DNA of 64,000 nucleotides, from the NCBI RefSeq assembly GCF_044324785.1, contig NZ_CP172127.1; one strand, 5' to 3'. The stretch is from Escherichia coli. Its GTDB lineage: Bacteria > Pseudomonadota > Gammaproteobacteria > Enterobacterales > Enterobacteriaceae. Below, piece after piece: positions 1 through 64,000 of the stretch (the first letter of the stretch is position 1; the number at the start of each line of letters is the position of its first letter). A model generated the notes under the pieces. That model was given only the letters and a program-made list of their open reading frames with translations, was not told the DNA's origin and did not search any database. The position numbers and the translations under genes are program-made.

Positions 1-7730: not shown

Positions 7731-9269
7731 ATGCAACAACCTGTAGTTCGCGTTGGCGAATGGCTTGTTACTCCGTCCATAAACCAAATTAGCCGCAATG
7801 GGCGTCAACTTACCCTTGAGCCGAGATTAATCGATCTTCTGGTTTTCTTTGCTCAACACAGTGGCGAAGTACTTAGCAGGGATGAACTTATCGATAATGT
7901 CTGGAAGAGAAGTATTGTCACCAATCACGTTGTGACGCAGAGTATCTCAGAACTACGTAAGTCATTAAAAGATAATGATGAAGATAGTCCTGTCTATATC
8001 GCTACTGTACCAAAGCGCGGCTATAAATTAATGGTGCCGGTTATCTGGTACAGCGAAGAAGAGGGAGAGGAAATAATGCTATCTTCGCCTCCCCCTATAC
8101 CAGAGGCGGTTCCTGACACAGCTTCTCCCTCCCACAGTCTTAACATTCAAAACACCGCAACACCACCTGAACAATCCCCTGTTAAAAGCAAACGATTCAC
8201 TACCTTTTGGGTATGGTTTTTTTTCCTGTTGTCGTTAGGTATCTGTGTAGCACTGGTAGCGTTTTCAAGTCTTGATACACGTCTTCCTATGAGCAAATCG
8301 CGTATTTTGCTCAATCCACGCGATATTGACATTAATATGGTTAATAAGAGTTGTAACAGCTGGAGTTCTCCGTATCAGCTCTCTTACGCGATAGGCGTGG
8401 GTGATTTGGTGGCGACATCACTTAACACCTTCTCCACCTTTATGGTGCATGACAAAATCAACTACAACATTGATGAACCGAGCAGTTCCGGTAAAACATT
8501 ATCTATTGCGTTTGTTAATCAGCGCCAATACCGTGCTCAACAATGCTTTATGTCGGTAAAATTGGTAGACAATGCAGATGGTTCAACCATGCTGGATAAA
8601 CGTTATGTCATCACTAACGGTAATCAGCTGGCGATTCAAAATGATTTACTCCAGAGTTTATCAAAAGCGTTAAACCAACCATGGCCACAACGAATGCAGG
8701 AGATGCTCCAGCAAATTTTGCCGCATCGTGGTGCGTTATTAACTAATTTTTATCAGGCACATGATTATTTACTGCATGGTGATGATAAATCATTGGATCG
8801 TGCCAGTGAATTATTAGGTGAGATTGTTCAATCATCCCCAGAATTTACCTACGCGAGAGCAGAAAAAGCATTAGTTGATATCGTGCGCCATTCTCAACAT
8901 CCTTTAGCCGAAAAACAATTAGCAGCACTGAACACAGAAATAGATAACATTGTTACACTGCCGGAATTGAACAACCTGTCCATTATATATCAAATAAAAG
9001 CGGTCAGTGCCCTGGTAAAAGGTAAAACAGATGAGTCTTATCAGGCGATAAATACTGGCATTGATCTTGAAATGTCCTGGCTAAATTATGTGTTGCTTGG
9101 CAAGGTTTATGAAATGAAGGGGATGAACCGGGAAGCAGCTGATGCATATCTCACCGCCTTTAATTTACGCCCAGGGGCAAACACCCTTTACTGGATTGAA
9201 AATGGTATATTCCAGACTTCTGTTCCTTATGTTGTACCTTATCTCGACAAATTTCTCGCTTCAGAATAA
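7731..9269 (+). CDS. cadC: CadC, membrane-integrated ToxR-like transcriptional activator of the cad operon
   Basis: 512 aa, recognised as E. coli CadC; synteny with cadBA. Confidence 0.95.
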   Translation: MQQPVVRVGEWLVTPSINQISRNGRQLTLEPRLIDLLVFFAQHSGEVLSRDELIDNVWKRSIVTNHVVTQSISELRKSLKDNDEDSPVYIATVPKRGYKLMVPVIWYSEEEGEEIMLSSPPPIPEAVPDTASPSHSLNIQNTATPPEQSPVKSKRFTTFWVWFFFLLSLGICVALVAFSSLDTRLPMSKSRILLNPRDIDINMVNKSCNSWSSPYQLSYAIGVGDLVATSLNTFSTFMVHDKINYNIDEPSSSGKTLSIAFVNQRQYRAQQCFMSVKLVDNADGSTMLDKRYVITNGNQLAIQNDLLQSLSKALNQPWPQRMQEMLQQILPHRGALLTNFYQAHDYLLHGDDKSLDRASELLGEIVQSSPEFTYARAEKALVDIVRHSQHPLAEKQLAALNTEIDNIVTLPELNNLSIIYQIKAVSALVKGKTDESYQAINTGIDLEMSWLNYVLLGKVYEMKGMNREAADAYLTAFNLRPGANTLYWIENGIFQTSVPYVVPYLDKFLASE

Positions 9270-9634
9270 GTAACTCCCGGGTTGATTCATACTCGGGAAT
9301 ATTTGTTGTTGAGCTTTTGTATGTTTCTGTTGGTATAATATGTTGCGGCAATTTATTTGCCGCATAATTTTCATTACATAAATTTAACCAAAGAATGTTC
9401 CGCAATCCATTGTAAACATTGAATGTTTATCTTTTCATGATATCAACTTGCGATCCTGATGTGTTAATAAAAAACCTCAAGTTCTCACTTACAGAAACTT
9501 TTGTGTTATTTCACCTAATCTTTAGGATTAATCCTTTTTTCGTGAGTATTCTTAGCGCCAGTTTGGTCTGGTCAGGAAATAGTTATACATCATGACCCGG
9601 ACTCCAAATTCAAAAATGAAATTAGGAGAAGAGC
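9270..9634 (+). promoter_or_regulatory. Pcad regulatory region (cadBA promoter; CadC and H-NS binding region)
   Basis: AT-rich 365-bp intergenic region between cadC and cadB; site positions not resolved. Confidence 0.5.
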
Positions 9635-10969
9635 ATGAGTTCTGCCAAGAAGATCGGGCTATTTGCCTGTACCGGTGTTGTTGCCGGTAATATGATGGGG
9701 AGCGGTATTGCATTATTACCTGCGAACCTAGCAAGTATCGGTGGTATTGCTATCTGGGGTTGGATTATCTCTATTATTGGTGCAATGTCGCTGGCATATG
9801 TATATGCCCGACTGGCAACAAAAAACCCGCAACAAGGTGGCCCAATTGCTTATGCCGGAGAAATTTCCCCTGCATTTGGTTTTCAGACAGGTGTTCTTTA
9901 TTACCATGCTAACTGGATTGGTAACCTGGCGATTGGTATTACCGCTGTATCTTATCTTTCCACCTTCTTCCCAGTATTAAATGATCCTGTTCCGGCGGGT
10001 ATCGCCTGTATTGCTATCGTCTGGGTATTTACCTTTGTAAATATGCTCGGCGGTACCTGGGTAAGCCGTTTAACCACTATTGGTCTGGTGCTGGTTCTTA
10101 TTCCTGTGGTTATGACTGCTATTGTTGGCTGGCATTGGTTTGATGCTGCGACTTATGCCGCTAACTGGAATACTGCGGATACCACCGATGGTCATGCGAT
10201 CATTAAAAGTATTCTGCTCTGCCTGTGGGCCTTCGTGGGTGTTGAATCCGCAGCTGTAAGTACTGGTATGGTTAAAAACCCGAAACGTACCGTTCCGCTG
10301 GCAACCATGCTGGGTACTGGTTTAGCAGGTATTGTTTATATCGCTGCGACTCAGGTGCTTTCCGGTATGTATCCGTCTTCTGTAATGGCAGCTTCCGGTG
10401 CTCCGTTTGCAATCAGTGCTTCAACTATCCTCGGTAACTGGGCTGCGCCGCTGGTTTCTGCATTCACCGCCTTTGCGTGCCTGACTTCTCTGGGCTCCTG
10501 GATGATGTTGGTAGGCCAGGCAGGTGTACGTGCCGCTAACGACGGTAACTTCCCGAAAGTTTATGGTGAAGTCGACAGCAACGGTATTCCGAAAAAAGGT
10601 CTGCTGCTGGCTGCAGTGAAAATGACTGCCCTGATGATCCTCATCACTCTGATGAACTCTGCCGGTGGTAAAGCATCTGACCTGTTCGGTGAACTGACCG
10701 GTATCGCAGTACTGCTGACTATGCTGCCGTACTTCTACTCTTGCGTTGACCTGATTCGTTTTGAAGGCGTTAACATCCGCAACTTTGTCAGCCTGATCTG
10801 CTCTGTACTGGGTTGCGTGTTCTGCTTCATCGCGCTGATGGGCGCAAGCTCCTTCGAGCTGGCAGGTACCTTCATCGTCAGCCTGATTATCCTGATGTTC
10901 TACGCTCGCAAAATGCACGAGCGCCAGAGCCACTCAATGGATAACCACACAGCGTCTAACGCACATTAA
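9635..10969 (+). CDS. cadB: Lysine:cadaverine antiporter
   Basis: 444 aa polytopic membrane protein matching CadB. Confidence 0.95.
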   Translation: MSSAKKIGLFACTGVVAGNMMGSGIALLPANLASIGGIAIWGWIISIIGAMSLAYVYARLATKNPQQGGPIAYAGEISPAFGFQTGVLYYHANWIGNLAIGITAVSYLSTFFPVLNDPVPAGIACIAIVWVFTFVNMLGGTWVSRLTTIGLVLVLIPVVMTAIVGWHWFDAATYAANWNTADTTDGHAIIKSILLCLWAFVGVESAAVSTGMVKNPKRTVPLATMLGTGLAGIVYIAATQVLSGMYPSSVMAASGAPFAISASTILGNWAAPLVSAFTAFACLTSLGSWMMLVGQAGVRAANDGNFPKVYGEVDSNGIPKKGLLLAAVKMTALMILITLMNSAGGKASDLFGELTGIAVLLTMLPYFYSCVDLIRFEGVNIRNFVSLICSVLGCVFCFIALMGASSFELAGTFIVSLIILMFYARKMHERQSHSMDNHTASNAH

Positions 10970-11048
10970 TTAAAAGTATTTTCCGAGGCTCCTCCTTTCA
11001 TTTTGTCCCATGTGTTGGGAGGGGCCTTTTTTACCTGGAGATATGACT

Positions 11049-13196
11049 ATGAACGTTATTGCAATATTGAATCACATGGGGGTTTATTTTAAAGAAGAAC
11101 CCATCCGTGAACTTCATCGCGCGCTTGAACGTCTGAACTTCCAGATTGTTTACCCGAACGACCGTGACGACTTATTAAAACTGATCGAAAACAATGCGCG
11201 TCTGTGCGGCGTTATTTTTGACTGGGATAAATATAATCTCGAGCTGTGCGAAGAAATTAGCAAAATGAACGAGAACCTGCCGTTGTACGCGTTCGCTAAT
11301 ACGTATTCCACTCTCGATGTAAGCCTGAACGATCTGCGTTTACAGATTAGCTTCTTTGAATATGCGCTGGGTGCTGCTGAAGATATTGCTAATAAGATCA
11401 AGCAGACCACTGACGAATATATCAACACTATTCTGCCTCCGCTGACCAAAGCACTGTTTAAATATGTTCGTGAAGGTAAATATACTTTCTGTACTCCTGG
11501 TCACATGGGCGGTACTGCATTCCAGAAAAGCCCGGTAGGTAGCCTGTTCTATGATTTCTTTGGTCCGAACACCATGAAATCTGATATTTCCATTTCAGTA
11601 TCTGAACTGGGTTCTCTGCTGGATCACAGTGGTCCACACAAAGAAGCAGAACAGTATATCGCTCGCGTCTTTAACGCAGACCGCAGCTACATGGTGACCA
11701 ACGGTACTTCCACTGCGAACAAAATTGTTGGTATGTACTCTGCTCCGGCAGGCAGCACCATTCTGATTGACCGTAACTGCCACAAATCGCTGACCCACCT
11801 GATGATGATGAGCGATGTTACGCCAATCTATTTCCGCCCGACCCGTAACGCTTACGGTATTCTTGGTGGTATCCCACAGAGTGAATTCCAGCACGCTACC
11901 ATTGCTAAGCGCGTGAAAGAAACACCAAACGCAACCTGGCCGGTACATGCTGTAATTACCAACTCTACCTATGATGGTCTGCTGTACAACACCGACTTCA
12001 TCAAGAAAACACTGGATGTGAAATCCATCCACTTTGACTCCGCGTGGGTGCCTTACACCAACTTCTCACCGATTTACGAAGGTAAATGCGGTATGAGCGG
12101 TGGCCGTGTAGAAGGGAAAGTGATTTACGAAACCCAGTCTACTCACAAACTGCTGGCGGCGTTCTCTCAGGCTTCCATGATCCACGTTAAAGGTGACGTA
12201 AACGAAGAAACCTTTAACGAAGCCTACATGATGCACACCACCACTTCTCCGCACTACGGTATCGTGGCGTCCACTGAAACCGCTGCGGCGATGATGAAAG
12301 GCAATGCAGGTAAGCGTCTGATCAACGGTTCCATTGAACGTGCGATCAAATTCCGTAAAGAGATCAAACGTCTGAGAACGGAATCTGATGGCTGGTTCTT
12401 TGATGTATGGCAGCCGGATCATATCGATACGACTGAATGCTGGCCGCTGCGTTCTGACAGCACCTGGCACGGCTTCAAAAACATCGATAACGAGCACATG
12501 TATCTTGACCCGATCAAAGTCACCCTGCTGACTCCGGGGATGGAAAAAGACGGCACCATGAGCGACTTCGGTATTCCGGCCAGCATCGTGGCGAAATACC
12601 TCGACGAACATGGCATCGTTGTTGAGAAAACCGGTCCGTATAACCTGCTGTTCCTGTTCAGCATCGGTATCGATAAGACCAAAGCACTGAGCCTGCTGCG
12701 TGCTCTGACAGACTTCAAACGTGCGTTCGATCTGAACCTGCGTGTGAAAAACATGCTGCCGTCTCTGTATCGTGAAGATCCTGAATTCTATGAAAACATG
12801 CGTATTCAGGAACTGGCTCAGAATATCCACAAACTGATTGTTCACCACAATCTGCCGGATCTGATGTATCGCGCATTTGAAGTTCTGCCGACCATGGTAA
12901 TGACTCCGTATGCTGCGTTCCAGAAAGAGCTGCACGGTATGACCGAAGAAGTTTACCTCGACGAAATGGTAGGTCGTATTAACGCCAATATGATCCTTCC
13001 GTATCCGCCGGGAGTTCCTCTGGTAATGCCGGGTGAAATGATCACCGAAGAAAGCCGTCCGGTTCTGGAGTTCCTGCAGATGCTGTGTGAAATCGGCGCT
13101 CACTATCCGGGCTTTGAAACCGATATTCACGGTGCATACCGTCAGGCTGATGGCCGCTATACCGTTAAGGTATTGAAAGAAGAAAGCAAAAAATAA
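11049..13196 (+). CDS. cadA: Inducible lysine decarboxylase
   Basis: 715 aa from MNVIAILNHM; PLP-lysine region STHKLL; ORF track start at 11010 is an upstream in-frame extension. Confidence 0.95.
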   Translation: MNVIAILNHMGVYFKEEPIRELHRALERLNFQIVYPNDRDDLLKLIENNARLCGVIFDWDKYNLELCEEISKMNENLPLYAFANTYSTLDVSLNDLRLQISFFEYALGAAEDIANKIKQTTDEYINTILPPLTKALFKYVREGKYTFCTPGHMGGTAFQKSPVGSLFYDFFGPNTMKSDISISVSELGSLLDHSGPHKEAEQYIARVFNADRSYMVTNGTSTANKIVGMYSAPAGSTILIDRNCHKSLTHLMMMSDVTPIYFRPTRNAYGILGGIPQSEFQHATIAKRVKETPNATWPVHAVITNSTYDGLLYNTDFIKKTLDVKSIHFDSAWVPYTNFSPIYEGKCGMSGGRVEGKVIYETQSTHKLLAAFSQASMIHVKGDVNEETFNEAYMMHTTTSPHYGIVASTETAAAMMKGNAGKRLINGSIERAIKFRKEIKRLRTESDGWFFDVWQPDHIDTTECWPLRSDSTWHGFKNIDNEHMYLDPIKVTLLTPGMEKDGTMSDFGIPASIVAKYLDEHGIVVEKTGPYNLLFLFSIGIDKTKALSLLRALTDFKRAFDLNLRVKNMLPSLYREDPEFYENMRIQELAQNIHKLIVHHNLPDLMYRAFEVLPTMVMTPYAAFQKELHGMTEEVYLDEMVGRINANMILPYPPGVPLVMPGEMITEESRPVLEFLQMLCEIGAHYPGFETDIHGAYRQADGRYTVKVLKEESKK

Positions 13197-13209
13197 TTAG
13201 CTCGTACAA

Positions 13210-13238
13210 GGGAAGTGGCTTGCCACTTCCCTTTTTTG
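13210..13238 (+). terminator. Rho-independent terminator after cadA
   Basis: gggaagtgg cttg ccacttccc hairpin followed by ttttttg. Confidence 0.5.
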
Positions 13239-13254
13239 CTCATAAGGAGAACAC

Positions 13255-14712
13255 ATGAAAACACCCTCACAGCCGCGCGCGATATACTATATCGTGGCGA
13301 TCCAAATCTGGGAGTACTTCAGTTTTTACGGCATGCGTGCCTTACTCATTCTCTATCTCACCCATCAGCTTGGTTTTGATGATAACCATGCCATCAGCCT
13401 GTTCAGCGCATATGCTTCTCTGGTTTACGTTACCCCTATTCTCGGCGGCTGGCTTGCCGACCGCCTGCTCGGCAACCGCACTGCAGTGATTGCCGGCGCG
13501 CTGTTAATGACCCTTGGCCATGTGGTGCTGGGCATTGATACAAATTCAACTTTTAGCCTGTATCTGGCGCTGGCTATCATTATTTGTGGCTACGGTTTAT
13601 TCAAATCAAACATCAGCTGTTTACTTGGCGAGCTCTACGACGAGAACGATCATCGACGTGATGGCGGTTTTTCGCTGCTGTATGCTGCAGGCAATATCGG
13701 TTCTATCGCCGCCCCCATCGCCTGCGGCCTGGCTGCTCAGTGGTATGGATGGCATGTTGGCTTTGCCCTTGCGGGTGGCGGCATGTTTATCGGTTTGTTG
13801 ATTTTCTTAAGCGGTCATCGTCATTTCCAGTCCACGCGTAGTATGGATAAGAAAGCGCTCACTAGCGTCAAATTTGCCTTACCAGTATGGAGCTGGTTAG
13901 TGGTGATGCTCTGTTTAGCCCCAGTATTTTTTACCCTGCTGCTGGAGAACGACTGGTCCGGATATTTGCTGGCGATCGTTTGCCTCATTGCAGCACAAAT
14001 CATTGCCCGCATGATGATCAAATTCCCCGAACACCGCCGTGCTCTTTGGCAAATTGTATTGTTGATGTTTGTCGGGACGTTGTTCTGGGTACTGGCACAA
14101 CAGGGCGGCAGTACCATCAGCTTGTTTATCGATCGCTTTGTGAATCGTCAGGCATTCAATATTGAAGTACCTACAGCACTATTCCAGTCGGTGAATGCCA
14201 TTGCGGTGATGCTCGCTGGGGTTGTTCTGGCCTGGCTGGCGTCGCCAGAAAGCCGCGGCAATTCAGCATTGCGCGTCTGGCTGAAGTTTGCCTTTGGCTT
14301 ACTGCTGATGGCTTGTGGCTTTATGTTGCTGGCATTTGATGCCCGACATGCAGCGGCTGGCGGTCAAGCGTCAATGGGCGTGATGGTATCCGGGCTGGCG
14401 CTAATGGGCTTTGCTGAACTCTTTATTGACCCGGTGGCGATTGCGCAAATCACGCGTCTGAAAATGTCTGGCGTATTAACCGGTATTTATATGCTGGCAA
14501 CAGGCGCGGTCGCCAACTGGCTGGCAGGCGTCGTGGCACAGCAGACGACAGAGTCGCAAATTAGCGGTATGGCAATTGCCGCTTACCAGCGATTCTTTTC
14601 TCAGATGGGAGAGTGGACGTTGGCTTGTGTCGCGATCATCGTGGTATTGGCCTTTGCTACCCGTTTTCTGTTTAGCACGCCGACGAATATGATACAGGAG
14701 AGCAACGATTAA
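13255..14712 (+). CDS. dtpC: Proton-dependent di/tripeptide transporter DtpC (YjdL)
   Basis: 485 aa POT-family transporter in the K-12 position between cadA and lysU. Confidence 0.9.
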
Positions 14713-14948
14713 CTGTCGTAAAAACAATTGGTTATGAATAAATTAACTTTCAGTTTATCACACTAGCAAATCGAGATTAATAAGTCATTTAAACCATTTT
14801 TATGGTTATTTATTAGTGATATCAACTTGAGGTAAGCGTTAGTTTCGATAAGATAAACTGAGTTATTAATAGTCGAGGCAGATAATACAGTGTACCGATC
14901 TGTCTCTTTATCTACGCTAAATTGAAAGCTGGATTTAGAGGAACCAAA

Positions 14949-16466
14949 ATGTCTGAACGAGAAACACGGGGAGCCAATGAGGCTATTGATTTTAACGATG
15001 AACTGAGAAATCGCCGCGAAAAACTGGCGGCACTACGTCAGCAAGGTGTGGCGTTTCCCAATGATTTTCGCCGCGACCATACCTCTGACAAGTTGCACGA
15101 AGAGTTTGATGCGAAGGATAACCAGGAACTGGAATCCTTAAACATTGAAGTCTCGGTTGCTGGCCGAATGATGACCCGTCGTATCATGGGGAAAGCCTCC
15201 TTTGTAACGTTGCAGGATGTCGGTGGCCGTATTCAACTGTACGTTGCAAGAGATAGCCTGCCAGAAGGTGTTTATAACGATCAGTTTAAAAAATGGGATC
15301 TGGGTGACATTATCGGTGCCCGCGGTACGCTGTTTAAGACGCAAACGGGTGAGCTTTCCATTCACTGTACTGAGCTGCGCCTGCTGACTAAAGCACTACG
15401 TCCTTTACCAGATAAATTCCATGGTCTGCAGGATCAGGAAGTCCGTTATCGTCAACGTTATCTGGACCTCATCGCTAACGATAAATCCCGTCAAACGTTT
15501 GTTGTCCGTTCAAAAATTCTGGCCGCTATCCGTCAGTTCATGGTCGCGCGCGGCTTTATGGAAGTAGAAACCCCGATGATGCAGGTAATTCCAGGTGGGG
15601 CATCTGCTCGCCCGTTTATTACCCATCATAACGCTCTGGATTTAGATATGTACCTGCGTATCGCGCCGGAGCTGTATCTGAAACGTCTGGTTGTAGGCGG
15701 TTTTGAACGGGTATTCGAAATCAACCGTAACTTCCGTAATGAAGGTATTTCTGTTCGCCATAATCCTGAGTTCACAATGATGGAACTCTACATGGCGTAT
15801 GCGGATTACCACGATTTGATTGAACTGACGGAGTCACTGTTCCGCACCCTGGCACAAGAGGTTCTGGGTACCACTAAAGTCACTTATGGCGAGCATGTGT
15901 TTGATTTCGGCAAACCGTTTGAAAAACTCACCATGCGCGAAGCAATCAAAAAATATCGTCCAGAAACCGATATGGCCGACCTGGATAATTTTGATGCTGC
16001 TAAAGCATTAGCTGAATCTATCGGAATTACGGTAGAGAAAAGCTGGGGTCTGGGACGTATTGTTACGGAGATCTTTGATGAAGTGGCAGAAGCACATCTG
16101 ATTCAGCCAACCTTTATTACGGAATATCCGGCAGAAGTGTCCCCGCTGGCGCGCCGTAATGATGTTAACCCGGAAATCACCGACCGTTTTGAATTCTTCA
16201 TCGGTGGTCGTGAAATCGGTAATGGTTTTAGCGAATTAAACGATGCAGAAGATCAGGCTGAACGTTTCCAGGAACAGGTTAACGCTAAAGCTGCAGGTGA
16301 CGACGAAGCCATGTTCTATGACGAAGATTACGTGACTGCGCTGGAATATGGTCTGCCGCCAACCGCTGGTCTGGGTATTGGTATCGACCGAATGATTATG
16401 CTGTTTACAAACAGTCATACTATTCGCGACGTTATTCTCTTCCCGGCGATGCGCCCACAGAAATAA
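14949..16466 (+). CDS. lysU: Lysine-tRNA ligase, inducible isoform
   Basis: 505 aa from MSERETRG; class II aaRS; assigned as lysU rather than lysS by genomic context. Confidence 0.9.
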
Positions 16467-16480
16467 ATTTCACTTTAATG

Positions 16481-16515
16481 AACGAAGCAGTCAGGCGACT
16501 GCTTCGTTCGTCGTT
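16481..16515. terminator. Hairpin between convergent lysU and ghoT
   Basis: aacgaagcagtc aggc gactgcttcgtt perfect 12-bp stem. Confidence 0.4.
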
Positions 16516-16584
16516 CCGCAAATCCAGTTTTGAGGAGAGACGCTTCGTTTCACGATAACCAGCGGGTCCACTCAACTACAGCTC

Positions 16585-16758
16585 CTAAAAGAGAGAAAAA
16601 AGTAATGCCACAGGCAGACTCATTGGCCAGGTTATTCCTACCAGGAATGCACTAAGTAAACGAATATGTGTTTTCTCATGTGAGATAAACCAGATAATGA
16701 CAAAGGATATGTTCACACCAATCACATAAAAAATTAATATTTTAGAGAATAGTGCCAT
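16585..16758 (-). CDS. ghoT: GhoT membrane-lytic toxin (type V toxin-antitoxin system)
   Basis: 57-aa ORF translated by hand from the minus strand: MALFSKILIFYVIGVNISFVIIWFISHEKTHIRLLSAFLVGITWPMSLPVALLFSLF; below the ORF-track size cut-off. Confidence 0.8.
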   Translation of the reverse strand: MALFSKILIFYVIGVNISFVIIWFISHEKTHIRLLSAFLVGITWPMSLPVALLFSLF

Positions 16759-16785
16759 TTTTTATGTTCTTCTTATCCTTCCTGG

Positions 16786-17082
16786 CTACTTGTAAAACTG
16801 ACGGAAATAGTCATCAACTGTCATAATGTTGAGGTCAAAGTCAATATCCGGTAAGTCTAAGCATTTAAGCCTGATTAAATCTTCGATTTCACTTGCGGCT
16901 AATGATGTCGTTATTGCGAAGGAATTTTCATTCAATTGTCGTGGTATCCCATATTCATCAGCCACGATAGAGGAGAAATTCATATCATGCATCAATGATC
17001 TTAACCTTAAGAACACTGAGGAATAAGATGATGGATAATCAAAAGAAACAACATAAGTATTGAACTTGTTTTTACCTTCCAT
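16786..17082 (-). CDS. ghoS: GhoS antitoxin, endoribonuclease specific for ghoT mRNA (YjdK)
   Basis: 98 aa, immediately upstream of ghoT on the same strand. Confidence 0.8.
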   Translation of the reverse strand: MEGKNKFNTYVVSFDYPSSYSSVFLRLRSLMHDMNFSSIVADEYGIPRQLNENSFAITTSLAASEIEDLIRLKCLDLPDIDFDLNIMTVDDYFRQFYK

Positions 17083-17310
17083 AATATGACTCCTATCAAT
17101 TTTAAACGCTCTGGGGACGCAAAACTTATTAACCCCGAATGATGATTCTCATATAGGAGATATTCTTTTTTTTTTGCTCAGTAAAGGGGATGACTTGGGA
17201 CAAAAAAACGCTCTCTCTGACCATTCTTTGTGCATCCCCCTACCCTTCAGATGCTCACCTGCATCACACCGCGGAGAGCATGAAAAATATCGTGACTCTG
17301 TACTCTCCCA

Positions 17311-17583
17311 TCAACTGCGAATATCATCATACTCCCGTGTTTTATCAAATTCGTGTTTCGCAAATGGGCATAGTGGGATAATTTTTCGTTTTTCCCGACG
17401 CATTTTTTCCACGACTTTCGCAACCAGCTGTTTACCAATCCCCTGCCCTTTCAGGCTTTCATCGACATCGGTATGTTCGATAATCGCTAAATTCTCTCCG
17501 GTCGGCACAAAGACAATTTCAGCGATTTGCTTGCCCTGTTCGTCATTAATGTAAAATTTATTGTGGCCTTCGCGTATTTCCAT
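17311..17583 (-). CDS. yjdJ: GNAT-family acetyltransferase YjdJ
   Basis: 90 aa; K-12 position. Confidence 0.8.
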
Positions 17584-17594
17584 TTTACCCTCGC

Positions 17595-17825
17595 TTATTT
17601 ATGACGGTATTTCAGCGCGCCGCTCGGGCACGTATCAATCACTTTAACCACAGTGGCAACGTCGACTTCATCCGGCATGATCCACGGCTTTCGTTTGAGA
17701 TTAAATAACTTGCCGTTGCCACGTACGCAATTGCCAGAATGCTGACATATCGCAGTATTGAAATAGACATCGATCTTTTCGCCGGTATAACAGCGATAAC
17801 CCCCGTCCAGTAGCGCCCGATCCAT
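17595..17825 (-). CDS. yjdI: Small Cys-rich protein YjdI (DUF1271)
   Basis: 76 aa with conserved cysteines; K-12 position. Confidence 0.8.
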
Positions 17826-18005
17826 GACCTTCCCTCTCTCATCAGTATGATTATCGCTATAAGCATAGCCCCGGAATCTTCATACAGCACTGGCAGTTTC
17901 CGTTGCCAGAGTCTCTTCCCCTATATAGCCAATCATTCTTACTCCCTTTGAATTACCCGCCTCATCAGAGATAATGCTTAAGAAATTTGTCACACAAGGA
18001 AGCTG

Positions 18006-19637
18006 ATGAGACATTCATTGCCCTACCGCATGTTACGCAAACGTCCGATGAAATTGAGTACCACAGTGATCTTAATGGTCAGCGCGGTACTGTTCTCGGT
18101 GCTATTGGTGGTGCATCTGATTTACTTCTCGCAAATCAGTGATATGACGCGAGACGGGCTAGCCAACAAGGCACTGGCAGTAGCGCGTACCCTCGCCGAC
18201 TCGCCGGAAATCCGTCAGGGCTTGCAGAAAAAACCGCAGGAGAGTGGAATCCAGGCCATCGCGGAAGCCGTGCGCAAACGCAACGATCTGCTATTTATTG
18301 TCGTTACCGATATGCAAAGTCTTCGCTACTCGCATCCTGAAGCCCAGCGTATTGGTCAGCCATTTAAAGGTGATGACATCCTTAAAGCGCTGAATGGCGA
18401 AGAAAATGTCGCTATCAATCGCGGTTTTCTGGCGCAGGCTTTACGCGTATTTACCCCCATCTACGATGAAAATCATAAACAAATTGGCGTGGTGGCGATC
18501 GGCCTTGAGTTAAGTCGCGTGACCCAACAGATCAATGACAGTCGCTGGAGCATTATCTGGTCGGTACTATTTGGCATGCTGGTCGGACTGATTGGCACTT
18601 GCATTCTGGTTAAGGTACTGAAAAAAATCCTTTTCGGCCTGGAACCCTACGAAATCTCCACGCTGTTTGAGCAACGCCAGGCCATGTTGCAGTCTATCAA
18701 AGAAGGCGTCGTTGCCGTGGACGATCGCGGCGAGGTCACGCTAATCAACGATGCCGCACAAGAATTGCTGAATTACCGTAAGTCGCAGGACGATGAGAAA
18801 CTGTCGACGCTAAGCCACTCGTGGTCACAGGTGGTAGATGTCTCGGAAGTGTTACGCGACGGTACCCCGCGCCGCGACGAAGAGATTACGATTAAAGATC
18901 GGCTATTACTGATCAACACCGTTCCGGTGCGCAGTAATGGCGTTATCATCGGTGCCATTTCAACCTTCAGGGACAAAACTGAAGTACGTAAACTGATGCA
19001 GCGACTCGACGGTCTGGTCAACTATGCTGACGCACTTCGTGAACGATCCCACGAATTTATGAATAAATTGCATGTGATTCTCGGATTATTGCATCTGAAG
19101 AGTTATAAGCAGTTGGAAGATTACATTCTCAAAACAGCCAATAACTATCAGGAAGAGATTGGCTCTCTGCTGGGTAAGATCAAATCTCCGGTTATCGCTG
19201 GTTTTTTAATCAGCAAGATTAACCGCGCGACCGATTTAGGCCATACGCTGATTTTAAACAGTGAAAGCCAGCTGCCAGACAGCGGCAGTGAGGACCAGGT
19301 CGCGACGCTGATTACCACATTGGGAAATCTGATAGAAAACGCGCTGGAAGCATTAGGGCCGGAACCCGGTGGCGAAATTAGCGTAACATTGCACTACCGT
19401 CACGGCTGGCTGCACTGTGAAGTTAACGATGATGGACCGGGGATCGCACCCGATAAAATCGATCACATTTTTGACAAAGGTGTCTCGACAAAAGGAAGCG
19501 AGCGAGGCGTCGGTTTAGCACTTGTCAAACAACAGGTAGAAAATCTCGGCGGCAGCATCGCCGTGGAATCGGAACCCGGGATTTTCACACAATTTTTTGT
19601 CCAGATACCCTGGGACGGGGAGAGGTCGAACAGATGA
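18006..19637 (+). CDS. dcuS: C4-dicarboxylate sensor histidine kinase
   Basis: 543 aa; recognised DcuS sequence; overlaps dcuR start. Confidence 0.95.
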   Translation: MRHSLPYRMLRKRPMKLSTTVILMVSAVLFSVLLVVHLIYFSQISDMTRDGLANKALAVARTLADSPEIRQGLQKKPQESGIQAIAEAVRKRNDLLFIVVTDMQSLRYSHPEAQRIGQPFKGDDILKALNGEENVAINRGFLAQALRVFTPIYDENHKQIGVVAIGLELSRVTQQINDSRWSIIWSVLFGMLVGLIGTCILVKVLKKILFGLEPYEISTLFEQRQAMLQSIKEGVVAVDDRGEVTLINDAAQELLNYRKSQDDEKLSTLSHSWSQVVDVSEVLRDGTPRRDEEITIKDRLLLINTVPVRSNGVIIGAISTFRDKTEVRKLMQRLDGLVNYADALRERSHEFMNKLHVILGLLHLKSYKQLEDYILKTANNYQEEIGSLLGKIKSPVIAGFLISKINRATDLGHTLILNSESQLPDSGSEDQVATLITTLGNLIENALEALGPEPGGEISVTLHYRHGWLHCEVNDDGPGIAPDKIDHIFDKGVSTKGSERGVGLALVKQQVENLGGSIAVESEPGIFTQFFVQIPWDGERSNR

Positions 19638-20353
19638 TCAATGTATTAATTATCGATGACGACGCAATGGTCGCGGAGCTGAATCGCCGATACGTAGCAC
19701 AAATCCCAGGCTTTCAATGCTGTGGAACAGCCTCGACGCTGGAGAAAGCCAAAGAGATTATCTTCAATAGCGATACGCCTATCGACCTGATATTGCTCGA
19801 TATCTATATGCAAAAAGAGAACGGGCTCGATTTACTGCCTGTCCTGCATAACGCGCGTTGCAAAAGTGATGTGATTGTCATCTCCTCCGCAGCCGATGCG
19901 GCAACCATTAAAGATTCGCTGCATTACGGTGTCGTGGATTACCTGATCAAACCCTTCCAGGCTTCCCGCTTTGAAGAGGCGCTCACCGGCTGGCGGCAAA
20001 AGAAAATTGCGCTGGAAAAACATCAGTATTATGACCAGGCCGAGCTTGATCAGCTAATCCACGGCAGCAGCTCCAACGAGCAGGATCCTCGTCGCTTGCC
20101 AAAAGGCTTAACGCCGCAGACGTTACGCACGCTGTGCCAGTGGATTGACGCGCATCAGGACTATGAGTTTTCAACCGACGAGCTGGCCAACGAGGTTAAC
20201 ATATCGCGTGTTTCCTGCCGTAAATACCTCATCTGGCTGGTCAACTGCCACATCTTGTTCACCAGTATCCATTATGGCGTTACGGGGCGTCCGGTTTACC
20301 GTTACCGTATTCAGGCAGAACACTACTCACTGCTGAAACAATATTGCCAATAA
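19634..20353 (+). CDS. dcuR: C4-dicarboxylate response regulator
   Basis: 239 aa; receiver domain; ATGA overlap with dcuS. Confidence 0.95.
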   Translation: MINVLIIDDDAMVAELNRRYVAQIPGFQCCGTASTLEKAKEIIFNSDTPIDLILLDIYMQKENGLDLLPVLHNARCKSDVIVISSAADAATIKDSLHYGVVDYLIKPFQASRFEEALTGWRQKKIALEKHQYYDQAELDQLIHGSSSNEQDPRRLPKGLTPQTLRTLCQWIDAHQDYEFSTDELANEVNISRVSCRKYLIWLVNCHILFTSIHYGVTGRPVYRYRIQAEHYSLLKQYCQ

Positions 20354-20923
20354 CGGATCGCTGGTTATCTGTAAGTAATAATTATTACTGTAATGCAAAA
20401 TATTCCTGGCACAAGTTACATTCTTCATCAGTAAAACTTGTGCCAGATCAAATATAATTATCCCTCCATCATCGTTAAAAATTAATATCTCTTCAGATGA
20501 ACGGTGTTTTTAATTTCAAAACGCTAACAAAAGTTAATTAACTATTATGTCACCCGCATTATGTGTATTTTTACCCACAAATGGGTAGATCAGATTAATC
20601 TATAAACCTAATGACATCTGCCCTGAGAACAAAAAATAGACCAATAAATATCAATAAGATAGAAGCAAACAAAACATTAACATCTGCGCAGTACAAACTA
20701 TAAACCCATCGCCAGAGAGTCATTCTCTCTGAAAAAGCCGCTTATCACAGTGCATAAATTTGCCGCTGCTTTAATCAGCCAATATTCACTGTGAGGTATT
20801 TGCTAAAGCCGGTAACGACCAAACGGATATTTAGTCAGGCTCTGAAAACAGTTCATACAAAACAGAACGTGACTGTGATCTATTCAGCAAAAATTTAAAT
20901 AGGATTATCGCGAGGGTTCACAC

Positions 20924-22264
20924 ATGTTATTTACTATCCAACTTATCATAATACTGATATGTCTGTTTTATGGTGCCAGAAAGGGTGGTATCGCGCTGGG
21001 TTTATTAGGCGGTATCGGTCTGGTCATTCTGGTCTTCGTCTTCCACCTTCAGCCAGGTAAACCACCGGTTGATGTCATGCTGGTTATCATTGCGGTGGTG
21101 GCGGCATCGGCGACCTTGCAAGCTTCGGGCGGTCTTGATGTCATGCTGCAAATTGCCGAGAAGCTGCTGCGCCGCAACCCGAAATATGTCTCAATTGTCG
21201 CGCCGTTTGTGACCTGTACGCTGACCATTCTTTGCGGTACGGGTCATGTGGTTTACACCATTCTGCCGATCATCTACGACGTTGCTATTAAGAACAACAT
21301 CCGTCCGGAACGTCCAATGGCGGCAAGTTCTATTGGTGCACAGATGGGGATTATCGCCAGTCCGGTGTCGGTTGCGGTCGTATCTCTGGTTGCGATGCTG
21401 GGTAATGTCACCTTTGATGGTCGCCATCTTGAGTTCCTCGACCTGCTGGCAATCACCATTCCATCGACGTTAATCGGTATCCTGGCGATCGGTATCTTCA
21501 GCTGGTTCCGCGGTAAAGATCTGGATAAAGACGAAGAGTTCCAGAAATTCATCTCCGTACCGGAAAACCGTGAGTATGTTTACGGTGATACCGCGACGCT
21601 GCTGGATAAAAAACTGCCGAAAAGCAACTGGCTGGCAATGTGGATCTTCCTCGGGGCAATCGCTGTAGTCGCCCTTCTTGGTGCTGATTCGGACCTGCGT
21701 CCATCCTTCGGCGGCAAACCGCTGTCGATGGTACTGGTTATTCAGATGTTTATGCTGCTGACCGGGGCGCTGATTATTATCCTGACCAAAACCAATCCCG
21801 CGTCTATCTCAAAAAACGAAGTCTTCCGTTCCGGTATGATCGCCATCGTGGCGGTGTACGGTATCGCATGGATGGCAGAAACCATGTTCGGTGCGCATAT
21901 GTCTGAAATTCAGGGCGTACTGGGCGAAATGGTGAAAGAGTATCCGTGGGCCTATGCCATTGTTCTGCTGCTGGTTTCCAAGTTTGTAAACTCTCAGGCT
22001 GCGGCGCTGGCGGCGATTGTTCCGGTCGCGCTGGCGATCGGCGTTGATCCGGCATACATCGTGGCTTCAGCACCGGCTTGCTACGGTTATTACATCCTGC
22101 CGACTTATCCGAGCGATCTGGCAGCGATTCAGTTTGACCGTTCCGGCACCACCCACATCGGTCGCTTCGTCATCAACCACAGCTTTATTCTGCCGGGGTT
22201 GATTGGTGTGAGCGTATCGTGCGTCTTCGGCTGGATCTTCGCCGCGATGTACGGGTTCTTATAA
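20924..22264 (+). CDS. dcuB: Anaerobic C4-dicarboxylate transporter
   Basis: 446 aa; preceded by 570-bp regulatory region. Confidence 0.95.
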
Positions 22265-22341
22265 ATGCACTTTGCGTGCCGCCCGTGACTACGCGGCACG
22301 CCATTTTCGAATAACAAATACAGAGTTACAGGCTGGAAGCT

Positions 22342-23988
22342 ATGTCAAACAAACCCTTTATCTACCAGGCACCTTTCCCGATGGGGAAAGACAATACCGA
22401 ATACTATCTACTCACTTCCGATTACGTTAGCGTTTCCGACTTCGACGGCGAAACCATTCTGAAAGTGGAACCAGAAGCCCTGACCCTGCTGGCGCAGCAA
22501 GCCTTTCACGACGCTTCTTTCATGCTCCGCCCGGCCCACCAGAAACAGGTCGCGGCTATTCTTCACGATCCAGAAGCCAGCGAAAACGACAAGTACGTGG
22601 CGCTGCAATTCTTAAGAAACTCCGAAATCGCCGCCAAAGGCGTACTGCCGACCTGCCAGGACACCGGCACCGCGATCATCGTCGGTAAAAAAGGCCAGCG
22701 CGTGTGGACCGGTGGCGGTGATGAAGAAGCGCTGTCGAAAGGCGTCTATAACACCTATATCGAGGATAACCTGCGCTATTCACAGAACGCGCCGCTGGAC
22801 ATGTATAAAGAGGTCAACACCGGCACGAACCTGCCTGCGCAAATCGACCTGTACGCGGTAGATGGCGATGAGTACAAATTCCTTTGCGTTGCGAAAGGCG
22901 GCGGCTCTGCCAACAAAACCTATCTCTACCAGGAAACCAAAGCCCTGCTGACTCCCGGCAAACTGAAAAACTTCCTCGTTGAGAAAATGCGTACCCTCGG
23001 TACTGCAGCCTGCCCGCCGTACCATATCGCGTTTGTGATTGGCGGTACGTCTGCGGAAACCAACCTGAAAACCGTCAAGTTAGCAAGCGCTCACTATTAC
23101 GATGAACTGCCGACGGAAGGGAACGAACATGGTCAGGCGTTCCGCGATGTCCAGCTGGAACAGGAACTGCTGGAAGAGGCCCAGAAACTCGGTCTTGGCG
23201 CGCAGTTTGGCGGTAAATACTTCGCGCACGACATTCGCGTTATCCGTCTGCCACGTCACGGCGCATCCTGCCCGGTAGGCATGGGCGTCTCCTGCTCCGC
23301 TGACCGTAACATTAAAGCGAAAATCAACCGCGAAGGTATCTGGATCGAAAAACTGGAACACAATCCAGGCCAGTACATTCCACAAGAACTGCGTCAGGCC
23401 GGTGAAGGCGAAGCGGTGAAAGTCGACCTTAACCGCCCGATGAAAGAGATCCTCGCCCAGCTTTCGCAATACCCGGTATCCACCCGCTTGTCGCTCACCG
23501 GCACCATTATCGTGGGTCGAGATATTGCACACGCCAAGCTGAAAGAGCTGATTGACGCCGGTAAAGAACTGCCGCAGTACATCAAAGATCACCCGATCTA
23601 CTACGCGGGTCCGGCGAAAACGCCTGCCGGTTATCCATCAGGTTCACTTGGCCCAACCACCGCAGGTCGTATGGACTCCTACGTGGATCTGCTGCAATCC
23701 CACGGCGGCAGCATGATCATGCTGGCGAAAGGCAACCGCAGCCAGCAGGTTACCGACGCGTGCCATAAACACGGCGGCTTTTACCTCGGTAGCATCGGCG
23801 GTCCAGCGGCGGTACTGGCGCAGCAGAGCATCAAGCATCTGGAATGCGTCGCTTATCCGGAGCTGGGTATGGAAGCTATCTGGAAAATCGAAGTAGAAGA
23901 TTTCCCGGCGTTTATCCTGGTCGATGACAAAGGTAACGACTTCTTCCAGCAAATCGTCAACAAACAGTGCGCGAACTGCACTAAGTAA
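22342..23988 (+). CDS. fumB: Class I fumarate hydratase (anaerobic)
   Basis: 548 aa; assigned fumB rather than fumA by position downstream of dcuB. Confidence 0.9.
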
Positions 23989-24110
23989 CCTCTTCGGCCC
24001 AGCGCCTGGCAGCATGCTGCCAGGTGATCCCCCTGGGCCACCTCTTTTGCGATTGTAATTTCACGCTTGCTGGTGAATAGTCAGTATTTTCCCTGACTTG
24101 CGAACTCACC

Positions 24111-24761
24111 ATGACCCGCACACTCAAGCCGTTAATTCTTAACACCGGCGCACTGGCGCTAACGTTAATCCTGATTTATACCGGCATTTCGGCCCATGAC
24201 AAACTCACCTGGCTGATGGAAGTGACACCGGTGATTATTGTCGTGCCGCTACTGCTTGCCACCGCCAGACGTTATCCGTTAACGCCGCTGCTCTATACGC
24301 TCATTTTCTTTCACGCCATCATCCTGATGGTCGGCGGACAATACACCTACGCGAAAGTCCCCGTTGGTTTTGAGGTGCAGGAATGGCTGGGGTTGAGTCG
24401 TAATCCGTATGACAAGCTGGGGCACTTTTTCCAGGGGCTGGTGCCTGCACTGGTGGCACGAGAAATTCTCGTTCGCGGGATGTACGTGCGCGGACGTAAA
24501 ATGGTGGCGTTCCTGGTCTGCTGCGTGGCGCTGGCGATAAGCGCGATGTATGAATTAATCGAGTGGTGGGCGGCGCTGGCAATGGGCCAGGGAGCGGATG
24601 ATTTTCTCGGCACCCAGGGCGACCAGTGGGACACGCAATCCGATATGTTCTGCGCGCTGCTTGGCGCATTAACGACGGTGATATTCCTCGCTCGCTTTCA
24701 TTGCCGCCAGCTACGGCGCTTTGGCTTAATCACCAGAGCGCCGGAAGCGATTACCCCTTAA
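24111..24761 (+). CDS. yjdF: Inner membrane protein YjdF (DUF2238)
   Basis: 216 aa hydrophobic protein; stop codon shares the tetranucleotide TTAA with the melA stop on the other strand. Confidence 0.8.
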   Translation: MTRTLKPLILNTGALALTLILIYTGISAHDKLTWLMEVTPVIIVVPLLLATARRYPLTPLLYTLIFFHAIILMVGGQYTYAKVPVGFEVQEWLGLSRNPYDKLGHFFQGLVPALVAREILVRGMYVRGRKMVAFLVCCVALAISAMYELIEWWAALAMGQGADDFLGTQGDQWDTQSDMFCALLGALTTVIFLARFHCRQLRRFGLITRAPEAITP

Positions 24762-26113
24762 CGGTGCAACCAGCCAGGCAGCCAGTCGCCGTGGGCAGCA
24801 ATCAAGTCGTCAACAAGAGCATATATTTCGTCAATGCCCAGCACGGCGGCAGTATGCGGGTCCATCATCGCGGCGTGGTAAACACGGTCGCGATTTTCCG
24901 TAAGAATGGCTTCGGTCAGCAGCGTCTGTACGTTGATGTTGGTTTGCATCAGAGCGGCCAGATGCGAAGGTAGCGTACCGACTTTGGTCGGCTGAATGCC
25001 ATTAGCATCAACCAGACAGGCTACTTCCACGCAACATCCTTGTGGCAGGTTATCAATCAAACCATCGTTACGGACGTTGCCGTAAATCACACTCGGCTCG
25101 CCAGTCCAGATAGCGTTCATGATTGTGCTGGCATATTCCCGTGACGGTTTAATATCAATCCGGGAGGCGTTTTTATACTCCTCCAGCTCTTTATGCCAGT
25201 TCGCCAGCTGCTCGACGCAGCGTTTCGGGTACTCATCCAGCGGTACTTTATAACGCTCAATCAAATCCTCACGACCTGGCTTAATAAACCACGGTGTGTA
25301 CTCAGCAAAATGTTCTGACGATTCCGTGACGAAGTAGCCCAGCTTTTTGAACATTTCGTAGCGCACAATATTCTGGCAGCGAGTATTGCCATGAATATTC
25401 GGCTTCGGTGCCTGCCCTGCTTCATAAGCCGCCAGCAGTTCCGGGTAGAGATTCACGTAACTGCCGTCGGCGGTTTTGCGCTCCAGTTCCAGGTAAAACG
25501 CCATATGGTTGATACCTGCGCAACGGTAACGTAGCGTAGCCGGGTCGATATTGAGGTCACGCGCCAGCTCTTCCGCCGTTCCCTGCACCGAATGGCACAA
25601 CCCTACCTGTTTGATATGCGGATAGTGGGCATACATCGCCCAGGTATTCATCGCCATTGGGTTAACGTAGTTGAGCATGGTGGCATCGGGGCAGACTTCC
25701 GTCATGTCCTCGCAAATTTGCCACAGATGCGGAATGGTACGTAGCGCGCGCATAATACCGCCCGGCCCCAACGTATCGGCAATGGTTTGTTCCAGACCAT
25801 GCCGCTTACAGACCTCGAAATCAGTCACCGTGCAAGGTTCATAACCGCCAATCTGAAATGCCACCACCACAAAATCGGCATCCTGTAAGGCTTCTTTCTG
25901 TTGGGTGTGGCAGGTGATTTTGCCGCTGGCCCCTGCTGAATCCATCAGCTTACGCACCACAATGTGCGACTCTTCCAGGCGGGTGGGATCAATGTCCATC
26001 AGGGCAATATGCGCCGTTTTCAGCGCCTCGCGATGGAACACATCACCAAGAATATTTTTAACGAAAATCGTCGAACCAGCGCCGATAAATGTAATTTTGG
26101 GTGCAGACATCAT
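24758..26113 (-). CDS. melA: Alpha-galactosidase (melibiase), GH4
   Basis: 451 aa; N-terminal NAD-binding GAGS motif. Confidence 0.9.
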   Translation of the reverse strand: MMSAPKITFIGAGSTIFVKNILGDVFHREALKTAHIALMDIDPTRLEESHIVVRKLMDSAGASGKITCHTQQKEALQDADFVVVAFQIGGYEPCTVTDFEVCKRHGLEQTIADTLGPGGIMRALRTIPHLWQICEDMTEVCPDATMLNYVNPMAMNTWAMYAHYPHIKQVGLCHSVQGTAEELARDLNIDPATLRYRCAGINHMAFYLELERKTADGSYVNLYPELLAAYEAGQAPKPNIHGNTRCQNIVRYEMFKKLGYFVTESSEHFAEYTPWFIKPGREDLIERYKVPLDEYPKRCVEQLANWHKELEEYKNASRIDIKPSREYASTIMNAIWTGEPSVIYGNVRNDGLIDNLPQGCCVEVACLVDANGIQPTKVGTLPSHLAALMQTNINVQTLLTEAILTENRDRVYHAAMMDPHTAAVLGIDEIYALVDDLIAAHGDWLPGWLHR

Positions 26114-26395
26114 GCAGATCTCCTGGCTTGCTTGAATAACTTCATCATGGCAGGCGAATCTGCAGAAAACCTCCGGCTTCCAGGTTGAGCATTCCCATAA
26201 ACTCAGATCCTGCGTGAAGCGGCAGTAAATCTAAGTTTATGGGAATAATTTACCTGAAAAGCAGAGTTTTCGGCCTCATGATGCTCGGACAGTCCCCTCG
26301 CCGCTGTGGGAAGAGGGTGAAAACCGTGCTCCCACTCGCAGTCATCCTCCCTCACTCCTGCCATAATTCTGATATTCCAGGAAAGAGAGCCATCC
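26114..26395. promoter_or_regulatory. Divergent melA / melR promoter region
   Basis: Intergenic region between divergently transcribed melA and melR; individual MelR/CRP sites not resolved. Confidence 0.45.
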
Positions 26396-27304
26396 ATGAA
26401 TACAGATACGTTTATGTGCAGCAGCGACGAAAAACAGACCCGCAGCCCGCTGTCGCTGTATTCGGAATACCAGCGGATGGAGATTGAGTTTCGCGCACCG
26501 CATATCATGCCCACCAGCCACTGGCATGGTCAGGTCGAAGTGAATGTGCCTTTCGATGGCGATGTGGAATACCTGATCAACAATGAAAAAGTGAATATCA
26601 ATCAGGGTCATATCACGCTGTTCTGGGCCTGTACACCGCACCAACTAACAGATACCGGAACCTGTCAGAGCATGGCGATTTTTAATCTGCCGATGCATCT
26701 GTTTCTCTCCTGGCCGCTGGATAAAGACCTGATTAACCACGTCACTCACGGCATGGTGATCAAATCACTGGCCACACAGCAACTTAGCCCGTTTGAAGTG
26801 CGCCGCTGGCAGCAGGAATTGAACAGTCCGAACGAGCAAATTCGCCAGCTCGCCATTGATGAAATTGGCCTGATGCTCAAGCGATTTAGCCTCTCTGGCT
26901 GGGAACCGATTCTGGTCAATAAAACCTCGCGCACACACAAAAACAGCGTCTCGCGCCATGCGCAATTTTATGTCAGCCAGATGCTGGGCTTTATTGCCGA
27001 AAACTATGATCAGGCGCTGACCATCAACGATGTGGCTGAGCACGTCAAACTTAACGCCAACTATGCAATGGGGATATTCCAGCGGGTCATGCAATTGACG
27101 ATGAAACAGTACATAACCGCGATGCGCATCAACCACGTTCGCGCGTTACTGAGCGATACCGATAAAAATATTCTCGATATTGCCCTGACGGCAGGCTTTC
27201 GTTCAAGTAGTCGTTTTTACAGCACGTTCGGCAAATATGTCGGCATGTCGCCGCAACAATACCGCAAACTTAGCCAACAGCGCCGCCAGACGTTTCCCGG
27301 CTAA
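26396..27304 (+). CDS. melR: AraC-family melibiose operon activator
   Basis: 302 aa; C-terminal AraC-type HTH. Confidence 0.9.
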   Translation: MNTDTFMCSSDEKQTRSPLSLYSEYQRMEIEFRAPHIMPTSHWHGQVEVNVPFDGDVEYLINNEKVNINQGHITLFWACTPHQLTDTGTCQSMAIFNLPMHLFLSWPLDKDLINHVTHGMVIKSLATQQLSPFEVRRWQQELNSPNEQIRQLAIDEIGLMLKRFSLSGWEPILVNKTSRTHKNSVSRHAQFYVSQMLGFIAENYDQALTINDVAEHVKLNANYAMGIFQRVMQLTMKQYITAMRINHVRALLSDTDKNILDIALTAGFRSSSRFYSTFGKYVGMSPQQYRKLSQQRRQTFPG

Positions 27305-27502
27305 AGACGATATCAGTATCAGCCAAAAAAATAGTTTAGCCGTCGATAATAAGCAGTGAAAATAATTTAAAATAATCACATAACATATTGTTTATAAAAA
27401 CAAATATTTCAAAAATGTTTGTTTTTCACGCGCTTTACAGCCCGAAAAGGCCGGAAGATACTTGCCCGCAACGAAGATTCCTTCATAACCGGGTAAGCAA
27501 TG

Positions 27503-29770
27503 ATGAAAGTATTAATTGTTGAAAGCGAGTTTCTCCATCAAGACACCTGGGTCGGTAACGCCGTTGAGCGTCTGGCAGATGCTTTAAGCCAGCAAAATGT
27601 TACCGTGATTAAATCCACCTCCTTTGATGATGGTTTTGCCATTCTCTCTTCAAACGAAGCCATTGACTGCCTGATGTTCAGCTATCAAATGGAACATCCG
27701 GACGAACATCAAAACGTCAGACAATTGATCGGTAAGCTTCATGAGCGTCAACAAAACGTGCCGGTCTTCCTGTTGGGCGATCGGGAAAAAGCCCTCGCCG
27801 CAATGGACCGGGATCTGCTGGAGCTTGTCGATGAATTCGCCTGGATTCTGGAAGATACCGCCGACTTTATCGCCGGACGCGCCGTTGCCGCGATGACCCG
27901 CTACCGCCAGCAACTGTTGCCGCCACTGTTCAGCGCGCTGATGAAATATAGCGACATCCATGAATATTCCTGGGCAGCGCCAGGCCACCAGGGTGGCGTT
28001 GGTTTTACCAAAACACCCGCCGGACGTTTCTACCATGACTACTATGGTGAAAATCTGTTCCGCACCGACATGGGCATCGAACGAACTTCCCTCGGTTCTT
28101 TGCTTGACCATACTGGCGCATTTGGCGAAAGCGAAAAATATGCCGCACGCGTATTTGGTGCCGATCGCTCCTGGTCGGTAGTCGTCGGTACTTCCGGCTC
28201 TAACCGCACCATCATGCAGGCTTGCATGACCGATAACGATGTCGTGGTCGTTGACCGTAACTGCCATAAATCCATCGAACAAGGCTTGATGCTGACAGGC
28301 GCGAAACCGGTCTACATGGTGCCAAGCCGCAACCGCTACGGCATTATCGGGCCAATCTATCCGCAGGAAATGCAACCTGAAACCTTGCAGAAGAAAATCA
28401 GTGAAAGCCCGCTGACTAAAGACAAAGCCGGGCAAAAACCGTCTTACTGCGTAGTGACCAACTGTACCTATGACGGCGTGTGTTATAACGCTAAAGAAGC
28501 GCAGGATCTGCTGGAAAAAACCTCCGATCGTCTGCACTTTGACGAAGCCTGGTACGGCTATGCACGTTTCAACCCGATCTATGCCGATCACTATGCCATG
28601 CGCGGCGAACCTGGCGATCACAACGGTCCTACCGTTTTCGCCACCCACTCCACCCACAAACTACTGAATGCACTGTCACAGGCCTCTTATATTCATGTAC
28701 GTGAAGGTCGTGGGGCGATTAACTTCTCCCGCTTCAACCAGGCCTACATGATGCATGCCACCACCTCCCCGCTGTATGCCATCTGTGCATCCAACGACGT
28801 GGCAGTGTCGATGATGGACGGCAACAGCGGCCTGTCACTGACCCAGGAAGTGATCGACGAAGCGGTTGATTTCCGTCAGGCGATGGCGCGGCTGTATAAA
28901 GAGTTCACCGCTGACGGTAGCTGGTTCTTCAAACCGTGGAACAAAGAAGTCGTCACCGACCCACAAACCGGCAAAACCTATGACTTTGCTGACGCACCAA
29001 CCAAACTGCTGACCACCGTTCAGGACTGCTGGGTCATGCATCCGGGCGAAAGCTGGCACGGCTTCAAAGATATTCCGGATAACTGGAGTATGCTCGACCC
29101 GATTAAAGTCAGCATCCTTGCTCCGGGAATGGGTGAAGATGGTGAACTGGAAGAAACCGGTGTTCCGGCGGCGCTGGTCACTGCCTGGCTTGGTCGCCAC
29201 GGCATTGTGCCTACCCGCACCACTGACTTCCAAATCATGTTCCTGTTCTCTATGGGCATAACCCGTGGGAAATGGGGGACTCTGGTTAACACCCTTTGCT
29301 CCTTCAAACGCCACTATGACGCCAACACACCGCTGGCGCAGGTGATGCCGGAACTTGTTGAACAATATCCTGACACTTACGCGAACATGGGGATTCACGA
29401 TCTGGGTGACACCATGTTTGCCTGGCTGAAAGAAAACAACCCTGGCGCACGGTTGAACGAAGCCTATTCCGGCCTGCCGGTGGCGGAAATCACCCCGCGT
29501 GAAGCGTACAACGCGATTGTCGACAACAATGTCGAACTGGTATCCATTGAAAATCTGCCAGGACGCATCGCGGCAAACTCAGTTATCCCGTATCCGCCAG
29601 GAATCCCGATGCTGCTGTCTGGTGAAAACTTCGGCGATAAAAACAGTCCGCAAGTAAGTTATTTACGCTCGCTGCAATCCTGGGACCATCATTTCCCTGG
29701 ATTTGAACACGAAACAGAAGGGACAGAAATTATTGACGGTATTTACCACGTTATGTGTGTGAAAGCGTAA
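27503..29770 (+). CDS. adiA: Biodegradative arginine decarboxylase
   Basis: 755 aa; paralogous to CadA. Confidence 0.9.
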   Translation: MKVLIVESEFLHQDTWVGNAVERLADALSQQNVTVIKSTSFDDGFAILSSNEAIDCLMFSYQMEHPDEHQNVRQLIGKLHERQQNVPVFLLGDREKALAAMDRDLLELVDEFAWILEDTADFIAGRAVAAMTRYRQQLLPPLFSALMKYSDIHEYSWAAPGHQGGVGFTKTPAGRFYHDYYGENLFRTDMGIERTSLGSLLDHTGAFGESEKYAARVFGADRSWSVVVGTSGSNRTIMQACMTDNDVVVVDRNCHKSIEQGLMLTGAKPVYMVPSRNRYGIIGPIYPQEMQPETLQKKISESPLTKDKAGQKPSYCVVTNCTYDGVCYNAKEAQDLLEKTSDRLHFDEAWYGYARFNPIYADHYAMRGEPGDHNGPTVFATHSTHKLLNALSQASYIHVREGRGAINFSRFNQAYMMHATTSPLYAICASNDVAVSMMDGNSGLSLTQEVIDEAVDFRQAMARLYKEFTADGSWFFKPWNKEVVTDPQTGKTYDFADAPTKLLTTVQDCWVMHPGESWHGFKDIPDNWSMLDPIKVSILAPGMGEDGELEETGVPAALVTAWLGRHGIVPTRTTDFQIMFLFSMGITRGKWGTLVNTLCSFKRHYDANTPLAQVMPELVEQYPDTYANMGIHDLGDTMFAWLKENNPGARLNEAYSGLPVAEITPREAYNAIVDNNVELVSIENLPGRIAANSVIPYPPGIPMLLSGENFGDKNSPQVSYLRSLQSWDHHFPGFEHETEGTEIIDGIYHVMCVKA

Positions 29771-29887
29771 CCACTATTCCGCTGAAGGCGTAATTGTTAA
29801 ATAACATTACGCCGCCTGGCTTGAGGCCTTTTAAGTATGGCAACGTTTTCATAAAAATTGCTGCAAACAAAAAATGTCATGCTTTTT

Positions 29888-29914
29888 GCGCGGTCCCACC
29901 CCGCGCTTTTTTTT
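29888..29914 (+). terminator. Rho-independent terminator after adiA
   Basis: gcgcgg tcccacc ccgcgc followed by tttttttt. Confidence 0.5.
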
Positions 29915-30105
29915 GCCTGTTATTTATCCTTTTTTTAGCCTGTAAAAAAATATGTACATGAGAAATTACTATAAAAATTTGTAATATTAGTAAAACTCGT
30001 TATTTTTATGCATGTTTATATTCATCATACAATTATATAACCATTTCCCGGTATCGCTTCGCTTTAGCGAGAACTGGTCTTTTATTCGCACTCAGGAGTA
30101 CATGT

Positions 30106-30867
30106 ATGAGGATTTGCAGCGACCAACCTTGTATTGTTTTATTGACTGAAAAAGATGTCTGGATAAGGGTGAATGGGAAAGAACCTATTAGCCTTAAAGC
30201 TAACCATATGGCGTTATTAAATTGTGAAAATAATATTATCGACGTCTCCTCTCTTAATAACACTTTGGTTGCTCATATTAGTCACGACATCATCAAAGAT
30301 TACCTCCGGTTTCTGAATAAAGATCTCTCGCAAATACCAGTATGGCAACGTAGCGCTACGCCCATCCTCACCCTTCCATGCCTGACGCCAGACGTCTTTC
30401 GCGTTGCCGCGCAACATAGCATGATGCCCGCTGAAACTGAGTCAGAAAAGGAACGAACACGTGCATTATTATTCACTGTGCTATCCCGTTTTCTCGACAG
30501 TAAAAAATTCCTTTCGCTAATGATGTATATGTTACGTAATTGTGTAAGTGACAGCGTTTATCAAATTATTGAAAGCGATATCCACAAAGACTGGAATCTT
30601 AGTATGGTAGCCAGTTGTTTATGTCTTAGCCCAAGTCTGTTAAAGAAAAAGCTGAAAAGCGAAAACACCAGCTATAGCCAAATAATCACCACCTGCCGCA
30701 TGCGTTATGCCGTAAATGAATTAATGATGGACGGTAAAAATATCTCTCAGGTATCACAGTCCTGCGGCTACAACAGTACGTCTTACTTTATTTCTGTCTT
30801 TAAAGACTTCTACGGTATGACGCCGCTGCATTATGTTAGTCAGCACAGAGAACGCACTGTCGCCTGA
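30106..30867 (+). CDS. adiY: AraC-family regulator AdiY
   Basis: 253 aa. Confidence 0.9.
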   Translation: MRICSDQPCIVLLTEKDVWIRVNGKEPISLKANHMALLNCENNIIDVSSLNNTLVAHISHDIIKDYLRFLNKDLSQIPVWQRSATPILTLPCLTPDVFRVAAQHSMMPAETESEKERTRALLFTVLSRFLDSKKFLSLMMYMLRNCVSDSVYQIIESDIHKDWNLSMVASCLCLSPSLLKKKLKSENTSYSQIITTCRMRYAVNELMMDGKNISQVSQSCGYNSTSYFISVFKDFYGMTPLHYVSQHRERTVA

Positions 30868-31003
30868 TTTTTAACCTTAACGAAGAGCTATATTAATAAC
30901 GGCATCAGCGATAACCCGGTCGATAATAATTCAACTATCGAATGCAGGCGTATGATATGACGTAATTTATTGTCACGAAGCTCGCCTTCGCAGGAGTTTA
31001 ATT

Positions 31004-32341
31004 ATGTCTTCGGATGCTGATGCTCACAAAGTGGGCTTAATCCCCGTCACCCTGATGGTGTCGGGGAATATTATGGGGTCAGGTGTTTTTCTGTTACCTG
31101 CAAACCTGGCCTCCACTGGCGGGATTGCCATTTATGGATGGTTGGTGACGATTATCGGTGCGCTGGGGCTCTCGATGGTATACGCCAAAATGTCGTTCCT
31201 CGACCCAAGTCCTGGTGGTTCTTACGCTTACGCCCGCCGCTGCTTTGGGCCGTTTCTCGGTTATCAAACCAACGTCCTCTACTGGCTGGCCTGCTGGATC
31301 GGCAATATCGCCATGGTGGTCATTGGCGTAGGATATTTAAGTTACTTCTTCCCGATTCTGAAAGATCCACTGGTATTAACCATCACCTGCGTCGTGGTGC
31401 TGTGGATCTTCGTCCTGCTGAACATTGTCGGTCCGAAAATGATCACCCGCGTGCAGGCCGTTGCCACTGTGCTGGCGCTGATCCCCATCGTCGGGATTGC
31501 CGTATTTGGCTGGTTCTGGTTCCGTGGTGAAACCTATATGGCGGCATGGAACGTCAGCGGCCTGGGCACCTTCGGCGCGATTCAAAGTACCCTTAACGTT
31601 ACGCTGTGGTCGTTCATCGGTGTGGAAAGTGCCTCCGTTGCCGCAGGTGTGGTGAAAAACCCGAAACGCAACGTCCCTATCGCCACCATTGGTGGGGTAT
31701 TGATTGCCGCCGTTTGCTATGTGCTCTCCACCACCGCGATTATGGGGATGATCCCTAATGCCGCACTGCGCGTTTCTGCCTCGCCATTCGGTGATGCCGC
31801 ACGGATGGCGTTGGGTGACACCGCCGGGGCCATTGTTTCCTTCTGCGCAGCTGCGGGTTGCTTAGGTTCACTGGGCGGCTGGACGTTGCTGGCGGGTCAA
31901 ACGGCGAAAGCCGCTGCCGATGACGGACTGTTCCCACCGATTTTTGCCCGTGTAAATAAAGCGGGTACGCCAGTGGCAGGGCTGATTATCGTCGGTATTT
32001 TGATGACCATCTTCCAGCTCAGTAGCATTTCGCCAAACGCGACCAAAGAGTTCGGTCTGGTTTCTTCCGTGTCGGTCATCTTTACACTGGTGCCATATCT
32101 TTACACCTGTGCGGCGTTACTGCTGCTCGGCCACGGTCACTTTGGTAAAGCACGCCCGGCATATCTGGCAGTTACTACCATTGCCTTCCTCTACTGCATC
32201 TGGGCCGTGGTGGGGTCCGGGGCGAAAGAGGTTATGTGGTCATTTGTCACCCTGATGGTCATCACCGCCATGTATGCGCTGAATTACAACCGGCTGCATA
32301 AAAACCCGTATCCCTTAGATGCACCAATAAGCAAAGATTAA
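31004..32341 (+). CDS. adiC: Arginine:agmatine antiporter
   Basis: 445 aa APC-family transporter, paralogous to CadB. Confidence 0.9.
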
Positions 32342-32444
32342 TTCCCCTTAATCCAGCAAACATAAAAGCCAACCTTAAGAACTTAAGGTTGGCTTAATTT
32401 TGCTTTGCGAGCATATGCGCACTTTGTTCGATGGAAACACCGTG

Positions 32445-34088
32445 ATGTTGAAGCGCCTACTAAAAAGACCCTCTTTGAATTTACTCGCCTGGCTATTGTT
32501 GGCCGCTTTTTATATCTCTATCTGCCTGAATATTGCCTTTTTTAAACAGGTGTTGCAGGCGCTGCCGCTGGACTCGCTGCATAACGTACTGGTTTTCTTG
32601 TCGATGCCGGTCGTCGCTTTCAGCGTGATTAATATTGTCCTGACACTAAGCTCTTTCTTATGGCTTAATCGACCGCTGGCCTGCCTGTTTATTCTGGTCG
32701 GCGCGGCTGCACAATATTTCATAATGACTTACGGCATCGTCATCGACCGCTCGATGATTGCCAATATTATTGATACCACTCCGGCAGAAAGTTATGCGTT
32801 GATGACACCGCAAATGTTATTAACGCTGGGATTCAGCGGCGTGCTTGCTGCGCTGATTGCCTGCTGGATTAAAATCAAACCAGCCACCTCGCGCCTGCGC
32901 AGTGTTCTTTTCCGTGGAGCCAATATTCTGGTTTCTGTACTGCTGATTTTGCTGGTCGCCGCACTGTTTTATAAAGACTACGCCTCGTTGTTTCGCAATA
33001 ACAAAGAGCTGGTGAAATCCTTAAGCCCCTCTAACAGCATTGTTGCCAGCTGGTCATGGTACTCCCATCAGCGACTGGCAAATCTGCCGCTGGTGCGAAT
33101 TGGTGAAGACGCGCACCGCAACCCATTAATGCAGAAAGAGAAACGTAAAAATTTGACCATCCTGATTGTCGGCGAAACCTCGCGGGCGGAGAACTTCTCC
33201 CTCAATGGCTATCCGCGTGAAACTAACCCGCGGCTGGCAAAAGATAACGTGGTCTATTTCCCTAATACCGCATCTTGCGGCACGGCAACGGCAGTTTCAG
33301 TACCGTGCATGTTCTCGGATATGCCGCGTGAGCACTACAAAGAAGAGCTGGCACAGCACCAGGAAGGCGTGCTGGATATCATTCAGCGAGCGGGCATCAA
33401 CGTGCTGTGGAATGACAACGATGGCGGCTGTAAAGGTGCCTGCGACCGCGTGCCTCACCAGAACGTCACCGCGCTGAATCTGCCTGGTCAGTGCATCAAC
33501 GGCGAATGCTATGACGAAGTGCTGTTCCACGGGCTGGAAGAGTACATCAATAACCTGCAGGGTGATGGCGTGATTGTCTTACACACCATCGGCAGCCACG
33601 GTCCGACCTATTACAACCGCTATCCGCCGCAGTTCAGGAAATTTACCCCAACCTGCGACACTAACGAGATCCAGACCTGTACCAAAGAGCAACTGGTGAA
33701 CACTTACGACAACACGCTGGTTTACGTCGACTATATTGTTGATAAAGCGATTAATCTGCTGAAAGAACATCAGGATAAATTCACCACCAGCCTGGTTTAT
33801 CTTTCTGACCACGGTGAGTCGTTAGGTGAAAATGGCATCTATCTGCACGGTCTGCCTTATGCCATCGCCCCGGATAGCCAAAAACAGGTGCCGATGCTGC
33901 TGTGGCTGTCGGAGGATTATCAAAAACGGTATCAGGTTGACCAGAACTGCCTGCAAAAACAGGCGCAAACGCAACACTATTCACAAGATAATTTATTCTC
34001 CACGCTATTGGGATTAACTGGCGTTGAGACGAAGTATTACCAGGCTGCGGATGATATTCTGCAAACTTGCAGGAGAGTGAGTGAATGA
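32445..34088 (+). CDS. eptA: Lipid A phosphoethanolamine transferase EptA (PmrC)
   Basis: 547 aa from MLKRLLKRP; membrane N-terminus plus sulfatase-like domain; overlaps basR start. Confidence 0.9.
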
Positions 34089-34753
34089 AAATTCTGATTG
34101 TTGAAGACGATACGCTGTTATTGCAGGGATTGATTCTGGCGGCGCAAACCGAAGGCTACGCGTGCGATGGCGTGACAACCGCGCGGATGGCGGAACAAAG
34201 CCTTGAGGCCGGTCATTACAGCCTGGTGGTACTGGATTTAGGGTTACCCGACGAAGATGGACTGCATTTTCTCGCCCGTATCCGGCAGAAAAAATACACC
34301 CTGCCGGTACTGATCCTCACCGCTCGCGATACGCTGGCCGACAAAATCGCCGGGCTGGATGTCGGTGCCGATGACTATCTGGTGAAGCCTTTTGCGCTGG
34401 AAGAGTTACACGCCCGTATCCGCGCCCTGCTACGACGCCATAATAATCAGGGCGAAAGTGAGCTGATTGTTGGCAATCTGACGCTGAATATGGGTCGCCG
34501 TCAGGTCTGGATGGGCGGTGAAGAGTTGATTCTGACGCCCAAAGAATATGCTCTGCTGTCACGGTTAATGCTCAAAGCAGGCAGTCCGGTGCATCGGGAA
34601 ATTCTCTACAACGACATCTATAACTGGGACAATGAACCCTCGACTAACACCCTGGAAGTGCATATCCACAATCTACGCGACAAAGTGGGCAAAGCCCGTA
34701 TCCGCACCGTGCGCGGATTTGGCTATATGCTGGTCGCGAATGAGGAAAACTAA
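34085..34753 (+). CDS. basR: Response regulator BasR (PmrA)
   Basis: 222 aa OmpR-family. Confidence 0.9.
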
Positions 34754-34762
34754 TTGAATTTG

Positions 34763-35854
34763 ATGCGTTTTCTGCGCAGACCAATATCGCTGCGCCAACG
34801 GCTGATATTGACCATCGGGGCCATTTTGTTGGTGTTTGAGCTGATCAGCGTCTTCTGGCTATGGCATGAAAGTACCGAGCAGATTCAGCTGTTTGAGCAG
34901 GCGCTACGCGACAATCGCAACAACGATCGCCACATCATGCGTGAGATCCGCGAGGCGGTCGCCAGCCTGATTGTCCCCGGCGTCTTTATGGTCAGCCTGA
35001 CGCTATTTATCTGCTATCAGGCGGTACGCCGCATCACCCGGCCGCTGGCGGAGCTGCAAAAAGAGCTGGAAGCGCGCACCGCCGACAATTTAACGCCTAT
35101 TGCCATTCACAGTGCCACCCTCGAAATCGAAGCGGTGGTTTCGGCGTTAAACGATCTGGTCAGTCGCCTGACCAGCACGCTGGATAACGAAAGGTTGTTT
35201 ACCGCTGACGTCGCGCACGAACTGCGAACGCCACTGGCGGGGGTGCGTTTGCATCTGGAACTGCTGGCGAAAACGCATCACATTGATGTAGCACCGTTAG
35301 TGGCACGGCTTGATCAGATGATGGAGAGTGTCTCCCAGCTACTGCAACTGGCGCGTGCCGGACAGTCATTTTCTTCCGGGAATTATCAACATGTAAAACT
35401 GCTGGAAGATGTCATTCTCCCCTCGTATGACGAACTCAGTACCATGCTCGACCAGCGCCAGCAAACCCTGCTATTGCCAGAGAGCGCCGCCGACATCACC
35501 GTTCAGGGTGATGCAACCCTGCTGCGGATGTTATTGCGAAACCTGGTAGAAAATGCCCATCGTTACAGCCCGCAAGGCAGCAACATTATGATTAAGCTGC
35601 AAGAAGATGGCGGAGCGGTCATGGCCGTTGAAGATGAAGGACCGGGTATTGATGAGAGTAAATGCGGGGAGTTGAGTAAAGCGTTTGTACGTATGGACAG
35701 CCGTTATGGCGGGATTGGTCTGGGGTTAAGTATTGTCAGCCGCATTACACAGTTGCATCACGGGCAGTTTTTCCTGCAAAACCGGCAAGAAACTTCCGGC
35801 ACGCGGGCCTGGGTACGGCTGAAGAAAGATCAGAACGTGGCAAACCAGATATAA
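34763..35854 (+). CDS. basS: Sensor kinase BasS (PmrB)
   Basis: 363 aa from the ATG at MRFLRRP; ORF track begins at an upstream TTG (34754). Confidence 0.85.
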   Translation: MRFLRRPISLRQRLILTIGAILLVFELISVFWLWHESTEQIQLFEQALRDNRNNDRHIMREIREAVASLIVPGVFMVSLTLFICYQAVRRITRPLAELQKELEARTADNLTPIAIHSATLEIEAVVSALNDLVSRLTSTLDNERLFTADVAHELRTPLAGVRLHLELLAKTHHIDVAPLVARLDQMMESVSQLLQLARAGQSFSSGNYQHVKLLEDVILPSYDELSTMLDQRQQTLLLPESAADITVQGDATLLRMLLRNLVENAHRYSPQGSNIMIKLQEDGGAVMAVEDEGPGIDESKCGELSKAFVRMDSRYGGIGLGLSIVSRITQLHHGQFFLQNRQETSGTRAWVRLKKDQNVANQI

Positions 35855-35919
35855 AGAAAGCTGCTGACCACCAGCACGCTGAACACGGTAGTTAAACTTT
35901 CATAAACACGGTTTTTCAT
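35830..35919 (-). CDS. pmrR: PmrR small membrane protein (29 aa)
   Basis: Hand-translated minus-strand ORF MKNRVYESLTTVFSVLVVSSFLYIWFATF; overlaps the basS 3' end antisense. Confidence 0.6.
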   Translation of the reverse strand: MKNRVYESLTTVFSVLVVSSFLYIWFATF

Positions 35920-36030
35920 TGCACTCTCCTCCGTTAACCTGGAGGAGAGTATGCGCGTCAGAGATTAAGTGAACCTTAAGAGTTCAATTGGCCTGATAAG
36001 ACAGCGTCACATCAGGCCATCCGTTTCAGC

Positions 36031-37533
36031 TTATTCATCAATTCGCGGATGTTGCTGCACCAGGCGGGTACGTTTCGCCTGCAAATCGGCAATCTCGTGG
36101 TCAATATCATCGATTTTCTGCTCGATATTATCGTAATGCTCGACGAGAATTTCCTTCGCTTCCTGTATATCTGACGCCGCCGGTGTCGCACCTTTCAACG
36201 GACGATTCGCCGTCTCTTTCATGGTTACGCCGGTGATTAAACCAACCACCGCCACTACCATCAGGTAATAGGCAGGCATCATCAGATTCTGCGAGCTTTC
36301 GACCAGCCAGGCCGCCAGTGTTGGCGTCAGACCGGCAACCAGCACCGAAATATTAAATGCCGCCGCCAGCGCGCTGTAACGGATATGCGTCGGGAACATC
36401 GCTGGCAAGGTAGAAGCCATAACGCCCGTAAAGCAGTTAAGGATCACCGCCAGCATCAGTAACCCGGCAAAAATCAGGCCGATGACGTTACTGTTAATCA
36501 GAATAAACGCCGGGATCGCCAACACAAACAGTGCAACACTACCAAGTAGCACAAACGGACGACGGCCAAAACGGTCACTCAGCAAGCCCATCACCGGCTG
36601 GACAAACAGCATACCGATCATAATGGCGATAATAATCAGCACCCCGTGGTCTTCGGAGTAATGCAGGTTATGCGACAAATAACTCGGCATATAGGTCAGC
36701 AACATGTAGTAAGTCACGTTGGTGGCAATTACCAGACCAATACATGTCAACAGGCTGCGCCAGTGTTTGGTGGCAATCTCTTTAAACGAGACTTTCGGGC
36801 CATCCTGCAAACCTTCGCGGTCGCCCTGCTCCAGTTTATCAACATGCTGCTGGAACGCCGGGGTCTCTTCCAGCGCATGGCGCAGGTAAAGCCCGATAAT
36901 CCCTAACGGCAGAGCAATAAAGAACGGAATACGCCAGCCCCAGTCGAGGAAGTTCGCTTCGCCGACAATGGTCGAAATTAACACCACCACGCCCGCACCC
37001 AGCACAAACCCGGCAATAGAACCGAAGTCCAGCCAGCTGCCCATAAAGCCACGTTTACGGTCAGGGGAGTATTCCGCAACAAATATCGACGCCCCGGTAT
37101 ATTCACCGCCGACCGAGAAACCTTGTGCCATCTTACAGATCAACAGCAGAATCGGTGCCCAAATACCAATCGTGTCGTAGGACGGTATTAAGCCAATACA
37201 GAACGTACTGATCGACATAATCACAATAGTGATAGCGAGGATCTTCTGGCGACCATATTTATCGCCCAACATACCAAAGAAGAGCCCGCCAAGCGGTCGA
37301 ATCAGAAAGGGAACGGAGAAAGTGGCAAGTGCAGCAACCATCTGCACGCTGGGGTCAGCCCCCGGGAAAAAAACTTTACCTAATGCGTAAGCAACAAAAC
37401 CATAAACACCAAAATCGAACCATTCCATTGCATTACCCAGTGATGCTGCGGTAATGGCTTTACGCAGTTTACCGTCATCAATAATGGTGACATCACGAAG
37501 GGTAATCGGTTTTACTTTTTTCCTTTTCAGCAT
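36031..37533 (-). CDS. proP: Proline/glycine betaine osmoprotectant symporter
   Basis: 500 aa MFS transporter with C-terminal coiled coil; start at MLKRKKVKP. Confidence 0.9.
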   Translation of the reverse strand: MLKRKKVKPITLRDVTIIDDGKLRKAITAASLGNAMEWFDFGVYGFVAYALGKVFFPGADPSVQMVAALATFSVPFLIRPLGGLFFGMLGDKYGRQKILAITIVIMSISTFCIGLIPSYDTIGIWAPILLLICKMAQGFSVGGEYTGASIFVAEYSPDRKRGFMGSWLDFGSIAGFVLGAGVVVLISTIVGEANFLDWGWRIPFFIALPLGIIGLYLRHALEETPAFQQHVDKLEQGDREGLQDGPKVSFKEIATKHWRSLLTCIGLVIATNVTYYMLLTYMPSYLSHNLHYSEDHGVLIIIAIMIGMLFVQPVMGLLSDRFGRRPFVLLGSVALFVLAIPAFILINSNVIGLIFAGLLMLAVILNCFTGVMASTLPAMFPTHIRYSALAAAFNISVLVAGLTPTLAAWLVESSQNLMMPAYYLMVVAVVGLITGVTMKETANRPLKGATPAASDIQEAKEILVEHYDNIEQKIDDIDHEIADLQAKRTRLVQQHPRIDE

Positions 37534-37796
37534 AGCTTTCCTCGCAGAGTTGGCCCATTTCCGCAAACGCCAGAAAAATCAGCGCGACGGCCGCAAAAGG
37601 GGAGCGGGAATTGCAGGATGCAATCTCTGTAACAAGCGTAGCGGGTTTGCTTACACCCTCCGGTTAAGGAATGTACAATCAAACCAGTTGACGCCTGAAT
37701 TGGGCAGTTAATGACCTTTTTACCCTACCAGTGTTTAAATTTGTGATCAACTTCACATATGGATTTCGTTTAGGACTCATTGATGTAACTGATTAT

Positions 37797-38675
37797 TTAC
37801 ACCAAATTTACAGAGAAGATTTCCTCGACCATTGCCCCCGCCAGACGCTGCGCTGAACAGAGTCGTGGCATCCCCAGCGCGACAGTTTGCCAGCGTTGGG
37901 TCACTGACCAGCAAACGGGTTGTTTATCTGCCGTGGTCCACTTTCCCAGCCAACTTAAAAAATCAGCATGATCCCCGCCCGTCGGAACGGTCGAAGAGGC
38001 AAACCACTGATGGTAATAGTGACGCGTGGTCGGGGCCGCATTGATACTCTCTGCCAAATGTTGTGTCGCTTTCTCGCGCAAATCACCCAGCAACAACGCC
38101 ACCGCTTGCGGGCTTCCCAGACGGCAGGCATCGCCAAATGCCCCCCAGCGCAACTCCTCCAGAACGATAAAACAGCGCCCAGGCAACGACCAGGCGTTAT
38201 ACGCCCCAGCACGCCAGCGGGTAAAAATTTGCTCGCTCTGATCACCTGCCTGCACCAGTAGGCCTCGTTGCGTTAACGCCTTTTCCTTCCAGCGACAACG
38301 GGCTGAAAACCACTCATACAAGGCGGCAATTTGCTGGGGGAGCTCCGGGAAAGCAGAGTGCTGGCGGTGATCCATTTTTTGCAGCAGCGCCAGATGCTGC
38401 GCGATCTGCGTCAGTGCCAGATGACCGGGATCCAGCATCGACGCCAGTTTTTCCACCAATGTCAGACGCAGGCTAAGCGGCGCATTTAACATGCCGCCGT
38501 TCGTCCATGTCTGAAGCTGCACGCGCGCAAGAAGTTCCTGCATCAGTCGTTCACGAAACTGCTGCTGATGGGCTTGTGGAAGGCGGGCATCATCGCCCTG
38601 CGCCAAATCCACTAAAAAGCGGGGATAAACCGACTCCAGCACGCGACCGGGGCCGTCAAGTAACGTCTTGGTCAA
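37797..38675 (-). CDS. yjcZ: Uncharacterised protein YjcZ
   Basis: 292 aa; start overlaps crfC stop. Confidence 0.8.
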   Translation of the reverse strand: MTKTLLDGPGRVLESVYPRFLVDLAQGDDARLPQAHQQQFRERLMQELLARVQLQTWTNGGMLNAPLSLRLTLVEKLASMLDPGHLALTQIAQHLALLQKMDHRQHSAFPELPQQIAALYEWFSARCRWKEKALTQRGLLVQAGDQSEQIFTRWRAGAYNAWSLPGRCFIVLEELRWGAFGDACRLGSPQAVALLLGDLREKATQHLAESINAAPTTRHYYHQWFASSTVPTGGDHADFLSWLGKWTTADKQPVCWSVTQRWQTVALGMPRLCSAQRLAGAMVEEIFSVNLV

Positions 38676-40900
38676 TATCGTTCTGCCGTGAAAAGTGTTT
38701 GAATATCATCGCGTAACAGCTGGGCGTCGGTGTAAATCCAGCCGTGAGTCATCACAGCCTGCTGCAATTGCTGCTGCATCAGCCTGACCACCGATTCATT
38801 TTGTTGACGCAGAGCCAGGCTTTCGCGTAAACGCGTCTGTAATTCCGTCAAACATGAAGCGAACTCAGCGAAAAAAGTATTCATGCCTGCCGTAACAGAT
38901 TCATCGACCTGCTCTGCCAGAACTTTAGCCATTTGTTGGCAATAAAGATCGACTTCTGCGCTTAATGCTCGTTGCAACACACTGTAATCAACCGTCTCTG
39001 TCGGGGATTTCTCATTTCCCCGTCCCCAGTCGGGCTGATTCAACCAGCGCGAAAAAGTCTCACGCACAACGCCTAAACGCGTGCTCTGCTCGTCCGTTGC
39101 TTCCTGGCGCGAAATGACTTCACTGAACAGCTGGCGAGTGTTGAAGTGGGGAACTACGCCGTGAAAAACAGGAAAATGAAACCCAGGACGAAACCCTGAC
39201 TCGCTCAATTCCATTTTGATTTGTTGCTCAATGGGGCGAATAACATCGGTTAACACCCGGCAAAGGGTGGATTCCAGCTCGGCAAAACGCAGCGTAAAGT
39301 CGCGACTGATGGTGTTCTGCGCCGTCTGTAACAGTGTCTCACAGCGGGTACGAATCTCGCTTAACGGCTCCGAATCATCCTGAAACAAGGCGGCTAACTG
39401 CGCATTCAGCGCATCTTGCTGTTGACGCAGAAAGTGGTTGGCGGAGGTCAGGGCCAGCTCGATTTCATGTTTAATCTCGCCGCTCACCTGCGCCTGATTG
39501 AGTTGCAATAGCTGCAAACTTTCTTCGATCTGATGGATATTTTGCCGCAATTGTTCACAAGCGACGTTTAACCCGTGCGCACGAAAATCCAGGTATTCCC
39601 GCGCCTGCTGCGCGTAATTCAACAGTTTATGCGCGGCAGATCGCAGAGCATACAACGAGGCGTTAGCGTAAGCGGCATGAAGCAACGCCTGAATTGGCTG
39701 GGCGAACAGCGAATCTTCCCACAACTGATCGGCAGCATGACGAATATGTTCGAGGTCCGCCAGATCGGCATGACGCCAGCGCCTGCCGAGCGCGGCATGG
39801 GCAAAATCTTCCACCCAGCGTTGTTGCTCTGGCGGTGGTAACTTACCGTTGTTGGCTAACTCATTGCGCGCCCGATTCGCCAGGTAGCCCCACATCGACG
39901 ACACCGGAAATATCTGCTGTGGCGTAATACAGCCTTTCATCAGCGTCCCGGAAATCAGTGCCCGCACCTGGTCGGCGTCGTCACTGTTACGATCCTGTTG
40001 ATCGAACTTATTGACCAGCACATACAGCGGCACCGATTGCCCCACCGCCAAAATCGCCTCACGGACCTCTTCATCGGAGATCGATTTCAGTTGCGTATAA
40101 TCCAGCACCGCCAGTACCGCCGAGGCGCGTGCCAGCTGCTGGTTAAGCATTTTTTGCAGATGCGGTTGCCCGGCTTCATTTGGCCCAGGGGTATCCAGTA
40201 ACGTCAACTGACCGGGATAACTCTCCAGCCCCGCCAGATGGACAAACTCCACTTCAATCACGGGAATATGCTCAATGGCGGCGTAAGCAGAAAAAGGAAA
40301 ATCGACGTCCAGCGCCTTCGCCAATCGCACCAAATCATTCAAACTTTTCAGACAATGAAAAATAGGCTGGGCACCCAGATAATATTTTTCGAAAGCGACG
40401 CCATTTTCGATCCGCTGCATAAGCGCACGCATATCTTTATCTATTTCCAGCACATCGGTCAGATGCTTAATATCGCAATCACGCAGGCGCTGTTGTAATT
40501 TTTGAATTAAACAATCGATTGGCGCGACATGTGAAAAATGCAGTACCGGTTCCTTTTGCCCGGGCGTATGGCGAATAAGTGTCGGCAGCGCAGTCATTGG
40601 GCGATTACGATTAGGCAAAACCTCCGTACCAACAATGGCATTAATGGTGGTTGATTTCCCTGCTTTCATGGTACCGACAATCGCCAGCACCATTTCCAGT
40701 CGGGAAATTTTACGCAACTCATTATTCAGCATCGCGTGACGTTCGGCGATATTAGGCTGACTCCAGGGTAAAGCCAGTTGTGGCGCATCGTCTCCGGGGA
40801 CAGAGAGAGGCATTTTTTCCAGTAACTGCAACTGTTGGCGAGAAAGCTGTAACAGGCGTTCAGCCTCCTGACTTAACTCATACAGGGTCTGTGTGTACAT
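38672..40900 (-). CDS. crfC: Dynamin-like GTPase CrfC (YjdA)
   Basis: 742 aa; P-loop GTMKAGKST. Confidence 0.85.
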   Translation of the reverse strand: MYTQTLYELSQEAERLLQLSRQQLQLLEKMPLSVPGDDAPQLALPWSQPNIAERHAMLNNELRKISRLEMVLAIVGTMKAGKSTTINAIVGTEVLPNRNRPMTALPTLIRHTPGQKEPVLHFSHVAPIDCLIQKLQQRLRDCDIKHLTDVLEIDKDMRALMQRIENGVAFEKYYLGAQPIFHCLKSLNDLVRLAKALDVDFPFSAYAAIEHIPVIEVEFVHLAGLESYPGQLTLLDTPGPNEAGQPHLQKMLNQQLARASAVLAVLDYTQLKSISDEEVREAILAVGQSVPLYVLVNKFDQQDRNSDDADQVRALISGTLMKGCITPQQIFPVSSMWGYLANRARNELANNGKLPPPEQQRWVEDFAHAALGRRWRHADLADLEHIRHAADQLWEDSLFAQPIQALLHAAYANASLYALRSAAHKLLNYAQQAREYLDFRAHGLNVACEQLRQNIHQIEESLQLLQLNQAQVSGEIKHEIELALTSANHFLRQQQDALNAQLAALFQDDSEPLSEIRTRCETLLQTAQNTISRDFTLRFAELESTLCRVLTDVIRPIEQQIKMELSESGFRPGFHFPVFHGVVPHFNTRQLFSEVISRQEATDEQSTRLGVVRETFSRWLNQPDWGRGNEKSPTETVDYSVLQRALSAEVDLYCQQMAKVLAEQVDESVTAGMNTFFAEFASCLTELQTRLRESLALRQQNESVVRLMQQQLQQAVMTHGWIYTDAQLLRDDIQTLFTAERY

Positions 40901-41301
40901 AAAAAATTCTTCCTTAAAGCAAATTTTGTTACTTTTATTTAGCCAGATTGTTTTTGAGTTCTGTTTTCGGCTTTTATAATTACTGCAAGAAATAATTTTA
41001 TATTTAGCGTGTTGTTTTTTATTAGAATAAATAACGTCTTCCGATACGTTTAAAACGTCAGAAAGATAAAAATATCATTTGAATTAAAAAAAGAACAAGT
41101 AGAGCATTAACCTTATCTTAAATAATAAATGGAGGCAAAAAGATTATTTTCTTTTTGCGTTTCCTTTCAAATGAAAACGATCGTCGTCTAAAATCAGCAG
41201 TACCCCCGACAAACTCAGGGATTTTGTGTATAATTGCGGCCTTTTTCGGCAATCTGCCGTTTTTTGGCGCTTTTGCCCTGCTGACTTTTGAGGAAATCCA
41301 C

Positions 41302-41637
41302 ATGTCATTACCACACTGCCCAAAATGCAACTCCGAATACACCTACGAAGATAACGGCATGTACATCTGCCCGGAATGTGCCTACGAATGGAACGACGCA
41401 GAACCTGCACAGGAAAGCGACGAGCTGATCGTTAAAGATGCTAACGGCAATCTGCTGGCTGACGGCGACAGCGTTACCATCATTAAAGATCTGAAGGTGA
41501 AAGGTAGCTCTTCCATGCTGAAAATTGGCACCAAAGTGAAAAACATCCGCCTGGTTGAAGGCGACCATAACATCGATTGCAAAATCGACGGTTTTGGTCC
41601 GATGAAACTGAAATCTGAGTTTGTGAAAAAGAACTGA
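41302..41637 (+). CDS. yjdM: Zinc-ribbon protein YjdM (PhnA)
   Basis: 111 aa from MSLPHCPKC; CxxC...CxxC. Confidence 0.85.
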
Positions 41638-41655
41638 TTGTATTGTGATCGGTAA

Positions 41656-41731
41656 GCCGGATAAGGCGCTCGCGCCGCATCCGGCAACGATGCCGACAGC
41701 CTGATGCGACGCTGACCGCGTCTTATCAGGC
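41656..41731. repeat. REP/BIME palindromic repeat cluster
   Basis: gccggataaggcg...cgccgcatccggc and gcctgatgcgacgctg...cgtcttatcaggc imperfect palindromes. Confidence 0.5.
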
Positions 41732-41796
41732 TTCCCTCTCATCTGTATAAATTTCGAACTACACTTAACTGGCTTCTCTTAACTGAGGTCACCATC

Positions 41797-42240
41797 ATGC
41801 CGTTAAGTCCCTACCTCTCTTTTGCCGGTAACTGTGCCGACGCAATTGCTTATTATCAACGTACGTTGGGCGCTGAACTGCTCTATAAAATCAGCTTCGG
41901 CGAAATGCCAAAATCAGCGCAGGACAGCGCCGAGAACTGCCCTTCCGGAATGCAATTTCCCGATACCGCCATCGCCCACGCCAATGTGCGCATTGCCGGA
42001 AGCGATATCATGATGAGCGATGCTATACCGTCAGGAAAAGCCAGCTACTCCGGCTTTACGCTGGTGCTCGATTCGCAACAGGTCGAAGAAGGGAAACGCT
42101 GGTTTGACAATCTTGCCGCCAACGGAAAAATCGAAATGGCCTGGCAGGAAACTTTCTGGGCGCATGGCTTCGGCAAAGTCACCGATAAATTTGGCGTACC
42201 GTGGATGATTAATGTCGTCAAACAACAACCAACGCACTAA
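41797..42240 (+). CDS. yjdN: YjdN (PhnB), glyoxalase/VOC-like
   Basis: 147 aa. Confidence 0.8.
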   Translation: MPLSPYLSFAGNCADAIAYYQRTLGAELLYKISFGEMPKSAQDSAENCPSGMQFPDTAIAHANVRIAGSDIMMSDAIPSGKASYSGFTLVLDSQQVEEGKRWFDNLAANGKIEMAWQETFWAHGFGKVTDKFGVPWMINVVKQQPTH

Positions 42241-42265
42241 CCCGCCGGGAGGGCCGCCCTCCCGC

Positions 42266-42340
42266 ACTGTCATCGAAATCTCGTTAACTCTTCATCCGTT
42301 AGTCACTTTTAGTTAACAAAATCGTCACAATAATCCGCCA
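42266..42340 (+). promoter_or_regulatory. phnC promoter region with candidate Pho box
   Basis: CTGTCAT-like 7-bp units (ctgtcat, ttagtca, tcgtcac) with AT-rich spacers upstream of phnC. Confidence 0.4.
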
Positions 42341-42372
42341 CGATGGAGCCACTTTTTTAGGGAGGCTGCATC

Positions 42373-43161
42373 ATGCAAACGATTATCCGTGTCGAGAAGC
42401 TCGCCAAAACCTTCAATCAGCATCAGGCGCTGCACGCGGTTGATCTGAACATTCATCACGGTGAAATGGTGGCTCTGCTTGGGCCGTCGGGTTCCGGCAA
42501 ATCCACCCTTTTACGTCACTTAAGCGGTTTGATTACCGGCGATAAATCTGCCGGTAGCCATATCGAGCTGCTGGGCCGCACAGTCCAGCGCGAAGGCCGC
42601 CTGGCACGCGATATCCGCAAAAGCCGCGCCAACACCGGCTACATCTTCCAACAATTCAACCTGGTGAATCGCCTGAGCGTACTGGAGAACGTGCTGATTG
42701 GCGCGCTCGGCAGCACGCCATTCTGGCGCACCTGTTTTAGCTACTTCACCCGCGAGCAGAAACAGCGCGCGTTACAGGCGCTGACCCGCGTTGGCATGGT
42801 GCATTTTGCCCATCAGCGCGTTTCCACCCTCTCCGGCGGGCAACAGCAGCGTGTGGCGATTGCCCGCGCGCTGATGCAGCAGGCGAAGGTGATTCTGGCG
42901 GACGAACCCATCGCCTCGCTGGACCCGGAATCAGCGCGCATCGTGATGGACACCCTGCGCGACATCAACCAGAACGACGGCATTACCGTGGTCGTCACGC
43001 TGCATCAGGTGGATTACGCCCTGCGCTACTGCGAACGCATCGTCGCCCTGCGCCAGGGGCACGTCTTCTACGACGGCAGCAGCCAACAGTTTGATAACGA
43101 ACGCTTTGATCATCTCTATCGCAGCATCAACCGCGTCGAAGAGAACGCGAAAGCTGCCTGA
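42373..43161 (+). CDS. phnC: Phosphonate ABC transporter ATPase
   Basis: 262 aa; Walker [10 protein letters not shown]. Confidence 0.9.
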
Positions 43162-43185
43162 CATCCCCATCATTGAGGAAAACGA

Positions 43186-44202
43186 ATGAACGCTAAGATA
43201 ATTGCCTCGCTGGCCTTCACCAGCATGTTCAGCCTCAGCACCCTGTTAAGCCCGGCGCACGCCGAAGAGCAGGAAAAGGCGCTGAATTTCGGCATTATTT
43301 CAACGGAATCACAGCAAAACCTGAAACCGCAATGGACGCCGTTCTTACAGGATATGGAGAAGAAGCTGGGCGTAAAGGTCAACGCCTTCTTTGCCCCGGA
43401 CTACGCGGGCATTATCCAGGGGATGCGCTTCAATAAAGTGGATATCGCCTGGTACGGCAACCTGTCTGCGATGGAAGCGGTGGATCGCGCCAACGGTCAG
43501 GTCTTCGCCCAGACAGTCGCGGCGGATGGATCGCCAGGTTACTGGAGCGTGTTGATCGTCAACAAAGACAGTCCGATCAACAACCTGAACGATCTGCTGG
43601 CGAAGCGTAAAAATCTCACCTTTGGCAATGGCGATCCTAACTCCACCTCTGGCTTCCTCGTCCCCGGCTACTACGTCTTCGCCAAAAACAATATCTCCGC
43701 CAGCGACTTCAAGCGCACCGTCAACGCCGGGCATGAAACCAACGCGCTGGCCGTCGCCAACAAGCAGGTGGATGTGGCGACCAACAACACCGAGAACCTC
43801 GACAAGTTGAAAACCTCCGCACCGGAGAAGCTCAAAGAGCTGAAAGTGATCTGGAAATCGCCGCTGATCCCAGGCGATCCGATCGTCTGGCGCAAAAATC
43901 TGTCCGAAACCACCAAAGACAAGATCTACGACTTCTTTATGAACTACGGCAAAACGCCGGAAGAGAAAGCGGTGCTGGAGCGCCTGGGATGGGCCCCGTT
44001 CCGCGCCTCCAGCGACCTGCAACTGGTGCCGATTCGCCAACTCGCACTGTTTAAAGAGATGCAGGGCGTAAAAGGTAATAAAGGGCTGAATGAGCAGGAC
44101 AAGCTGGCAAAAACCAGCGCCATTCAGGCGCAACTGGATGACCTGGACCGCCTGAACAACGCGTTAAGCGCGATGAGTTCGGTGAGTAAAGCGGTGCAGT
44201 AA
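43186..44202 (+). CDS. phnD: Phosphonate ABC transporter periplasmic binding protein
   Basis: 338 aa with signal peptide. Confidence 0.9.
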   Translation: MNAKIIASLAFTSMFSLSTLLSPAHAEEQEKALNFGIISTESQQNLKPQWTPFLQDMEKKLGVKVNAFFAPDYAGIIQGMRFNKVDIAWYGNLSAMEAVDRANGQVFAQTVAADGSPGYWSVLIVNKDSPINNLNDLLAKRKNLTFGNGDPNSTSGFLVPGYYVFAKNNISASDFKRTVNAGHETNALAVANKQVDVATNNTENLDKLKTSAPEKLKELKVIWKSPLIPGDPIVWRKNLSETTKDKIYDFFMNYGKTPEEKAVLERLGWAPFRASSDLQLVPIRQLALFKEMQGVKGNKGLNEQDKLAKTSAIQAQLDDLDRLNNALSAMSSVSKAVQ

Positions 44203-44209
44203 ATCGTAA

Positions 44210-44292
44210 GTCGGATAAGACGCCACGGCGTCGCATCCGACAATGTGCAGACGTTGATGCCGGATGCGGTGCAAGCACCTTATCCGGCCTAC
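44210..44292. repeat. REP/BIME palindromic repeat cluster
   Basis: gtcggataagacgccacggcgtcgcatccgac and gccggatgcggtgcaagcaccttatccggc. Confidence 0.5.
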
Positions 44293-44307
44293 AGACCGGA
44301 GCCAAAC

Positions 44308-45087
44308 ATGCAAACCATCACCATCGCCCCACCCAAGCGCAGCTGGTTCTCGCTTCTGAGCTGGGCCGTTGTTCTCGCCGTGCTGGTCGTCTCGTGGCAG
44401 GGCGCGGAAATGGCCCCGCTCACGCTTATCAAAGACGGCGGCAACATGGCGACGTTCGCCGCCGACTTCTTCCCGCCCGATTTCAGCCAGTGGCAGGATT
44501 ACCTCACCGAAATGGCCGTCACGCTGCAAATCGCCGTCTGGGGCACCGCGCTGGCGGTGGTTCTCTCCATCCCCTTTGGCCTGATGAGCGCCGAAAACCT
44601 GGTGCCGTGGTGGGTTTACCAGCCCGTACGCCGCCTGATGGACGCCTGCCGCGCCATTAACGAGATGGTCTTCGCCATGCTGTTCGTGGTCGCCGTCGGT
44701 CTCGGTCCGTTCGCTGGCGTACTGGCGCTGTTTATCCACACCACCGGCGTGCTCTCCAAACTGCTTTCCGAAGCGGTAGAAGCAATTGAACCCGGTCCGG
44801 TGGAAGGTATTCGCGCCACCGGTGCCAACAAGCTCGAAGAGATCCTCTACGGCGTGCTGCCGCAGGTGATGCCGCTGCTGATCTCCTACTCCCTCTATCG
44901 CTTCGAATCCAACGTCCGTTCGGCCACCGTTGTTGGCATGGTCGGCGCGGGCGGGATCGGCGTCACCCTGTGGGAAGCGATTCGCGGTTTCCAGTTCCAG
45001 CAAACCTGCGCCCTGATGGTGCTGATTATCGTCACGGTCAGCCTGCTGGATTTCCTCTCTCAACGGTTGCGTAAGCACTTTATCTGA
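44308..45087 (+). CDS. phnE: Phosphonate ABC transporter permease, intact reading frame
   Basis: 259 aa continuous ORF from [10 protein letters not shown]. Confidence 0.85.
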
Positions 45088-45107
45088 TAAGCGAGGCATT
45101 GATATCT

Positions 45108-45833
45108 ATGCACTTGTCTACACATCCGACCAGCTACCCAACACGCTATCAGGAGATAGCCGCAAAACTTGAGCAGGAGCTTCGTCAACACTACCGCTGC
45201 GGCGACTATCTTCCCGCCGAGCAGCAACTGGCGGCGCGCTTTGAGGTGAACCGCCACACCCTGCGCCGCGCCATCGACCAACTGGTGGAAAAAGGCTGGG
45301 TACAGCGCCGTCAGGGCGTCGGCGTGCTGGTGCTGATGCGCCCGTTCGATTACCCGCTCAACGCCCAGGCGCGTTTTAGCCAGAACCTGCTGGATCAGGG
45401 CAGCCATCCCACCAGCGAAAAACTGCTGTCTGTGCTGCGCCCGGCCTCCGGTCACGTCGCTGACGCGCTGGGGATAACCGAGGGCGAGAACGTTATCCAC
45501 CTGCGCACCCTGCGCCGGGTCAACGGCGTCGCGCTCTGTTTAATCGACCACTACTTTGCGGACCTCACCCTCTGGCCGACGCTGCAACGCTTCGACAGCG
45601 GCTCGCTGCACGATTTTCTGCGCGAGCAAACGGGGATTGCGCTGCGCCGCAGCCAGACGCGGATCAGCGCCCGCCGCGCCCAGGCCAAAGAGTGCCAGCG
45701 TCTTGAAATCCCGAATATGTCGCCGTTGCTGTGCGTGCGCACCCTTAACCACCATGACGGTGAAAGCAGCCCGGCGGAGTACTCCGTCAGCCTGACGCGC
45801 GCCGACATGATTGAATTCACTATGGAGCACTGA
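45108..45833 (+). CDS. phnF: GntR-family repressor of the phn operon
   Basis: 241 aa from MHLSTHPTSY. Confidence 0.9.
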   Translation: MHLSTHPTSYPTRYQEIAAKLEQELRQHYRCGDYLPAEQQLAARFEVNRHTLRRAIDQLVEKGWVQRRQGVGVLVLMRPFDYPLNAQARFSQNLLDQGSHPTSEKLLSVLRPASGHVADALGITEGENVIHLRTLRRVNGVALCLIDHYFADLTLWPTLQRFDSGSLHDFLREQTGIALRRSQTRISARRAQAKECQRLEIPNMSPLLCVRTLNHHDGESSPAEYSVSLTRADMIEFTMEH

Positions 45834-46286
45834 ATGCACGCAGATACCGCGACCCGCCAGCACTGGATGTCCGTACTGGCACACAGCCAACCGGCTGAAC
45901 TGGCAGCCCGCCTGAAGGCGCTGAACATCACCGCCGACTATGAGGTGATCCGCGCCGCCGAAACTGGCCTGGTGCAGATTCAGGCGCGGATGGGTGGCAC
46001 CGGCGAACGCTTTTTTGCTGGCGACGCCACGCTCACCCGCGCCGCCGTACGCCTGACTGACGGCACGCTCGGCTACAGCTGGGTGCTGGGGCGCGACAAA
46101 CAGCACGCCGAACGCTGCGCGCTGATCGACGCGCTGATGCAGCAAACCCGCCATTTTCAAAACTTATCAGAAACTCTTATTGCCCCGCTGGACGCTGACC
46201 GTATGGCACGCATTGCCGCACGCCAGGCCGAAGTGAACGCCAGCCGGGTCGACTTCTTTACGATGGTTCGCGGAGACAACGCATGA
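45834..46286 (+). CDS. phnG: C-P lyase system protein PhnG
   Basis: 150 aa; operon order. Confidence 0.9.
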
Positions 46287-46867
46287 CCCTGGAAACCGCT
46301 TTTATGCTTCCCGTGCAGGATGCCCAGCACAGTTTTCGTCGCCTGTTAAAGGCCATGAGCGAGCCGGGCGTGATTGTCGCCCTGCATCAGCTCAAGCGCG
46401 GCTGGCAGCCGCTGAATATCGCCACCACCAGCGTGCTGCTGACGCTGGCCGATAACGACACGCCGGTGTGGCTTTCTGCGCCATTAAGTAACGATATCGT
46501 CAGCCAGAGCCTGCGTTTTCATACCAACGCGCCGCTGGTCAGCCAGCCGGAACAGGCGACCTTCGCGGTAACGGATGAGGCGATTTCCAGCGAACAGCTC
46601 AACGCCCTTTCCACCGGCACCGCCGTTGCGCCAGAAGCGGGCGCGACGCTGATTTTACAGGTCGCCAGCCTGAGCGGCGGGCGCATGCTGCGCCTTACTG
46701 GCGCGGGCATTGCCGAAGAACGAATGATCGCCCCGCAGCTGCCAGAGTGCATTCTGCACGAACTCACCGAGCGCCCGCACCCGTTCCCGCTCGGCATCGA
46801 CCTGATCCTGACCTGCGGCGAGCGCCTGCTGGCTATCCCACGAACCACTCATGTGGAGGTGTGCTGA
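46283..46867 (+). CDS. phnH: C-P lyase system protein PhnH
   Basis: 194 aa; overlapping stop/start with neighbours. Confidence 0.9.
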
Positions 46868-47931
46868 TGTACGTTGCCGTGAAAGGGGGCGAGAAGGCGA
46901 TCGACGCCGCCCACGCCCTGCAAGAGAGCCGACGCCGGGGCGATACCGATTTGCCCGAACTGAGCGTCGCCCAGATTGAACAGCAGCTTAACCTCGCGGT
47001 AGATCGCGTGATGACCGAAGGCGGCATTGCCGACCGCGAACTGGCGGCGCTGGCGCTGAAACAGGCCAGCGGCGATAACGTCGAAGCAATTTTCCTGCTG
47101 CGCGCCTACCGCACCACGCTGGCGAAGCTCGCGGTAAGCGAGCCGCTCGACACCACGGAGATGCGTCTCGAACGGCGTATTTCAGCGGTTTATAAAGATA
47201 TTCCCGGCGGCCAGCTGCTTGGCCCAACCTACGACTACACCCATCGCCTGCTCGATTTCACCCTGCTGGCAAACGGCGAAGCGCCGACGCTGACCACAGC
47301 CGACAGCGAACAACAGCCGTCGCCGCACGTTTTCAGCCTGCTGGCGCGTCAGGGGCTGGCGAAGTTTGAAGAAGATAGCGGCGCACAGCCGGACGACATC
47401 ACCCGCACGCCGCCGGTTTACCCCTGCTCACGCTCCTCCCGCCTGCAACAATTAATGCGCGGCGACGAAGGCTATTTGCTGGCACTGGCCTACTCCACCC
47501 AGCGTGGTTACGGACGCAATCATCCGTTCGCAGGCGAAATCCGCAGTGGCTATATCGACGTGTCGATTGTGCCGGAAGAGCTGGGATTTGCGGTGAACGT
47601 CGGCGAACTGCTGATGACCGAATGTGAAATGGTCAACGGTTTTATCGACCCGCCGGATGAGCCGCCGCACTTCACGCGCGGCTACGGGCTGGTGTTCGGC
47701 ATGAGCGAGCGCAAAGCGATGGCGATGGCGCTGGTTGACCGCGCTCTGCAAGCCCCGGAGTACGGCGAGCACGCGACAGGCCCGGCGCAGGATGAAGAGT
47801 TCGTGCTGGCGCATGCCGACAACGTCGAAGCCGCAGGCTTTGTCTCGCACCTTAAACTCCCGCACTACGTCGATTTCCAGGCCGAACTGGAGCTACTCAA
47901 ACGTCTGCAACAGGAGCAGAACCATGGCTAA
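46867..47931 (+). CDS. phnI: C-P lyase system protein PhnI
   Basis: 354 aa from [14 protein letters not shown] track start at 46747 is an upstream extension. Confidence 0.9.
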   Translation: MYVAVKGGEKAIDAAHALQESRRRGDTDLPELSVAQIEQQLNLAVDRVMTEGGIADRELAALALKQASGDNVEAIFLLRAYRTTLAKLAVSEPLDTTEMRLERRISAVYKDIPGGQLLGPTYDYTHRLLDFTLLANGEAPTLTTADSEQQPSPHVFSLLARQGLAKFEEDSGAQPDDITRTPPVYPCSRSSRLQQLMRGDEGYLLALAYSTQRGYGRNHPFAGEIRSGYIDVSIVPEELGFAVNVGELLMTECEMVNGFIDPPDEPPHFTRGYGLVFGMSERKAMAMALVDRALQAPEYGEHATGPAQDEEFVLAHADNVEAAGFVSHLKLPHYVDFQAELELLKRLQQEQNHG

Positions 47932-48769
47932 TCTGAGCGGCTACAACTTTGCCTACCTCGACGAGCAGACCAAACGCATGATCCGCCGCGCCATCTTAAA
48001 AGCGGTGGCGATCCCCGGTTATCAGGTGCCGTTTGGCGGGCGCGAGATGCCGATGCCATACGGCTGGGGAACTGGTGGTATCCAGCTTACCGCCAGCGTG
48101 ATTGGCGAAAGCGACGTGTTGAAGGTGATTGACCAGGGCGCGGATGACACCACCAACGCCGTGTCGATTCGCAACTTCTTTAAGCGCGTGACCGGGGTAA
48201 ACACCACTGAACGTACGGACGATGCGACGCTTATCCAGACGCGTCACCGCATCCCCGAAACGCCGCTGACCGAAGATCAGATCATTATCTTCCAGGTGCC
48301 AATCCCGGAACCGCTGCGCTTTATCGAGCCGCGCGAAACGGAAACCCGCACTATGCACGCGCTGGAGGAGTACGGCGTGATGCAGGTGAAACTGTATGAA
48401 GATATCGCCCGCTTCGGTCATATCGCCACCACTTATGCCTATCCGGTGAAGGTGAACGGGCGCTACGTGATGGACCCGTCGCCGATCCCGAAATTCGATA
48501 ACCCCAAAATGGACATGATGCCCGCCCTGCAGCTGTTCGGCGCAGGACGCGAGAAGCGCATCTATGCGGTGCCGCCGTTTACCCGCGTGGAAAGCCTCGA
48601 TTTCGACGATCACCCGTTCACCGTTCAACAGTGGGATGAGCCGTGCGCCATCTGCGGATCGACCCACAGCTATCTCGACGAAGTGGTACTGGATGACGCC
48701 GGAAACCGCATGTTTGTCTGCTCCGATACCGATTATTGCCGCCAACAGAGCGAGGCAAAAAACCAATGA
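47924..48769 (+). CDS. phnJ: C-P lyase catalytic subunit PhnJ
   Basis: 281 aa from MANLSGYNFAYLDEQ; C-terminal Cys cluster. Confidence 0.9.
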   Translation: MANLSGYNFAYLDEQTKRMIRRAILKAVAIPGYQVPFGGREMPMPYGWGTGGIQLTASVIGESDVLKVIDQGADDTTNAVSIRNFFKRVTGVNTTERTDDATLIQTRHRIPETPLTEDQIIIFQVPIPEPLRFIEPRETETRTMHALEEYGVMQVKLYEDIARFGHIATTYAYPVKVNGRYVMDPSPIPKFDNPKMDMMPALQLFGAGREKRIYAVPPFTRVESLDFDDHPFTVQQWDEPCAICGSTHSYLDEVVLDDAGNRMFVCSDTDYCRQQSEAKNQ

Positions 48770-49524
48770 ATCAACCGTTACTTTCGGTCAATAACCTGAC
48801 CCACCTTTACGCGCCGGGCAAAGGCTTTAGCGATGTCTCTTTTGATTTATGGCCGGGGGAAGTGCTGGGCATCGTCGGGGAGTCCGGCTCCGGGAAGACC
48901 ACGCTGCTGAAATCAATCTCCGCGCGCCTGACGCCGCAGCAGGGGGAGATTCGCTATGAAAACCGCTCCCTCTATGGCATGAGCGAAGCCGACCGCCGCC
49001 GTTTACTGCGCACCGAATGGGGCGTGGTACATCAGCATCCGCTCGACGGCCTGCGCCGCCAGGTGTCGGCAGGCGGCAATATCGGCGAGCGGCTGATGGC
49101 GACCGGGGCGCGTCATTACGGCGACATCCGCGCCACCGCGCAGAAGTGGCTGGAGGAGGTGGAGATTCCCTCCAACCGGATCGACGACCTGCCGACCACC
49201 TTTTCCGGCGGTATGCAGCAACGTTTGCAGATTGCCCGCAACCTGGTGACGCATCCGAAGCTGGTGTTTATGGACGAGCCAACCGGCGGGCTGGATGTAT
49301 CGGTACAGGCGCGCCTGCTCGATCTGCTGCGCGGTCTGGTGGTGGAGCTGAATCTGGCGGTGGTGATTGTCACCCACGATCTGGGCGTCGCCCGCCTGCT
49401 GGCGGACCGTTTGCTGGTGATGAAACAGGGGCAAGTGGTGGAGAGTGGGTTAACCGACCGCGTGCTCGACGACCCGCATCATCCGTATACCCAGCTGCTG
49501 GTGTCATCGGTTTTGCAGAATTGA
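48766..49524 (+). CDS. phnK: C-P lyase system ATP-binding protein PhnK
   Basis: 252 aa from MNQPLLSVNNL; Walker A GESGSGKTT. Confidence 0.9.
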   Translation: MNQPLLSVNNLTHLYAPGKGFSDVSFDLWPGEVLGIVGESGSGKTTLLKSISARLTPQQGEIRYENRSLYGMSEADRRRLLRTEWGVVHQHPLDGLRRQVSAGGNIGERLMATGARHYGDIRATAQKWLEEVEIPSNRIDDLPTTFSGGMQQRLQIARNLVTHPKLVFMDEPTGGLDVSVQARLLDLLRGLVVELNLAVVIVTHDLGVARLLADRLLVMKQGQVVESGLTDRVLDDPHHPYTQLLVSSVLQN

Positions 49525-49530
49525 GCCAGT

Positions 49531-49612
49531 GCCGGATACGGCGTAAACGCCTTATCCGGCCGACAAATGCGCTCCCCGTAGGTCGGATAAGACACGTCAG
49601 CGTCGCATCCGA
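49531..49612. repeat. REP/BIME palindromic repeat cluster between phnK and phnL
   Basis: gccggatacggcgtaaacgccttatccggc and gtcggataagacacgtcagcgtcgcatccgac. Confidence 0.5.
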
Positions 49613-49634
49613 CACCTGAACCACGAGGCGAAAA

Positions 49635-50315
49635 ATGATTAACGTACAAAACGTCAGTAAAACCTTCATCCTGCACCAGCAAAACGGCGTGCGCCTGCCC
49701 GTCTTACAACGTGCCTCGCTCACCGTCAACGCAGGCGAATGCGTGGTGCTTCACGGCCACTCCGGCAGCGGAAAATCAACCCTGCTGCGCTCGCTGTACG
49801 CCAACTATCTGCCCGACGAAGGGCAAATCCAGATCAAACACGGTGACGAATGGGTCGATCTGGTCACCGCGCCAGCGCGCAAAGTGGTGGAGATCCGCAA
49901 AACCACCATCGGCTGGGTGAGCCAGTTTCTGCGCGTCATCCCGCGTATTTCGGCACTGGAAGTGGTGATGCAGCCGCTGCTCGATACCGGCGTACCGCGT
50001 GAAGCCTGCGCCGCTAAAGCCGCCCGATTACTGACGCGCCTGAACGTGCCTGAACGCCTGTGGCACCTGGCACCATCGACCTTCTCCGGCGGCGAACAGC
50101 AGCGCGTCAACATCGCGCGCGGTTTTATCGTCGACTATCCGATTCTGCTGCTGGATGAACCCACCGCCTCGCTGGACGCTAAAAACAGCGCCGCGGTGGT
50201 GGAACTAATTCGCGAAGCCAAAGCCCGTGGCGCGGCCATCGTCGGTATCTTCCATGACGAAGCCGTACGCAATGACGTCGCCGACCGCCTGCACCCAATG
50301 GGAGTCTCTTCATGA
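49635..50315 (+). CDS. phnL: C-P lyase system ATP-binding protein PhnL
   Basis: 226 aa; Walker [10 protein letters not shown]. Confidence 0.9.
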
Positions 50316-51448
50316 TTATCAATAACGTCAAACTGGTGCTGGAAAACGAAGTGGTGCACGGTTCACTGGAAGTACAGGATGGCGAAATTCGCGCCTTTGC
50401 CGAAAGCCAGAGCCGCCAGCCGGAAGCGATGGACGGCGAAGGTGGCTGGCTACTACCCGGCCTGATTGAGCTGCATACCGACAACCTCGATAAATTCTTC
50501 ACCCCGCGCCCGAAAGTCGACTGGCCCGCCCATTCGGCGATGAGCAGCCACGACGCGCTGATGGTGGCAAGCGGCATCACCACCGTACTGGACGCCGTGG
50601 CGATTGGTGATGTGCGCGACGGCGGCGATCGGCTGGAGAATCTGGAGAAGATGATCAACGCCATCGAAGAGACGCAGAAACGCGGCGTCAACCGCGCCGA
50701 GCACCGCCTGCACCTGCGCTGCGAACTGCCGCACCACACCACGTTGCCGCTGTTTGAAAAACTGGTGCAGCGCGAACCGGTGACGCTGGTATCGCTGATG
50801 GACCACTCGCCAGGCCAGCGCCAGTTCGCCAATCGCGAGAAGTATCGCGAATATTATCAGGGCAAATATTCCCTCACCGATGCGCAGATGCAGCAGTACG
50901 AAGAAGAGCAATTGGCGCTCGCCGCACGCTGGTCACAACCTAATCGCGAAACCATCGCCGCAATGTGCCGCGCGCGACACATTGCCCTCGCCAGCCACGA
51001 TGACGCCACGCACGCCCACGTTGCCGAATCCCACCAGCTTGGCAGCGTGATCGCCGAATTTCCCACTACGTTCGAAGCGGCACAAGCCTCGCGCAAGCAT
51101 GGCATGAACGTGCTGATGGGCGCGCCGAATATCGTGCGCGGCGGTTCGCACTCCGGCAACGTGGCGGCCAGTGAACTGGCGCAGCTTGGCCTGCTGGATA
51201 TCCTCTCTTCCGACTACTACCCCGCCAGCCTGCTCGATGCGGCATTTCGCGTCGCCGATGACGAGAGCAACCGCTTTACGCTGCCGCAGGCGGTGAAGCT
51301 GGTGACTAAAAATCCGGCGCAGGCGCTTAATCTTCAGGATCGCGGGGTGATTGGCGAGGGCAAACGCGCCGACCTGGTGCTGGCGCATCGCAAGGGCAAC
51401 CACATTCATATCGACCACGTCTGGCGTCAGGGTAAAAGGGTGTTCTGA
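50312..51448 (+). CDS. phnM: PhnM, amidohydrolase-family protein of the C-P lyase pathway
   Basis: 378 aa. Confidence 0.9.
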
Positions 51449-52005
51449 TGACGGGAAAACTGATTTGGTTAATGGGGGCCTCTGGCTCCGGAAAAGACAG
51501 TCTGTTGACGGAACTCCGCCAGCGGGAACAAACTCAGTTACTGGTGGCGCATCGCTACATCACGCGCGATGCCAGCGCCGGAAGCGAAAATCATATCGCC
51601 CTGAGCGAGCAGGAGTTTTTTACCCGCGCGGGGCAAAATCTGCTGGCCTTAAGCTGGCACGCCAACGGCCTGTATTATGGCATCGGCGTCGAGATTGACC
51701 TCTGGCTGCACGCTGGATTTGACGTGGTGGTCAACGGCTCACGCGCCCATCTGCCGCAGGCGCGGGCGCGCTATCAATCGGCGCTGCTGCCCGTTTGTTT
51801 ACAGGTTTCGCCAGAGATCCTGCGCCAGCGCCTGGAAAACCGTGGTCGTGAAAATGCCAGTGAAATTAACGCCCGACTAGCACGCGCTGCCCGCTATACT
51901 CCTCAGGATTGCCATACGCTCAATAATGACGGCAGCCTGCGCCAGTCGGTCGACACGCTGCTGACGCTGATTCATCAGAAGGAGAAACACCATGCCTGCT
52001 TGTGA
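51448..52005 (+). CDS. phnN: Ribose 1,5-bisphosphate phosphokinase PhnN
   Basis: 185 aa; P-loop GASGSGKDS. Confidence 0.9.
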
Positions 52006-52426
52006 GCTTCGCCCGGCTACGCAGTACGACACCGACGCAGTTTACGCGCTGATTTGTGAGCTAAAACAGGCGGAGTTTGACCACCACGCGTTTCGCGTGG
52101 GCTTTAACGCCAACCTGCGCGACCCAAACATGCGCTACCATCTGGCGCTACTGGATGGCGAAGTTGTCGGCATGATCGGCCTGCATTTGCAGTTTCATCT
52201 GCATCATGTCAACTGGATCGGCGAAATTCAGGAGTTGGTGGTGATGCCGCAGGCGCGCGGCCTGAACGTCGGTAGCAAGTTGCTGGCGTGGGCAGAAGAA
52301 GAAGCCCGCCAGGCCGGGGCCGAAATGACCGAGCTTTCGACCAACGTGAAGCGCCACGACGCGCACCGTTTCTATCTGCGAGAAGGCTACGAGCAGAGTC
52401 ACTTCCGCTTCACCAAGGCGCTGTAA
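51992..52426 (+). CDS. phnO: Aminoalkylphosphonate N-acetyltransferase PhnO
   Basis: 144 aa GNAT. Confidence 0.9.
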
Positions 52427-52427
52427 C

Positions 52428-53186
52428 ATGAGCCTGACCCTCACACTTACTGGCACTGGCGGCGCACAGGGCGTTCCCGCATGGGGCTGTGAGTGCGTGG
52501 CCTGCGTCAGAGCGCGGCGCTCACCGCAGTATCGCCGCCAGCCATGTAGCGGCGTCGTGAAGTTTAACGACGCGATCACCCTGATCGACGCCGGGCTGCA
52601 CGATCTCGCCGATCGCTGGTCGCCCGGATCGTTCCAGCAGTTTTTGCTGACGCACTACCATATGGATCACGTGCAGGGACTGTTTCCGCTGCGCTGGGGC
52701 GTGGGCGATCAGATCCCGGTCTACGGCCCGCCGGATGAACAGGGCTGCGACGATCTGTTTAAACATTCGGGCCTGCTTGATTTCAGCCACACGGTGGAGC
52801 CATTTGTGATGTTTGATTTGCAGGGATTACAGGTCACGCCGCTGCCGCTCAACCATTCGAAACTCACTTTCGGCTATCTACTGGAAACGGCACATAGCCG
52901 GGTGGCGTGGCTGTCTGACACCGCAGGCCTGCCGGAAAAAACGCTGAAATTTTTACGCAATAATCAGCCACAGGTAATGGTGATTGATTGCAGCCACCCA
53001 CCGCGCGAGGATGCACCGCGTAATCACTGTGATTTAAATACCGTGCTTGCGCTGAATCAGGTTATCCGCTCGCCACGGGTGATTCTGACTCATATCAGCC
53101 ACCAGTTTGATGCGTGGCTGATGGAAAACGCACTGCCGTCGGGGTTTGAGGCGGGGTTTGATGGGATGGAGATTGGGGTGGCGTGA
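52428..53186 (+). CDS. phnP: PhnP, metallo-beta-lactamase-fold phosphodiesterase
   Basis: 252 aa; HYHMDH motif. Confidence 0.9.
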
Positions 53187-53220
53187 TGGGTGAGGGGCGA
53201 TGCCTGCTCTAAACTCAACA

Positions 53221-53550
53221 TCACCGCCCATACTCATCTTCCATTCTCCGCTCTTCATCCTCCAGTTGCCGACGCTCCTGATCAAGCTGGCGCTGGCGAT
53301 CGTCCAGCTGCCTGCGGCGATCTTCAAACTGGCGGCGGCGATCGTCATATTGTCTGCGCCGATCGTCGTTCACTTCACGCTGCCAGCCGTCGTCGCGCGA
53401 ATCTTCATAGTCTCGCCCACGGTCAGGGTTATAAGCATCGTTAATCGCCTGCTGAATATTGCCAATGGTGTCGTCGATAATATCGGCCTGGGCCGGAACG
53501 GTGGACAGCGTGAGCAGGGTGAATAAAAGAAATAGCGGAAAACGTTTCAT
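53221..53550 (-). CDS. yjdP: Secreted Arg/Asp-rich protein YjdP
   Basis: 109 aa with signal peptide and DRRRQ repeats. Confidence 0.8.
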   Translation of the reverse strand: MKRFPLFLLFTLLTLSTVPAQADIIDDTIGNIQQAINDAYNPDRGRDYEDSRDDGWQREVNDDRRRQYDDRRRQFEDRRRQLDDRQRQLDQERRQLEDEERRMEDEYGR

Positions 53551-53618
53551 TAGCCAACCTCAAAAAGAAACTCTATCCACATTAGTCATTACTCATCCAT
53601 GCAAGTAGTGGATGAATC

Positions 53619-53814
53619 TCAATTTCTCCGCTGCTCTATTGCCGTAATCGCCTCCACGCGTTGTTGATGACGACCGCCTTCGTACTGCGCGCCCAGCCAC
53701 GCATCCACAATCATTTTTGCCAGTTCGAGGCCAACCACTCGTGAACCAAAAGCCAGTGCAACTTCACTGGCGTAATGCGGATAATCAGTGCGCTCTGACG
53801 ACCTGGTTCTTTAT
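53619..53814 (-). pseudogene. rpiB: Degenerate remnant of rpiB (ribose-5-phosphate isomerase B)
   Basis: Minus-strand translation gives SSERTDYPHYASEVALA fused to FGSRVVGLELAKMIVDAWLGAQYEGGRHQQRVEAITAIEQRRN-stop, matching RpiB N- and C-terminal segments as I recall them with the catalytic middle missing; upstream frame is closed. Confidence 0.45.
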
Positions 53815-54147
53815 CAATCCCCTCACTCATTGACCATAAATACAAGGCTGGCACAGCAACGCGGAATCCTGCGGTGCCAGCGACATGACCGCCCATTGCT
53901 CCGGTACTTTTTTTAAAAAGAAACATCGGTTGCATTGATAAATATATAAAACACCTCATATTATTTACGGAGATAATAAATTCGCGTGCTTTTCCCTCTT
54001 CAGCACAAATGCCTAATAAAATGGCTCGTTCCGCTCACACTTCCACTTATTAAAGTCGCAATTTCCCAATTATGATAACGCCAGCTTTAAATGACGTATT
54101 TTGCATGGGTTACATATTTACGACACAAATGATAAATGGAGATTTAT

Positions 54148-56133
54148 ATGAATAACTCTCGGTTATTCCGTTTGAGCAGGATTGTTATTGCGTTAACTGC
54201 CGCCAGCGGCATGATGGTAAATACCGCTTACGCAACAGATGAAGCGAAAGCCGCCACTCAATATACCCAACAGATTAATCAGAATTACGCCAAATCATTA
54301 CCGTTTAGCGATCGTCAGGATTTTGACGATGCCCAGCGTGGATTTATCGCCCCGCTGCTGGATGAAGGTATTCTGCGTGATGCGAACGGTAAAGTTTACT
54401 ACCGCGCAGACGACTACAAATTTGATATTAATGCCGCTGCGCCGGAAACCGTAAACCCCAGCCTGTGGCGTCAGTCGCAGATCAACGGCATTTCTGGCCT
54501 GTTCAAAGTCACCGATAAAATGTATCAGGTGCGCGGCCAGGATATCTCTAACATTACATTTGTAGAAGGCGAGAAAGGCATTATTGTTATCGACCCGCTG
54601 GTGACGCCGCCTGCCGCAAAAGCCGCACTTGACCTTTACTTCCAGCATCGTCCGCAAAAACCGATTGTTGCTGTGATTTACACCCACAGCCACGCCGACC
54701 ATTATGGCGGTGTGAAAGGCATTATCTCTGAAGCGGATGTTAAATCCGGCAAAGTGCAGGTGATCGCTCCGGCAGGCTTTATGGACGAAGCCATCAGCGA
54801 AAACGTGCTGGCGGGTAACATCATGAGCCGCCGTGCGCTCTACTCTTACGGTCTGTTACTGCCGCACAACGCGCAAGGCAACGTGGGCAACGGCCTGGGC
54901 GTGACGCTGGCAACCGGCGACCCGAGCATTATTGCACCGACTAAAACTATCGTCAGAACTGGCGAGAAGATGATTATCGACGGCCTGGAATTTGACTTCC
55001 TGATGACTCCGGGTAGCGAAGCGCCAGCCGAAATGCACTTCTACATTCCGGCCCTGAAAGCCCTGTGTACCGCCGAGAACGCCACGCATACCCTGCACAA
55101 CTTCTACACTCTGCGCGGCGCGAAAACCCGCGATACCAGCAAGTGGACCGAGTACCTGAACGAAACGCTGGATATGTGGGGTAACGACGCGGAAGTACTG
55201 TTTATGCCGCACACCTGGCCGGTCTGGGGCAATAAGCATATCAATGATTATATTGGTAAATATCGCGATACTATCAAGTACATTCACGACCAGACCCTGC
55301 ACCTGGCGAACCAGGGCTACACCATGAATGAAATCGGCGACATGATTAAGCTACCGCCTGCGCTTGCCAATAACTGGGCCAGCCGCGGCTATTACGGTTC
55401 TGTCAGCCACAACGCCCGCGCGGTGTATAACTTCTATCTTGGCTATTACGACGGTAACCCGGCTAACCTGCATCCATATGGTCAGGTGGAGATGGGTAAA
55501 CGTTACGTGCAGGCTCTGGGCGGTTCTGCCCGCGTCATCAACCTGGCGAAAGAAGCGAACAAGCAAGGTGATTATCGCTGGTCGGCAGAACTGCTGAAAC
55601 AGGTGATTGCCGCCAACCCTGGTGACCAGGTCGCGAAGAATCTGCAAGCGAATAACTTTGAACAGCTGGGCTATCAGGCCGAGTCCGCCACCTGGCGCGG
55701 TTTCTACCTGACCGGCGCGAAAGAGCTGCGCGAAGGGGTGCATAAATTCAGCCACGGCACCACCGGTTCCCCGGACACCATTCGCGGAATGTCGGTCGAA
55801 ATGCTGTTCGACTTTATGTCCGTTCGCCTCGATAGCGCGAAAGCCGCGGGTAAAAATATCAGCCTGAACTTCAATATGAGCAACGGCGATAACCTCAACC
55901 TGACGCTGAACGATAGCGTGCTTAACTACCGTAAAACGCTGCAACCGCAAGCCGACGCCTCTTTCTACATCAGCCGTGAAGATCTGCACGCCGTGCTGAC
56001 CGGACAAGTCAAAATGGCGGATCTGGTAAAAGCGAAGAAAGCCAAAATTATTGGCAATGGCGCGAAACTGGAAGAAATTATTGCCTGTCTGGATAATTTC
56101 GATTTGTGGGTGAATATCGTAACCCCAAATTAA
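54148..56133 (+). CDS. yjcS: Putative alkyl/aryl-sulfatase YjcS (MBL fold)
   Basis: 661 aa from MNNSRLFRL with signal peptide; HSHADH motif. Confidence 0.85.
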
Positions 56134-56341
56134 TGCCACTCACTTTTGGGGGCGCTTAAGCCCCCAAAAGCATTTATTTTAAAAATACATACAACAAATT
56201 AATACATAAAATATATAAGTTATGAATGCGGTGGCTGAATAAAGCTATTTTTATTCATCGAGAAAATAGCCATACTGACGCCTTCAATGGATATTGATAT
56301 TCACTACAGATATTGTTCGCAGCAGACAGGATGTATTTAAT

Positions 56342-56617
56342 ATGCCAACAGTTCTCTCTCGCATGGCGATGCAACTCAAAAAAACAGCCTGGATAATTCC
56401 CGTCTTCATGGTTTCGGGATGCTCATTATCTCCGGCAATCCCGGTGATCGGCGCTTATTATCCCAGCTGGTTTTTCTGCGCCATTGCCAGCCTTATTTTG
56501 ACGCTCATCACGAGGCGAATTATTCAGCGGGCAAATATCAATCTGGCATTTGTCGGAATTATTTATACCGCCCTTTTTGCTCTCTACGCCATGCTGCTCT
56601 GGCTGGCATTTTTCTAA
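56342..56617 (+). CDS. ytcA: Small lipoprotein/membrane protein YtcA
   Basis: 91 aa from MPTVLSRMAMQL; lipobox-like SGCS. Confidence 0.75.
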   Translation: MPTVLSRMAMQLKKTAWIIPVFMVSGCSLSPAIPVIGAYYPSWFFCAIASLILTLITRRIIQRANINLAFVGIIYTALFALYAMLLWLAFF

Positions 56618-56635
56618 TCTATTTGAGACGCGCTC

Positions 56636-57667
56636 ATGGAAAGTACGCCGAAAAAAGCTCCTCGCAGTAAATTCCCTGCTCTGTTAGTGGTTGCGTTGGC
56701 GCTGGTTGCCCTTGTTTTCGTTATCTGGCGCGTAGACAGTGCGCCATCAACTAATGACGCCTACGCGTCAGCAGATACCATTGATGTGGTGCCGGAAGTC
56801 AGCGGTCGCATTGTAGAACTGGCGGTCACCGACAACCAGGCGGTGAAACAGGGCGATTTGCTGTTCCGCATCGACCCGCGCCCGTACGAAGCCAATCTGG
56901 CGAAAGCCGAAGCCTCCCTCGCGGCGCTGGATAAGCAAATTATGCTCACCCAGCGTAGCGTTGACGCACAACAGTTTGGTGCCGACTCGGTTAATGCCAC
57001 GGTAGAAAAAGCCCGTGCCGCTGCAAAACAGGCCAGCGATACATTACGCCGTACCGAGCCGTTGCTAAAAGAAGGTTTTGTCTCAGCGGAAGACGTTGAC
57101 CGTGCGAGGACCGCGCAGCGCGCCGCAGAAGCAGATCTTAATGCCGTATTGTTACAGGCGCAGTCAGCCGCCAGCGCCGTCAGCGGCGTCGATGCATTAG
57201 TTGCCCAGCGTGCGGCAGTGGAAGCAGATATTGCGTTGACGAAACTGCATCTGGAAATGGCGACCGTTCGCGCGCCGTTTGATGGCCGGGTCATTTCCCT
57301 CAAAACCTCCGTCGGGCAATTTGCTTCTGCCATGCGCCCTATTTTCACCCTAATCGACACTCGTCACTGGTACGTGATCGCCAACTTCCGCGAAACTGAT
57401 CTGAAAAATATTCGCTCAGGTACACCCGCAACCATTCGCCTGATGAGCGACAGCGGCAAAACCTTCGAGGGTAAAGTGGATTCGATTGGCTACGGCGTGC
57501 TACCGGATGACGGCGGCCTGGTGCTGGGCGGCCTGCCGAAAGTGTCTCGTTCTATTAACTGGGTCCGCGTTGCCCAGCGTTTTCCGGTCAAAATCATGGT
57601 TGATAAACCTGACCCGGAAATGTTCCGCATCGGCGCTTCGGCAGTCGCTAATCTTGAGCCGCAATAA
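56636..57667 (+). CDS. mdtN: Efflux pump membrane fusion protein MdtN
   Basis: 343 aa. Confidence 0.9.
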   Translation: MESTPKKAPRSKFPALLVVALALVALVFVIWRVDSAPSTNDAYASADTIDVVPEVSGRIVELAVTDNQAVKQGDLLFRIDPRPYEANLAKAEASLAALDKQIMLTQRSVDAQQFGADSVNATVEKARAAAKQASDTLRRTEPLLKEGFVSAEDVDRARTAQRAAEADLNAVLLQAQSAASAVSGVDALVAQRAAVEADIALTKLHLEMATVRAPFDGRVISLKTSVGQFASAMRPIFTLIDTRHWYVIANFRETDLKNIRSGTPATIRLMSDSGKTFEGKVDSIGYGVLPDDGGLVLGGLPKVSRSINWVRVAQRFPVKIMVDKPDPEMFRIGASAVANLEPQ

Positions 57668-59718
57668 TGAGCGCGCTCAACTCCCTGCCATTACCGGTGG
57701 TCAGGCTGCTGGCGTTCTTTCATGAAGAGTTAAGCGAGCGGCGACCAGGTCGCGTGCCGCAGACCGTGCAACTCTGGGTAGGCTGCCTGCTGGTGATTCT
57801 GATCTCGATGACTTTTGAGATCCCTTTTGTGGCGTTATCGCTGGCAGTGCTGTTTTACGGTATTCAGTCGAACGCGTTTTACACCAAATTTGTCGCGATC
57901 TTGTTTGTGGTCGCCACGATGCTGGAGATCGGCAGCCTGTTTTTGATCTACAAATGGTCATATGGCGAACCGTTGATCCGATTGATCATTGCCGGACCGA
58001 TCCTGATGGGCTGTATGTTTTTGATGCGCACCCATCGGTTGGGGCTGGTCTTTTTCGCCGTCGCCATTGTCGCTATTTACGGGCAAACCTTCCCCGCCAT
58101 GCTCGACTATCCGGAAGTGGTCGTGCGCTTAACCCTGTGGTGTATCGTTGTCGGCCTCTACCCGACGTTATTGATGACGTTAATCGGCGTGCTGTGGTTT
58201 CCCAGCCGCGCTATCACGCAGATGCATCAGGCGCTTAATGATCGGCTTGATGATGCCATTAGTCACCTGACGGACAGCCTCGCACCGCTACCCGAAACGC
58301 GGATTGAAAGAGAGGCGCTGGCGCTGCAAAAACTCAATGTCTTTTGCCTCGCGGACGATGCCAACTGGCGAACTCAGAGCGCATGGTGGCAAAGCTGCGT
58401 GGCAACGGTAACCTACATTTACTCGACGCTGAATCGCTACGATCCCACCTCTTTTGCTGATTCTCAGGCAATTATTGAATTTCGGCAAAAATTAGCCTCA
58501 GAAATCAACAAACTGCAGTATGCCATTGCCGAAGGTCAGTGCTGGCAAAGCGACTGGCGGATCACTGAAAGTGAAGCGATGGCGGCACGGGAATGTAACC
58601 TGGAGAATATCTGCCAGACGTTGTTACAACTGGGTCAGATGGACCCGAATACGCCGCCAATGCCCGCCACCAAACCGCCATCAATGGTCGCCGACGCTTT
58701 TACCAATCCAGACTATATGCGCTACGCGGTAAAAACGCTGCTCGCCTGTTTGATCTGTTACACCTTCTACAGCGGCGTGGACTGGGAAGGCATTCACACC
58801 TGTATGCTGACCTGCGTGATCGTCGCTAACCCGAATGTTGGTTCGTCGTATCAGAAAATGGCGCTGCGTTTTGGCGGTGCCTTCTGCGGTGCAATTCTGG
58901 CGCTGTTATTCACGTTACTGGTCATGCCCTGGCTGGACAATATTGTCGAATTGCTGTTTGTGCTGGCACCGATTTTCCTGTTGGGCGCATGGATTGCCAC
59001 CAGCTCTGAACGCTCTTCTTATATCGGCACACAGATGGTGGTCACCTTCGCGCTCGCCACGCTCGAAAACGTTTTTGGCCCGGTGTACGACCTGGTGGAA
59101 ATTCGCGATCGCGCCCTGGGTATCATCATTGGTACCGTGGTGTCCGCGGTGATTTACACCTTTGTCTGGCCTGAAAGTGAAGCGCGCACACTGCCGCAAA
59201 AACTGGCTGGCGCGCTGGGTATGTTGAGTAAAGTAATGCGGATCCCACGCCAGCAGGAAGTCACGGCTCTGCGCACTTATCTGCAAATTCGTATAGGTCT
59301 GCATGCGGCGTTTAATGCCTGTGAAGAGATGTGCCAACGCGTGGCGCTGGAGCGTCAACTGGACAGCGAAGAACGCGCTTTACTGATTGAACGTTCGCAA
59401 ACGGTTATTCGTCAGGGCCGCGATATTCTTCACGCCTGGGATGCAACCTGGAACTCGGCGCAGGCGCTGGATAACGCACTACAGCCGGACAGAGCAGGTC
59501 AGTTTGCCGACGCACTGGAGAAATACGCTGCCGGTCTGGCAACCGCACTCAGCCGTTCTCCTCAAATAACGCTTGAAGAGACACCCGCCTCGCAGGCCAT
59601 CCTGCCCACCTTATTAAAACAGGAACAACACGTCTGCCAGCTTTTCGCCCGCTTGCCAGACTGGACAGCCCCGGCATTAACGCCCGCCAAGGAACAGGTA
59701 CAAGGAGCCACGCAATGA
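57667..59718 (+). CDS. mdtO: Efflux pump inner membrane component MdtO
   Basis: 683 aa; overlapping stop/start with mdtN and mdtP. Confidence 0.9.
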   Translation: MSALNSLPLPVVRLLAFFHEELSERRPGRVPQTVQLWVGCLLVILISMTFEIPFVALSLAVLFYGIQSNAFYTKFVAILFVVATMLEIGSLFLIYKWSYGEPLIRLIIAGPILMGCMFLMRTHRLGLVFFAVAIVAIYGQTFPAMLDYPEVVVRLTLWCIVVGLYPTLLMTLIGVLWFPSRAITQMHQALNDRLDDAISHLTDSLAPLPETRIEREALALQKLNVFCLADDANWRTQSAWWQSCVATVTYIYSTLNRYDPTSFADSQAIIEFRQKLASEINKLQYAIAEGQCWQSDWRITESEAMAARECNLENICQTLLQLGQMDPNTPPMPATKPPSMVADAFTNPDYMRYAVKTLLACLICYTFYSGVDWEGIHTCMLTCVIVANPNVGSSYQKMALRFGGAFCGAILALLFTLLVMPWLDNIVELLFVLAPIFLLGAWIATSSERSSYIGTQMVVTFALATLENVFGPVYDLVEIRDRALGIIIGTVVSAVIYTFVWPESEARTLPQKLAGALGMLSKVMRIPRQQEVTALRTYLQIRIGLHAAFNACEEMCQRVALERQLDSEERALLIERSQTVIRQGRDILHAWDATWNSAQALDNALQPDRAGQFADALEKYAAGLATALSRSPQITLEETPASQAILPTLLKQEQHVCQLFARLPDWTAPALTPAKEQVQGATQ

Positions 59719-61181
59719 TCAATCGTCAACTTTCACGTCTGCTGTTGTGCAGCATTCTCGGCAGCACGACGCTGATTTCCGGCTGTGCCCTGGTACGTAA
59801 GGATTCTGCACCTCATCAACAGCTCAAACCGGAACAAATCAAACTGGCCGATGATATTCATCTTGCCAGCTCCGGCTGGCCGCAGGCGCAGTGGTGGAAA
59901 CAACTCAATGACCCGCAGTTGGATGCGCTGATCCAACGGACGCTAAGTGGTTCACACACCCTCGCCGAAGCGAAACTGCGGGAAGAAAAAGCGCAGTCGC
60001 AGGCCGATTTGTTAGATGCCGGTTCACAATTACAGGTCGCAGCGTTAGGGATGCTCAACCGCCAACGTGTCTCGGCGAACGGCTTTTTAAGCCCTTATGC
60101 GATGGATGCGCCAGCACTGGGTATGGACGGGCCGTACTATACGGAAGCCACAGTCGGTTTGTTTGCCGGACTGGATCTTGATTTGTGGGGTGTGCATCGC
60201 TCAGCGGTTGCCGCCGCCATTGGCGCGCATAATGCCGCGCTGGCAGAAACCGCAGCAGTAGAGCTATCGCTGACCACTGGCGTAGCGCAGCTTTATTACA
60301 GTATGCAGGCCAGCTATCAGATGCTCGATCTGTTAGAACAAACACGCGATGTGATTGATTACGCGGTGAAAGCGCACCAGAGTAAAGTGGCGCACGGTCT
60401 GGAAGCGCAAGTGCCTTTCCACGGCGCGCGGGCACAGATTCTGGCGGTCGATAAACAAATTGCTGCCGTTAAAGGGCAAATCACCGAAACGCGAGAATCT
60501 CTGCGTGCATTGATTGGCGCGGGAGCCAGCGATATGCCGGAGATCAAACCGGTGGCATTACCGCAAGTCCAGACCGGTATTCCGGCGACACTCTCTTATG
60601 AGTTGCTCGCCAGACGCCCGGATCTGCAAGCTATGCGCTGGTATGTTCAGGCGTCATTAGATCAGGTGGATTCCGCGCGGGCGCTGTTCTATCCGAGCTT
60701 TGATATCAAAGCGTTTTTCGGCCTGGATTCTATCCACCTGGATACCTTATTCAAAAAAACCAGTCGCCAGTTCAACTTTATCCCGGGTCTGAAATTGCCG
60801 CTGTTTGACGGTGGACGGTTGAATGCCAATCTCGAAGGCACTCGCGCCGCCAGCAACATGATGATTGAACGTTACAACCAGTCAGTGCTGAATGCGGTGC
60901 GCGACGTTGCCGTCAACGGCACGCGTCTGCAAACGCTCAACGACGAGCGAGAGATGCAGGCTGAACGCGTGGAAGCAACGCGCTTCACCCAGCGCGCTGC
61001 CGAGGCCGCCTATCAACGCGGCTTAACCAGCCGCTTACAGGCCACCGAAGCCCGGTTGCCAGTGCTTGCCGAAGAGATGTCATTACTGATGCTGGACAGC
61101 CGCCGGGTGACCCAAAGCATTCAGTTGATGAAATCGCTGGGTGGCGGGTATCAGGCAAGTCCCGTCGTCGAGAAAAAATAA
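59715..61181 (+). CDS. mdtP: Efflux pump outer membrane factor MdtP
   Basis: 488 aa with lipoprotein signal (LISGCA). Confidence 0.9.
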   Translation: MINRQLSRLLLCSILGSTTLISGCALVRKDSAPHQQLKPEQIKLADDIHLASSGWPQAQWWKQLNDPQLDALIQRTLSGSHTLAEAKLREEKAQSQADLLDAGSQLQVAALGMLNRQRVSANGFLSPYAMDAPALGMDGPYYTEATVGLFAGLDLDLWGVHRSAVAAAIGAHNAALAETAAVELSLTTGVAQLYYSMQASYQMLDLLEQTRDVIDYAVKAHQSKVAHGLEAQVPFHGARAQILAVDKQIAAVKGQITETRESLRALIGAGASDMPEIKPVALPQVQTGIPATLSYELLARRPDLQAMRWYVQASLDQVDSARALFYPSFDIKAFFGLDSIHLDTLFKKTSRQFNFIPGLKLPLFDGGRLNANLEGTRAASNMMIERYNQSVLNAVRDVAVNGTRLQTLNDEREMQAERVEATRFTQRAAEAAYQRGLTSRLQATEARLPVLAEEMSLLMLDSRRVTQSIQLMKSLGGGYQASPVVEKK

Positions 61182-61311
61182 AATGTCTGCCGCGTGATGG
61201 CTGTCACGCGGTATTTCGTTTCGTCACGTCAAAACTGACGACAGCCTGTTTTTCGTCAGAGTTTTGAATAAATAGTGCCCGTAATATCAGGGAATGCCCC
61301 CAAATAAAATG

Positions 61312-61328
61312 TGGCATAAAAGATGCAT
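61312..61328 (+). promoter_or_regulatory. Sigma-54 (-24/-12) promoter of fdhF
   Basis: tGGcataaaagaTGCat with GG and GC spaced for RpoN; upstream repeated GTCACG / CGTCA elements at 61196-61250 are consistent with an FhlA activator site. Confidence 0.6.
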
Positions 61329-61378
61329 ACTGTAGTCGAGAGCGCGTATGCGTGATTTGATTAACTGGAGCGAGACCG

Positions 61379-63526
61379 ATGAAAAAAGTCGTCACGGTTT
61401 GCCCCTATTGCGCATCAGGTTGCAAAATCAACCTGGTCGTCGATAACGGCAAAATCGTCCGGGCGGAGGCAGCGCAGGGGAAAACCAACCAGGGTACCCT
61501 GTGTCTGAAGGGTTATTATGGCTGGGATTTCATTAACGATACCCAGATCCTGACCCCGCGCCTGAAAACCCCCATGATCCGTCGCCAGCGTGGCGGCAAA
61601 CTCGAACCTGTTTCCTGGGATGAGGCACTGAATTACGTTGCCGAGCGCCTGAGCGCCATCAAAGAGAAGTACGGTCCGGATGCCATCCAGACGACCGGCT
61701 CCTCGCGTGGTACGGGTAACGAAACCAACTATGTAATGCAAAAATTTGCGCGCGCCGTTATTGGTACCAATAACGTTGACTGCTGCGCTCGTGTCTGACA
61801 CGGCCCATCGGTTGCAGGTCTGCACCAATCGGTCGGTAATGGCGCAATGAGCAATGCTATTAACGAAATTGATAATACCGATTTAGTGTTCGTTTTCGGG
61901 TACAACCCGGCGGATTCCCACCCAATCGTGGCGAACCACGTAATTAACGCTAAACGTAACGGGGCGAAAATTATCGTCTGCGATCCGCGCAAAATTGAAA
62001 CCGCGCGCATTGCTGACATGCACATTGCACTGAAAAACGGCTCGAACATCGCGCTGTTGAATGCGATGGGTCATGTCATTATTGAAGAAAACCTGTACGA
62101 CAAAGCTTTCGTCGCTTCCCGTACAGAAGGCTTTGAAGAGTATCGTAAAATCGTTGAAGGCTACACGCCGGAGTCGGTTGAAGATATCACCGGCGTCAGC
62201 GCCAGTGAGATTCGTCAGGCGGCGCGGATGTATGCCCAGGCGAAAAGCGCCGCCATCCTGTGGGGCATGGGTGTAACCCAGTTCTACCAGGGCGTGGAAA
62301 CCGTGCGTTCTCTGACCAGCCTCGCGATGCTGACTGGTAACCTCGGTAAGCCGCATGCGGGTGTAAACCCGGTTCGTGGTCAGAACAACGTGCAGGGTGC
62401 CTGCGATATGGGCGCGCTGCCGGATACGTATCCGGGATACCAGTACGTGAAAGATCCGGCTAACCGCGAGAAATTCGCCAAAGCCTGGGGCGTGGAAAAC
62501 CTGCCTGCTCATACCGGCTATCGCATCAGCGAGCTGCCGCACCGCGCAGCGCATGGCGAAGTGCGTGCCGCGTACATTATGGGCGAAGATCCGCTGCAAA
62601 CTGACGCGGAGCTGTCGGCAGTACGTAAAGCCTTTGAAGATCTGGAACTGGTCATCGTTCAGGACATCTTTATGACCAAAACCGCGTCGGCTGCGGATGT
62701 TATTTTACCATCAACGTCGTGGGGCGAGCATGAAGGCGTGTTTACTGCGGCTGACCGTGGCTTCCAGCGTTTCTTCAAGGCGGTTGAACCGAAGTGGGAT
62801 CTGAAAACGGACTGGCAAATCATCAGTGAAATTGCCACTCGTATGGGTTATCCGATGCACTACAACAACACCCAGGAGATCTGGGATGAGTTGCGTCATC
62901 TGTGCCCGGATTTCTACGGTGCGACTTACGAGAAAATGGGCGAACTGGGCTTCATTCAGTGGCCTTGCCGCGATACTTCAGATGCCGATCAGGGGACTTC
63001 TTATCTGTTTAAAGAGAAGTTTGATACCCCGAACGGTCTGGCGCAGTTCTTCACCTGCGACTGGGTAGCGCCAATCGACAAACTCACCGACGAGTACCCG
63101 ATGGTACTGTCAACGGTGCGTGAAGTTGGTCACTACTCTTGCCGTTCGATGACCGGTAACTGTGCGGCACTGGCGGCGCTGGCTGATGAACCTGGCTACG
63201 CACAAATCAATACCGAAGACGCCAAACGTCTGGGTATTGAAGATGAGGCATTGGTTTGGGTGCACTCGCGTAAAGGCAAAATTATCACCCGTGCGCAGGT
63301 CAGCGATCGTCCGAACAAAGGGGCGATTTACATGACCTACCAGTGGTGGATTGGTGCCTGTAACGAGCTGGTTACCGAAAACTTAAGCCCGATTACGAAA
63401 ACGCCGGAATACAAATACTGCGCCGTGCGCGTCGAGCCGATCGCCGATCAGCGCGCCGCCGAGCAGTACGTGATTGACGAGTACAACAAGTTGAAAACTC
63501 GCCTGCGCGAAGCGGCACTGGCGTAA
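61379..63526 (+). CDS. fdhF: Formate dehydrogenase H, selenocysteine-containing (in-frame UGA at 61796-61798 decoded as Sec)
   Basis: ORF track splits the gene at TGA 61796-61798, but the same frame continues to 63526 giving 715 codons; N-terminal Cys cluster CPYCASGC. Confidence 0.9.
61796..61840 (+). other. UGA-Sec codon plus SECIS stem-loop of fdhF
   Basis: tgacacggcccatcggttgcaggtctgcaccaatcggtcggtaatggcg immediately 3' of the in-frame UGA, matching the classical fdhF SECIS as I recall it. Confidence 0.7.
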
Positions 63527-63540
63527 TACAGTCCTTTCTA

Positions 63541-63568
63541 CAGCCTCCTTCCGGAGGCTGTTTTTTTA
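63541..63568 (+). terminator. Rho-independent terminator of fdhF
   Basis: cagcctcc ttcc ggaggctg followed by ttttttt. Confidence 0.6.
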
Positions 63569-63619
63569 TCCATTCGAACTCTTTATACTGGTTACTCCCT
63601 ACCCAATCGTATTATCAAA

Positions 63620-64000
63620 ATGAAAAAAATTATCGCATTGATGTTGTTTTTGACATTCTTTGCCCACGCCAACGACTCCGAGCCTGGCAGCCAGTATTTA
63701 AAGGCAGCAGAGGCCGGGGACCGACGCGCACAATATTTTCTTGCCGACAGCTGGTTTAGCTCCGGCGATTTGAGCAAAGCCGAATATTGGGCACAGAAAG
63801 CCGCCGACAGCGGTGATGCTGATGCCTGCGCGCTGTTAGCGCAGATCAAAATCACCAATCCGGTCAGTCTGGACTATCCACAAGCAAAAGTTCTTGCAGA
63901 GAAAGCGGCGCAAGCGGGCAGTAAAGAAGGTGAAGTAACGCTGGCGCATATTCTGGTAAATACGCAAGCGGGTAAACCGGATTATCCAAAGGCGATTTCG
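63620..64000 (+). CDS. yjcO: Sel1-repeat protein YjcO, 5' part (runs off the window end)
   Basis: ATG at 63620 with signal peptide MKKIIALMLFLTFFAHA; open frame to the window end; missing from the ORF track because it has no stop within the window. Confidence 0.7.
   Translation, partial: MKKIIALMLFLTFFAHANDSEPGSQYLKAAEAGDRRAQYFLADSWFSSGDLSKAEYWAQKAADSGDADACALLAQIKITNPVSLDYPQAKVLAEKAAQAGSKEGEVTLAHILVNTQAGKPDYPKAIS

Follow-up and report, generated by a model that had tools for sequence, protein, structure and literature searches.

fdhF in a 64-kb stretch of Escherichia coli DNA: a sigma-54 promoter, an in-frame UGA and the SECIS hairpin that follows it

Does an in-frame TGA end a gene, or is it read through as selenocysteine? 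This question is raised by a locus near the end of the 64,000-nt stretch of Escherichia coli DNA analysed here (the window), where an ATG at 61379 opens a reading frame of 139 codons (61379-61795) that closes at a TGA (61796-61798), and where a mechanical list of open reading frames divides what follows the ATG into two, 61379-61798 and 61847-63526. The sequence-only reading of this DNA, made from the letters without database searches, had proposed that the region is a single gene, fdhF, with a sigma-54 promoter upstream and a hairpin directing selenocysteine insertion directly after the UGA. Formate dehydrogenase H is the selenium/molybdenum enzyme of the formate hydrogenlyase complex, and bacterial recoding of UGA to selenocysteine has fdhF as its founding example, a gene that also has a classic FhlA/sigma-54 promoter.

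Past the TGA, the frame is open until a TAA at 63524-63526, with a single internal stop in its translation, at codon 140. The two parts of the frame are as they had been described from the sequence: the ORF list and the letters bear out both the 139-aa ORF closing at TGA 61796 and the 576 further codons to 63526, which comprise 575 sense codons and the stop. Read through, the gene is bounded downstream by a terminator, and its features are the following.

61379-63526, + strand: fdhF coding sequence, 715 codons plus the stop, read through the UGA at codon 140
61796-61798, + strand: in-frame UGA, codon 140, selenocysteine by alignment to X140 of the crystallised protein
63540-63568, + strand: intrinsic terminator of fdhF found by a terminator scan, a 9-pair hairpin (63540-63561) followed by T7

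The identity of the protein is clear. When X is put at position 140, the read-through product aligns end to end with the PDB entry 1AA6, with 714 of the 715 residues identical (E=0, 1668 bits), and it also aligns with 1FDO, 1FDI, 2IV2 and 7Z0T, all named 'formate dehydrogenase H'. The UGA codon (X) pairs with the selenocysteine X140 of the crystallised enzyme, and the sole difference from 1AA6 is S374N (Asn374 here). The equivalog model TIGR01591 is matched with 1089 bits, against a cutoff of 666.25, and the Pfam domains follow one another in the order PF04879 (Fe4S4), PF00384 (Molybdopterin) and PF01568 (Molydop_binding, MGD-binding). Cys8, Cys11, Cys15, Cys42, His141 and Arg333 are all found at the expected places in the product; together with Sec140, these are the catalytic and cluster residues of 1AA6. 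Whether the downstream frame aligns with FdhF had been set beforehand as a test that could refute the reading, and the matches to 1AA6 and TIGR01591 identify that frame as FdhF. The gene is intact in the window, and two ORFs from the ORF caller are what is expected of a selenoprotein gene. A gas-negative Shigella with a decayed formate hydrogenlyase was considered as a possible origin of the window.

The opposite possibility is that TGA 61796 is a true stop and that fdhF is split or inactivated, its product having 139 residues and the remainder being untranslated or started separately, for example at ATG 61847. The mechanical call of two ORFs speaks for a true stop, and so does the fact that RF2 terminates a fraction of the ribosomes at this site (PMC4513850). 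However, in the alignment the UGA falls on the selenocysteine of the crystallised enzyme, between residues that are identical on both sides, and the sequence that follows the UGA, together with its conservation, also bears on the matter. Two features are involved.

61791-61845, + strand: SECIS element at its Rfam extent (RF01988, SECIS_2), the hairpin beginning just past the UGA
61810-61826, + strand: apical 17-nt stem-loop GGUUGCAGGUCUGCACC, as seen in the folds, beginning 11 nt after the UGA

The Rfam covariance model SECIS_2 (RF01988) matches over its entire length (model positions 1-55 of 55) with 87.1 bits, compared to a gathering score of 70 (E=1e-18), and 61791-61845 agrees with the consensus at nearly every position. 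Another Rfam family, SECIS_3 (RF01989), likewise describes a hairpin located 3' of the in-frame UGA of a formate dehydrogenase gene, but its match at the same place, 35.8 bits, is below its gathering score of 63, so that the element is SECIS_2 and not SECIS_3. The minimum free energy fold of 61796-61840 is a bulged hairpin with pairs spanning 61798-61837 (-14.9 kcal/mol), and that of the 55-nt extent (-19.7 kcal/mol) is exactly the Rfam structure. The apical stem-loop, which is the part of the SECIS recognised by SelB, has a bulged U (61812 or 61813) in its stem and GGUC (61817-61820) as its loop. Its distance from the UGA is reportedly constrained, to a fixed spacing of 11 nt between the two (Liu et al. 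1998).

The energy of the hairpin is a different matter. When compared to shuffled sequences, the fold of 61796-61840 yields z=-1.56, with 12 of 200 shuffles as stable, and the 55-nt extent yields z=-1.23; both values are within the shuffled range, and folding energy was dropped as evidence for the SECIS. Because the energy is unexceptional, the element is supported instead by its match to the covariance model and by being identical to a characterised element. The stem-loop that the sequence-only reading had placed directly after the UGA is thus borne out by the fold of 61796-61840 and the SECIS_2 match, and its assignment to the fdhF type by RF01988 and by identity to K-12 MG1655. The lack of a stable hairpin at this place had been named as a refuting observation: the hairpin is present, but its stability is no greater than chance.

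The arrangement of UGA and apical stem-loop is conserved across Enterobacterales. The exact 17-mer was searched in 100,044 species-representative genomes and occurs at at least 120 loci. Among the matches listed, at least 89 loci, all from Enterobacterales, have a TGA 11 nt before the 17-mer (90 sequences with the window), and the genera with this spacing include Citrobacter, Enterobacter, Klebsiella, Salmonella, Serratia, Budvicia and Arsenophonus. A start codon exactly 139 codons upstream of the TGA is present in 81 of the 81 listed loci with enough upstream sequence. About 30 other listed matches to the 17-mer, mostly in unrelated phyla, have no TGA at this offset; with a chance expectation of about 35 matches in 298 Gb on both strands, and none in the window, these are consistent with chance. 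The 90 sequences include 33 distinct 55-mers, in which the changes in the lower stem are one-sided and wobble-preserving only (C-G to U-G). Compensatory double changes in the SECIS stem were not found among these 33 sequences, a set chosen by the exact apical 17-mer and, accordingly, invariant in the apical stem. The Rfam pair between 61807 and 61829 (17-39) is broken in 67% of the 33 distinct 55-mers, which agrees with the view reported by the same authors (Liu et al. 1998) that nothing but the upper stem-loop, correctly spaced, is essential.

Taking the alternative of a true stop up again, a SECIS that scores above the Rfam gathering score lies just after the UGA, and the TGA and the SECIS are kept together in the window and in at least 89 Enterobacterales loci, as well as in 5416 E. 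coli records that are at least 99% identical. Against this evidence, we consider a true stop at 61796 so improbable as to be nearly negligible, and the reading of the UGA as the selenocysteine codon of an intact fdhF is retained.

The cellular machinery for this recoding would be encoded outside the window. The SECIS immediately 3' of the UGA is bound by domain 4 of SelB, RF2 competes at the UGA, and the efficiency of UGA recoding in vivo is about 30-40% (PMC4513850). The genes selA, selB and selC are absent from the window and in K-12 map elsewhere, and the 64-kb window contains no tRNA gene. Among 5426 complete E. coli genomes, selC is present in 5424 and selAB in 5425. Similarly, the window contains neither fhlA nor rpoN.

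The next question is how fdhF is transcribed. Between the preceding gene, mdtP, and the ATG of fdhF, we identified the following signals proximal to the gene.

61312-61327, + strand: sigma-54 (RpoN) -24/-12 promoter TGGCATAAAAGATGCA, with GG at 61313-61314 and GC at 61325-61326
61338, + strand: predicted start of transcription, placed 19 bp past the motif centre (61319), with a leader of 41 nt
61367-61370, + strand: Shine-Dalgarno sequence GGAG, 8 nt before the ATG, with the block AACTGGAGCGAGACCGATG conserved across genera

The GG and GC of the promoter are 12 nt apart, the canonical sigma-54 geometry, and the motif is located 67 nt before the ATG. The pattern TGGCA-N7-TGCA occurs only once in the window, but chance alone predicts 1.09 occurrences per 64 kb, and the bare count was therefore dropped as evidence. 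A more discriminating measure is a log-odds matrix, which we built from the 186 RpoN promoters in Table 2 of PMC7658346; with this matrix, the site scores 13.37 bits and ranks 2 of 127,970 positions when both strands of the window are counted. Of 82 loci among the matches listed, across genera, 61 also have a -24/-12 motif 51-87 nt upstream of the ATG. It is the location 67 nt before the ATG, the RpoN rank of 2 and the conservation across genera that make the promoter significant.

Direct experimental evidence is available for the same sequence in K-12. Together with the G that precedes it, TGGCATAAAAGATGCA is letter for letter the site OS41, GTGGCATAAAAGATGCA, of K-12 fdhF, a sigma-54 ChIP-seq peak upstream of that gene, 41-fold above threshold and marked as experimentally confirmed in EcoCyc (PMC4591121). 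The sequence-only reading had placed the promoter at 61312-61328; the motif and its sigma-54 identity, by OS41 and by the RpoN rank, stand, but the motif ends at 61327, and position 61328 is one T too many. The start at 61338 is predicted by the rule that places it 19 bp downstream of the motif centre, under which K-12 fdhF has a predicted start 41 bp before the gene (Table 1 of PMC4591121). Expression of fdhF depends on FhlA and sigma-54 (PMC3844500; PMC7658346; PMC11291172). The Salmonella fdhF promoter, TGGCATAAAACATGCATA, is bound by sigma-54, is listed as FhlA-dependent, and differs from that of the window by one base, in the spacer (PMC3844500). In its layout, the fdhF promoter is like the other FhlA/sigma-54 promoters of the formate regulon (hyc, hyp, hydN-hypF), with a -24 GG and a -12 GC and an enhancer of short inverted repeats approximately 75-105 bp upstream.

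Under a different scenario, fdhF would depend on a sigma-70 promoter or on transcripts running on from mdtP, with TGGCA-N7-TGCA present by coincidence. The chance frequency of the bare pattern, about one per window, is compatible with coincidence. Nevertheless, the mdtP-fdhF intergenic region yielded no sigma-70-like site on its + strand, and a terminator-like hairpin follows mdtP. Moreover, the motif is the sigma-54 ChIP-seq site of K-12 fdhF and recurs at 51-87 nt before the ATG in most of the listed loci, as described above. We therefore regard transcription from a sigma-70 promoter or from mdtP as exceedingly unlikely, and the sigma-54 promoter at 61312-61327 as the one that serves fdhF.

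The region further upstream contains the hairpin of mdtP and two conserved blocks.

61188-61213, + strand: terminator-like hairpin of mdtP found by the terminator scan, an 11-pair stem with 6 G-C pairs, then TTTCGTTTCG
61221-61241, + strand: putative upstream activating sequence, block 1, TCGTCACGTCAAAACTGACGA, an inverted repeat conserved at 90% or more at most positions of the footprint
61251-61267, + strand: putative upstream activating sequence, block 2, TTTTCGTCAG AGTTTTGA, with the third TCGTCA; 61253-61258 conserved at 90% or more and the flanks at 75% or more

Short repeats are indeed concentrated here, as the sequence-only reading had observed when it matched GTCACG and CGTCA elements to an FhlA-activated promoter. 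GTCACG occurs at 61203 and 61223, where 0.04 occurrences are expected, and CGTCA or its complement TGACG occurs at 61222, 61227, 61236 and 61254, compared to an expectation of 0.24 in 75 nt (Poisson P of about 1e-4). Three TCGTCA/TGACGA hexamers (61221, 61236 and 61253) fall within 38 nt, the only such cluster in the window. Block 1 is itself an inverted repeat, TCGTCA-N9-TGACGA, containing the palindrome CGTC-N6-GACG at 61227-61240. In block 2, AGTTTTGA is moderately conserved and is complementary to TCAAAACT at 61229-61236. Measured from the predicted start, the centres of blocks 1 and 2 lie about 104 and 77 nt upstream, respectively.

For a footprint, we aligned 60 distinct Enterobacterales sequences upstream of fdhF, all of them from listed loci with the sigma-54 motif. 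Conservation of 90% or more is observed at 61221-61231 and 61236-61241 (TCGTCACGTCA-N4-TGACGA), at 61253-61258 (TCGTCA), in the promoter and in the Shine-Dalgarno region, whereas upstream of about 61220 the 60-sequence footprint displays no conservation. The segment 61282-61300, between the enhancer and the promoter, is moderately conserved. From this conservation and the K-12 literature, block 1 is predicted to be an FhlA binding site, and block 2 a second FhlA contact. A 14-nt FhlA matrix (PMC7658346) has its best intergenic match at CGTCAAAACTGACG (61227-61240), with 8.56 of 16.4 bits; this match ranks only 71 in the window, and the matrix was dropped as a discriminator.

It could be argued that every GTCACG/CGTCA repeat from 61196 onward belongs to the FhlA enhancer, and the double occurrence of GTCACG, far above expectation, fits this view. 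However, the copy at 61203-61208 forms one arm of the 8-bp perfect inverted repeat CCGCGTGA/TCACGCGG which, with a T-rich tail, makes up the hairpin located directly after the mdtP stop codon, and this copy is not conserved across genera, conservation beginning only at about 61220. Because the copy at 61203-61208 is in the mdtP terminator and is not conserved, we place the enhancer at 61221-61267 and exclude 61196-61215. That all the repeats are part of the enhancer is very unlikely. The original claim thus holds in part: the repeats are real and those in 61221-61241 and 61251-61259 are conserved, but 61203-61208 is to be assigned to the mdtP terminator. The enhancer considered below is that at 61221-61267.

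Comparison with E. coli K-12 MG1655 shows how ordinary the locus is. Between 61150 and 61860, the window differs from MG1655 at 4 bases, of which 1 is in mdtP, 2 are in the spacer between the enhancer and the promoter (61297, C versus A in K-12, and 61303, A versus C in K-12) and 1 is silent in fdhF; no difference falls in the enhancer, promoter, leader, UGA or SECIS. Across the coding sequence, identity to K-12 fdhF (b4079) is 98.98%, with 22 nucleotide differences, 21 of them silent and one causing S374N, and K-12 has the same mdtP-fdhF-yjcO neighbourhood, Sec140 and SECIS_2. The gene order mdtO-mdtP-fdhF-yjcO agrees with annotated E. coli genomes. Of 5426 complete E. coli genomes, 5419 carry the 2.5-kb region, annotated there as mdtP / fdhF / yjcO. 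E. coli strain CH423 has the 679 nt of 61182-61860 without a single change (100% identity), and 5416 of 5420 records reach at least 99% identity over this segment. We consider it highly improbable that the differences from K-12 (61297 C, 61303 A and Asn374) alter the regulation or the enzyme, or that 61282-61300 is the site of an undescribed DNA-bending or co-regulatory protein.

Taken together, these observations leave us nearly certain that the locus is fdhF of E. coli or a very close relative, transcribed under FhlA and sigma-54 and subject to SECIS-directed recoding of its UGA. Nothing in the evidence contradicts this explanation. Sequence identity, model matches and conservation are what the present analysis provides directly, and FhlA binding, induction and selenium insertion are inferred. 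Under the model that follows from work on K-12, sigma-54 RNA polymerase would wait at the -24/-12 promoter (61312-61327) in a closed complex. FhlA, a formate-responsive enhancer-binding ATPase, would occupy the TCGTCA/TGACGA blocks at 61221-61267, about 75-105 bp upstream, and would remodel the closed complex into an open complex (PMC11291172), with transcription presumably starting near 61338. Ribosomes are expected to initiate at 61379. As the SECIS emerges, the complex of SelB, GTP and Sec-tRNA(Sec) would bind it through domain 4 (PMC4513850), at the apical loop and the bulged U, and the tethered complex would let tRNA(Sec) decode the UGA at 61796-61798 in competition with RF2. Insertion of selenocysteine 140 would allow translation to proceed to 63526, and the ribosomes that lose to RF2 would release a fragment of 139 residues.

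The stretch, then, is an ordinary, textbook fdhF of E. coli, with its known sigma-54 promoter, in-frame UGA and SECIS; both the recoding unit and its regulation are already known, and nothing here is new. Neither folding energy nor a bare -24/-12 pattern is sufficient by itself to flag such a unit; the covariance model, homology and conservation did so. The case also illustrates that a selenoprotein gene comes out of a mechanical ORF caller as two separate ORFs. The locus matters only as a positive control, one that was recognised correctly from raw sequence.

Across 25 kb of the window (39001-64000), the best match among 5426 complete E. coli genomes reached just 98.4%. The 2.5-kb region of fdhF, the formate dehydrogenase H gene, is 95-99% identical to its counterparts in most complete E. 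coli genomes, whereas a 679-nt segment within it, comprising the promoter and the 5' part of fdhF, shows at least 99% identity in nearly all genomes. Compared with K-12, 18 of the 22 differences in fdhF fall in codons 200-500, and the first 600 nt hold only two. This pattern would be expected either of a strain that lacks close representation among the compared genomes or of a mosaic region. Among the individual variants, codon 374 (62498-62500) is AAC (Asn) in the window but Ser in the crystallised K-12 enzyme. At position 61297, in the spacer between the enhancer and the promoter, the window and strain CH423 share a C, in contrast to the A of both K-12 and strain KE55. Also between enhancer and promoter, the stretch TAATATCAGGGAATGCCCC (61282-61300) is moderately conserved (60-90%) in the cross-genus footprint, the alignment of 60 distinct Enterobacterales upstream regions; this conservation could mark a site of DNA bending or simply reflect a spacing constraint.

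A further peculiarity concerns gene content between two ORFs:

52428-53186, ORF corresponding to phnP
54136-56133, ORF corresponding to yjcS

The gap that separates them (53187-54135) spans only about 950 nt, and the annotation of a close relative places there yjdP and a 318-nt remnant of the RpiB family. Because this position in K-12 is occupied by rpiB and the als (allose) operon, the rpiB/als region seems to be absent from the lineage of the window.

An Rfam scan of the window yielded the following RNA matches, all of which exceed the gathering score:

35823-35988, minus strand, STnc630, an enterobacterial sRNA (178.5 bits)
41655-41732, plus strand, naRNA4/CssrE copy (85.5 bits)
44209-44289, minus strand, naRNA4/CssrE copy (64.6 bits)

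The naRNA4/CssrE elements are nucleoid-associated RNAs derived from repeats.

The highest RpoN-matrix score of the entire window, 15.5 bits, exceeds that of the fdhF promoter and belongs to TGGCGCGGCTTTTGCG (42616-42631, minus strand), which lies antisense within the ORF 42373-43161, the counterpart of phnC in related genomes. This may be an intragenic sigma-54 site of the type described in K-12, or a chance occurrence.

Among the matches listed in the search with the apical SECIS 17-mer, at least 20 Enterobacterales loci lack TGGCA-N7-TGC within 260 nt upstream (L012, L028, L034, L035, L048, L052, L057, L059, L067, L069, L076, L086, L091, L100, L105, L107, L108, L110, L112 and L123). These 20 share with the window the UGA, the 17-mer and the 139-codon spacing, and their N-termini are slightly different (for example, MKKVITVCPY and MKNVITVCPY). 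Some species, namely Pluralibacter gergoviae, Cedecea neteri, Klebsiella oxytoca and Silvania confinis among the matches listed, carry two copies. The loci without the motif are probably paralogous fdhF genes that are differently controlled or located within operons.
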